A stretch of 64,000 nucleotides of DNA, taken from contig JAGIQG010000011.1 in NCBI GenBank assembly GCA_024679065.1, positions 57,598,001 to 57,662,000 of the forward strand, written 5' to 3'. The position numbers and the translations under genes were made by a program. How positions within the stretch are numbered: the first letter of the stretch is position 1; the number at the start of each line of letters is the position of its first letter. This DNA comes from Sphyrna mokarran. Taxonomy: Eukaryota. Shown in pieces: positions 1-64,000 of the stretch. The notes under the pieces were generated by a model that was not told the DNA's origin, did no database searches, and worked only from the letters and a program-made list of their open reading frames with translations.

Positions 1-632
1 AACCAGCACTAGTTTCCTCGTTGCACTAAATTCCCAAGCTTATGCTCTGACTTGAATTGGACTCAGTCATAAGCTGCTATCTTCATGCTGTCTGACTTCA
101 TGTGCTTGGTAAGAATTTATATGAACTGAAACTCTACAAAGTCAGGCACTGCTGACTAAATAATCCAGTTTTGAACTAGCTACCTAACAAACTGTGGCTG
201 TTTCTCCTTAAGAGAGCTTGTTCATCTGAGATGGAAAAACATTTAACTTCAATTGTAAATTGTAGTTAAGTGTCAGATGCAATTGTAGCTAGATTTTAGA
301 GAGATTAACTGTTAAAATTCCCTAATTTATTACATTTCTTGACTTACACTGTCTCAATTTACAGTCAGTCATGAGCTGCTATCTTTGTGTTTGCTTACTG
401 AATTTTCACTTTTGAATTCATGAAGGATTTCAATTCAATTAAAAAAATCTTTTAGAATCTATAAAAACATCAAGGGGGAGAGGTCTGCAAGATTGTAATT
501 GTAAAGAAAACACCAATCTAAAACAGCAGTTTGATCCTGGGTCTATTTAAGTAGTTTGTTTTTGTCAGGGAAGTGACGTAAATATTCAGCCTCTGTAATT
601 GAGATTTGACTTAAATAACTTACTGACCATTA

Positions 633-1612
633 TAGAACATAGAACATTACAGCGCAGAACAGGCCCTTCAGCCCTTGATGTTGCACCGACCAATTAAGAA
701 AAAGCAATGACCCTCTAACCTAAACCATTCCCTTTTCATCCATAAACTTATCCACTGACCACTTAAACGCCCCCAAACTTGGCGCATCTACAACTGCAGC
801 AGGCAGGGCATTCCATACCCTTACCACCCTCTGGGTAAAGAACCTACCTCTGACATCCGTCCTATAACTACCACCCCTTAATTTATAGCTATGTCCCCTC
901 GTGCTAGCTTTCTCCATCCTAGGAAAAAGGCTATCACTGTCCACCCTATCTAAACCTCTAATCATCTTATATGTTTCAATAAGGTCTCCTCTTAGCCGCC
1001 TTCTTTCTAACGAAAACAACCTCAAATCCCTCAGCCTCTCTTCATAAGACCTGCCCTCCATACCAGGCAACATCCTGGTAAACCTCCTCTGTACCCTCTC
1101 CAATGCCTCCACATCTTTCTTATAATGTGGGGACCAGAACTGCACACAATACTCCAAGTGCGGCCGCACTAGAGTTTTGTACAGTTGCAACATGACGTTG
1201 CGGCTCCGAAATTCAATCCCCCTACCAATAAAAGCTAAGACTCCGTATGCCTTCTTAACAACCTTATCGACTTGATTGCCAACTTTCAGGGATCTATGTA
1301 CATATACACCAAGATCCCTCTGTTCTTCAACACTATTAAGAGTCCTACCATTAGCCCTACACTCTATACATTTGTTATTCCTGCCAAAGTGAATTACCTC
1401 ACACTTTTCCGCATTAAACTCCATTTGCCACCTCTCGGCCCAGCTCTGCAACTTGTCCAAGTCTCTCTGCAAACGATAACACCCCTCTTCACTATCTACC
1501 ACTCCTCCGACTTTGGTGTCTTCCATCCTTCTATACCTTCATCCAGATCATTTATAAAAATTACAAACAGCAGAGGCCCCAAAACAGATCCCTGAGGTAC
1601 ACCACTTGTAAC
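633..1612 (-). mobile_element. Young 5'-truncated CR1 LINE (RT C-terminal half + 3' tail)
   Basis: Uninterrupted 268-aa ORF 720-1526 (WQMEFNAEKC, LYKTLVRPHLEYCVQFWSP, FFTQRVVRVWNALP). [16 protein letters not shown] motif at ~1560-1610. Tail has the gggcctgttctg stem-loop and (tgttcta)n. Confidence 0.95.
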
Positions 1613-2009
1613 CTTAAATTATTCGCTTGAATTTCAGGAAAGGAATACTTCACAATTAAATTTCACATATTTTGTGATTTGACTTCTTGGTGTTTCCATT
1701 TTCTAAAATGATTATCATTTCCTTCATTTTGATTTGTTTTCCCACAATGTATAACTTCAATTTTCTTGGTTAAATATACAAGTTAATATTCCAGTTGAGC
1801 TCAATAAACCAGACAGTCCCACAGAAATTATCTCTTAAACTTTAGGGAAGTAACATTTTTACCTTTGGTTCACTAAATCTTTTTAGGTTTTCCATTTTTT
1901 TTTGCTAGAGATCTTTTTAAATTGGTACACAATAGTCCCCTTATTTCCTAAATTTTGAGATTCCTAATTTTTTTGATGCGATTTTTCTTGTCTTCTACTT
2001 TATTTCCAT

Positions 2010-2322
2010 TTAGAATCTCTACAGTGCAGAAGGAGGCTATGAGGCCCATGAAGTCTGCACTGACCACAATCTCATCCAGGACCTATTCTTATAATCCCAC
2101 TTTTTTACCTTGCTAATCCCCCTGATAGTGGGGTCAATTTAGGATAGACAACCAATCTAACCACACATCTTTAGATTTATGGGAGAAAACTGGAACACCT
2201 GGAGGAAACCACACAGACACAGGGAAAATGTGCAAACTCCACATAGACAGTGGCCTGAAGTCAGTATTGAACTTGGGTCCCTTGCACAGTGTGGTAGCAG
2301 TGCTAACCACTGTGCTACTCAT
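2010..2322 (-). mobile_element. HE1/V-SINE-type tRNA-derived SINE, CR1-type tail (tail A)
   Basis: Head gcacagtggttagcactgct, V-core ggagtttgcacattttccctgtgtctg, tail cttctgcactgtagagattcta. Confidence 0.85.
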
Positions 2323-3199
2323 GTTTAACATGGTTTATTTTGAATTTCTGAAAAATATATCTCTGCAGAAATTTTGCAAAATTTGTCAATCCCTTTATAC
2401 TTTGAATATGATTCTAACACAAAATTGAAATGAATTTTCTAATTATAGAATTAAAGTGTAGAATTTTGTGAATTTTACATTTGCTTGCCTGCATTTTGAT
2501 GAAAACTAAAAGTTTACAAAAACGTCTGACTATGTTTACACATATATAAAAATTAATTGTCATCTATGTAATTACAGTTGTGGAGGAATCGCTAGCATCA
2601 TTCACATAACTGTAGGCATTGGATATTATCCAATCCAGTTAAGAAGGTGCGGAATAATAGTAGTATTGTGGTGAATTATTTAAAGAGCGTGCAGTTCTTG
2701 TTATCTGAAGCCATAGTGCACAGACTCAAGGCTCCCTCTGCTGTCAAAGCACGCAAACACCAATGTCAATAATGCAGGAAAGCCATAGTAAGGTGGCCGT
2801 AACTTTACATGGGTTTAGGATTGTGTTCGTTTCTCGATTAACTCTGGATCTGAATGTAGCATTAAAAAATGGGATTTATTATTTTTAGAAGAGATGGCTG
2901 CACATTTCAAATCTGGATGTTTTTAACACTTGTTAATAATGCATTTGGTCCTAAGTTATTTCATTCTGATTTCTGAATGATGGTGAGTTTGTGCAGTCAG
3001 AGATAGATAGCCTCAGTAACCATTTTGTACATTTAAAGTATATACACTGTACCAAACATCATATATACTTGAAATTATATAGCTGGTTTAGACATTCATT
3101 AATATAGTTGGTCAACATAATATGTTATTAGACCATGCTTAGCTTTTGTCAAAAATACTCACTGCTACAGGATAATTCTGATATGAAAAGATATCTTCT

Positions 3200-3800
3200 A
3201 TTCCTCACTGTCTCCTTAAACCCCTCTCCCCTGCTCTCTCCATCTTCATCTTCATCTTCACAAATGCAAGCAGCTCATGGATCCATTTATTAATTCTTCT
3301 CAGCATCAATTCCCTCATATACCCAGCACAAGATATGGGTTTCTCTCATATCCACCTCCTCCTCATGCCTTCTGAGCTTCTCTTGTCCTAGAGACACATT
3401 CCCTGGACCCTATTTGCACTAAACTGCTGACCAGTTAACTTTTTCTCCCTGGCTCCCATGCTAAAAAACATTGTGAACAGTTCCCTCTCCTTAGGACCTG
3501 TCCCTACCTCTTTCAAATCTACCAATAGCATTCCCTCCGCAACTGATCCTTGTATCTTTGCAGTTTTTGATTCCATTCCCAACCCCCATTTTCCCTGTAA
3601 AAAGTTTCAATGTTTTGTCACCTTCCAAATTATTATTGTCAATCTCTTTCTTTCAACTTCATATAAACATCTCCAATCCCACCCCTCCACAGCTCTAAAC
3701 AGTGCTCTATCGAATTACTATTCTTGTCTCAGTTGTCTAAGATCTGGATTGCTGTCCCTTAACCTCTCAGACTTGCCAGCTCTGCTTCTGTAGGATGCAT
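3200..3800 (+). mobile_element. Old L2-like LINE RT fragment
   Basis: Pyrimidine-rich. PMLKNIVNSSLSLGPVPTSFKS resembles the L2/CR1 RT segment IINSSLSTGxVPxxFK. Heavily decayed. Confidence 0.5.
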
Positions 3801-3849
3801 TTAAATAAGGATCACATATCCCACAAGGTTACCTGCAGCCAGAGTGTGG

Positions 3850-4620
3850 GAAATCAGTGGTGGAATGGGGAAGTTTGTATTGGGAAAGACTAGGCATGAG
3901 GTTTTGTTCCAAGAGTACCATAATATAGGAGCCCTATTGAAAGAAAGAACAACCAAAGGTTATAATCTTTGGGCTAATGCCCAAGCCAAGTGTAAATTAG
4001 CAAAGGGATAAGCAGATTCAGGAGCTAAACACATGACTGAAGAAATAGTGTGGCAAAGAGGGTTTTCATTTCATGGAACATTGGCATCAGTATGGGACAG
4101 AATACACTGTCGGGACAGTCTGTACCTGAACCAAGCTGGGATTGGGTTCTTGGCTGAAATGATCAATAAAGCAGTCACAAGGCTTTTAAAACAGTAAAAG
4201 GTGGGCAGGCTCAAGTGGAAAAGCTAGTATAAATAACGATTCTAAAACAAATAAGAGGGCAGAGATTTGACTAATAATCAGAATTATGCTTGGGGCAGGG
4301 TAGGTAATTGGAAAATTAAAAAGTTATGTAATTAAATCAGGAGAGGGGAAAAAATATAAGACAAACATTAGAGCAGAATGACAGATGTGTGGTCTAAGTA
4401 AATGTTATTGATATAAACACATTGATATTTCAGGAACTAATTAAATGAGTTTCAAGTGCAAATTCAACCTGCATGGTAGCACACGAACAAGAATGCAAGA
4501 TGATCAGCACTGGAAATGAGATATGTTAGGTTTGAAAGTCTCCAGGAAGGATCAGGAAATACATGGAGGAGTGAGTGAAGAAAGAGGAGCAGTGGTATCT
4601 CGTATTTGAAAGGAACGTCG
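3850..4620 (+). mobile_element. Old CR1 LINE: ORF1 esterase (SGNH-like) end and start of ORF2 endonuclease
   Basis: Decayed translation KVIIFGLMP..QRDKQIQELN..CGKEGFHFMEHWHQY..RDSLYLNQAG fits the CR1 ORF1 esterase. A GxKVSRKDQ..GG segment near 4530-4575 fits the APE-EN motif. Confidence 0.7.
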
Positions 4621-4896
4621 TGTCTTATTGAGATACCTGACATCAGAAAGATGGGGATCCGCTGACAGTCATCTCTCTGCCCTTGCTGCTTACCGTTCTA
4701 TCGCATTACATGCTCTCCTAAACTCCGGTCTGGAATCCAGTAATGAAACTAGGCCTCTGATAGGTCTCTTACTAGCTCCCCGTTGGTGTTGCTATTCAAC
4801 CTTTCATCAGCAGGTCTTGGTCCTGGGATAAGTCAATGGTTACGCGGTTAAATATTTCAATAGCATTTAATATAGCAAGCTTTTCATAAAAGAATT

Positions 4897-5022
4897 GGAA
4901 TGTGATTTTCCAGCCTCGCTCACCACAAAAGCAGAAAATCCCACCTGAAGTCAATGGACTTTTCCATGGTCTGCCCCTCACCTGCTCTGATTCCTTTGCA
5001 GATGGGCAGTAAAATTCACCCC
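4897..5022. repeat. Short MITE-like element with imperfect terminal inverted repeats
   Basis: Ends gtgattttcc ... aaaattcacc. Internal aaaatcccacctgaagtcaatgg is shared with 5885-6008 and 57110-57201. Confidence 0.55.
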
Positions 5023-5145
5023 ATGATGTGGGGCTTTTGCTGATTCTCCACCATTGCCTCTATCAAATATTGATCTTAAAATTTCATTTAGATTGGGATG
5101 ATCCTTGCTTGAATTTACTATACTTCCCTATAACATGTCTTAAAA

Positions 5146-5853
5146 CCAACAGGTGCGGTGCAGATTTAGTCAGGAGATATGAGCAATGCCTATCATTGCA
5201 TCTACCTAATACGTTGCAAGAAAGGATGTCCCGAAGCATGGTATATTGGGGAGACCATGCAGACACTACGACAGCGAATGAATGAGCATCGCTCAACAAT
5301 CACCAGGCAAAACAGTTCCCTTCCTGTGGGCGAACACTTCAGCAGTCATGGGCATTCGGCCTCCGACCTGTGGGTAAATGTTCTTCAAGGGGGCTTTTGT
5401 GATACACGACAGCGCAGAGTCGCTGAGCAGAGACTGATAGCCAAGCTCTGCACACATGAGGACGGTCTTAACAGGGATCTTGGCTTCATGGCACACTATC
5501 TGTAACCCCCGTAACTTGCCTGGGTTAGCAAAAAACCTCACTTACTGTGCTGTCTGGAGAAAATACACAATTCTCTAACAATGCTCAGGATCCCCTTCAC
5601 ACACATTGTTAGCAACTTTAACACTTGAATAGCAGGTTAGATGTAAGGATTCGCATTCTAATCAGCAATCTCTGACTGTCTGTGCTGATGTGTGCTATTG
5701 CAGACCAGAACACTGCATTTGCCTGAGGAAGACACAGAGTGTTGAAAGCTTGCAATTTTGCTATCAAATAAATCGGTTGGATTAAAACTTGGTGTTGCTA
5801 AATTCTTACTGAGTTCTTACCACCCCAATCCAATGCCGGCATCTTTACATCAT
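5146..5853 (+). mobile_element. Penelope-like element, 3' fragment with GIY-YIG endonuclease end and pLTR-like tail
   Basis: ORF 5179-5505 CIYLIRCKKGCPEAWYIGETMQTLRQRMNEHR...VGEHF...RRVAEQRLIAKL...GLNRD is a classic PLE GIY-YIG C-terminus. Tail has ctgaggaag...gaaagc. Confidence 0.9.
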
Positions 5854-5884
5854 ATCATTGCATGACCATCAATCTAATAGCAAT

Positions 5885-6008
5885 CATAGATTTTACAACC
5901 TAGTTCATCCCAAAAACCATAAAATCCTGCCTGAGGTCAACAACACTTCCCATTGTCCACCCCTCGCCCACTCCAAGTCCATGGCAGGAGGGTGGGAAAA
6001 TTCTGGCC
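5885..6008. repeat. Short MITE-like element (same family as 4897-5022)
   Basis: aaaatcctgcctgaggtcaac...gggaaaattctggcc. Confidence 0.5.
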
Positions 6009-6029
6009 AATGTTTCTGGGGTCAATGTT

Positions 6030-7120
6030 GGCTTAGAAATGGAGAAACATGGAACAGCTATGAAGATTCTAGATTTCAGTAAGGTTGACTCAACAGAATG
6101 ATCAGAAGCTGTCCGCAATAAACATGGAAAATCTTTTAATGTGTTAATTAATACAGAACTGGTTTTTGCCTCTCAGGAAAAAGAGCTCGAATTGCCACAA
6201 CATAAAACTATTGAGGCCAAACGAGGTCAGAGACAACATAAAACCAGAAGGAAAAGCATATAGGAGTGGAAAAACTAGGAAAAATCTTTCTGATTGGACA
6301 GTTATACCATCAAAAGATCACAAGACAGAAAGACAAGAGTTATGAACAGGAAGTATGAAAGGCAACTTGCACACTTTATGAAAATCAACAGTTCTTTTTA
6401 CAATTACATTAGGGAAAGTAGGGTGCTCAGAAGCAATGCGAGTCCCTTGACACCAATGACAGCTACATGGCAAATGAGAATAAAGATGTAATAATTACTT
6501 GGTGTCAATATTTACAGTGGAGTAACATATCTGATACCCCAAGGAAATTAATAAGAAAGTGGGAACAGGAACGCACCAAAAATAGCCACAAAATAAAAAT
6601 AATGAAGGAAATAATGGCACTAAAGAGTGAGAAATCTCCAGACCCAGTAAGTTTCCATTCCAGTGTTTTGAAAGGGAGTAGGTAAAAGCATTGCAGATAC
6701 CCTAACTAAATTCTTCCCAAGATCTCTTGTTTCAGTAAGCATTCCCTTGCATCTCACTCTGCTACTTTAGAAAGGTGCGAGAAGGAAACCAGTTTTCCTA
6801 AGACCTTGTTGTTGGAAATTATTTCAGTTCACAAGGATTGAGTAATTGAACATCTCAAAAATGTTCAGCTAAACAAGAGAGCCAACATGGATTTGTAAAG
6901 GTAATGCATCCCTCATGACAGAACAATTAACAGAGATAACTAAAGTATTGGACTGGAGAATGTTTATAGATGTTATTTACATGGATTGCCAGAAGGCATT
7001 TGGCAAAGTTCTTTATAAGATTCTGTTCACTAATAGTTGATGAGATTGAAGGAAAATTATTGAACTAGTTTAAAATCAGCCAAGTGGCAGGAGACAAAGT
7101 TGAGATAACGAGGAGGTAGT
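6030..7120 (+). mobile_element. Old CR1 ORF2 middle segment (continuation of 3850-4620)
   Basis: Decayed KSPDPVSFHSSVLK (KSPGPDGxHPRVLK) and DVIYMDCQKAFGKV (DVIYxDFQKAFDKV) motifs. Confidence 0.75.
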
Positions 7121-7279
7121 CTTAATTTTAGAATGCAATTTTTGTGGAGCTGAAGTTTCATGCAGCTGCAGAGATAGAACCAGTGACAGATAGGCCAGGA
7201 ATTTACCACTATTAGCTGATAACCTGACAAGTTTCTGCCTCTGAGCCATTTTAAAATAGACTGGAGAGAGTGAGGGGTT

Positions 7280-8203
7280 ATAGGTCTGATGTTACAAGTG
7301 TATAGAACGTTGGTTAGGCCTCACTTGGAGTACTGCGTCCAGTTCTGGTCGCCGTACTACCAGAAGGATGTGGAGGCCCTGGAGAGAGTGCATTTACCAG
7401 GATGCTGCCTGGTATGGAAGGGCTGTCTTACGAGGAAAGATTGAACGCACTGGAGTTGTTTTCCCTTGAAAGACGTCGGCTGAGAGGGGATCTATTAGAG
7501 GTATATAAGATTATGAGGGGTATAGATAGAGTAAATGGTGGTAAACTTTTTCCACCATTAGAATCGGATAGAACGAGGGATCACGGCCTTAGGATGAGGG
7601 GAGCTATGTATAAGACGAATATTAGAGGGCATTTTTTCACACAAAGTGCAGTGGGGGTGTGGAATGCGCTACTGAGTGGGGTGGTGGGAGCAGGCATGCT
7701 AGGGTTGTTTAAGGGTCTCTTGGACAGCCACATGAGCGGTCTGCAGATAGAGGGATATAGGAGGACTGTTAAATACTTTATTTGTTTCCACAGGCTATTC
7801 GGTCCACCTTGTTGACCAACAAGGCGCATGCATTCGGCAGGTCATGCGAGGGCTGCTCTTGGATGTTACTTCAGGAGTGGCCTAGTGCTTCATGTCGTTA
7901 GTGTATGCTTAAACTGGACCATCACATGGGCAACATGACAGCTCAGAGACTATCGCTGTTGCTGTGCAGACACATGGATTTGGGCCTATGTCTGCGGGAG
8001 TTTGCGCGTTCTCCCTGTGGTTGCGTGGGTTTTCTCCGGGTGCTCTGGTTTCCTCCCACATCCCAAAAATGTGCTCTTAGGCTGATTGGGTAACAAATTG
8101 TCCCTATATTGGTCTCTATATGTTATTAAGACGTTAGGACGCGGCGCGGGCTCGTTGGGCCGAAGGGCCTGTTTCCCGTGCTGTGTTGTTCTTTGTTCTT
8201 TGT
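7280..8203 (+). mobile_element. Young CR1 3' fragment with an extended 3' UTR containing a V-SINE core
   Basis: RT C-terminus (LVRPHLEYCVQFWSP; ORF 7402-7815). V-core at ~7988-8100. CR1 stem-loop gggccgaagggcct and (gttcttt)n end. Many CpGs retained. Confidence 0.88.
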
Positions 8204-8824
8204 AGGTAGGAAGGGAGATAGAGAATTGGCTGCCATCTATCTACAAAAGGCAATTAGTCAATTAAGCCACCCAAAATATCTATTAAAGCCACTCCAACTG
8301 AACTGACTGAAATTTTCTTATCAACATACCGGTCTTTGAGACTGAAATATGGCCTAGGGATGGGGACAACCTCCCATTGGCAAACCAAGGGGTCAGCACT
8401 CCATTCAAGTAGCAATACCAGCCAACCATCCTCATCACTGCCATATCCACTAGGCTGGAGATAGTGCTGCTGCTGCTGCCCAGTGAAAGGGTTGAATCTC
8501 CTCGTTGATGGCCTAGCAGCTGTTAGCCTTTTTGTATTCATATATTTATAAAAGATCTTCAGTAGGGACCTCCATCTTGAGGAACCATCTATTTCTCCAA
8601 CCGATATCAGCAACACTCATCTTGCATGGTGAGACTGCTGACCTTTCATTGCTGAAGCACACCCTCTATTGGTCACCAGCTTCAGAATTTTGCCCACAGG
8701 CTTCAACTGGTTGGGGCAGCAAAAGGTGGCTACTCCATTGAATGCCTCCTTCAAAATCACTTCCTGGTTCCCGTCGCCTGGAATTCATTGCAGCACTGGG
8801 ATCAGACTCTGGAACAAAGAAACA

Positions 8825-9335
8825 GCCCCACAGGGTCTATTATATAGGGTTCTATATTCGCTTCAACTATTCACTGTATTTACTGTTGACTTAGATAACA
8901 GGATTGACAGGGAAGCACATATCCAAGTTTGCTATCACAAAGATAGGCACTATAGGTAGCGTAGATAAAAGCAGGAGATTACAAAAATAGATGAAGTGTA
9001 TGCGACAAAAATGTAGTAAAATTGATTTCAATATGTCATTTGCTTTGAACCTGAAATAGATTATTTTCCAAAGTGTGGAAAATTGGACACAATGAAGTTT
9101 CAAAGAGTATTGGGTCCAGGTCAAAAGATGATACAACCTGAATTTTAATTCGTGGGAATTTAGAAGGCTAAGGGATAATTTGATTAAAGGTCCCAAAATA
9201 TTAAAGGGAACTGATGTGTTAGATAGAAAAACTGTTTCTATAGTTAGGGAGTGTCAGATATACCCTAAAAGTTATGTCATTCGGGAGTGAACATTTCAAT
9301 ACACAAATAGTAGGAGAAATTTGGAAATGTCTTTC
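8825..9335 (+). mobile_element. Old CR1 RT segment (continuation of 6030-7120)
   Basis: Decayed PQG...QLFTVFTVDLD..ISKFA motif, followed by the 3' part of ORF2. Confidence 0.6.
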
Positions 9336-9339
9336 ACAA

Positions 9340-9642
9340 AGTTTAAAGTTCAACTTTATTTATGTCACAAATATGTTTAATTATTAACACTGCAATGAAG
9401 TTACTATAAAAATCCCTTAGTTGCCTTTTTGGGTACACTGAGGGAAAATTTAGCATGGCTGATGCACCTAACTAGCATGTCTTTCAGACTGTGGAAGGAA
9501 ACCAGAGCACCCAGAGGAAACCCATACAGACACAGGGAGAACATGCAGACTCCACACCGACAGTGTCCCAAGCCAGGAATTGAACCCGGGTTGCTGGCAC
9601 TGTGAGGCAGCAGTACTAACCACCGTGTCACCGTGCTGACCC
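9340..9642 (-). mobile_element. V-SINE-type SINE with alternative tail (tail B)
   Basis: Same head and core as the tail-A SINEs, but ends ...agtaacttcattgcagtgttaat...tgtgacataaataaag. Confidence 0.85.
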
Positions 9643-9789
9643 AGTTTTAATTGTAAGCCTGAGACTGATGGATATCTATTAACCCAAGTTGTTAAATGTT
9701 ATGGAAAAACGTGGTTGGGAGACAGGTCACAGGTCAGCAATGATCTTAATAAATGACAGGACACGGTTTGAGGCATGCATGGGGTGAAT

Positions 9790-10140
9790 GGGGCAGCACA
9801 TTAGCACAGTGGTTAGCACTGCTGCTTCACAGGTCCAGGGTCTTGGGTTTGATTCCTGTCTCGGGTCACTGTCTGAGTGGAGTGTGCACATTCTCCTCAT
9901 GTCTGTGTGGGTTTCCTCTGAGTGCTCCAGTTTCCTCCCACAGTGCAAAGATGTGCGGGTTAGGTTGATTGGCCATGCTAAGAAATTGCCCCTTAGTGTC
10001 CAGGGATGTATAGGTTAGAGGGATTAGTGGGTATAATATGTAGGCACATGGGGGTAGGGTCTGGGTGCTATTGTATTTGGTGTAGACTTGATGGGCTGAA
10101 GTGCCTCTTTCTGCACCGTAGGGTTCTATGATTTCTATGA
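9790..10140 (+). mobile_element. HE1/V-SINE-type SINE, tail A, full length
   Basis: gggcagcac..gcacagtggttagcactgctgc head, V-core, ttctatgatttctatga end. Confidence 0.9.
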
Positions 10141-11609
10141 CATACTTGGGGGAGGCTGAATGGCTTATTTTGGTTCGTAGGTTCTAGTTTGGCCAAATAG
10201 ACAGGCTTCTAAATCTCCTCCTATGGCTTAATGCAAATTTCCTGTAAAACACCTTGCTGCTGTTATGTGCAACATCTTAATGTTTATGTACTTGCATTGC
10301 AAAGATATTTAAGAACAACAAGAAGAATTTTAGCCTAGAAACAATTGTTGCTGAAAACTGCATCAAGTCAAAAAAGGACTAGTTGGCAATGATGAAAATT
10401 CAATCAGTACTGTATTTTGGCTTCATTTCTACAGCAATGTGGAATAATTAAAACATAGAATTTTCACATTCTGACCATCTATAAGCAACAACTGTATGTG
10501 CAAAGAAGGCAAAGAACTTCAGAAACAATAGATTGTCCAGTTTTACAGACCCCAAAGGTGCAAGTTAATTGGACAAATATTAAACCTGCACCTCTCAATA
10601 GCTGGAATACAAACAAGCAGACATCAGAAAACCAAAGCTCATATAATACAATTCAGCCTTAACAATTAGCACTATTATACTAGCAACAAAAAAGGTATTA
10701 CAGTAAAATTTGAGAAAAAGTTTGCAATATATTGTTGCAACAAACCACAATAAATACATCAAGTGTTTGTATCGTCATTCATAATAAATACTGCACAGAT
10801 GAATACTACCAAGGAGACATCTACTGTGAAAAAGTTTATGACAATATATAAGACCCAGATTGAATTCGGTTGTTGAGATTTTGTGGCTTTGTAGCCTACT
10901 TTTCTTTTCTCTTTTGGCACAACTAGGGTCACAGGTAGACTATATAAATTCTTGCAATATCCACAGTTTTAAAAATAGCAATGCAAAATACTACCTTAAT
11001 GGTAGGATTTTGGATGAGACAAATAAACTGTCAAGTGCGAGTTGAGAAACTTCCAATGTGCATTTTAATTTCTCTTTCAATGTTGGGAAATATTATTTAA
11101 AGTAATTTTCAAAAATTAATGCTGACATCGCAACCTGCCCGAAAAAGTAATTGCCTATGTAAATTTTCAAAGCTAATTTGGACCAGAAACCTCTCATTTC
11201 TTTGAACAGTATTCATAATAGCTGTTTTGCTCAATTTTCTTCAGGGATAAATTATCACACAACTAATTTTGATCAAACTGAAGAGCTTTTATGATTATAC
11301 AACTCTATATTACTTGTGCTGTCACCAAAGCTAGAACTGGAGATTTTTTGTACTTCGTGTCCATTACCTGATGATATTTTCTCAATATACAAACAGCCTC
11401 AACATACCAAGTCTATTTAAGCCTCAGTGCTTCATGTGTTTCCACACAATTTCTGGTATTCAATAGAGTTAGTTTAAAAATGAACTTAATTCCACTAATC
11501 CTATTTACATGAAGCAGCCAATGTCATCCAGAACTATTGATTAGTTTGAAGTTTTACTCATTGTATTTTGTTTATATGCCTATTATCACAAAGCCTGACA
11601 GTAGCAAAT

Positions 11610-12680
11610 AATTTTAGATTCCCCTGGGATTGGGCTGGCAGGCAGGCATAAAATTTGATGTAATAACATGGTGTCCTTCCTGGCACCTGCTCACTCGCCT
11701 GTCCCTGACCCCACCACAATTGTACACACAGTGGGGATGATGTCAGGGAGCCCATCTACCAATAGGCCAAATGAGGCTGCAAAATGGTTCATGGGTGGCA
11801 CAGTGATTAGCATCACTAGGGCACTGGATGTCTGTCTGTATGGGGTTTGCATGTTCTCCCTGTGTCTGCATGGGTTTCTCTGGGTGTTACAGTTCCCACC
11901 CACAGTCCAAAGATGTGCAGGTTAGGTGAATTTGACCTTGCTAAATTGCCCCTTAGTGTCCAAGATATGTAAGTTAGTTGGATTGGCCATGATCAATGTG
12001 CAGGGTTACAAGGTTAGGGAGGGGGATTGGGCCTAGCTAGGATGCTGTTTTGGAGAGTCTGTGCAGACTTGATGGGCCAAATAGCCTTTCAGGACTTGTG
12101 GGGATTTTATGATTAATTGTCACTTAAAGATCTCCACGTGGCCTGCCACAATTATTCCCATGGTGACTAGAGACTGGACAGAAAATTGAAACTTGCCAGA
12201 TCCAATGCCTCAGGCTACTGGTACAAAAGGGAGGGACTTCGTCCTTTGTAGGTCCTCCTGGTTTATTAGAACCTCTCAATGTTTGCCTACTACCCATGCT
12301 TCCCCTCCGTTCCTGGCCAGTGCACAGTTCTGGTCTCTACCAATTTGCTGGGGTCTCCTAGCCTGGTCCCAGTGAAACTCCCCCATCTCCCCAATCTGGC
12401 TCCATGGACGATCATCATCAGGGATTGACTGCAGTCCCAACAGTGGCCACTGATGCCGTTCCTGGGTACTAGAGAGCTGCCAATTATTTGATTAGCCAAC
12501 AGTGCTCAAGATGGCACTCTCTTCCCAAATGGAGGCAGAAATCTTGCCCTGAGCCAATTAATATCCTACTGGGCAACTCACTGGAGAGAGAGAGGGAGGG
12601 TGGGCTTTTCATTGACTGATTTGCTGGTGGTGGCATCCAGCCAAAATGTAATATTCTGCTCAAATGCAAAATCTCACCTT
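11610..12680. repeat. Unclassified GC-richer interspersed repeat interrupted by a SINE
   Basis: Composition shift. ccaat/gggcaggc/aaaatc motifs resemble those at 7140-7280+8204-8800, 25010-25430, 33480-34050 and 35050-35420. Confidence 0.35.
11793..12114 (+). mobile_element. V-SINE-type SINE, tail A, head partly deleted
   Basis: ggtggcacagtgattagca, V-core, gatgggccaaatagcc...gattttatgatt. Confidence 0.85.
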
Positions 12681-12699
12681 TACTACTACATGATCAGAT

Positions 12700-15438
12700 T
12701 CAAATGACCAAACATAACAACTTTTTCAAAAATTGCAATACTTTCATGAAGAAAAGCCCATGTTGTTAAAAATGTTATTGCCTTGATAGAATAGTGTCCA
12801 AGGAAGTACACGAAGGATTCTGCTGAAATAGATTAATCTAAAGTCTCAAATCCTTAAGAAATGAATAGGCATTAATATATAAACCCAGATGACTGATGTC
12901 TCTGTAATATCAAAGTATATATGAAAGCATCGCTAGAGTGTGTTGAATGTTGAAGTATTAATAAATTATCTGTCACATGCCTTTATATGAAAAACACTCC
13001 AGTTACTTCAAAGAATATATTAATAAGTATTTGAACCATCTAAAGACATTTATATTACCAATATTTGCAAGTTTAAGTCAATTGATAAAGAACAATTATA
13101 CTAAAAATTTAAATTGCAAAGTTATGTTTTTTGCAATGTACAGTTCCAAGACTGTACAATTCTAAACAATAACCTACATTACTTTGGTCCCAACTCCCAC
13201 ATGTTGAAGAAAACTCAGAATGAAAGGGAAAGGTCTCATATGTTTTGTATTTTGGATATAGATTATTCTAATAGAGTAATTTTGGAAATTTCTTTTTGAA
13301 ACTAACTCAAACATGTAGTAAATGCACCATATTCAGCCTTTAGCAACCAGTACTTCTAAGAAATTTAGGTTTTAAATTTTACAGCTTTGCTGACCACAGT
13401 TCGGCATCTTTATTTTGATATGGAGGTAGAGGTGGTGTGTAGAGAGAGGCTGGGTTTTCGGAGCCTTTCCTTCATTATTATATAAACATGTTGCATGCTA
13501 CAAATACATTTAATCCAAATGGACAGTTGTGATTTATATTCTATTTACATGACATGACTTAAAATAAATTTCAAGTAGATCAGTACAAACCCGCACAAAA
13601 TGAAACCATTGGGCTTAAATTTCTACAGTGATCTGTAATAATTACCATATGATAAGACCATGCATTAGCAAATACCTCAGGTGTCCTGCTAGGATTGATG
13701 AAATGTGAGACTTCAAATTATTATTTTGAGTAAAATCATACTTGGACTTTCTGAACCTTTCATTTTGATACTTGTTAAATTCAAAATCTGAAATCCAAAC
13801 ATTTGTTCACTAATGTAGCTGCTGAACAGGAGCAGAATTTAAAGTAAGATGCATTGTATGAAATGAACATTCAACCAGAGAATAATATGGCATGACTTAC
13901 ACCCTCTGATTGCTGTCAAAAGATATGAGGAACTATTTAATGGAGCGTTAAAATGAGGTTCTGATGACTAATGACCTTTACCATGGCTGCCTGAGTATTT
14001 TTTTCCCTATACGTAAGCACATTCACATTCTAATGGGAATACATGAATTAAAGTGTTTTCCTAGAATGCTTTTCAAAGTCACCACTAGATTTCTACGGGC
14101 TGTAAGGACTGCTTTTGACTATTTTTTTTTATCCCACTGAAGTTCAGTCACTGCACTCTTCTATTTAGAAGTTGCTTCCTGGAAGAAGAAAATATTGGCA
14201 AGTAAGGGGCAAAAAATTCAAATCATTAGTGTCCAATGTCTGAATATAGAAAATAAATTCAGAACCTCAAATGTGTAGACTGACAAAACATATAGATTCC
14301 TCTTACAAAGAAATACTGAATTTTAACTGGATAAATGCACAGTACTTATAAAGAGCCCATTTTTTTTTTCTGTAGTAAAGATTTCACTTTAGTCTGCTTG
14401 ATAGAATGAACATGTATTTCCTTTAGCTATTAGTGATAACAGAAGTGGATTGTCTTTACAGTCCCTCCATTTTCCCGCAGTTGAGAGTATGGATTTTTTT
14501 TTTCTACAGTAGATGTTTTTTTTTAATATATCCAAAACGGTCAGTAGAGGAATAGCAATACTGGATTCCTCATTCGTTACAATGGAACTAGCTCAATTGC
14601 ACATGCTACAGGTCAAAAAACACAACACCCTGTTTGAGGATAATTCCTCCAGCTGCAAGATACATCCACACAGCTTTTTTTTGTTTTACATTGGCTATTC
14701 TGGCTCCACAACTCTATAGAGTAGTGAATAAAAAACACAGTAAAGAAAGAACTGCCCACTGATATCAAGCTCAAAGTATCACCTTAATTAAAAATTAAAT
14801 CTATATAATTTCAAACAAAATCTTCCGGCTGCTAACCATGGATCGGATCCTCAGTCTCCCATGTATACAGCTGTCAACAGGAATATTTAACATATACTTC
14901 ACATAATTGCACACTAACTGGCATAAATAAATTCACAGATGAAACAATAAAATTATTTTTCATAATTTTCACATGTACAGTACGTAAAGTTATATCCACA
15001 CAATGTGTTGAAAACTGGGACCTTATTCAAATTTTTGAGAATATGTGACACAGACTAAAAGCCAAGAGCAAAGCTTGTGATATAATTCTTCAACCTGGCT
15101 GGGTTGGTATCCTTCACCAGTAATGCTTGTTAAACAGTTAAAATGCTTCTGAAGCCATATAAATTATTAATGACTAGGATGGCTTTTACCAAATCACGCA
15201 ATGTCTAATGCAGCATTTCATCGCTGTGGATAAAGAATTGTATAAAGTCTGCTTCCGATCATATCCTGCAGTCTTTAAAGCATTGAATGCTAGTGGCATC
15301 AACCATCATTTCTGACCAGTTGACCTAAAGACGGCGGCTGTTTAAAAAAAAACATGTAAACTATTTAAGTTATACTCCTTTCCATTCTGAATAACTTGTA
15401 AAATGTAGTAAAGAACAAATAAATGGAGTGACTGAACA
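12700..15438 (-). other. CSRNP3: Probable CSRNP3 3' UTR (extent uncertain, may reach ~10200)
   Basis: Directly follows the stop codon. About 2.7 kb with no recognisable transposon in an otherwise repeat-dense window. U-rich on the minus strand; AATAAA at 13414-13409. Confidence 0.6.
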
Positions 15439-16530
15439 CTAAACAAACACAGTTTCCACTACTGATGTTTTAATAGTCTCTTCTAACAGTCCGTTGCCCT
15501 CTGGGAGGATGACGGTATTTTCCAGTACCTGCTTAGGTGCATAAACATCACCATTTGAAGCAGCAACATAGTCATCTTGAACATGGTTATTTAAATAGCT
15601 TTGAAGCTCTGCTTCAGAGTTGTTAGGTTGTTGCTCAGCATATAAACTGTTGCACTGAGCATTATTTTCATGTGCTGAAGGACAACAAACTATCACAGAA
15701 GGTGTCGTTATGGGGTAGTGAGCACCGGTAAAGCTTCCCTCTGGCTGGTGTGCATATTCAATATATTGCTCTACAGCTGAGCCGTAAGGCACCAAGGAAA
15801 GTGCTCCATTCTCCTGACCCCTCTCTGTATAATTTGATGTTAAAGTGGCTTCTACACAGAAAGGCTCGTTGCCACAATCTGTAGTAGCAGTTGTAGTGCT
15901 GGTAGTAGCAGCAGTGGTAGCAGCAGCAGTATTACCCTCTATCTGATAATATAGTGTTGAAGAATTAGTGTAATAAGTGGTATCTTCTGCTGGCGTGCTA
16001 TCATGTGCGGAAGTGCCATCGGCATAGCATAGCACAGAGGAAAGGGGAATAGATTCAGTTTGTGCCACAACAGGGGCAGCCAATGCTTCGCTAAAGCTTT
16101 CAGCTTTGCTGTCTGCCTCTTCGTCCGACTCACTGGCTGCCAAGCTCTGAACGCTGGAGTCTGTTATGCCACTGCACAAACTGCTCCCATCGTCATCGTC
16201 ATCCTCCTCCTCATCTTCTGCTTGCCAGTCCAGCTCCTCTGCTGACTGAAGGTGCATCACTGCCGTTTCGGGTTCGTTTTCAATGTCAAAGCTATCCGCA
16301 ACAGAATATTCGTGGGGCTGCTGGCTTTGTATCAGGTGACTAGCGTGAGCATTCATCTCTGCAGAGAAACCATTCTCTATCCCGAGCTGCTGCTGATTTT
16401 TCTCCAACTCAAGCTTCATTATTGTGTGCAAAAAATGTGTCCGTACTCTAATAGGGTTGAACTCAATCCTGCCTGCAGTATTACTGCAGCCTTCTTTTGT
16501 GCACCCACATGGGAAAGACATGCGGTCCAC
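15439..16530 (-). CDS. CSRNP3: CSRNP3 terminal coding exon (363 aa + TAG)
   Basis: Acceptor cttttcctctag. Translates [45 protein letters not shown]... and ends ...[10 protein letters not shown]. The C-terminal motifs (SVLCY, STLYYQI, LSLVPY, PSVIVCC, VVETV) are CSRNP3-like rather than CSRNP1/2-like. Confidence 0.95.
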
Positions 16531-17164
16531 CTAGAGGAAAAGTGCACAGATCAATTATTATACAAACTAATGCATACATTTCATCCCAGGTTCAGGTACC
16601 ACTTAACGTTGTGGTGTCTGATGATATTCAGCCGCAAAGTGCCTAACATTCACTATTTCCCTGATTTTATTTATTGGCATAGAATGCTATACTGTACCAC
16701 CAAATATATACACAAAGGTTGCTCTTCAACCATTTGCAATTGAAACAGAAGACTTCAGTCTCAGCATGGGGAGGAAACAACCTCTTGTGGTGTAGAACAC
16801 GTATAAAGACTATTTACTTGCCATGATGAAAATATAAAGATAATTTTAAAAACATGCTGAGGGGTCAGCAGAGTCCATTATGTCTGAATTATTTTAATGA
16901 AATAAATTCCCAACAGTAATCATATAGGTTCAAGCAACAGTGTTGTTAGCACAGGAACCACGCTAAAGCACTCTCTCAACTCCCCATGCAACAAACCACA
17001 ACAATAAATATTCTGTGACAGGCAGGCAGGGAGAGAGAACAACAGCTCATTTAACTTGAATCAAGACAACATGTGTCCATAAATGGGACAGCAACTTGAT
17101 AAAAATACATTTGCAACTAAATAAGATCTAGGGTTCATATAAATGACATATGTTATCCACTTAC

Positions 17165-17461
17165 CTGGCATTTAATCCCTGCTTGGCTGCAAGCACAAAG
17201 CTCAGGATCACAGTATATTCGGCAATCACAGCCACAATCCTCCCTGGATACACGAATTGCACGGAGCTCATGCTTCTCCTCTCCATCGATTTTTTTAACC
17301 CCAGATGCACGTAATAATGCCCTTCTCTTTTTGGTTGGCAACGGTTGCAAGAAGAAGTAGTCATCAACTTCTGTATTATCTAGATCAATGTCGTCATCAG
17401 AAATATCATCTAATGTGAGCGTATTGGCTTCCTCAGACTCTACTGTGCCATTTTTTGTTAG
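17165..17461 (-). CDS. CSRNP3: CSRNP3 coding exon 3 (297 nt)
   Basis: Acceptor ttttcatttgcag, donor CAG|GTAAGT. Translates [12 protein letters not shown]...[20 protein letters not shown]...[27 protein letters not shown] (basic NLS-like segment and Cys-rich region). Confidence 0.96.
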
Positions 17462-18744
17462 CTGCAAATGAAAATATTGACAAGATAAAGATGAAAAAAT
17501 TAGATAAGTATTGTCAATACTTAACTGAAAAAAATTCAAGTGCAGTTACAACATTTATTGACTGATTGACATTAATTAGCAAAATAATAATATTTAATTT
17601 AAAATATATATTTTCAGTATTTGAAAACAAACAATTGTTCAGTGCAATAAATTCTGGAGAAAAATGTTTGAATTAAAGAATAGAAAAAAAATAATTTCCA
17701 ACATGATAATATAGAAAACAAGGAATGATATTGTGGCTTCAGAAAGGGTAAAATATAATTTCACTGGGGTGAAGAGTTGGCTCTTTTGAGGTAAAACATT
17801 ATTGCGCAATATATAGAATTTTTACAAACTATGAAAGAATGGGTTTGAATAGACAGAAGCAAACTATTTCAAGTACCGGAGTGTCAAAGTCAAAATTAAA
17901 TGCAGCAGACATCTCGTCTGTAAAATCTAGGAGCAATGTCCATTAACATGATATTGTACTTTGACTCATTATTGAAGTCAGTACGCTGTGGAATATTAAC
18001 TTATTATCTCCAATAACAAATGCACAAATTCTTAAAACACATACTAAATAAAGGAAATATATTTTTTAAACTATCAATTCAACAAGCAGCGGCTGTTGCA
18101 AAGGCAAAGCTTTCAAGCTGTGGGCTACTGCCAGGATGAAATAAAAATCAGACTTGTCTGGGCAGCAGAAAACAGGACAATGACTGCTCTAAAGCTACGA
18201 GTCTCTTGGGTTTCACTACATCCTAAGTTTTAATGATTGTATTTATAATCCATGATGTAACGTCTTTATTCAGTCTACATTTTTCACAATTTCCTCCCAA
18301 GGCATGCTCGTGCTACTTAATACCCAGAACTAGAACAAATGGTTTATGACACTTGTTATATTAGTTTGAAGACTGGGTAGAGAAAATCCACCCAAATGCA
18401 TGTTTCTCTGCAATCACTTTTCTATTGATCTAATATATGTGGACATCTGATAGTAAGAAAAGCATAAAATTATATTATACAACAGTGACACTGCAGTAGA
18501 TCCAAGAAGCAATACTGATGATAAATTGCAGTTAGATCAATGCAAATTCATTTTACTTTCACTAGCACTGTGATTACTCAATTGCCTGTGCAAAACTGAC
18601 TGAACAGTTAGACCTGCTGTGGTGCTTTCAATTCAATGAGTTGATGTGGCAGTTATTTTATACAATGGACCTAATTAGTTGTTTGTTAAACCAATTCCAA
18701 TATTTACTATTAAGAGTGAAGGACATCAGTCAACCAGCTGGATT

Positions 18745-19040
18745 TTTAAAGTTTATTTATTATTGTCACTTGTAGGTTTACATTCACACTGCAATGAAGG
18801 TACTGTGAAAATCCTTCAGTCACCACACTCTGGCACTTGTTTGGTACACTGAGGGAGAATTTAGCACAGTCAATTCACCTAATCTGCATGTGTTTGGAGT
18901 GTGAGCAGAAACTGGAGCATCCAGAGAAAACTCATACAGACACAGGAAGAATATGCAAACTTCATACAGACAGTGATCCAAGCTGGGAATGGAATTCAGG
19001 TCCCTGGTGCTTTGAGGCAGCAGTCCTAACCACTATGCAG
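18745..19040 (-). mobile_element. V-SINE-type SINE, tail B
   Basis: aaagtttatttattattgtcac...cactgcaatgaag...gagggagaatttagc...V-core...ctaaccact on the + strand. Confidence 0.85.
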
Positions 19041-19454
19041 CTTTTGTGGCTATTTCCTTTTTCTGGTGTTGATGCACTAGTTTACAAAGTTTGCCAAGCT
19101 CAGGTTTGCAAACACAGTGGTGTCAAAGCTCATCATCATGTCACTTGAATGCAGTCTGATTTCTCAGGCTTTTCTGCTTCCAGAAATACTGCTTATAAAA
19201 ACAGTGACCTTAATGCTTAGACAGTCTAGCACTTTCAACTTTTCAAATTGCTGTTTAAAAATTTTTGATGGCATTCCAATTGGATGCATTGCTGTGGGTG
19301 CTATATTTAGGATTAATTTGGTGAAACCTAAGCAAATGACCTTTTAAAGACCATAAGCATATAAATTCATGGATCCCCAGTGAATCAGAGTAATTGCAGT
19401 TCTACGAGACTTTCACTCACTAATATCCAAAGATCTCAATTCACTCAGAAATAC

Positions 19455-19650
19455 ATAGAATCATAGAATTCCTACAGTGCAGAAGGAAGCCATCCAGCTT
19501 ACCAAGACTACACAGACACTTCAACAGAATATCTCATCCAGGCCCTCTCCCTTGCCCCATACCCGTAATCCCACGCATGGCTAATCCATCTAATCTACAT
19601 TAAGGGGCAACTTAGTATGGCCAATCCACCTAACTTGCACATCTTTGGAC
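19455..19650 (-). mobile_element. SINE 3' fragment, tail A
   Basis: atagaatcatagaattcctacagtgcagaagg...ttgcacatctttggact. Confidence 0.75.
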
Positions 19651-20649
19651 TCAGCTAATTTCAATAATATTTGTAAAATAAGAGTATGAATTCTTTTCAC
19701 TAGAGGTCACATATCTAGGGCTGGTTAAACAGTTATACGAGCTCTTGGACGAGACTTGCAATACAAGGGAAAGACCAAGCATGCAACTTTCACAGACGCA
19801 TGGAAGCTCTGCAACTTCACATTTGAGAACAGAGATGCTTTTTTTGGGGGACTAAGAAAGAAACAATCATGTGCAGCAAAATGAGGCATTTTGCAATGAA
19901 ATGGTCAGGAATGCAATTGCCATAAACCCCAAAGCCCTCTTGCATTGTTGTAACTACTTAATTGGCTTTGTTGGGTCAGCAAAGATAATACTTCCAGATG
20001 AATAACAAGCCGTAAATGAATCCCAGCATATTATACACTCAAGTAGTAAAACTCATCATTGCAAATGAGATGCATATTTGGGAAAGAGAGAAACCTTTGC
20101 AGTTCACATGTTTTGAATAATGTAAGAATTCAGAATGAGGGCCACAGATTCATGATTTAATCCTAAGAGATTTAGGACAGAAAGCAGAAATAGTTTTTTC
20201 ACATAGAGGGTTATGAAATTAACTTCCAGAATTAGTGCTAGAAGCAGACATTGGTTATAACTTTCCCTGAACTTCTCTCATTTCATTGCTATAACTTCTG
20301 AGAGAAACTCTATTTGCATCTTCCAACTCATTAGAATTTACACCATGGCGTTTCTCAATGGAACAAGGCATACATCAACCCTTTTAAAAATTCCCACCAA
20401 GTATATTTGCAATTGCTGACTTGGAGCCTTCACTAACCCAGGAATTTCAGGACTTACTGGATTATCATTAATAATTAATATCAAAATTGAAATTTGTCAA
20501 GGCACTGCCTCCGGTCAAACTTGACAAACAAGTCCATGAAATTTTAAAACCATAAGTTCCACATTCTGTGGTATGAATTGAGGCTGTACTCACCACTGTC
20601 AGCTCTAAGTGTTTCCGAGTGTGGATAACAGAGTGTTGGGTCATCTTAC

Positions 20650-20909
20650 CTTCAATTTCAGTGAGTTGAGTTTTTCTTCCTTCAGGTGCTCTTTCAGCAT
20701 CTCTCCATGGAGTCTCTCTTGCTCCAAGGCAAATTCCCCCAGTGTGTACTGTCGTACACATTTGTGCCGATTGGACATACCCAGTGTGCTGCCACCCTGG
20801 CTGGGGACACTAGTGAAGCCCTGTCTCCGTGTGAAGTAATAGACAGTCACGTAGTCAAAGCGAACATTCTTTGTCCTCATTCGTTTCTCCCTTTTCAGGA
20901 TTGATGATG
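20650..20909 (-). CDS. CSRNP3: CSRNP3 coding exon 2 (260 nt)
   Basis: Acceptor tttatctctacag, donor AAG|GTAAGA. Phase fits exon 1. Translates (P)SSILKREKRMRTKNVRFDYVTVYYFTRRQGFTSVPSQGGSTLGM...KLNSLKLK, the conserved CSRNP_N domain. Confidence 0.96.
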
Positions 20910-21034
20910 CTGTAGAGATAAAAAGATAAACTAACTCAGATACTGTTCTATGCCCAACGTGTTTCTAAAAATATACCACAGTGATCATTGGACAGGAGAA
21001 AAGAATATTCAGTGCGAACATAAATGATTGAAAC

Positions 21035-21210
21035 AAGTACAGGAAATCTGGAAAATCTTAGGTCTGACAGTATCTGTAGAAAAACAATAGAGCTAACATT
21101 TCAAGTCAAGATGACTTGAAGAGTTATCAAATGCTGTCAAGACCTGCTGAGTTTTTCCAGCATTTTCTGTTTTTATTTCAAACACCAGTACCTGCAGTAT
21201 TTTGCCTTTA
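21035..21210. repeat. Palindromic Penelope-derived short repeat
   Basis: ctggaaaatct..aggtctgacag..atctgt arm faces tgctgtcaagacctgctgagtttttccagcattttctg. Related to 23648-23750, 25870-25995 and 30190-30290. Confidence 0.6.
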
Positions 21211-21499
21211 CATGAATGATTGAGCCTTGCTGACAAATGCTATCATTATTTTTCCAAACTTTGCAAACAATATTCAGAGGGATTTTTATAAAAAGTTATT
21301 TTTTTTCATTAAAGTACTGCACATTCCTTGATTTTTAGTGGATACATATACCTCCCAAGGTACACCATAAAGATCAGGACAGCCCCTAAACTTAATATCT
21401 GGTTTGTGCTGAGATTGATGACCTTAGTTAGGATTGTAATATGGGATCTAATCAACTACTATGCTCTTTGTTCATGGAGTGGAAAACTCCCCAGGATTG

Positions 21500-22433
21500 G
21501 ATAAGAATATAAGAAGCATGGTTAGTAAGTTTGCAGGTGATACTAAGATTGGTGGCACAGTGGACAGTGAAGAAAGTTATCACCAATTGTAATGGAATTG
21601 TGATCATTTGGGCCAGTGGGCTGACAAATGGCAGATGGAGTTTAATTTAGACAAATATGAAGTGATGTATTTTGGTAGACTGAACCAGGGTAGGACTTAC
21701 TCAGTTAATGATAGGATGTTGGGGAGAGTTATAGAACAAAGAGACCACAGATACATTCATAGCTCTTTGAAAGTGGAGTCACAGGTGGACAGAGTAGTGA
21801 AGGTAGCGTTCGGCATGTTTGGTTTCATTGGTCAGAACATTGAATATAGGAGTTGGGATGTCTTGTTAAAGTTGTACAAGACATTGGTAAGGCCATACTT
21901 GGAATACTTTGTGCACTTCTTGTCATCCTATTATAGAAAAGATATTATTAAACTAGAAAGAGTGCAGAAATGATCTACTAGGATGCTACTTGGACTTGAT
22001 GGTTTGTGTCATAAGGAGAAACTGGATAGACTGGGACCTTTTTTCTCCGGGGTGCAGGAGACTGAGGAGTGATCTTATAGAGGTCTCGAAAATAATGATG
22101 GGCACAGGTTAGCCAGATAGTCAATATCTTTTCCCAAAGGTAGGTGAGTCTAACACTAGAGGGCATAGGTTTAAGGTGAGAAGGGAGAGATACAAAAGTG
22201 TCCAGAGGGGCAATTTTTTCCACACAGAGAGTAGTGAGTATCTGGAACAAGGTGCTAGAGATAGTAGTAGAGGCAGGTACAATTTTGTCTTTTAAAAAGC
22301 ATTTAGATAGTTACATTGGTATGATGGGTATAGGGCCAAATGCAGGCAATTGGGATTAGTTAAGGGTTTTAAAAAAGGGTGGCATGGACAAATAGAGCTT
22401 GTTTCTATGTTGTAAATCTCTATGACTCTATGA
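21500..22433 (+). mobile_element. CR1 LINE 3' portion
   Basis: VSKFAGDTK, ORF 21608-21973 (WQMEFNLDK, LYKTLVRPYLEY), (ctctatga)n tail. Confidence 0.92.
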
Positions 22434-22699
22434 TTGTTATTTAGGGGTCCATGCTGGAAAGTATTCTTTCATGGGCTTCATGTAAGGACAGGATCTGACA
22501 CAGCTAATGCACTCTGTTCTTATGCTTGCACAACCTGCTAATAATACTCATTACTATAATTTCTGAAGTATGGCTGCCTCAGTTAGATGTTAAAGATGAC
22601 TTGCATCCATGAACAATACCAAGATATGAATCAGGAAGGAAAACACATTGAAAAGAAGGATAGTTATAGGGTAAAAGTTGCTTAATAGTGATCTCTAGT

Positions 22700-23120
22700 G
22701 GCTTTTGTTTTATTCATTCCTGGGGCATGGGTGTTGCTGACTGGTGGCCAGCAGTTATTGCTCATTCTTAGTTGCCTTTGAGAAGGTGGTGGTGAACTGC
22801 TTTCTTGAATAGCTGCAGTCCAAGCACTGTGGGTTGACCTATCAGGGAGGGAATTCCAGGATTTTGACCCAGTGACTGCGAAGGAATGACGATTTATTTC
22901 CAAGTCAGGACGTTGAGTGGTTTGGAGGGGAACTTACAGATGGTGGTATTCCCATGTATCTGTTGCCCTTGTCCTTCTAGACGCAAGTGCTCATGGGTTT
23001 GGATGGTGCTGTCTAAGGATCTTTGGTGAATTGCTACTGTGTATTCTGTAGATAGTACACAGTGCTGCTACTAAGCATCCGTAGTGGAGGGATTGAATGT
23101 TTGTATATGTGGTGCCAAAT
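22700..23120 (-). mobile_element. Second LINE family (CR1/L2 group), 3' end
   Basis: Minus strand reads SKSWNSLP, then ggactgcagc..ttcaagaa..caccaccaccttctcaa...gaatgaataaa, the same tail as 47885-48020 and 57260-57445. Confidence 0.8.
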
Positions 23121-23647
23121 GTTTCTCTAAAATGTATAAATATTCCCATCAACAATTTTATCAATCAGAAATAAATTTATGTAAATCTAAATGATTATTG
23201 ATTAATTGCAGGGATTGTGCATTCCTACATTTCTGATAGGCAGATCCACAACTGGTGCAGAGGTAAGTGTTGAACTTGGATCAGTGTGACTATAACTTCT
23301 TCTGCTAAAGATTCTGTATGCTTCTATTTATAATAAGCTGAAGTACTTGCATCTATTTCTGGTGTGAGCCTCATTAAGGCTTCAGGTTTTCTGCAAAAAT
23401 ATTCAAACGAACATCTCGCACTGTTCAGCGGCGCTTGTGTGCCAGATTTGCTCTTTTATATTTGGCATACCTTTCTTGGAATACCAGCAAAGGAAGTTCC
23501 ATGGATGCAGGAGCTCTTAAATAGTCTTTGGAAAGATTTTGTTTTGTAACACGTACAGAAGCTCTGGTGAGCCACTCTTTTGTTGGACTTTTTTTCCTGT
23601 AACTTTGTTCAAACATATTCACTTTTTAAGCCAAGTTCATTTTTAAA

Positions 23648-23750
23648 TCTCTGAAGAAGAGTCATACTGACTCAAAACATTAAATGTTTCTCTCTCCACA
23701 GATGCTGGAAGATCTGCTGAATTTTTCCAGCATTTTCTATTTTTATTTCC
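23648..23750 (+). repeat. Penelope-derived short repeat with hammerhead-like core
   Basis: ctgaagaagagtc-atact-gactcaaaac, then tctctccacagatgctg...tccagcattttct. Confidence 0.65.
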
Positions 23751-25869
23751 TTTTACAGGTGCCTTACACGCAGTAATTCATGGATTACAAAAGAAGCATG
23801 CCGGGGAGATCAGCAGGCCCCCATCGTTGTATGGGTATTAGCACACCTAATTACTAAAATGATATAATACAACAATGTTTAATAAATGTGTAAGATTAGG
23901 TCCAATTATATGATAGCTTATAAAGGGAATTCTTTAACAATACAGAATCTGGGAGATTCAATGTTGGGGAAAGAATATACTGGCAATGTTTTCTTGGAAA
24001 GTAGAAAGCATCTGAAAACATGTCAATAGAGTTATGTTGTAATTTTTCTTGCGCTGAGGCCATCTTGAAATGTATCTAAAATGCTTTTTTGGTTCTACAT
24101 AAGGGCAATCGATAAAAGAGCAGTACAGCTGATTTTATTTTTACATTCAGCTATTAGTTTAATTTAATAGTTTGAGAGTTTTCTTACCTACTTATTTATT
24201 AAAGAAGCTGTTAAATCTTATTTTCCATTTTGAGTCTGCCCCAACTTAAAGGGGCAGAAATATTTCAGGTGGTACACCAATGTTTTTCTAACAATCATTT
24301 GTATGTGAGTTGTGCCAGTGACGTGCAGTCCCAGGGAAGTTTGTGCTCTCTGTCACTGGATCACAGTTTTACCAACACAGTGGTAAAATTAAACAAAACA
24401 AATTGAATAACCTCCTATTCTTCTTCTGAGGCTACTGTTTTCAATGAGTGGGTTGTAGGAACTGTGTATCCCTTGTTTTGCAGCAGTGTGAATGCAGTGA
24501 CAGGGCAACAGATGCAGCACCCTGTCTGTCGACTGACCTGGTTCAAAGATTGGATGGGAGGTATTGAGAGAAGAACTAATTGGGTTAAGGAAGCATGGGG
24601 CTAATTTTAACCTTTGGCAATTATGCAAATGAGGTGATGCTGAATTGGCCACCTGTTATACATTGGTGCCAATTTTTGTTCCACAATGAAAATGTATACA
24701 CAACCAATGCAGCACTCTGTACCGGCCGTTCTTTGATATAAATCTGCTAGTACGAATCCACATTCCCACCGTATTAAAAAACTGCAATCAGTGATAAATA
24801 ACACAGACAGAACACAAATTTTACAACCAATCTTTCTGCCTGTCTGCATTCAAACAAATTTTAACACACTGTACATTTAACCAGACTTGCAGTACGAGTG
24901 TAACTATTTGTATCTCTAAGCTGAAACTCTTAAACTGCACATCCAATTTATAATACTTAAGTTACACTTTCTACATTTTAAGCAAAAAAATCAATATGGG
25001 AAATACAGCGGGGGAGTTGAGTGGGGGCGGTTCGGGGATGATATCAGATTCTGCCAGCTCCTTTTCTCAGCAGTGTCACCAGTGGGGCAGAATGACACCT
25101 AGCTGAGGCTTAGGATTGAGAAGCCACAGATAAGTTATGACACGAGGGGTTTTGTGGGCTGTCAGTTGTGGGGAAAGAAATCGAGATAGGTTGGCAGCAA
25201 GGGGGTTGGCCCTTAGCAGCCAACTTGATCAGGTCCCTTTGAATGGGAAACCTACCATCCTCCAGGAGCTTGTCGTGCTACTTGCATGGCAATAGGGCGA
25301 CCTGTTGCTAGATTAATATTGGTGGCAGTGGGATCAGGCCCTTAAGTGGGCATTAATTACCCATTTTTTTGGTGAGGATACAAAGTTCGACCATGGGTCT
25401 TCCCATCTAGATTTAAATTTAGTGGATTTGGGAACACATATATTGAGGGTGCACACATGTTGAGAGAAATCTCAAAATTCCATCCATAATAGTTCCTTTA
25501 AAATAAATAAATGTTTAAACTGGATTTTAAAAACTTACACGTGTGTTTAAAATTATTTGAAAATTTTTACAGATCTTAGTTTTCCCTTCACCTGACAAAA
25601 TCTCTTTCGTTACTACAAACGACTTAAATGTTTAATGTCTACTTTGAAAGAAAACATTCATCATATAAAGATGCAAGCAAAAGAAATAAAGGATGGAAAA
25701 TGGCCAGCTGATTCATTGATCCTGGTCCCAACTATTCATGTCATCTACAGCATCATGGTATCCAACACACCCTACCTATCCACAGCCATATGCTCACGTG
25801 GATGAGGAAAAACCTAGATTAAAATATGAAAGTCATCTGAGGGAGATAGAAGATCTCGGAATGTGTTTG

Positions 25870-25995
25870 CTGCTTTGACAAAGAATTGTCTAGACTTGAA
25901 ACGTCAGCTGTTTTCTCCCTTTACAGATACTGCCAGATCTGTTGAGGTTTTCCGGATTGGTTTCAGACTCCATCATCTATAGTAATTTGCTTTAA
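25870..25995 (+). repeat. Penelope-derived short repeat (decayed)
   Basis: ttgacaaag...gacttgaaacgtcagc...acagatactgccagatctgttgag. Confidence 0.5.
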
Positions 25996-26166
25996 TTCAG
26001 AATGACTTCTTTGACTAGTGGTCAAAACTAGTCCAGGAGGCCACAACTGATTGTGATTTGTGTCAGCTGTCTTTGATACTCCACGATTTCTGCCAAACCA
26101 TGAAACTGGTTCAGATCTCTTACGGAACAATTGAGGATTCACAGCTTCAGCCAAATGCTCATTGAA

Positions 26167-26476
26167 AAGCTTTATTTATTTTAGTGTCACAAGTCGGCTT
26201 ACATTAAACACTGCAATGAAGTTTACTGTGAAAATCCCCTAGTCGCCACACTCCGGCACCTGCCTCGGGTACACTGAGGGAGAATTTAGCATGACCAATT
26301 CACCTAACCAACACGTCTTTCGGACAATGGAAGGAGACCAGAGCACCCAGAAGAAACCCATGCAGGAACAGGGAGAACGTGTAGACTCTGCACAGACAGT
26401 GACCCAATCGGGGTATTGAAGCTGGTTTCACTGACGCTGCAATGCAGCTAGCCACTATGCCGCTAGACACTATGCC
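26167..26476 (-). mobile_element. V-SINE-type SINE, tail B
   Basis: Well-preserved tail B (gtgaaaatcccctagtcgccacactccggc on +) and V-core. Confidence 0.9.
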
Positions 26477-27579
26477 ATCTTTTTGAGGAGAAGGCAGGGA
26501 TGTGTGGTACGACAAAATCCCTAGATATAAAACCTTACTGAATGCTTACATACCTCATATTCATGATCCCTGGTTTTCCCTATTCTACCTATTTAAAATC
26601 ACAAGGTAATGCAGCTCAAAAGAATTCAACGTGACCCTCTGCACCTGCAATAGCTTTTTGGAAGAGCTATCCAATTGATCTCACTACCCTATTCTTTCCT
26701 CACAGCTCCACAATATTTTTTGTCTTTCAGTGTTTATGCAATTTCCTTTTGGAAGGTATTATCAAATCTGCTTCCATCACCCAGTACATTCTGGATCATA
26801 ACCCACTGCATAAAATTTATTTCCTTCTCTTGCTGACTCTGGACTTTTGCCAATTTCCGAAAGTCCTGTTCTCTTTGGTTTCTGACACTGCTGCCAAACC
26901 ATCCATCCATATGAATCCTGTTCTGTACCTTCTTTATTTCAAATCTCTCTAAAGTAAATAGACCCAGTTTTGAAACTCTATTTGGCTAATGCAGGTGTTT
27001 TAAACTGGGCACCCTTGTTATGACTTTTTACTGAAATTATATATCAGCAATTACACAAGAGAACCAAATTGGACACATTATTCTGAGTAAGGCCTCTATA
27101 TGTTGCTTTTACTTTACAACGAATAACCCTGTTATAAAGTTGAGATTAGTAATTTGTTTCTTATAAAAGAATAAATCCCAATTCATATTTATTTACTGAA
27201 AGAATTCAACCACAAGATTCCACCATTTAAGCAAAAATATTTTCAATGTATAAGAGCCCAACTAAATATTATCTTTGCTAACCACCCATACTCTAAAATC
27301 CCAGAATCAGTTAATCACAGGCATTATGCGGTCGATTCTAAACTATAAATTACATATTGGAGAGCTGATACAACTAAGACAGAGTTACAAATTGGCTTGG
27401 CAGTCCATTCAAATGTATGTCATCAATCTCAGTCGCAAATTCCTTCAAAACTCCATCTTCCTCACAAAGAATTTCAGTTCCTCTTCTTCTACGATTTAAC
27501 CTGCTCTCCAGTCAACAGCAGCACACACCAAACCACGTTTCCTCGGCACAGACTTCAAAAAATATAGCACATCGTGGAA

Positions 27580-27950
27580 TGGGGAGGTAGTGACCTACTG
27601 ATATTATTATGAGATTATTAATCCAGAAACTCAGCTAATATTCTACAGACCTAATTTTGAATTCTGCCATGGCAGATGTTGGAATTTGAATTCAATAAAT
27701 AAGAAATCTGGTATTAAGAATCTAGTGATGACAATGAAACCATCGTTGATTGTCGGAAAAACCCATCAGGTTCGCTAATGTTCTTTAAGGAAGGAAATTT
27801 GCCATTCTTACCTGGTCTGGCCTACAAGTGACTCCAGAGCCACAGCAATGAAGTTGACTCTCAACTGCCCTCTGAACAAGGGCAACTAGAGATGGACAAT
27901 AGGTGCTGCCAAGCCAGCAATGCCCACGTTCCACAAATGAATTTAAAAAA
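27580..27950 (+). mobile_element. tRNA-derived SINE of a different family, sharing its 3' tail with the second LINE family
   Basis: Core ggaaggaaatttgccattcttacctggtctggcctacaagtgactccagagccacagcaatg. Tail aagggcaactagagatggacaat..gccagcaatgcccac..atgaat matches the tails at 22700 and 57370-57445. Confidence 0.7.
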
Positions 27951-28039
27951 CTTTCCTCAATTCGGCTTACGATGGACTGGATGGCACACATCACTCAATG
28001 TTATTTTAAGTTATAAAAACAAATTCTCCAACAGGTCGA

Positions 28040-29035
28040 TAGAAAGTTGGGGATTTAGGGAAGTCAAATAGTAAAGGGAATACGCAATAAAAAAGAATAT
28101 ACTGAGAGGGGTAGATAGGAATATAGAAGATAGCAGGAGGAAACCATTTGGCTCTTTGAGCTTGCTCTGCCATTCATGGCTGATCATCCAACTCAATAAC
28201 CTAATCCTGTTTTCTCCCCATTCACCTCAAGTGCTACATCTGGCTGCCTCCTTAATACAGTCAATGTTTTAGCATCAACTACTTCCTGCAGTAATGAATT
28301 CCACAGGCGCACCACTCTTTGGGTGAAGAAATGTCTGAAATGAGAGACCTTAGTGTGCAAATACACAGGTCCCTAAAGGTAGCAGCACAGGTAGATAAGG
28401 TTGTAAACAGGCATATGGGATACTCCTTCACTGGCAGAGGTATACAATACAAAACTAGGGATATAATGATGAAACTGGTGATAACTGGTAATAAGACACT
28501 GGTGAGGCCACAACTGGAGTATTGTATGCAGTTCTGGTCACCACATTATAGGAGTGATATAATTGCACCAGAAAGATTGCAGAGGAGATTTGCTAGAATA
28601 TTGCCAGGGGTAGAGAATTGTAGTTACGAGGAGAGACTGGAGTGGTTGAAGTTGTTTCTCTTGGAACAGAGAAGGCTGAGAGGTGATATGATTGTGATAT
28701 ATAAAATTGTGAGGAAGAGAGTAGACAGGAGGAACCTATTTCCCTTAGCAGAAAGTTAAAAAACCAAGGATCATAGATTCAAGCTAACTGGCAGATTAGA
28801 GGGCACATTAGGAAAAAACTTTTTTATGCAGAAGGTGGGTGTCTGGAATTTGCTGCCTGAGTTGATGGTGGAGGCAGAGACTCTAAACTCGTTTTAAACA
28901 TACCTGGTTTTGCACTGTAAGTGCCGCAAGTAGCAGGGCCACATGCAGGAAAACCAGATTAGAAAGGGCACCTGGGTGGACAAGATGGGCTGAATGCCCT
29001 TCCTCTATACTGTAACATTTCTATAGTTATATGAA
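28040..29035 (+). mobile_element. CR1 LINE 3' portion, interrupted at ~28115-28335 by an inverted CR1 tail fragment
   Basis: ORF 28319-28759 (KTLVRPQLEYCMQFWSPHY, LEQRRLRGD). Tail gatgggctgaatg..ttctatag. Confidence 0.88.
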
Positions 29036-29201
29036 CAAGATGGGCTGAATGCCCTTCCTCTATACTGTAACATTTCTATAGTTATATGAACAAGATGGGC
29101 TGAATGCCCTTCCTCTATACTGTAACATTTCTATAGTTATATGAACAAGATGGGCTGAATGCCCTTCCTCTATACTGTAACATTTCTATAGTTATATGAA
29201 C
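28980..29201 (+). repeat. Perfect tandem array, 4 x 55 bp
   Basis: Unit caagatgggctgaatgcccttcctctatactgtaacatttctatagttatatgaa starts at 28981, 29036, 29091 and 29146; no mismatches seen. Confidence 0.97.
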
Positions 29202-29559
29202 TTTACATTGTTTATATGCTTCCAAGCATTCCCACACTCCTAAGAAGTTCTGATTTTCGATCACAATTTCAGTCTCAAGTTTCCATGGAAACAGGAAGGA
29301 CCAGTTTCCTTTCTCTGTTTCCCTTTTTCATTCAGGCCCTGTCTGAAAAAAAGATAAAGCTTTGAAATCACAATTTCCATCACAAACTTAAGACTTTGTT
29401 TGCTTTGGGTAGCACTGCATAGCAATGCTCAGGAGAATATATAACATAACAACAAGGTTCTCTACAGAATTCAGTTCTAAACTCTTTAGGGGATAAGTCT
29501 ACATTGCTCTAGTCTGACTCTGTGCAACCTAGATTTAGATATATATTAAATGGTGCTTG

Positions 29560-30030
29560 CCAAACAAGGACTCTTACCTGTCATGGTAAGTTTCAGCTGC
29601 AGTAGATTATTTTTACCCATGGTGCTACTGTTCAGCGATCTTAGAATCAACATCAAAATGAGAACCACTCCCCCGGTTAATCCGGGTCACTGATGAAGTA
29701 ATGGTTTTAACACCAGTTTCCAAGCAAATCTACAACCTTTAATAACTACTTTCCACCTACTGGAATACAGTGTCTTATCTATCAGCTTTTCACAACTTTC
29801 ACAAGATCGTATCTTGTGAAGTAATCTATTGTGTGGCAGCTTATCAAAAGCTTTCTGCAAATCTACCCATATGATGAGTTCTGGGCCAGCTTTACCCACC
29901 AAACTAGTAACCTCTTTAAGGACATGAAAATAGATCAATATGATATGGTCTTTCTTTCCCTCAGAAACAAATTCCAATTTTTGAAAAAAGCCTATCAGCA
30001 AAAGTGCTGAATCTGTAAACATTATTATGA
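29560..30030 (-). mobile_element. Old CR1 RT fragment
   Basis: ORF 29687-30022 contains DLQKAFDKLPHNRLLHKI. Confidence 0.7.
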
Positions 30031-30579
30031 TAATGGGATAATTGTCACATATTCCTATACTATTCTACTCCTGCAAATTGTATTCAAATTGCTATGACAT
30101 GGTTTAGGCAGATAAATTGTACCAAAAACTCTATGCAGATAAATATACGGGCTGTTTATTCAATTATCAGGGCATCTTTTCTAATTAAATGAAAGTAAAA
30201 TACTGTGTCTGCTGAAGATTTAAAGTAAAAATGGAAAATGGTGAAAAGCTCAGCAGGTCCGGCAGTGTCTGTGGAGAAAGGCAAAGAGGCTGAGATGTTT
30301 TTACCCCAGTAAGGCAAGTGTTGCCAATACCAGTCAAAAGTCCAACATTTTCAGTAGGGCTGGAAGATCCTAATGGCAGGCGAGGCTGGAGAATCCCAGC
30401 CAGAATCCGCGTTTTGAGTCCAATACGACTCTTCTTCAGTACTTTCCTCCCTGCTTCTTTCTGTAGTGTTAATGCTGTCCAGATAAATGTACATCCAGAG
30501 GCATGTTGCTAATTTATCAATGCGTAAATCTTTTTCTTCTTTCTTAGAAGTTAATTATTTGAAGCGAACAAAGTGACCT

Positions 30580-30842
30580 TGAACTTTGGGGCACAGATTC
30601 AAGGAGAGAGGGGGTAAGTTTTTTTATGCAGTGTTTGGAACATGCTGCCAGAGGAGGTTGTGGAAGCAGGCACATTAGCAACATTTAAGAGGCATCTGGA
30701 TGGGTACATGAATAAGGAGGGAATGGAGGGATAAGACCGAGTTAGAGTAGAAGTTGTTTTTAGTTTAGTTGGAGCATCATGATCAGCATGGAAAGTTGAA
30801 GAGCCGAAGGGCCTATTCCTGTGCTGTACTTTTCTTTGTTCA
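30580..30842 (+). mobile_element. CR1 3' end
   Basis: tggaacatgctgccagaggagg..tttaagaggcatctggat..gccgaagggcctattcctgtgctgta. Confidence 0.8.
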
Positions 30843-30967
30843 TCCTAAAACTTTACTTGAAGGTGAAGCTGTCAATACAATTTTCACATTAGGTTCTTTA
30901 GTACTTAAGAGCTGAATATTCATTCGCGAGACTGGAGTTCAAATCTTTATGTTGACTGATAGCAATA

Positions 30968-31275
30968 GGGTGGCATGGTAGCAAAATGGTTAGCACTGCT
31001 GCCTTACAGCGCCTGGGTTCAATTCCCACTTGGGTCACTGTCTGTGCACTATCTGCAAGTTTTCTCAGTATCTGTGCAGGTTTCCTTTGGGTGCTCCGCT
31101 TTTCTCCCACAGTCCGAAAGACGTGCTGGTTAGATGCATTGGCCATGCTAAATTCTCCCTCAACATACCTGAACAGGTGCCAGAGTGTGGCGACTAAGGG
31201 ATTTTCACAGTAACATCATTGCAGTGTTAATATAAGCCTACTTGTGATACTAATGAATAAATTTCAAACTTAAAA
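30968..31275 (+). mobile_element. V-SINE-type SINE, tail B
   Basis: Head, V-core and tail gagtgtggcgactaagggattttcacagtaacatcattgcagtgttaat. Confidence 0.9.
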
Positions 31276-31327
31276 CCCTGTCAGTCCCCATTAGCATCTT
31301 ATATAAGAGATTATTAAGATTATTAAG

Positions 31328-31700
31328 AGGTTAGTTGATAAGTATATGGAAGAGAAGGGAATGGTTTAGTTTGGAGGGGCATTGCTTTTTATATTGGTCG
31401 GCGCAACATCGAAGGCCGAAGGGCCTGTTCTGTGCTGTAATGTTCTATGTTCTATGTTCTATATCTTTAAGACTAAGACGAGGAGGAATTTCTTCACTCA
31501 GAGAGTGGTGAATCTTTGGAATTCTGTAACCAGAGGCTGTGGAAACTCAATCACTGACCATGTTCAAAGCAGAAATCGATAGATTTCTGGATAATAATGA
31601 TATTGAGGTCTATCAGGATAGTAAGAGAAATGGTTGAAGAGGTGGATGATCAGCCTTGATCTATTTGGATGGTGGAGCAGACTTGATCAGGTGAATCTAA
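31328..31700 (+). mobile_element. Two adjacent CR1 3' fragments
   Basis: 31328-31462 nearly matches the 3' end of the element at 633-760 (same young subfamily). 31465-31700 is an older FFTQRVVNLWNS fragment. Confidence 0.8.
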
Positions 31701-32149
31701 ATTGCCTAAGTGTAAAAAAAAATCTGATGTACAAGGAGAATTAAGGAACCTGAAAGAAATAACATCTAGTAAATATAATTAATAGCAGAGCTGAACTGAG
31801 GAACATAAATACTTTCTAATAATCCTTCAGTTACATGAAAAAAACAGAGCATTTCAAAAGATTAAAATAAATATAAACATCTGCTTTCTATCTGAGCTTC
31901 ATCAAATATTCAAAATGAGTCTCAAGATTACAAACTGTACATCCTGAGTGTTCATTAACAAACAGCACAGCGTGAATTTAAAGCTCAGCCATCCCAAAAT
32001 TACTGTTGGACAATGTGTAAGGAAACATCTGTTAACAGTTCAAGAATCCATGTTTTCCTACCACCATTGTAGTATTAGCATTTCCTTTCCTCTCTTTCAG
32101 GGATATCCCTGCAGGGAGCAGATGTTTCACTCTCAGGTGCGAATACATT

Positions 32150-32665
32150 GGAGGGGGATTCTCAGCCTCCTCCGCTACCCCCACAACGTGTTTCTTGTGA
32201 CTGGAGATGTTGGAATCTTCTGATCCCACTGCTGACAGTGGGATTTTCCACTGACTGCACCCCCATGCCATCACAAAACCCGCGGTGGGGATACCCCTCT
32301 CGGCAGGATATGGCGTGAACAACCAGAAAATTCCGGCCATTGAATTCTTAACCAGGAGTTCAAATTGCAATGTTCCTGCAGGCCTTGTAGCTTCTCAGAT
32401 ACGTTGTTGTGGCTTAATGTTATTAACACTTCATTGTGGGCCTATGCAATCATCCACCTACAATGTTTTGGAGAACCATATTTATAACTGAAGGCGGATT
32501 TGCTCACCTACGGGACTTTCCAGTCCTGCCAATGGCTCACCCCTGCCATGGGTTTCCAAGTGGCATGGCTAGGATTCAATGGGAAATCCTATTGACAGTG
32601 GCAGAATCAAAAGACCCCACTGCCAACCAATGCAGCACCGAGAAACACACTACAGAGGTGGGGTA
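32150..32665. repeat. Two MITE-like elements (32150-32338, 32492-32665)
   Basis: Share tcccactgc..gacagtgg..ggattttcc/gggaaatcc motifs with 51357-51564. gaaaattccggcc terminus. Confidence 0.55.
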
Positions 32666-32669
32666 GCAT

Positions 32670-33060
32670 ATTGTATCAGGATGTTTTCCCTTGTGGGAGA
32701 GACAGTTTAAAAGCATGTTGTCCCCCATTTAAGATAGAGACGAGGAGAGACGTTTTCTCTGAGGGTCGCAATTTGTGGAATTCCCTTCCCCAGAGAGCAG
32801 TGGAGACAGAATTATTGGAATTTCATAATAACGCCATTGTAGTGTTAATGTAAGACTATTTATGACTAATGAATAAACTTTAAAACCTGTAACTTTTCAT
32901 TGAACATTTTTCTGGCTGAATTATATAGATTTTTATTTGGCAGCAAAGACAAAGTTTAGGGGGCAGACAGGAATAGAAAAACCACAATCAGATCAGCCAT
33001 GATCTTATCAAATGGAGCAGCACGCTAAAATGGCCTACTCCTGATTCATATGTTTGTATA
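32670..33060 (+). mobile_element. CR1 3' fragment with tail-B-only insertion at 32817-32885
   Basis: FKIETRRDVFS..NLWNSLPQRAVE; gatcagccatgatcttatcaaatgg tail. Confidence 0.7.
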
Positions 33061-33564
33061 TTTTTTTAAACTCATTGAGTCTAGACCTGAGGCGCAATGT
33101 CGAGCAGGCTCAAAGGACCGTGTGATCAGCTCATGCTTCTGATGTTTTTAGGACAGCCGTAATTTAATTTAAAACACTGGATTCACCATAAACTTTAGGA
33201 GTTGTTTTACCACAAAACATTGAAAAGTATACGCTAACCAGGCTCATTATTTACTTTGAGGTGAGAAGGCTCATGTTACTTGTTCAAAACAATACTTGTG
33301 TCTTTTTACTTGGTAATGTGCCAATTGTACCTGAGTGACCTGCTGCCACGTCTGGGCTAATGTTGATGGGAATCAGCTGTTAAAACATCAGGGAAATAAT
33401 TTGAAGAATATCTCTCCGAGTGCAGATTTCAGTGCTTTTCCATAGAGACATTAAAAATTCGGTTGCAAGATTTTGGATCCACCCGAGACTTTTTCTTGAA
33501 GGCAGAATGGGTGGATGGGTGTGTAGGTGGGCCAGAACAGCTTCCTGCCCACAAGCAGAGTGTA

Positions 33565-33790
33565 ATCATAGAAATTGTAGAAACCGTCCAGGAAGGAGCC
33601 ATTTGGCCATTGAGTTTGCACCGACAACAATCCCATCCAAAGCCTTATCCCCACAATCTCTCATATTTACCATACTGTTCCCCCAAACTACACATCCTGG
33701 GGCTTTATGGGCAATTTAGCATGGCCAATCAATCTAGCCTGCATATCTGTGGAAGGGAACCAAAGCACCTGGAGGAAACCCACGCACAGG
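33565..33790 (-). mobile_element. SINE 3' half, tail A
   Basis: atcatagaa...gggcaatttagcatggccaatc...ggaggaaacccacgca. Confidence 0.7.
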
Positions 33791-34089
33791 ATAGCCAATT
33801 GTTGGCACTTAAAGATCAATTGAGGCCCACTCTTGGAGGCCAAGCTGAATTTTACCTAGAGGCATAAGGAACAAACCAATCCTGGGAACAGCATGCCGAC
33901 AGCAGACTGGGAAGTCAGTGTTCCTGGCAGATTCTGGGTCCCTCTTCCTCCTGCCTGCCTGGCCTCAGCTTCCTGTAAACCCCACCTCCACAATACTGCC
34001 CAGGTTGCAGAACTAATTGAACAGCTGCAATCCTTCTGCTGTAGGTATAACTGTCAGGAAGGAAGTTTTGATCCGAAATATAATTCCAA

Positions 34090-34650
34090 TTCAGAATGGT
34101 GTGTATCTTGAGGGACAAAGCGAACTTGTGAGTGGCAGACCATGTATCTGCTGTCCTTAGAAGTGGTAGAAGTCATGGGTTTGGAAGGTACTGTTGAAGG
34201 AGGCTTGGTGAGTTGCAGCAATGCCTGTTTGTAGATGGCACACACTGCTGTGGAATGGCATCAGTGGTAGAAGGAATTAATGTTTAAGATGGTGAATGGA
34301 ATGCACATCAAATAGGCTTTTTTGTCCTGCATAGTGCTGAACATATTGAATATTGTTGGAGCAGCACTCTTGTAGACCATGGGAGAGTATTTCATCACAC
34401 ACACTCCTGACTTGTGTCTTTAGATGATGGACAGGCTTTTGGGAATCAGGAGGTCTGCTACTTGCCACAAAATTTCCAGCCCTTGACTAGCTCTTGTAGC
34501 CACAATATTTATATGGCTAGTCTTGTTTCCAGTCGGTGGTAACCCCAGAATTTTGACAGTGGGGGATTCGGCAATGCTGTCAACAGGAATGGTGAGATTC
34601 TTATTGTTTGGAGATGATCGTTGCTGAGCATGTCTATTGTCTAGATGTCC
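34090..34650 (-). mobile_element. Second LINE family, RT C-terminal fragment
   Basis: AESPTVKILG...SHINIVATRASQGLEIL; same family as 45600-47345. Confidence 0.75.
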
Positions 34651-35819
34651 AGTAGCTGTGTGTAGAGGCTTGAGTTTTGTATCCAGTACTTTATGCTGCA
34701 GGCTCATTGGCCTTTGAGAATAGAATATGACATTGAACCCTCCACTTCAGGTGGGGTTGCGATCATGCCCAATTACCAGGTAGATTGGCTTAAAAAAGAA
34801 AAGTTACTTGTGAAAGATTTTCAAATGTATTCATGTAGCTTTTGTAAAGAGCCATCACCTGTTAGAGATGAATTATGTCATTTATTGAAGATTATAAAAT
34901 ATTTGTCAATTTATGTTGTTTTATGTTTGGGGGAAGAAAATCAGCAAATCATAATTTTTGTATCAATCACTTGATCTTTAAGATTTTTTTTGTGGTTTAT
35001 GGGAAAGTGGGTTGACAATATTTTTAAGTTTTGACTGGCAGTGTAAAACAGTAACGGACAAGAGATGGGCAGGCTTTATTGCCACAGGCTTTGTGATCCC
35101 GACATCAGGGTCAGAGTCCCACACTGTGTGGAAAACCTGGCAATAATTTTCCCTGATTTGCCCAATTGATAGGCAGAGAGTGAGCTCACCATCCAATTGG
35201 GCAAAGCCTAGTATTAGTTCTCCAGCACTGCAAAGCAGCAGGCCGCCTTTACAGAGATAGGAGAGAGAGAGAGACAGAATATCCAAAAGAGGGAGAATCT
35301 GTTCTTTGTTCAATAAGTTAGTATAGTGCAAAGCTCTTCCACAAGCATAAATTCCTGGGCCTGGAGACATAGTTTTCAACTACACCACCAGCAGGGGCTA
35401 GAGGGAGATTCAGTCCCATCAGAAATACCAGCATGCCAAGGGATGATCATAACAGTCCACATTTTGCAGTAAAAATAATGGTTATCAGCACTTATTATTA
35501 TGGAGTAAATCGGATAGCAACCTGCGAGGCCTGCTGATCCAATTAAGTGGGGAAACTATGTTCAAGTTGCCTCATTAATACATCAAATTTATGGTGCAGA
35601 GGCAGGCCTTTCAGTCCAACAGATACCAATCTCCTCTGACTCTTCTTTGTCCGACTCTATCAACATTTTGTTATTTCTTTGCTCCCTAACTTATCTAGCT
35701 TCTTCTTAGATCCATCTAGGGGATTTTTATGGTAGCTTCATTGCAGTGTTAATGTAAGCCTGCTTGTAAAAATAATAAATAAACTTTAAACTATGCTTGG
35801 CATTTCCTTACTCAGAAGG

Positions 35820-36660
35820 ACATAAGTTCATCAGATATTGGAGCAGAATTAGGCCATTTGGCCCATCAAGTTCGCTCTGTCATTCAATCATGGCCGGTAT
35901 ACTTCTCTTTCAATTTTCTTGCCTTCTCTCCATAACCTTTCAACCCATTAACAATTAAAAATCTGTCTAACTCATCCTTAAATTTATTCACTGACCTAGT
36001 ACCCACTGCACTTTGGGGTAGTGAATTCCACAAGTGTGGGAGAAGTAGTTTCTCCTCAACTCGGGTTTACATTTGCTACCCCTTATTCTAAAATGATGAT
36101 CTCTTGTCCTAGAATGCCCCACAAGAAAAGCATCCATTTCACGTCTACTTTATCCATAGCTTTTATCATATTGTAAAACTCAATTTGATCTTCCATCTTC
36201 TTCTAAATTTCAGACAGTTTGGGTCTAAACTGTTCCACATCTTCATACGACAAACCCCTCATCTCTAGTATCAATCTAGTGAACCTCTTCTAAATTGCCT
36301 CCAATGCCATTACATCTTTCTTCAAATAAGGGCATCAAAACTGTGCACAATACTCTAAGTGTAGTCACACCAATTCCTTTTATAGTTGCAACAAAACTTT
36401 TTTACCATTACATTCTATTCCATTAGCTATAAATGCCAACATTCCATTTACTTTCTTTACTATCTGCTATACCTGCATGCTATCTTTTTTCTGTGACTCA
36501 TGAACGAGGATGTCCAGATCCCTCTGCATCAGAACACCCTGAAGTCTCTCCCCATTTAGATAATAAATCACCTTCCCATTTTTCTGACTAAAAGGCATGA
36601 CCTCGCACTTATCTACATTAAATTCCATCAGCCATATTTTGGCATGAATTTGCAGTGTCT
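35820..36660 (-). mobile_element. CR1 LINE 3' portion
   Basis: ORF 36467-36670 (WLMEFNVDKCEVM..QRDL); CR1 tail at ~35820-35900. Confidence 0.85.
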
Positions 36661-38015
36661 GCCTACCCAATACCCATTAAACATTCCAGTAAAGTCAAGA
36701 GTTTGTCTTTTCAAGTGGAAATGAATTTTCAACTGTGATCAGTCTTAATGTCTACCAAATAACAACTGTGACACAAATAAATCATTATCCAGTCTCATTA
36801 CATTTTAATTGGTGTTGGAGATGTATATTTGAAAAAAAATTCTTTGTCTCATTATCCCATCTTTCCTTCCCAAGCATTAATTTGCTTCCATGTGGCACTG
36901 AATTAAATATTCTAACTTAAGTTTTGTGTGTCTTAGTAAGGATTCTTCATTCTAATTGGGTGAAGTGATGCACCACACACCTCTGTTCACACGTCTCTCA
37001 GAGCATCAAGCGGAAGGTGCTGAGCTGTTTTAGCTTTCTAATTAACACTGGATGTAGTATTAAGGGCAATGGAAGTGCAAGGAATAGCTAGTGTCATTTG
37101 TTTACTGTTAAGCACAAAATCTGAGCCTACAGCCTCAGGACATGGACAATACAGAGGAGGCCACAGCCTTGTAAAGATTATGGTTGACCTTCTAATGAAA
37201 ATTTTTTTTAGAATTGATAGGTTTGCTCCAACACATGCACCCACATTCCTCCTCCATCACCACCCTTATACTTTCTCTTACATCTCCCCTCCTTCAACCA
37301 CATCCCCCACCCACCACACACACACAAATATTCCCTTCTACTCACCCACTCATTCATTATCAGCAGCAAATGAAGGGGAGGAATGTTCTGAGAATAGCGG
37401 AGCTGCCCCTTGTACTATCTCCACTTACCCACCCAATAGGTATATTGAAAACTGGCTCTGGGAGCAGGTAGAGGGGCTTTGCGGGATTCATTCAGCCCAT
37501 GGGCTACTGTTGCAAGAGCCTGGAGTATACTGTACAGAACCAACAATTTAGAATCTTATAATTTAAGGTACCAAAGGAAGCCACTGATTCTATTTGTGCC
37601 TCTGCCAGCTTATGAAAAATCTATCTACTTAGTCCCAGTCACATCATTGCTCTCAATTCATGAGATTATGTCAGAAAGTCAGCTGCAGCAAATGACTCCA
37701 GCAAGAGCTAAGGTGTGATCGTCTGCAAAGGTGCCCTCGTGGCTTAAGTACCCACAGGTCATTAACTATGAACATCATATCTGATCCGGCATGAGCCTTC
37801 CATTAACTTTCCTGAAGCCACTAGGGGAGCATCTTGTAGGAATAATAGACTGAACCATCCCTTCCCTGGCAGGAAACAAGCAGAGAGCAAGGGGACAGCA
37901 AAAATGAGGCTAATCACTTATTCCCTCGGATTCTTTGCTGCTGCATTGCAACTTTGCAGATGTAATTTCGATTACATCCTCATCATAACATTGAATATTT
38001 TAAAAATACACTTAC

Positions 38016-38163
38016 GGGTAAAGTGGCTGGATGTAGATGGATTCACGCTGTCACCGCTCTCTGCACTCTCACTTTCGGAGATCTCATCATCCGACTCCCT
38101 GATTGAGGAACATGGTGAGGCTCCTTCAACATCTTCAAACTTTCTCTTCAAAATCCCACTCAT
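38016..38163 (-). CDS. CSRNP3: CSRNP3 coding exon 1 (start codon; 49 codons + 1 nt)
   Basis: Translates MSGILKRKFEDVEGASPCSSIRESDDEISESESAESGDSVNPSTSSHFT, matching the vertebrate CSRNP3 N-terminus. ATG has A at -3 with two in-frame TAA stops just upstream. Acceptor ttgttacag lies before 38188; donor C|GTAAGT after 38016 (phase 1). Confidence 0.95.
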
Positions 38164-40399
38164 GATGTTTTCAAATTATTAACAGCAACTGTAACAAAAT
38201 GTATATCAAGTTGAATAACGTTTTATATATAAAAAAACACACTGAACTTAGCACTGGTAATAACTGGAAGATGGGAGGTTCTAGTCGTTATTGAAGAACA
38301 ACTAAAGTGACTTTATACATTTCTCAATTACAAGACAAATTTAACAAGTTTATCTTCAAAGTTAATGATCTGCTCTCAAGCCATCAATTTTTCAGCAATG
38401 TAGCTGGAGCTAGAGTTTGTTAATGTAGGTTTGGGCACACATTGCATGGTATCCTTTATTCTGGTTTCAGATTCCATAATTAGGGAAAACAGCAGGTTAA
38501 ATGCAGAGGTCAGCAGTATGACTGCACCAACTGTGTTCCACTGTTTTCACTCCCTGTGCAAAAAGTTAAAGCTCTTAAAGATGATTAGCACAATAAGCAA
38601 TTATTCCTACAAAAGTCATCTAGTGCTCCAAGGAGAAATGTGTATATCTGTGAGGCCTTGCCATTGTTTATTCCAGAAAGTGCCGATTATTCTCTTGCTG
38701 GTTTCACACTAGCACATACAAAAGCAAAATACTGAGTTTGCTATTTTTATATCACAAAAGCACATATTAGGTTGAATCAATAAAAAAATTACTTTAATTC
38801 TCAGATAATTACGTTTATGATTGGACATATATTTGGATAAGGAGCTGATTTGTGTTCCATACTATACTTAGAAGGGTTGCACTTTAAAAAAAACACCAAC
38901 TTGTACCAGTAATTAAAAGATTATGTCTTCTGCTATTGACTTGGTTTCAAGAAACCTTCTACATATTGCTTACTAAGTAACAAAAGCCGTTCCTGAACTA
39001 ACCTGTTTAAAAGTGCTGGTGTGCTCATAAATCCCAAAATAAGAGGGGGTTGTTCCATGCTTTTCTTGAAGCTAAACATTTTCACTAAATATTTACTTCA
39101 AGCTTCTGGATGTCATTTACACTTTTCAGAATAGAAGTTTTTGATTATACAAACCTATGTTCCTAAAATACACAGCAATTTCATAAAATAACTCAAATGG
39201 ACTAACATCTGGTATTCAAATAATAACCTTTGGAATTACAATAATAAAGGAAGTAATTGAACCAACCGTGTCTGGTTCCAGTTGATCACTCTGCATTGGA
39301 ACTATGTACTCTAATAATTTTACTCAATTCTTTCCAACCTTTAATGCTTTTTTTTTTAAAAAGTACTGCATTCAACTAGCTCTTCTTCAATGTTGAGACA
39401 GAATGGTACAGACCAGCATATCGTGGGTAACAGATGTAGTTCCTTGGGTTTCACAGAGACGTACTCTTTGCAGAGTAAGGATGGTTTGTTTGAGAAATGC
39501 CATTTAACCAAAGAAGCTTTGAAGAACAGTCAAACACCACTGTCTGTGACAATGTTACTACCTTTGTCAGCAACTGAATTTAACCTGAATTTGAGCATCT
39601 TAGGGACCTTTCAACCATCCTCTGGAAGTCAATGGTTTGTTGGCTAGCTATAAGATTGTTGAAGCTTTGCTCTTTCTGTGGACTAGAACAATCTGCACCA
39701 GATGCGGTAAGGTCAGAAAATCATTCTCAATATTTGTAGGCAACTTATACTTTAAAACAGTTTAAAAAATACTTGCTTCACAAGTATACATGACACAATC
39801 TGTGAAGTAGACATTAAATTCTTCTGAAAACAGTCTTAATTCTTAGCACCCGAGGATTTTTGTTTCTTCTTCTTTCTCTACCTAGTGCAACTCTTCCAGC
39901 TTCATGTTAATTTTTCATGAATTTTGTCTTTTCAATTCGAACATGAGTTTCTATCTGCTGTGTTCTATAGTGAACCAGAGTTTCAGCCTGTAATTGTTCT
40001 TTCTCTTATGGACCCTGCAGACCAACTTTGTCTGAGTTTTCAGAGATATTTTAGAAACCTTTCCCATCTTAGAAATTCTTCCCTCCCCGCTCAAAGCCAA
40101 CTTCTGTGGCAATGTGAATTACATGAGCAACGTATCAGTATTGTGTCCAGCTGGAAATATTGATTAATTATCATTGAGAGTCCAATTCTCCTTTGTGCAT
40201 TTAGCTTGAAGACAGTTTGAAGCACAACTGTTTACAAACCAACATGCCCAGCACTTCTCTGGGATTTTGAAGGTTCAGTCTGTCCATTGTCAGAACAGAA
40301 TGTTGCCATTGTCTCAAAATGTGAATATTTAGCACCTTCTTTCCAGTGAAACAGCATAAGCCCTATTTTGTCTCAAACAATCAAACCACTCAGGTAGAC

Positions 40400-41120
40400 T
40401 TTGGAACTTTGGTCATATGATCATCATTTTACTTAAAGGCACAGTCCCAAAACACATGAAACTTATACACTTCACAACCTTAATACTTATAGCTCGAGCT
40501 GCATTCATTCAGATAAGTGGAGATATTCCCGACTTGTTCATTGTGGATACTGGAAATAGCCTTCGGGCAGTACAGAGCTGTGTTACTTGCTACAGAATTT
40601 CCTCTGAAGTCACAGTATTTATATGGTGGTCCACTTCAGGTTCTGTTTAATGGTAACCCCTGGGATGTTGACCGGGATGGTGGATGATTCAATGATGGTA
40701 ATGCCATTGAATGTTCATTTGGGTAGTCAAAAAGTCAACAGCAGACTAGATTGTGGTTGAATAAGATTTTGCTCCTCTGCTGATGGCCCAAGCACTTCAT
40801 GACTACTCACTTTGGGCTGTTGGATCTGTTCAAGTCAATCCCATTTTGCACAGATGACTGTTCCACAATATGATGGAGGACATGAAGATGGGGCTTCATG
40901 AATGATGATCATTTCTACCAATATTATCATGGACAGATGCATACAGATTTATTGCTAAGGGCAAGTTCAACAGGTTTGTCCCTTGTGTTGGTTTGCTCCC
41001 TACCTGTTGCAGGCCCAGTCTGACAGATACTTCCTTCAGGACTCAGCCAGATCTGTCAGTAATAGTGCTGTTGAGTCATTAGTACATCCTGTGCCCTTGC
41101 TCTTTCTCAGCCTGATTGCT
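40400..41120 (-). mobile_element. Second LINE family, endonuclease-region fragment (decayed)
   Basis: gatgcatctgtccatgataatattggtagaaatgatcat on the minus strand parallels 45680-45720. Confidence 0.5.
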
Positions 41121-43654
41121 CCAGTATTGTGACCTTGGATCCTTCTCCAGCAGCACACCAATCACAAGCATGGCATTTTTTCAGTGTCACAGCCTGCAGA
41201 AAGCCCATTAGACTGCCAGAGATCCAGCACTGTCTGAGTGCACCCAAAAGGTATAATTTACAAGTCACAAATGGGCAGAAAGATGGTGAAACAGCCAGTT
41301 CACTTGTTTGCTGGTGCCACTGTAAAGACCTGAACCAAATTAACACCCAGGCCTCATTTATATACTGCAGCTTGTGGACACTGGGAGAACAGGAAACAGA
41401 TTGCTTTTATACTGTGCCAGTCGAGAGGTCAGGCTACATTGGGAATAGTCAGTAATCCTGAATAGGTTGTATCAGGCTGGACATTTTGTGAAGGTCCAGA
41501 AGGAGCAGTAACCTTTCATAGTGAAAAGACTCAAAATGAGCTGTGATTAGTCTAGACTCAATGAGTTGAATGGCCTCCTTCTGTACTGTAGGGATTCTAT
41601 GATTCTATGACCCAAAATGGCTAGAAACATTTGTTTCTAAGGAGCCAACCCAACAGTCCTTTTAACTATACAAGTTAACCTGCCAAAAAATGAAAGTCTA
41701 CAGTACATAGAGCTCTGTTCATTAATATTTTCTCCAAAAACACAAGTTGTATTTTATTGATGAATAATTATTGAATCTTTAGCATTGCATTATTAAAATA
41801 GGTATCCTTCTAGTAGATTGAATTTTGGTAATAAGATGAACCATGATAAATGCATTTGTGTTAGAAAACCATGATGCATTTTGGAAATATAAATAATATG
41901 TATCTTTATTTAAGGTTTAGAACACTGTGAACATGTGTGAGGTAAAGCATTCAGGTATACACACATCTCGGAAGCTATTACTGTCATTATGTTGCAAGCA
42001 TGATTATTGTTACTTGTTTGTATGTTTCTTAATTTATTGCAAGTTATAATCTGTAAATCATTTGAATTTCAAATTGTACTCCCGGTACCAAATAATAAAA
42101 GATTATTTGGATTTTGAGTTTTACAATAGTTCCCAACTGCACCTTTTTAGCTGTTCATAATTTAGTTATGAGAATGTTGACAAGGTTCCTATCAATGGTT
42201 ATTCATTGTGACAACCAGCAATCACAACATTACACAATTATCGTACAGATATATCAAAGGAATCACCCATGAAGGTGGGGGTTATGAAAATGCATTACGA
42301 TACTGGGTGTTACAAAGATTACATAGAGGAAGAAGCAGCAATGCAATTGCATTCAACAGATCACACGGCAACCATGTTATTTTATCCCACCATTCACTAA
42401 TGGAAAACAAAAATGTTAAACAACATTCAGATTTACATTTCAAAACAATTAAAGGAGATTATAATATTTCAAAAATATCACAGCTTCTAGAATACGATTT
42501 TTTGATCAAGCTTTTCTCTAGAGTATTTCTTAAACATAAAACATTGGACTGAGTGTATTATCATATACCTTGGACGTACATTAGTTTTAGAATTAAGTAA
42601 TTACATTTCTTGTGATCAGTACAACATATACTTTTGAACTCATGACTATATTTTCTAAAAGTCAGGTTTTTAAAAAATGTCAACATCTTTAGGGTTCCTG
42701 TCATTGAATTGTTTTGTATTCAAGTTCTTGTTTTGATGAGTTTGTATACATGATGTTAAATTATAAAAATGACACTTAAGACATGACAACAAAAAATAAC
42801 ATCTGTCCCCAAGCTGTTAGCCCTGGTCACTTTAAAAGACTAATTTTTTTAATTGTAATTATTGGCAGTTGTCATCATTGACATTTTGACCACAAGTAAT
42901 TTACCAATTCAATTCTTCTTTTAGAGGGCATTTGTAAGGAAGTGCTTACACAAGATAAAATGCCACAACACATGGCAGAATAGACAATCGTACAGTCTTT
43001 TCCAATTGGGCTGACTGTTCCCAAAACAACGTACATGATGGTGTTGGTGCTGGCAGCCTCACTACCATTACCTGATTTACAATTGGCTAGACAGGACCAA
43101 TTGCTTTTAAAAAAATGGATTTTGAACAGTATCACCAGAGGAATAAGAGGACACTTATTTTTTAAAATCATGCAATTGCTTTAAAACGGAATCATTAAGA
43201 TGAATGAATCCTTTGGGTCTGCTTTATAATCACCAAGTTATTCCCACGATGAATGGCAATTAGTTGTGATCTTGATCACTGTAATTCAAGCAGAAAACTG
43301 CAAAGAACATTTAAAATTCTGCAAGCTACATGATTGTCAGTGTATGCAAAAACTATATTTTACACAGCAAATCCTATTAGTTATAAAGTATGTAAAATAG
43401 TTGTTTTAACACTCCTTATGCAGCAGTTGGACTGTCACTGATTTTGCTTCATGTTGCAGAGGGCAGGTACAAAAATAACTTTTTTCCATCTCAGATTACT
43501 TAATTTGGGGGTTATAATGGGGGTTATAATTACCACATTTTAAAACACAACCTCAGAAGCATGATAAAGATCTCACTTCCCAAATTAGAGGTTAGGTGTC
43601 ATGTTGTGAACTTTTGAATAAAGAATTTAAAAAATAAATTCTAAATGAGAAGGG

Positions 43655-43997
43655 CCGCATAAGTGGCACAGTGGTTAGCACTGCTGCCACATAGCTCCAG
43701 GGATCTGGATTCGATTCCCGGCTTGGGTCACTGTTTGTGTGGAATTTGTACATTCTCCCCCATGTCCCTCTGGGTTTCCTCCAAGTGCTCTGGTTTCTTC
43801 AAAGCAGTCCAGAGATGTACAGATTAGATTGATTGGCCATGATAAATTTCTCCTTAGTGTCCTGGGATGCACAGGTTAGAGGGATTAGCAGAGTAAAATG
43901 TGGGGATAGGGGGATAGAGTTAGGGTAGGATAGCTGTCAGTGTAGGCTCAATGGGCCAAATGGCCTCCTTCTGCACTGTAGGGATTCCATGATTCTT
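43655..43997 (+). mobile_element. HE1/V-SINE-type SINE, tail A, full length
   Basis: gtggcacagtggttagcactgctgcc, B-box-like ggattcgattccc, V-core, gggccaaatggcctccttctgcactgtagggatt. Confidence 0.9.
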
Positions 43998-45109
43998 AGT
44001 GGAGTTCAATTCTCAAATACGTGAGGATAGAATCATTACAGGCCTTTTCATGAAATATTCCTTCAATGACTAAATTTCTCAGTTCTCAGTATTTATTGTA
44101 AAACATTCAAACGCAAATCTTTAGAAAAACAGGTAACTGACCAGACTAATTATTTGGAAAACATTCTCAAGCTAACTTGTTTGAAGTATCTTTCATAATG
44201 GAGTAAACAAAATTGGAACAAGCATTTGCTTTCTGAACAATATAATGGATACTGCAGATGAGTGATCAACATTCACTGTGCAACACATCTGTGGCAAAAT
44301 GCAAGCTCATCAGTCTGCAGATAATGAAAAAAGTGGGGATACATGCAGTAAGTGAAAATAACACAGACAGTGACTCATGGCATTTCTCTTTGCGTTTAGA
44401 TGTCAAAATACAGCAAGAACAGAATCCGTCGAATGAAAATATTTGAAGGTGCAGTATCATTTTTCTAACACCTAATACACACCAGTTGTCTGCTTTCTAC
44501 TGTACTTCGGTTATAGAATTGCTACAAGCTAATTACTGTCAAAATGTTTTAATGCCAGCATAATCTTGGTTATATCTAAATACATTTAAATTGCACTCCG
44601 TGAAGTCCTATTTCTTTCAATAATACTGCATAACAATTACTATAGGTAGAACATAGCACCTGTACTTTCAGTGGTTGGTTGTTCAATACAATCTTTTGCT
44701 TTACCAGATAATGAGCAAACTCATTTTAAAAGATGTACCTTGTGTAACATACATTAATTTAGCAGTACCCGTGTCTCTTCAGATCTGAAACAGTTGTGCT
44801 CGCCAGCGCTGCAAGAGAAATACTAGCACCATATGCTTTCATTGTTTGATGACAACAGCATACTCTACAAAGGCTCATTAGCTTCTGCTGGCTGAATAGT
44901 TCCAGTCTGACTCAGACCTCCTGTGCATTCACATGGGAGGGATATCTGAAGAATTCAGACATGCCAGTGTTTTACTGTCTAGGGAATTTTTTTTTTAAGT
45001 CAGCTGAGGGAAAGGTATGGCCCCATGCCAGACTGACTTCAGCTATTATTGCACCTGAATTAATGGCTTCTTATAATGTATATGAACCTTGGAACAACTC
45101 ACTGGTAGA

Positions 45110-45562
45110 CAGCCTGATGCTTGTATATGAAAGTGGGGGTGTATAAGAGAAGAGGACCATCATCTTACTTTGCTTTTGAAAGAGAAAACTTGGTTATCCA
45201 GTATCATATTTACATCATTTTATTTTATTTCTACTATATTTGCTGGACGGTAATGTGGGCCGATAACCATGGCACCCATCATCCCTTTAAGCAGCTCAAG
45301 AATCAGTTGTTAAGAATAAATTGCCAAATGGTTTGCTGGAGATGTTTCACAGAAGACAAACAAAAATAGGAGTTCGGTAGCATTTTCTCTCACTCATATA
45401 CTCAGGATCAGAATTTTACTGCAATCATTTACTACTTGGTTACAAAATTGCACCTCAGTTTCCGCAGTGGTAGAAACCGCTAGACCAAGCAGGCCTCAAG
45501 CTCAGATTTTGGCACGTGTTGAGTTAGCTGGTAACAAATGGAATTCCTACAATTGGTCTCAA
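45110..45562 (+). repeat. Local direct repeat, copy 1 (453 bp)
   Basis: Aligns end to end with 47346-47769. Confidence 0.95.
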
Positions 45563-45599
45563 TTCTCTTCAACTAAGAGACAAATTGATCAGTTTGCCT

Positions 45600-47345
45600 T
45601 CCAGCTTCTCTACAGTTGGTGGGTGAGCCTGTGGGAAGTTGTGAGGGAATAAAAAAAAATGTTTGACCTCATCCTTGCCAATGCAACCATCTGTGTGGAA
45701 GTACTGCTAGGAGTGAGCACCACAGAGTCTGTGTGGAGGCAAAGTCCTATATTTACCCCGAGGACATCCTGTATCATGGCAATGTCAATGTGCTAAATGG
45801 AATACATCCAGAACAGGATCAGCAGCTAAAGTCCTGATATCCATGAGACACTGTGGGTATCACATCAGCAGAATTCTTTTCAAACACAATCTGCCTTACA
45901 TACCACTGACTCTATCATTACCATCAAGGTAGAGGACCAATCCTAGTTCGATAAGGAGAGTGGAAGAGCATACCAAAAAACAATCCAGGCACACTTAAAA
46001 CTGAAGCAAAGTGGTGAAGGTACGAATGACGTGCATACTGAACATAAGAAGTATTTGATAGGCAGACCTAACTGATCCCATTACCAATAAATGTGACCAA
46101 ACCTCTGCAGCCTTGCTACAACCTGTCAGGAATGGGGGTGAACTATTAAACAATACCAGGAGAAAGCTCCAAAAGCATCCCAATTCTGAAAGATGATGGT
46201 GCACAGCCCAACACATTAGTGCAAAAGACAAGATTATAGCCTTTGCATCCATCTTCAGCCAGAAGAACCACATAGATAATCCATCTTGGCCTCCACCCGA
46301 GGCCCCCAGCATTACAAATGCTGGTCTTCAAACACTTCAGTTCCCCCTATGTAGTATCATGAAAAGGCTAAAGGCACTGGATATTGCAAAGGCAATGAGC
46401 CAAGAAAACATCTCAGCTGTAATGCTGAAGAATTGTGCTCCAGATCTAGCCATTTGCTTAGAGCTGTTCCAGTACAGCCACAACACTGGCATCTACCTGA
46501 CAACATACACAATTGCAAAGCACGTTTTGTCTACAATATTCAGGGCAAATTTAATCCAGCTAATTGCTGCCAAAACCAAACTAATCTTCATCATCAACAA
46601 ATTGACGCAATGTGTTCTTGTCAATGCTGAAAAGCGACAATCATTCAGCAAAAACTCTTTACTGATGCTCAATTTGGGTTTTGCCAGAACCACTCAGCTC
46701 CAAACCTTCCTACAACCTTGATTAAAACATGGACAAAGGAGCTGAACTCAGAGGGTGAACTGGGAGTGATTACTCCTGACATCAAGGCCGCATTTAACCA
46801 CGTGTGAAATCAAGGAAGTCAGTGGGAATCAACACTGAGTATCATTCACAACTTCTCAGATATGGAAGTCACCACGCCTGCCCACAGCAAGACACTGACA
46901 TTATTTAGGCTTGGTTTGAAAAGTGGCAATTGACATTTGTGCCACACAAGTGCCAGTCAATGATCAGCTCCAACAAGAGAGAATCTAACAATTTTTTTAA
47001 CACATAATAGCATTATCATTGTTAAATTCCCCACCATCAACATCCTAGGGGGTTTCCATTGACCAACAAGTTAACTGGGCTAGCCATACAAATAACACGG
47101 TTTCAAGAGCAGATCAGATGCTAAGAATTCTGCAGCGACAACTCACCTCCTGACACCCCAAAGCCTGTCCAACCTCTACAAGGCACAAGTCAGGATTATG
47201 ATGAACTATTCTCCACTTGCTTGGATGCTTGCAGCTTCAACAACATTCAACAAAATTTACATCACTGAAGACCCAGTAGCTTAATGATTAGCATTCCACC
47301 TACCACCATTAAACAGTCACTCTCTCCATCGCCAATGCACAGAGG
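45600..47345 (+). mobile_element. Second LINE family, EN-RT body (3' end resumes at 47885-48020)
   Basis: ORF 46359-46721 KRLKALDIAKAM..NISAV.LKNCAPDLA..LFQYS; later DIKAAFNHV and YKAQVRIMMNYSPLAWM motifs. Confidence 0.85.
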
Positions 47346-47769
47346 CAGCCTGATGCTTGTATATGAAAGTGGCGGTGTATAAGAGAAGAGGACCACCATC
47401 TTACTTTGCTTTTGAGAGAGAAAACTTGGTTATCTGCTTTCATATTTACATCATTTTATTTTATGGTAATATGGGCCAATAACCATTATCCTTTTAAGCA
47501 GCTCAGGAATCAGTTGTTAAGAATAAATTGCCAAATGGTTTCCTGGAGATGTTTCACAGAAGACAAACAAAAATAGGAGTTCAGTGGCGTTTTCTCTCAC
47601 TCATATACTCAGGATCAGAATTTTACTGCAATCATTTACTATTTGGTTACAAAACTGCACCTGAGTTTCCTCACTGGTAGAAACCATTAGACCAAGCAGG
47701 CCTCAAGCTCAGATTTTGGCATATATTGAGTTAGCTGGTAACAAATGGAATTCCTACAATTGGTCTCAA
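47346..47769 (+). repeat. Local direct repeat, copy 2 (424 bp), followed directly by a SINE tail-B fragment (47770-47885)
   Basis: Same sequence as 45110-45562 with scattered substitutions and two short deletions. Confidence 0.95.
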
Positions 47770-49049
47770 CTGTGGTTAGGTACATTGACCCAAACAGATA
47801 CTGCAGTGTGGCAACTATGGAAATTTCTCAGTAACTTCATTGTTCTGTTAACGTCAGCCTTACTTGTGACTAATAAATAAACTGTAGTTGTATCAAAATC
47901 CTGAAATTCCCTTTTGAACTGAATTGTGTATACCTAAACCACATGGATTGCAGCAGTTAAAGAAGGTGCATCACCATCATCTTCTCAAAGACAATTACAT
48001 TGGGTCAAGAAATGTTCATCCCAAGGTATATATATATAAACATAAACTTAAAAGTGAAAAATCAGGTTTGAGTGTGATGTCTCTGTGAGTAAATAGCCTC
48101 ATAACACTCACTGTTGAGACTCACAAATGAAGAATAACCATTTGGGCAAGGTTTCAATGCTACCCACCTCCTAGTATCGCAACAAGCTCAGAAGACGAGG
48201 AAGGGCAAAAATTAACAAAAAAATTTCTCCAGATGCACTTACAGAAAGCCCTACGGTTCTTTTGCCTACTTAGTTATGCTTGAAGCTGATGAAATCAAGA
48301 ATGTGCATAATAAGTGAATAATTAGCATACTGTAGCCTTCACCAGAAGATCTATGAGATCACTTTCAGAATTTAATTTAAACACTGCAAAATTATTCTTG
48401 TGCACCTAAGAATAACTGTAAGGCCTAGTTTCTGCAGTACATGCTTCATATATAACATGTATTTGAAGCAAATTAGTCAAACATTCATGCTAAGGTTTTA
48501 TTAAGCATGCAATGACTTTAAAGTATTTTTTAACTTGCACTTATTCAGGTCAATAAAATGAACACAAGCGTGCTGCTTTGTATTTTTGTGAATGAGAGCA
48601 ATTTCAATTTAATTTTTGAAAGAATTCTTAATCTAGTAATAAATTAAAAAGATTGCTTATGGTGTACAGTGTCACACTTCTCCCAATATCTATCCTCCGA
48701 CATCTTTGTCTCAGACTTGATCCAATTATAAATCTGTTAAATTGTGCTAGAAATTTGAGCTCTCTCCACTCAGCAGAAAGGAGGGGGATGATAGTTAAAA
48801 TGGAGCAGCTCTTGTTTCTCCACAGTTTATAGCAATTGCTGATAGTAATGCCACTGGCTTGACAGTGGTTGAAACACCCAGCAGATGAAGACAGGCACAT
48901 CGCAAATGGATGTCAATGGAACTCCAATTCTATTTAACCTATGCTTAGTAGTTATGTTCCTCTGCCTTTCTCACAGGGTAAAACTAGTTCAACTACTGAC
49001 AAGACTCTCCCAAGGCAAGTTTAAAACCTTCCTTCTTGGGAAAGAAAAG

Positions 49050-49551
49050 GGCGGCGTGGTGGCACAGTAGTTAGCACTGCTGTCTCATAGCGCCAAAGAC
49101 CGAGGTTCATTTCTGGCCTCGGGTCATTGTCTGTGTAGAGTTTGCACATTTTCCCCGCGTCTGCCTGGGTTTCCCCTGGGTGCTCCTTTCCTCCCACAGT
49201 CCAAAGATAGAAATGTAGAAGTTAGAAGCAGGAAAAGGCCATTTGGCCTTTCAAGCCTGCTCAGCCACTCATTATGATCATGACTGATCATCCAACTCAA
49301 AAGCTTATTCCTGCTTTCTCCCCATAACGTTTGATCCCATTCGCCCCATTTGTTATATCCAATCAGCTCTTGGATACCTCACCCAGATGTGTGGGTTAGG
49401 GTATTGGGCATGCTAAATTGACCCTAGGGTCAGGGGGATTAGTAGGCTAAATGTGTGGGATTATAGGAATAGGGCCCAGGTGGGATTGTGGTCGGTACAG
49501 GTTCAATGGACCAAATGGCCTCCTTCTGTACTATAGGATTCTATGATTCTA
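49050..49551 (+). mobile_element. V-SINE-type SINE, tail A, with an inverted CR1 tail inserted at ~49209-49385
   Basis: The SINE breaks at ccaaagat and resumes at agatgtgtgggttagg; the insert resembles 28115-28335. Confidence 0.88.
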
Positions 49552-49839
49552 CAAGAGCAGTCTTGCTCCTCCAAAACACAAAGAGAATTGCAGCCTTCCT
49601 GAAATTGACTGAAGTCACTTCCCTTTCAAGATATGCTCCAAAACCTGCCCTGTGACTTGCCTGCTTATATCCCAGTTGCTCTCTCCAGCCACATGAACTT
49701 GTGTTACTGTATGTCAGCCATCACTGCCTCTTTATGCATTATTTTGTGCCTAGACAGCTGATGGACTGACTGCATGCAGATGTGATCAGTGAGTTAAAAT
49801 ACAGGGTCCTCAACTTTAGGCATGCAAGCGTGCCCTGCA

Positions 49840-50030
49840 CTCATTTTATTCTTTGAAAGGGATTTGAACACTACTGGAAAGATCATTCAAGATGTTTTCT
49901 TGAACCTCTGCAGATCACCTGATAAGGACGCACCCACAGCATTGTTAGGAAGGGAATTCCAGGAATTTGATAGTGAAGGAACAATGATATATTTCCAAGT
50001 CAGGAGGAATGAGATTTGAGGAGGAACTGT
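49840..50030 (-). mobile_element. Second LINE family, 3' end fragment
   Basis: gaagggaattccaggaattt..gaaggaacaatgatatatttccaagtcagg matches 22845-22910. Confidence 0.7.
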
Positions 50031-51356
50031 TACAATCTCCATACAGACTAGTAACTTTTGTAAAGAAATTTGAATTTCTAGTTAATAACCCATACAACAA
50101 AGTTTCACATTTTAAAAAAATAACTTTACTAAAGAAGAAAACAATGGAGTACCATTACCTTAACACTTGTAATTTAATCCAAAGTTCTGAACAGAACTCT
50201 CCCTATTTTAGTTTTAATTTCAACAGAAGATTTTCTTTTTTATTTTGGTGACTTGAGTTTATTCAAGTTTCCCAGAATCAAACCAAGGTGTGTCACTGCT
50301 CACTGTATTCTATATATAGAATACACACTATATATAGAGTTCACTATAATTCTCAGTTTCACATTTGTCTTCAAAGATGAGGGGTTTCGCCCATGAGCAT
50401 CTGGCCAGATGAATCCTCTAACCCTGTTTCAATATCCAATGAATTTGAATTTCCTCAGTCTGATCATGGGCCTTGCATAGTGACGCCAAATCTGAAGAGT
50501 AGATGATTAGATTCTCTCTTGTTGGAAATGGGCATTGTATAGCATTTGTGCGGCATGAGCATTAACCACTATGATGTTGTCTCAGTCTTGCTGCATTTGA
50601 GTATGGGTAGCTTTAGTATCTGAGGAATATTCGGAAGCCAGAATGAAATGAAAAGCAAAGAATTCTAAAGACAGTCATACAGCTGCACAGAGGGCTTGTG
50701 AGATGCAGATTAGACTTGTAGCAGGATGAAAGCAACACTTTAAGTGAAATCTAGCAGTCTAGTGGCCTCGATTGTAGCCATGCCCATTTTGCAAGCAGAT
50801 TTTTTTCCCCCCAAAGAGTCAAGATGTTTTGCCAATAGAAGAATCTTACCTAAACCCCAAAAGCAGAAGAAGCTGTCTCTCTTAAATCTCAGAAATTCTG
50901 CTCTAAACCAGAGAGTACCCAAAAGAAAGCTTGGGGTCTGGTGTGGTAATTATTTGTTGGATTTGATGCAGCTGAAACTCTTCCACCTTGCCCACCCCAA
51001 TTCCCACTGATTTCAGTTTTGCCAGGGCTCCTTCTTATCACACTTGGTCAAATGCTGCCCTGATATTAATGGTAGTTACTTTCACCTTACTTTTTAAGTT
51101 AGCTCATTCAACCATGTTTGAATCGAAAGCCATTATGCAATTATTTACTGACTTTCTTCCAGTTGAATGGGCAGTATACAAGTACATCAGTTGGGACAGG
51201 CACCTAATCTTATAGTCAATATAATAATAAGTGATGAACAAAATGGAGGTAGGCAAGGATAATGAAGATAGCGAAGTGAAATTGGATGTGGGTAATGACC
51301 AAGCTCCAACTTGTGACGATTGAAACTAAGGGGGTTGTCAAATCATTGGGTGGGGG

Positions 51357-51564
51357 GGGTGGAATCTCTCTGGCCTTCCTGTGGTGTGTTTCTCGTGGTG
51401 GGAGGTGATTTACCATTTGCTGGCAGTGGGATCTATTTGTTCCATCACTGTCAATGTGATTTCCCATTGATTGCAACTGATGCCACTGAGAAACTCGTGG
51501 CAGGGATGTATTGTCAGCGGGACTAAAGAATCCTGCCAGCACGAACAGCCTGAAAAAACCAGCC
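51357..51564. repeat. MITE-like element
   Basis: gggtggaatctc ... gaaaaaaccagcc ends; internal motifs shared with 32150-32338. Confidence 0.55.
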
Positions 51565-52069
51565 TCAATACTCAAACTCACTTGTATATTGTTTTCATAT
51601 AAAATTCACAATGTCTAAAACACCTGCAAATACTCCTGCAGACCACATAATAAAAATCTAATCTGACTTATCCAGTCTCCCAACGTCAGTGGTACTGATA
51701 ATAATCTGAACAGTATACAGCATTATCAGTACCCATGTGGGAAACTTGTTGGTGTCTATTACATTGACACAAAGTGAAAATATTGAACTTGAGGATAAAC
51801 CAAGGCCATTATTCAATGGTTACAAAATGGTTCAGACACCAACTATGTATATATAAAAATGGATTTTCCTCTATTATATCTGGAGAACGAAACCTGTTGC
51901 ATTGGGTCTCCATGACCACAACAGTGTTCCAATGCAGCAAAACTGAGCCTAAACTTATAAAGTATAGGTTTAATAGAATAACAGGAAAGTGATGCTCCTA
52001 CTTTTGCTCATCATTCAAACAGAACAGCACCGCACAAAACCTGCAAGTGGGTTTTGTGTCAAAACCTTT

Positions 52070-52350
52070 TCTCTTATTCTTTCACAGGATGTGGGTATCA
52101 CTGGTTTGGCAAGCTTTTTTATCGCTCATTTCTATTCGCTCATGAAAAGGTGGTGGTGACCCACCTTCTTGAATTGCTACAGTCCATGTGGTATACACCC
52201 ACAGTGCCATTAGGAATGGTGTTCCAGGGTTTTAGCACAATAACAGAAGGAATTGCAGTACATTTCCAAGCCAGATGGAATGTGGCTTTGAGGAAACTTG
52301 CAGGTGGAGATGCTCCCATACATCCACTTGAGATTGTGGGTTTGGAAGAC
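52070..52350 (-). mobile_element. Second LINE family, 3' end fragment
   Basis: ttattctttcacaggatgtggg...aaggtggtggtga..ccttcttgaattgctacagtcc. Confidence 0.75.
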
Positions 52351-53384
52351 CAGCAGAGATCTGCTACAACTCTAGAAAGCAATCTGAAAATAAATGGATT
52401 ACAACTTTTTGACAAGACACTATACCCAATCATCAACCACTGCTAATCGATAGGCCTAGATTTCTGTCAAACTGTGGAAACAATTTACAACAATTGTTTA
52501 AATATTATCTGAAAAAGACTATACAAGAACAAGTTCCCTCATCCTTGCTTCTGCTTTCATGTGGAGGTTGAACATCATGCATTTTGGACAACAATTCTCT
52601 TCTTGCTTCCCTTCCCTTTCTGTCCTATACATTCTAAAGATTGTAAAGTTGTCTGATGTTAGCCCCCCACCCCCTGATTATTTTTTGTTTTGGTCTCTTC
52701 TTCCAGTTACAGTAGTGCTTATACCTCCAAATGTTAGTTTGGTTCCTTTGCTTTGAATGTGCCTCAGCAACTGATGCTACTACAAATAGCCTCCCATTGT
52801 GCCTCACATTGCTTGATTTGTGTTACTGTGACTTTCTCAGATATCTCTATTACCCGTGCTGGAATTAGAATTTTCCCTGTTTTGAATGAAAAATTCTAAC
52901 ATTCTGAATCTCTGGCTGGCAAACGATGTAGTTATTGCAATTACAATTCTATGCAATCTAATGTTAACCACTATTAATTAGGTAATCCCTATTGCTGTTA
53001 ACAATTCAACACTCATTTCGTTTGAAGCTGGATCTTGTTTTCAGTAATATTTTATGCTAATTTACAAAATGGAACATGTTGTTCTGGTCATCAGTTCATC
53101 TTGTACTTAGGATAACTCGTATTTACTGCAATGTTATTAGGATTGGCAAAATAGTAGAAAGGCATTCATAAACAAAGAGAAATATTTCCACTGCCGAACA
53201 AATTGTTCCTTCTAACTAAAGATATAATAAAATCTGAAAAACAATCAATTACCAACAATTTTTTTCAGACTAAAACAAATATTGTGAAACTTTCATGTCA
53301 CAAGCTAATTGTTTTGGTCCAGCAATGTCCACAATTAAGGCAGAATAATTTACATTTCTAAAGAAATTAAATTGTTAATGTTAT

Positions 53385-53760
53385 TCACAGAATCACAGAA
53401 TTGTTACAATGCAGAAGGCCATTTGGTCCATCATGTCTGGACCAGGTCTCCAAATGAGCATCATGATCTAGTACATTGCCCTGCATTTTCCCCATACATT
53501 ATTTTTATTCAAATAATCATCTGATCCCTCTTAAATGCCTTGATTGAAGCTGCCACCAGCAAACTTGCAGGCGGCACATTGCAGACCCAAATGACTCACT
53601 GTGTGAAAAAGATTTTTCTCACATTGCATTTGCTACTTTTGCAAATCATTTTAAATCTATGCCCTCTTATTCTCAATCGTTTTGCCAGTGAGAACAGATT
53701 TTTTTTCCCCCGATATACTTTATCCAGCCCCCTCGTGCTTTTAAACATCTTGATCAAATA
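53385..53760 (-). mobile_element. CR1 3' end
   Basis: (acagaatc)n tail and cactgtgtgaaaaagattttt (FFTQ on the minus strand). Confidence 0.75.
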
Positions 53761-56094
53761 TTATGTCAAGGCCATAGAACAAGAGAAATGGTTACAGCAT
53801 ACAAGGAAGACTCCTGACTGGTTGCGACAATGCTGGTTCTCTGCTAGAGCAACCTTACCAACTTCTTTTCACCAAAGTCCTGCAAATTATTTGTTAAGAT
53901 AATGATCCTATATTTCTTTGAAAGCCATGATGCAACCTGCCTTCACCACGATTCCAGATAATGCATTGGAAATCCTTGCCACTCACTATGCGCAGATTCA
54001 ATGGGCTGAATGGCCTCCTTCTACACTATTGGAATTCTGTGAATTCTAATTCTATGAAATAAAGAGGCTTCAAATGCTTGCAGTTTCAGCTAATGATACT
54101 TTAAAAGGTTGTAGCAAGAAAGTTTTTTTAAAAAGTAGTAGTTTTCAAGCAGTTATTTTTTAAAAAAGCTTTTTTATACACCTTAGTGTCACTATAGGGT
54201 TAGTTGCTTCTATGGAGTGCATAATAGATGAATGGATATGGGGACATGTCATAGCTTGGCATAGGGATATCAGGGGTCTGGTGGGACATCAGATGATATG
54301 CAATTGGGTATGAAGTGTGTGTGGGCCTTGGAGGTATGTGTGATGAATGGTGAGTGCCACAGGGTCTTGCTGTTATCATAACTGAGAAGATGTTCCACAG
54401 CAGCAATGTGGGTGTTTTCCAAAGCCTGGCTCTGTACCCAGCAGCCCTTGTGCCTACCTCTATACTTTTCCACTGACCCAATTGTAGCTGATCTCACAAT
54501 GAAACTCCTCTGAGCACATTTCCCCAAGCCACAAATTTTCCTGACTCCCACTACCTGCCCCAAAGATGATAATCCAGGCCTAATGTTTCCATTTATAAAT
54601 CCCAGGATATAAATCCCTGTATGTCTTATTGAACACTTTCACAATACCTCCTGCCAGCTGCCAATTATTGGTGCACATATACCCCATGGTCCCTCTGCTT
54701 CTGAATCTCCTTTATTTTATATTGCTTCAACTCAGTCATGTTTCAAAAATGAATCACTTCACTGCATTAAAATTCATCTGCCACATGGCCGTCCGTTCTG
54801 CCTCTTCAGATCTATCAGTTATCTGGGATCAAATGACAAAACACAACTTTCAGCATACACAAATAAATAGGCATATGCTCAGGGTCTGAGGGCAGGTTGT
54901 CCATTGTACCACAGATATATAGAGCAACACTAATGCATGTCATGTGTACTTGTCACCTTGCATAACAAAGGAGTTCAAAGAGGAGGCAGTCGACTCCATC
55001 TGCTGTTCATGGCATATTCATGTGTTAAACTTTTAACCCTCAACATTTCCATGGATTTTTTTAACAATCAGGAATCAGGGTCGCTAATAGGAAAAGTAGT
55101 AATAACATGAGATTTATAAAGGATGGGATTATGAAAACTGTGCACTGTTTTGCCCATATGCTCTATCTAATGGTGTGTAATACCCTGGAGAAATACAGAG
55201 CAATCTATACCTGCAGCTCTCAACATCTGTCTGCACCAAATTCCTTCAAAAAGCCAACAAGCAAACTTAATATCAGGCAAAAGACATTGGATATAAAATA
55301 TGAAACTCCTTGAGTAGAACTGAACATTTCAAAAATCAGGGGTTTATTTGTGTGAGGAAGGCAGATTTGAACTAGATAGTTCTTGTTAACATAATAGCAC
55401 AAATTCAGTACTCAACTATTTCAGAGAGATATAATTAAAGCTCCGCCAACAGAAATAAAGTTGGCTTTGGATCTGATATGTATGTTTGTATTGATAAATC
55501 AAACACAATGTGAAGTTATTTGTGTTAACTACACAGAACATAACTTAAAGTGCATTGCTGCTGTTTCAAGCTATACTTTGGTTATCATCACCAGTTTAGT
55601 TTTCCTATACAAATGTTGTCTTTGTAAAATTTGTAGATTTCAAATTTTGAACCATTACAATTTCCAATATGACCAATGAATGTTAGTAATCTCTAACCTT
55701 ACTGGAACTCACTAATTTTGAAGTGACATTAAAACATTTTTTTCAATTCAATATTCAATTTTACTTAATGGAAATCTGAATGGTATTTTCTTCCGTTTAC
55801 AGTGAAAATAAGGGGAACACTAATCATTTAACCTGAAGGAAAAAGTTGAATGCATTAACTGTGTGACAAATAAATATAAAATTTTAGATATAAAATATCT
55901 CAATTTCAAAGCACTTGATTTCCATCTATATTTCAAACATATCTGCTAGGCATCTGATTCTTACAATCAAAACCATACCATCAAGACAGAAAATAAATAT
56001 TTGGAAGCTCCATGTTGGGAAAAGTATTAGTAAGCAAGCCAATCTTGTGGACTTTGTAGCAGCCTGTTCAAGAATAATAATACAATGTTCTTTA

Positions 56095-57445
56095 AAATCA
56101 AAATCAGTCCCAGGACATCACTGTAGGAGTTCCTCAGGGTGATGCCTAGGCCCAACCATCTTCAGCTGCTTTACCAATAATCTTCCTTCCATCATAAAAT
56201 CAGAACTTCAGATGTGCACAAATGATTACAAAGCATTTGGCATCATTTGTGATTCTTCGGATACTGAAGCAATCCATGTCCTTATACAGCAAGAAGTGGA
56301 CAACATTCAGACGAGTAAGATCAGTGCCAAGCAAAGACCATCTCCAACAAGAAGGAATCTGACCATCAGCCCTTGATATTCAATGGCGTGATCATCGCTG
56401 AATCCCCCAGCAACATTCTGGCAACTACCATTGACCAGAAACTGAACTGGACCAGCCATATAAATATTGTGCGGGAAATTCTACACAGAGTAATTCATCT
56501 GACTCCTCTACCTACCAACTATAAAGCACAAATCAGGAGTGTGTCAGAATACTCTCCACTTGCTTGGATGAGTGCAGATCAAATAACACTCGAGAAGCTC
56601 AACACCATCCAGCACAAGGCCTACTTGATTGGCACCCCTTCCACAAACATTCACTTCCTCCCCAGTTTACACACAATGGTGGCAATAGCTCTGCAAGATG
56701 CATTGTAGCAATTCATCAAGGCTCCTTATGCAGCACCTTGCAAACTCCCAACCTTGAACAGCTGATAGAGGTAGTAGATGAATGGGAACAACACCACCTG
56801 CAAGTCCTCATCACTTCCACCATCATGCCACCTCCCCCACACCCTTCCCCCCATAACTATATTAAAGTTTATTTTTAAAGCGTATTTATTAGTGTCATAA
56901 GTAGGCTTACATTAACAGTGCGATGAAGTTATTGTGAAAATCCCCTATTCGCCATACTCTGAACAATGCCTGTTTGGGTACGCTGAGGGAGAATTGAGCA
57001 TGGCTAAGGCACTCACCCAGCACATCTTTTGGACTGTGGGAGGAAATTGGAGCACGTGGAGGAAACCCATTGCAGACATGGGGAGAACCTGCAGTCCCTG
57101 CACAGACAGCTCGGGCAAGGTGCATAAAATCCCGCTCGAGGCCAATGGAGATTTCCATTCTGGGAATCTTGCCTGACCTGGAATCAGTCAAGTTTTCGGC
57201 TAGTGACTGAAGCTGGGAATCAAACCCGGGTCCCTGGCGTTGTGAGGCAATGTCATGTACTGTTCCTTCACTGTTGGAAAATCCTGGAATTCCCATCTTA
57301 ACAGCACTGAGAGTATTTGTATTCCACAATGACTACAAGGGTTCATGAAAGTAGCTCACCACCACCTTCTCAGCTGCAATTAGAAATGGGCAATAAATAT
57401 TAATTTGGTCTGTGACACTCACATACCATGAATGAATAAATGAAA
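56095..57445 (+). mobile_element. Second LINE family, RT C-terminus and tail, split by a SINE at 56870-57260
   Basis: VGVPQG..LGPTIFSC, ORF 56373-56708 (TIDQKLNWTSHIN, YKAQIRS..EYSPLAWM), tail caccaccaccttctc...atgaatgaataaa. Confidence 0.85.
56870..57260 (-). mobile_element. V-SINE-type SINE, tail B, containing a ~90-bp hairpin insert
   Basis: Tail B and V-core; insert at 57110-57201 between cacagacag and agtgac. Confidence 0.85.
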
Positions 57446-57689
57446 AGGCCCGAGATTTTTACTTCAAACTAGCAAGAAACATCAAAGAATTTTAGACTCC
57501 CCAAAATTTTAATGCCCTGTAACCAATCCTGAATTCACTGCTTTTCCCATTTCTTTACTAAAAACATTTATTTATCCAACAAGATTAAAGCATTCAAAGT
57601 CAGTGTATGCACATATTGTGAGGAAATCCTCGCTGAAAAACACTTCTAGAAATGGTAAGATGCACTTACCAAGGTCAGCCTTGGCCTAA

Positions 57690-58090
57690 TGGTCACAAAT
57701 CTCACCTCAAGGTCAGAATGTCATTGGTTCACACCACACTGCAGAGCATCTTGCATGGAATCTTGTCTGAAACTTCAATGAGAGTACAGAGGGAGCACCA
57801 TAAGGCATGCCATGTTAAGGATGAAAATTTGAAGAGACCCCCATCTATCTTCTCAGGCATAACTAAAAATCCCATATTCCACCAAGAGTTGGGGTGGAGA
57901 TATTCTCTTTTGTCCTGGCTAATATTTAATCAGCATTAGAATAGATTATCTAGTCATTGACCTCTCTGCCATTAGAAGGGCTTTGCTGTTTGCACATTGG
58001 CTATCAAGATTTCCCCACATTACATTAAACACTTATTGCCTGTGAAGCGCTTTGGGACACACTGAAGTAAATTATACTTTCTTCTTCTTG
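57690..58090 (+). mobile_element. Old DeuSINE (SacSINE1/AmnSINE1-like)
   Basis: Deu-domain-like aaaaatccca...gtcctggctaatattt...attatctagtcatt...ttgctgtttgcacattggct and L2-type tail tgtgaagcgctttgggac. Confidence 0.65.
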
Positions 58091-61000
58091 TAGGTAAAAT
58101 TCAAGTGTAACATATTGCAAATCCCAATGACTGCAATGTTGCATTAAATTTTCTTGCATTTATGTAAAAAAGAACTTTGATTATTATGCTGAAAAAATGC
58201 TACTACAATTATCATATATGATTAATCCTTGAAAAACGTTCTAAAATAAATATCTGATCAGTCTTTTTTTAAATCTGAATAAGGGTATTTGCAAAAATAA
58301 GTTTGTGATCCTAACTGAACGATTAGAAATATATTTTCAGGGTGATATTTCTTCATCAATTGATTATGTGTTGAGTGCATGAATAGAAATGAAGTCGACC
58401 AGCTTCAGACAAAACCAGCAGATCGTGTCGTGCTTTCTGAGACATTCACATCATTGTCTCTTTCAAGTGCTGAGCACAGACTAACAGCTGTCTCTCTCTT
58501 CATGTATAAGAGCATCAACTCTCACCCTAGATTCAATATACACATTGAATGATGGGCATAATTTATGACTCCCACTTTGATTAGTACATATTATACTCTG
58601 TTCATAATATACTTTTTGTTCCCTGCAATGCGATTAGTGGTCACATTTTTAAAAATATCTTTCCAATATTCCACTTTTATTTCTAATCCCCCTTTACTTT
58701 AAATATCTAACCAGGTACAGTATTGTATTCCACGTGCTCCGCAAGCTCAGGGAATATCAGCAAGATATTTGGTCGTGGGGAATCACATTCAAATCTTTTC
58801 TTGTGTGTTCATAATGGGAAATATTCCAACACAAACCAATGGATGGTAATCAGGAATGGATATGTGGCCTGGTTTTCCCCACCCTAGCTTAAGGACACCG
58901 AAACTAGTTGTCATTTCTCAGTTGCCCCAATTTTAGTACAAATGAGAATAAAACAGTGAGACCATTAACCATTACTCTATCACATTTATAACCTGCCAAA
59001 AACCTTGGGCCTGTCTTTAAGATCAGATGGTACACAGCTCATGCTCACAACTACACTTTCCATTCGATCCTTCCTATATTATTGCTGAATCGAAGCAGCT
59101 GAAAAGCAAAACTATCATATCTCAATTATCATGTTACCAACAACGGAATGCTCCATTAGATCACTTTGTGCTATAATTGCATTTACGCATTTCAGTGATT
59201 GCAAATTACTTTACTTCGTAAGATATTTTACATCATTCTACTGAATATCACATTATTTTACATAAATTAGACATTAGAACCTCTAAATAGAATAATTATC
59301 TTGCGTAGTTTGTGTATAGAAAATATTTATTAATATTTCACCTCAAGTAGAATATTCTAACGTTTCACAGGTCAAAGCTTCTATCATCGATTTGCTTGAC
59401 TGACTATTCCAGGCTTTCATTCCGACATATTGCCAGCATCCCATGGGTAAATATGCTTCATGTCCTGCATAATGTTCTATTTTTCTTCCCCAGAAAATGC
59501 TAGAGGCATTGGGAAAAAAAAATCAGCTCCAAAACCATAAACATGCTTTATCTAATTTATAGAATTGCATGTTTGGAACAGTTCCGCTTGTATGTGACAA
59601 TTAAACAGGATCATACAGGTATTTTCAATTATATTCCAAAACCAACCACCATTGCATTCTGATTTGTCAGTATTGTTGTCTTATAAAAGCTCACCAGCAT
59701 CTCATCCATCAGCACACAGTCCATGTACTAGTTTGTACTAAATAGGTATTTTTACCTCTTTGTAATCTTGCTAAACTTTGCTCTTAATATCCAATTTGCA
59801 GCTTTGAAATACATATTTTTATAAAACGTATAATCAATTTTCAGGGCGTCATTTGAAGACTGATTTCCCAGCACCGTCTAAAACCTAGAAGCAGCAGCTA
59901 TAATATGAACCTTGGAACAGGTGCTGGCCAAAAGCCACTTCCCCACAAAACAGAGAGAGTGGGGAAAATCTGAGAGTGAGTCATTTGAGGTATTGTACAG
60001 ATCTGAATGCTACATGAGCCAGGGACTGATGCATTACAGAAAAGGTCAGAGTTTTATAGCATAGAAAGATGCCCTTCAGCCCATTGTGTCAGCCATCAAA
60101 ATCTCCAATGGAGCAAAGGTAAATAAAAATGAATAAAACATTCCAGATGCTTGCGTAAAACCAAAAAAATTGATTTATTCAAATTTTTCCAATTGTCTAC
60201 CCTTTTCTTCAATTCTTAATCTCTGAAGGCCTTTCCACCTACAAGAGTTTAACTAAATACTGAGACTGTACAGTGCTACTGAGAATAAAGCACAACAGCA
60301 TTTCATCTCAGACTAACTATCAAAAAAGAGATCGTGGCATTGCTTGTTTTGTAAACATATTTCTAAACTAGATTTCTGTAATTTTCACTGCACTTCTAAA
60401 CCAGATGCATTTTGTGCAAGATGCTTTGGCACTGTAGGGTTCAACATAAATGAAATTAGGATTGAAGTAGAAATGTTTGAAATAATCTTTCAATCCATTA
60501 CATGCAGACGTAGACTTCAGAGAAGATATCATTGTTCCACATTACTCGCAGTGACTGTGTTCAGAGAAATAATGCAACACACCAGTGTTTCGGAATCAAG
60601 TTCCTCACATCCCATTAACGCACTATTCAGCAAGAGGTCCCAGTACTCAGTGCAAACGGTTTTGTCAAATTCATCCCTGGTGTATTGCCCACGCCAAAAT
60701 CCTGAAACTGAACCATTAGAATGTAAAATAAAGACTGAAACTGTTTCTATAGCTTTCCAATAAAGTCATGTATTAGGTTATTTTTGTGATATTTGCAATG
60801 AACATATAAATGTATGAATAATGAATACATTTATGATTTTACTTCAAAAATCAAACTGAAAGAAACATTTGTTCACAATTTCACATTCAATAAAGCAGGC
60901 TGGAATTTAAATGCAGTGGGTATGGTGCGTCTGGCTGGGGGCTGTGCTGCAAGTTCCCACATTTCAGCGTGGAACATGGGCAATTGAAATGCTAGGGTAT

Positions 61001-61984
61001 CGTTAATCTTTGGAGGATGGCTGCTCTCCCAATTACCTGATGATAAGTTAATCTGTTCTATTTTCAGCACATTTCCTAATCTTCTTGAAGCAGGGATGCA
61101 TCTCCATTTTGCACTCGAAGAATTGTTGGCTGCAGACCTGATATGAAGGACCATGCCCCATTTTCATTTTCATTTTCAGAGGTGCGAGTGGAGAAAGTCA
61201 GCACCACTGACAAATACCCTGTTACTGGAATGAGCATGCCTAAGAACACTACCAAGTAAGCCTGGTCAAGAGGTGACTAAGTGGGGTCAAAGCCAATAGC
61301 ATCATGCCATGGCCCTGGGTTCAAAGCACAAAGAGGTTAACAGAGAGAGCACAGATAAGTATACTTCTGCAAGCCTTCACCACTCTCACCAGCACCATGT
61401 AACAACTCCTTTTTTCGCTTCACTACTGATTTCAGCTAACATCACCCTCCCTCAACCTTCTCCCCCCGCCAATCAATTCCTTCACTATCACAGAGGAATA
61501 CCAAAATCACTTTCTTTGTAACCCACACGCCTGTCCCCATCAAGATTGGTTTCCCTATTTTAAATGGAGGATGAAAATAGAATCCTTTTTGTTGATTGGG
61601 GTTTTGGAAGTCCGTTAAAAGTGGTGTGGGGTTTTTGGAAGTCTATTAAAAGTTTGAGAATTACTGAGAAAGGTGGAAGCCTGTTGTGTAAAATGTTTAT
61701 ACATCTTCTAATATCAATATTAAGTGATTTGTTATAAAGTATTTTTAATGAAGTGATTCATCATAGGGATTTGTCCTGCAAATTAATTAGTTGATCTGCA
61801 CATTGACCAGCGTCATATAATTGTTCACATTATAGGGGAGAAAGTGACACAGTGACAAATATTATGTCCCATCCGTCTATGCTGTCATCTTTTGTAATGT
61901 GATTTAAATGGCTCTGGCTAATCAAAAGAAAAACTTTGACAACTGAAATAACCTATCTACTTGCTCACATCCATTCATTGACAG

Positions 61985-62500
61985 ATGCAAATATGTTAGA
62001 AACAGTTCAGAGAAGATATGCCAGACTAATTCTAGGAATGGGCGGGTCATTTTATGAGGAAATGTTGGAGAGGATGGATTTGCATCCACTAGAGTTTGGA
62101 AAAGTAAGAGGTGACTTGTTCAAAATATTTAAGATCCTGAAGGGTGTTAGCAAGGTATTTGTGGAGAGAATGTTTCCTCTTGTCAAGAGAATCCAGAACA
62201 AGGAGTCATGGTTTAAAAATAAAGAGTACCTCATTTAAGACTGAGATGAGGATATATTTGTTTTCTTTGAGGGTAGCAAGACTCTGGAACTCTGTTGCTC
62301 AAAAGGCAGTGGAAGTAGCATCTTTGAATACTTTTAAGGCAGAACTAAATAGATCCTTGATTAACAAGGTGGTGAAAGATTATTGGGCTAGACAGGAATG
62401 TGGGATTGAAGTTACAAGCAGATCAGCCATAATCTTATTGAAAGGAGAGCAGGTTCGAAGAGCTAAGTGACAAGCTCCTGATTTGCATGCTTCCATGTTC
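61985..62500 (+). mobile_element. CR1 3' portion
   Basis: LETVQRRYARLI..RGDL; SRTRSHGLKI..RVARLWNS; gatcagccataatcttattgaa tail. Confidence 0.85.
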
Positions 62501-64000
62501 ACTGTACTTCGAAACTGTTATGAGAACCTTCTACTCTTTCCATTATTTTGTTTGGACAGTTGCGGCCAGTATGAATTCTTGGCTGGGTTTCAAGTGTTAA
62601 TACAATTCAGCACTGTAGCTGTAATCATTGGAGATTGAAAGGTAATTTTAAGAGGTTAACAACAGATTGCATCTTTGATGTGGTTTGTAGCTTGATAACA
62701 CAAGCTAATAGGATTACAAGTATTGCCAGGTTTGTTTCACATGGCAGGATGCTTTTTTTCTCAGAATCATTGATAATGTGTTTGATGGAGGCTTTTATTA
62801 GATGGAGAGATGCTATTTTATTCCCCAAGGAATGTAAAATGTGTTCCATTTAGATTGTGTATAATTGGAGGATGGTACATAGTGGATAATGAATGAGTGG
62901 TTACGGAGAATTCAAGGGTACAAAAAAATGGGGGCCTTTAATTTATATTAGGAGCCATGCTGCTGTGTTGGACAAATGAGGAGGCCTTCCTATCAGCCCA
63001 CCTCTACATCCCATTCCTACCATACTGGTTTGTAACTCACAAACTGCACTGCAAACGTGAACATTGCAGGAGAAGACAAAGTCGTTCATCAGTCAGGAGT
63101 GCAGTTTGCAAGCTGTGAAATGGCCCAGTTTGCAAATTGTGCTCCCACGAGGACTATCCAGCCATGGAATACAAAAGAAAGGAAATTATGGTAAATCTTA
63201 ATAAATAACTGAGTCATCCTCAGTTGGAATAGTGTGTTCACTTTGGGGCATCACAGCTATGGAAGGATATTAGGGTCTTAAAAAGGCACAGTAGAAGTTC
63301 ACTAGAGGTGCCAGAGATGAAACCAGAGAAACAGGAATTCTTCTTCTTAACAGCCAAAATGATACACAGGTTGAAAAAGGCTCAGCACTGCCTACAGAGA
63401 TGGGAAGAGGGCAGGTGCCAGAAAAAGAAAGGTTGTAGGTTGCCACTTCTAATAGCTCCCTCAAGGTAGACAGTTACTGTAGAGCTGTCTCAAGATGCAG
63501 CAAACTTCCACAAATTAAAATGTGATGAAAAGAAAACGCAGCAAGGAGCTGTGTCTAGTCAGCACATTCAAACACCTGACAGATAACCTTAGTTTTACTC
63601 CTGTCCTGACATTTCATCTTGGCATGAATTAAACTAATAGCTAAAATGTCAAGGCCACCTGGCCACATAGCCTGCACATCAACTGTAAACACAGATGGGC
63701 CACATGAAATTGCTGTTAATTGATTGCTTAATGGGCCTAATTTCTACCAACTCTCACATCTGCCCATTGACTATCATGCAAGTACGTGGAGACATCGGGA
63801 TCTGCACCCAACATCTTCTCACACAATTTCATATGTTTCCAATTTGGGCCCATGCACACTTGAACAAGGTAAAGTTCTGGCTATTGTCTATTTTACACCC
63901 AAACTGTAGATTTCTCCCCCTGCATACTCTGCCTTGCCCTGTCCCTTCCTAATGTCAAGAACCTCCTGAAAACTTACCTTTTTTGCCACACTTTTGGGTC

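Follow-up and report, generated by a model that had tools for sequence, protein, structure and literature searches.

The 3′ untranslated region (UTR) of a high-copy CR1 LINE lineage, represented in the DNA of Sphyrna mokarran analysed here, contains a structured block as a fixed part, located between the ORF2 stop codon and a captured SINE, probably a V-SINE. Based on folding predictions, this block very probably forms a G-U-rich rod of ~45 pairs closed by a helix, P1, and comparisons among subfamilies suggest with good confidence that its shape is under selection. Coordinates refer to the window, i.e., the whole stretch of 64,000 nucleotides that was analysed. An earlier note on this DNA had postulated an undescribed structured module of a CR1 3′ UTR, and this idea was borne out in that the block is multi-copy, linked to CR1 and subject to compensatory changes. 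The note's idea that other CR1s of the window are free of the block also held, as there is no second copy within the window.

The host element and its copies

The two features that define the host copy are the following:
7281-8207, + strand: 5′-truncated copy of the young CR1 subfamily A, with 96% identity to a longer copy over 7275-8204
7284-7772, + strand: 3′ end of ORF2, with the family stop at ~7770

A candidate 5-bp target-site duplication flanks the copy (7281-7285 and 8203-8207), which is short and may be due to chance. Longer copies carry ORFs for APE and RT plus an esterase-like ORF1, and the full element is ~4.6 kb long. Among the Pfam domains, RVT_1 and Exo_endo_phos_2 scored above the cutoff, while Lipase_GDSL_2 was found below it (E 1e-5) on a partial ORF1; an esterase ORF1 is typical of vertebrate CR1s according to passages of PMC13343379. 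By its ORFs, its tail with a microsatellite and its scattered 5′ truncations, the host element is a canonical CR1 LINE. In the window copy, one T is missing near ~7770; because of this one-base deletion, the frame runs on into hairpin H1 of the block, to 7815, which is a copy-specific defect. An ORF2 stop inside H1, as in readthrough or a SECIS element, was thus rejected, given that the family stop lies ~30 nt earlier and that no SECIS match was obtained.

Our genome search returned at least 1584 candidates for subfamily A alone; 40 of these were scored, and the 39 other than the window copy were 99% identical. Of 29 other copies that had been selected on nothing but the downstream sequence, 27 ran through the block into ORF2, and the remaining two were truncated within it. 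The block was also present in 116 of 117 distinct copies having the derived SINE head and upstream ORF2, most of these loci having been selected on the block; the only one without it is truncated and lies beside another CR1. In contigs from four public runs (organism labels A, B, C and F, one of which may be the species of the window itself; RNA status guessed), block-holding bins are covered, which indicates presence only.

The earlier note had assigned the block to one CR1 subfamily, an assignment that proved too narrow, as five subfamilies (A to E) carry it. A search pattern that fixed the H1 stem and excluded the loop of the window copy gave 309 matches, mostly older relatives. Subfamilies B, C and D came from further searches, and E from a covariance-model scan of the collected loci; over these 455 kb, the model found no relative more distant than E. 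The copies used were 66 of A, 63 of B, 21 of C and 4 of D, and later 13 of D and 19 of E, the later sets being those of 20 loci each that had the anchor motif. The ORF2 proteins of the subfamilies differ by 5-21%.

Predicted fold of the block

The structural features of the block are the following:
7801-7920, + strand: structured block, with closing helix P1 (7801-7806 / 7915-7920) kept in five subfamilies
7807-7824, + strand: hairpin H1, 7 bp with a variable 4-nt loop, in subfamilies A-D and absent from E
7826-7908, + strand: long imperfect rod (7826-7833/7901-7908, 7835-7839/7893-7897, 7844-7846/7886-7888 and terminal stem 7850-7863/7870-7883)

The 120 nt of the + strand fold at -55 kcal/mol (z -4.72; reached by 0 of 200 shuffles), whereas the same 120 nt of the - strand are unremarkable (z -0.13). 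Folding better than shuffled sequence, a check that the earlier note had called for, was therefore found on the + strand, and the strand specificity agrees with its preference for an RNA structure in the LINE sense over a decayed DNA palindrome. Of 75 windows (120 nt each) along a full-length copy, none folds better than the block (z -6.3). The majority sequences of all five subfamilies fold as P1 plus rod with z -3.0 to -5.1 on the + strand; that of subfamily D also folds fairly well on the minus strand (z -3.1). This behaviour of D weakens the case for a shape kept by selection, as does the finding that two ORF2 windows fold as strongly. In the near full-length A copy L091, these are the window around the RT active-site codons (L091:5597-5716; z -6.0 to -6.1) and the one at the ORF2 start (L091:3677-3796; z -3.5 to -5.1).

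The fold differs in its layout from the one first drawn from the letters, all of which stand where they had been quoted. P1 and the hairpin H3 of that drawing are both part of the supported fold, H3 corresponding to the terminal stem of the rod (7850-7863/7870-7883), and its four non-Watson-Crick pairs are indeed G-U on the + strand. The hairpin H1 was likewise recovered, paired in 99% in the copy alignment, while its proposed 2-nt AC loop was not. A hairpin loop of 2 nt is not possible, and H1 can only be a stem of 7 bp with a GACC loop. This loop varies under a fixed stem in the 309 pattern matches, the stem having been fixed by the pattern itself. The third hairpin proposed, H2 (CGCAUG...CAUGCG), has a pairing probability of 0, and its positions can pair in 66.2% of cases across 34 copies of four subfamilies, as opposed to 88-94% for the rod helices; CAUGCG itself depends on a minority allele, A at 7844, found in 5 of 66 subfamily A copies. 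Instead, 7826-7839 pair with 7893-7908 at a probability of about 1, such that H3 caps one long rod. The arrangement of three packed hairpins in a four-way junction was consequently abandoned, its energy being -40.3 kcal/mol as compared with a minimum of -55.0 kcal/mol.

Several known identities of the block were considered. A MITE or decayed palindrome was rejected based on the strand-asymmetric fold and on the location of the block within the CR1 UTR or its truncations; G-U pairs outnumber A.C pairs 10:0 in A and 11:1 in C. The known Rfam families (ribozymes, SECIS, snoRNA, miRNA and 5S/tRNA heads) gave no covariance-model match, at E<=10 for the window copy and E<=1 for the B, C, D and E copies, and ARAGORN found 0 tRNAs in the window. 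The suggestion that the block is a ribozyme or a captured known non-coding RNA thus found no Rfam counterpart in five subfamily versions. We regard such an identity, or that of a miRNA precursor, as highly improbable, in spite of the compact 120-nt domain with paired 5′ and 3′ ends and of a rod about as long as a miRNA precursor. Unlike a catalytic core, the junctions and loops differ in their letters, and E has no H1; furthermore, cleavage at this location would separate the tail from the ORFs, and the 5′ ends of the copies show no accumulation at a single position. The scattered 5′ ends also led us to reject an independent SINE, or a Pol III head, starting at 7801. Breakpoints were roughly estimated at about 78 per nt at the block start and 64 per nt at its end, and they show no excess at the P1 foot that would indicate stalling of the RT.

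Our literature search found no description of the block; Repbase/Dfam, subscription papers and supplements lie outside this search and could contain a consensus. Passages of PMC4824008, PMC5786205, PMC6887750 and PMC13343379 make no mention of such a block.

Covariation and probable selection on shape

On 34 real copies, 93.7% of the pairs of the rod model can form, as opposed to 35-46% for slid controls, and none of 500 shuffles attained the rod covariation score of 0.148. Taken by themselves, the numbers of double-sided changes do not exceed those of shuffles (233/500 and 77/500), and the covariation signal is carried by only five related masters. Run on 17 copies including E, RNAalifold independently recovered P1 and the rod; both partners had changed in 5 of 36 pairs. 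Hence the comparison of aligned copies proposed in the earlier note did reveal compensatory changes, by RNAalifold and by the covariation score against shuffles. Two of them can be followed through an intermediate: at 7859/7874, U-A became C-G by way of U-G, and at 7839/7893, G-C became A-U by way of A.C.

Dead copies mutate neutrally; therefore, changes at the level of the master elements were compared with those that followed insertion. Pairing was kept by 12 of 14 master-level changes, compared with 61 of 190 (32%) post-insertion changes outside CpG and 192 of 380 (50%) of all such changes (p 5e-5 and 0.007, respectively). The 14 changes were tallied by hand, leaving out D 44 and C 1, both attributed to CpG decay, B 72 on account of how the gap is placed at the poly-T loop, B 52 as a register shift, and A 93, which was counted once with pair 39/93. 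When the changes of A were judged on the fold of B, 9 of 11 kept pairing (p 0.001 and 0.035). Among A-D, the block diverges more slowly than four-fold sites (0.04-0.17, compared with 0.12-0.32 for these sites; for 4 of 6 pairs, p<0.05) and has fast-diverging spacers on both flanks.

Subfamily E, the youngest, is the most informative on the same question. It is very young, with 1.4% divergence from its majority sequence among the best matches, and abundant (1576 candidates). Relative to A, 22% of its block sites differ, compared with 7% in the SINE part (p 0.0006) and 12% of four-fold sites (p 0.09). Nevertheless, the E block folds at -46.8 kcal/mol, while A sequences randomly mutated with the same substitution types reach -32.2 +/- 3.7 kcal/mol, a value as low as that of E being matched by 1 of 800, and a real E copy has z -3.89 on the + strand. 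E lost H1 and kept 26 of 30 rod pairs of A (p 0.03 for the whole block and 0.08 for the rod only). Four rod pairs are broken, three pairs of the upper stem among the breaks; new pairs arose by transversion (U-G to A-U at 7854/7879 and G-C at 7843/7889), among them those of a new basal helix, ACAU/AUGU. Because E lost H1 and 22% of the letters of A yet folds far above matched mutants, we infer that selection would act on the P1-closed rod, with H1 and most of the sequence dispensable.

The same pairs could also have a non-adaptive origin, which we consider unlikely. A fold-back born at the capture event would have hitchhiked with successful ORF2 lineages, and its G-U bias would stem from ADAR edits of the duplex fixed by reverse transcription. 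The private changes of the rod do include more A>G (23/1303) than T>C (15/2499; p 0.001), a skew stronger than that of ORF2 (99/8096 vs 55/5834), and the master changes are mostly transitions; many of these are A-to-G opposite U, which RNA editing could yield without selection. Nevertheless, the A>G excess over ORF2 and SINE together is marginal (p 0.057), editing cannot make the new pairs of E, which need transversions, and in A-D a block that evolves more slowly than neutral sites lies between fast-diverging spacers. As a weak hint, the A>G skew in the rod may reflect ADAR editing, and so a real germ-line duplex.

Flanking sequences and possible function

The features that flank the block on both sides are the following:
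7774-7794, + strand: pyrimidine tract followed by CAG/G, similar to a 3′ splice site, with 13-15 of 16 pyrimidines and an invariant CAG/G in five subfamilies
7790-7806, + strand: antisense relic of a CR1 3′ tail, complementary at 15-16 of 17 positions to the element's own tail (8156-8172), overlapping the acceptor-like site and the 5′ strand of P1
7928-8110, + strand: captured degenerate SINE, probably a V-SINE, with a tRNA-like head that lacks the B-box segment and is remodelled into hairpins, followed by a V-type core
8140-8204, + strand: CR1 terminal stem-loop (8140-8184) and (GTTCTTT)n microsatellite

The degenerate SINE starts seven bases past P1 and aligns from its first base with a free SINE at 9790-10100; the match of the head was reached by 0 of 2000 shuffles for that copy and was not significant for a second copy. 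The rod precedes the first base of the SINE and could not be aligned with the window's free SINEs. The captured SINE is probably of the type labelled HE1, with a V domain. The remnant of its head at 7960-7995 has been reshaped as a hairpin, in which one pair shows a compensatory C-G / U-A change when A and D are compared.

On the 5′ side, the first 17 bases from 7790 are probably a relic of an inverted tail that is partly masked by P1. This relic resembles the antisense tails of other CR1 families, and three copies with 5′ inversions (L249, L258 and L259) have their breakpoints at it, just before P1. The duplex of relic and tail would have an energy of -24 to -27 kcal/mol. One function that could be ascribed to the block from this complementarity, rather unlikely in our judgement, is that of a mask or switch for the RT-recognition tail. 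P1 and the rod would prevent the relic from pairing with 8156-8172 or, in a variant, would toggle between a tail-free and a tail-sequestered state, i.e., between translation and priming. The complementarity of 15-16 of 17 in all five subfamilies, the kinship of the relic with other antisense tails and the position of P1 as the least changed helix are in line with such a role, as is an alternative fold lying just 5-9.5 kcal/mol above the minimum (forcing the pairing costs +5.0 to +9.5 kcal/mol). Against it, folding predictions give the long-range pairs a probability of 0 in every one of the five subfamilies, the departures from an antisense tail look like decay (three C-to-T transitions and two pair-breaking changes), and the upkeep of the distal rod would be left unexplained.

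The pyrimidine tract raises another possibility, namely that CAG/G is a working 3′ splice site and that the structure tunes splicing or exports the unspliced RNA in a manner likened to a retroviral transport element. By a crude score, this site is the best of its kind among the 476 AGs of a full copy, and the acceptor-like motif stays in five subfamilies while the tract differs among them at 10-52% of sites. A donor-like site, GTG/GTAAGT, is present in the 5′ UTR of most full-length subfamily A copies, ~55 nt before the ORF1 ATG, and AG precedes the site in 24 of 41 copies that begin there (p 0.04 relative to a simple expectation). We nevertheless find splicing quite unlikely. With an exact pattern applied to subfamily A, 0 genomic copies join the donor to the acceptor, and no such joint occurs among the 15/71 joints listed from contigs, and from contigs only, of the four public runs. 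Of 64 non-intronic junction matches, 50 were examined and 41 were family copies; no spliced retrocopy was found among them. The best candidate, L260, which seemed to show an exact GT-AG removal, proved to be a unique nested insertion; L269 was rejected as an insertion too, and L263 has a single 123-nt join with a weak donor. The antisense relic also accounts for the motif CAGG, as microhomology does for AG at junctions.

Two further observations were made on these copies. Full-length A copies share one 5′ start and a TATA-like motif in their 5′ UTR (L091:2305-2660). At L294:2045-7600 (G000:C783), a truncated B copy lies inside another B copy, inserted at a 5-nt microhomology; this nested cluster is interrupted by an antisense CR1 and has short inverted pieces after both tails.

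The reading that we favour, and that we consider about as likely as not, is that the block acts in cis as a docking site for a shape-reading protein that stabilises or routes a lengthened mRNA; which of these steps is affected we would state with much less confidence than the fold or the selection on shape. Capture of the V-SINE would have extended the UTR, initially a short tail, to roughly 430-600 nt. With a compact rod and a U/C-rich tract right after the stop, the template RNA might then be more stable or better delivered, being read by a host dsRNA-binding protein or by the element's own ORF1p, and masters with such a UTR would leave more copies. By burying part of the antisense relic, P1 may also keep the RT-recognition hairpin free. 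RT recruitment, another function suggested earlier, is unlikely as the main job of the block because the terminal stem-loop is present separately for RT recognition; moreover, free V-SINEs and another CR1 of the window end in a CR1-type tail and do without the block, which makes a function during the lifetime of the autonomous mRNA more likely. A point against the docking site is that other CR1 families of this genome have amplified without the block.

Known systems offer partial parallels. In stringent L2/CR1 LINEs such as ZfL2-1 and ZfL2-2, ORF2p binds stem-loops of the 3′ tail (PMC4176376). Like these tails, the block is a structured RNA in a LINE 3′ UTR that would act in cis on the element's own RNA; unlike them, it lies 280 nt upstream of the terminal stem-loop, is much longer, and does not occur in SINEs or in other CR1s whose tail is of this type. 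The HE1 V-SINE and HER1 CR1 pair of sharks and rays appears as a table row in PMC3747384, and MER6 carries a headless V-SINE according to a part of PMC6887750. The downstream neighbour of the block is, similarly, probably a promoter-damaged V-type SINE inside another element, whereas the rod lies upstream of the SINE and gives no alignment with the free SINEs of the window.

By analogy alone, and with no membership claimed, the block also resembles the localisation signal (ILS) of the Drosophila I factor, a stem-loop by which a non-LTR retrotransposon directs its RNA. The ILS and related Egl-BicD stem-loops are bulged and read largely by shape, as stated in a section of PMC13186709. The ILS differs in that it is part of a coding region and has an insect adaptor as its partner. 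In an analogy of the same kind, the RNA stability element of Rous sarcoma virus has PTBP1 sites behind a stop codon (PMC4764554) and, as in the CR1 UTR, this pyrimidine-rich sequence follows shortly after the stop of a retroelement mRNA whose 3′ UTR is long. In the CR1 case, unlike the viral one, the tract measures ~16 nt, the UTR is ~0.5 kb long and the conserved feature is a duplex.

For the 3′ UTRs of CR1-group elements, a terminal stem-loop is considered to be almost sufficient. A larger domain in addition to it, with its shape maintained in five amplifying subfamilies, would thus point to an unrecognised step of the LINE life cycle, such as stability, transport or the gating of priming. 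The subfamilies constitute a natural mutational series that includes a variant without H1, and the function would be separable from the neighbouring V domain. In sharks and rays, 22-34% of the genome consists of CR1-group elements (PMC13343379). A wider proposal, which we hold to be doubtful, is an arms race in which a vertebrate LINE lineage assembled a novel cis-acting RNA domain out of junk, namely an inverted tail, a fold-back and the captured SINE. If true, the domain would gate or route the template RNA, as a vertebrate counterpart of the I-factor ILS or as a switch for RT access to the tail, and E would have changed one letter in five, seemingly to evade a host repressor that is sequence-specific, and at the same time have rebuilt the rod.

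Elsewhere in the window, a fragment of a GIY-YIG domain was located at 5170-5505 (+ strand), which we presume to be the end of a Penelope-like element. An exon of a CSRNP-family gene (Pfam CSRNP_N) was identified at 15442-16530 (- strand), with the CR1 copy ~7 kb downstream on the opposite strand.
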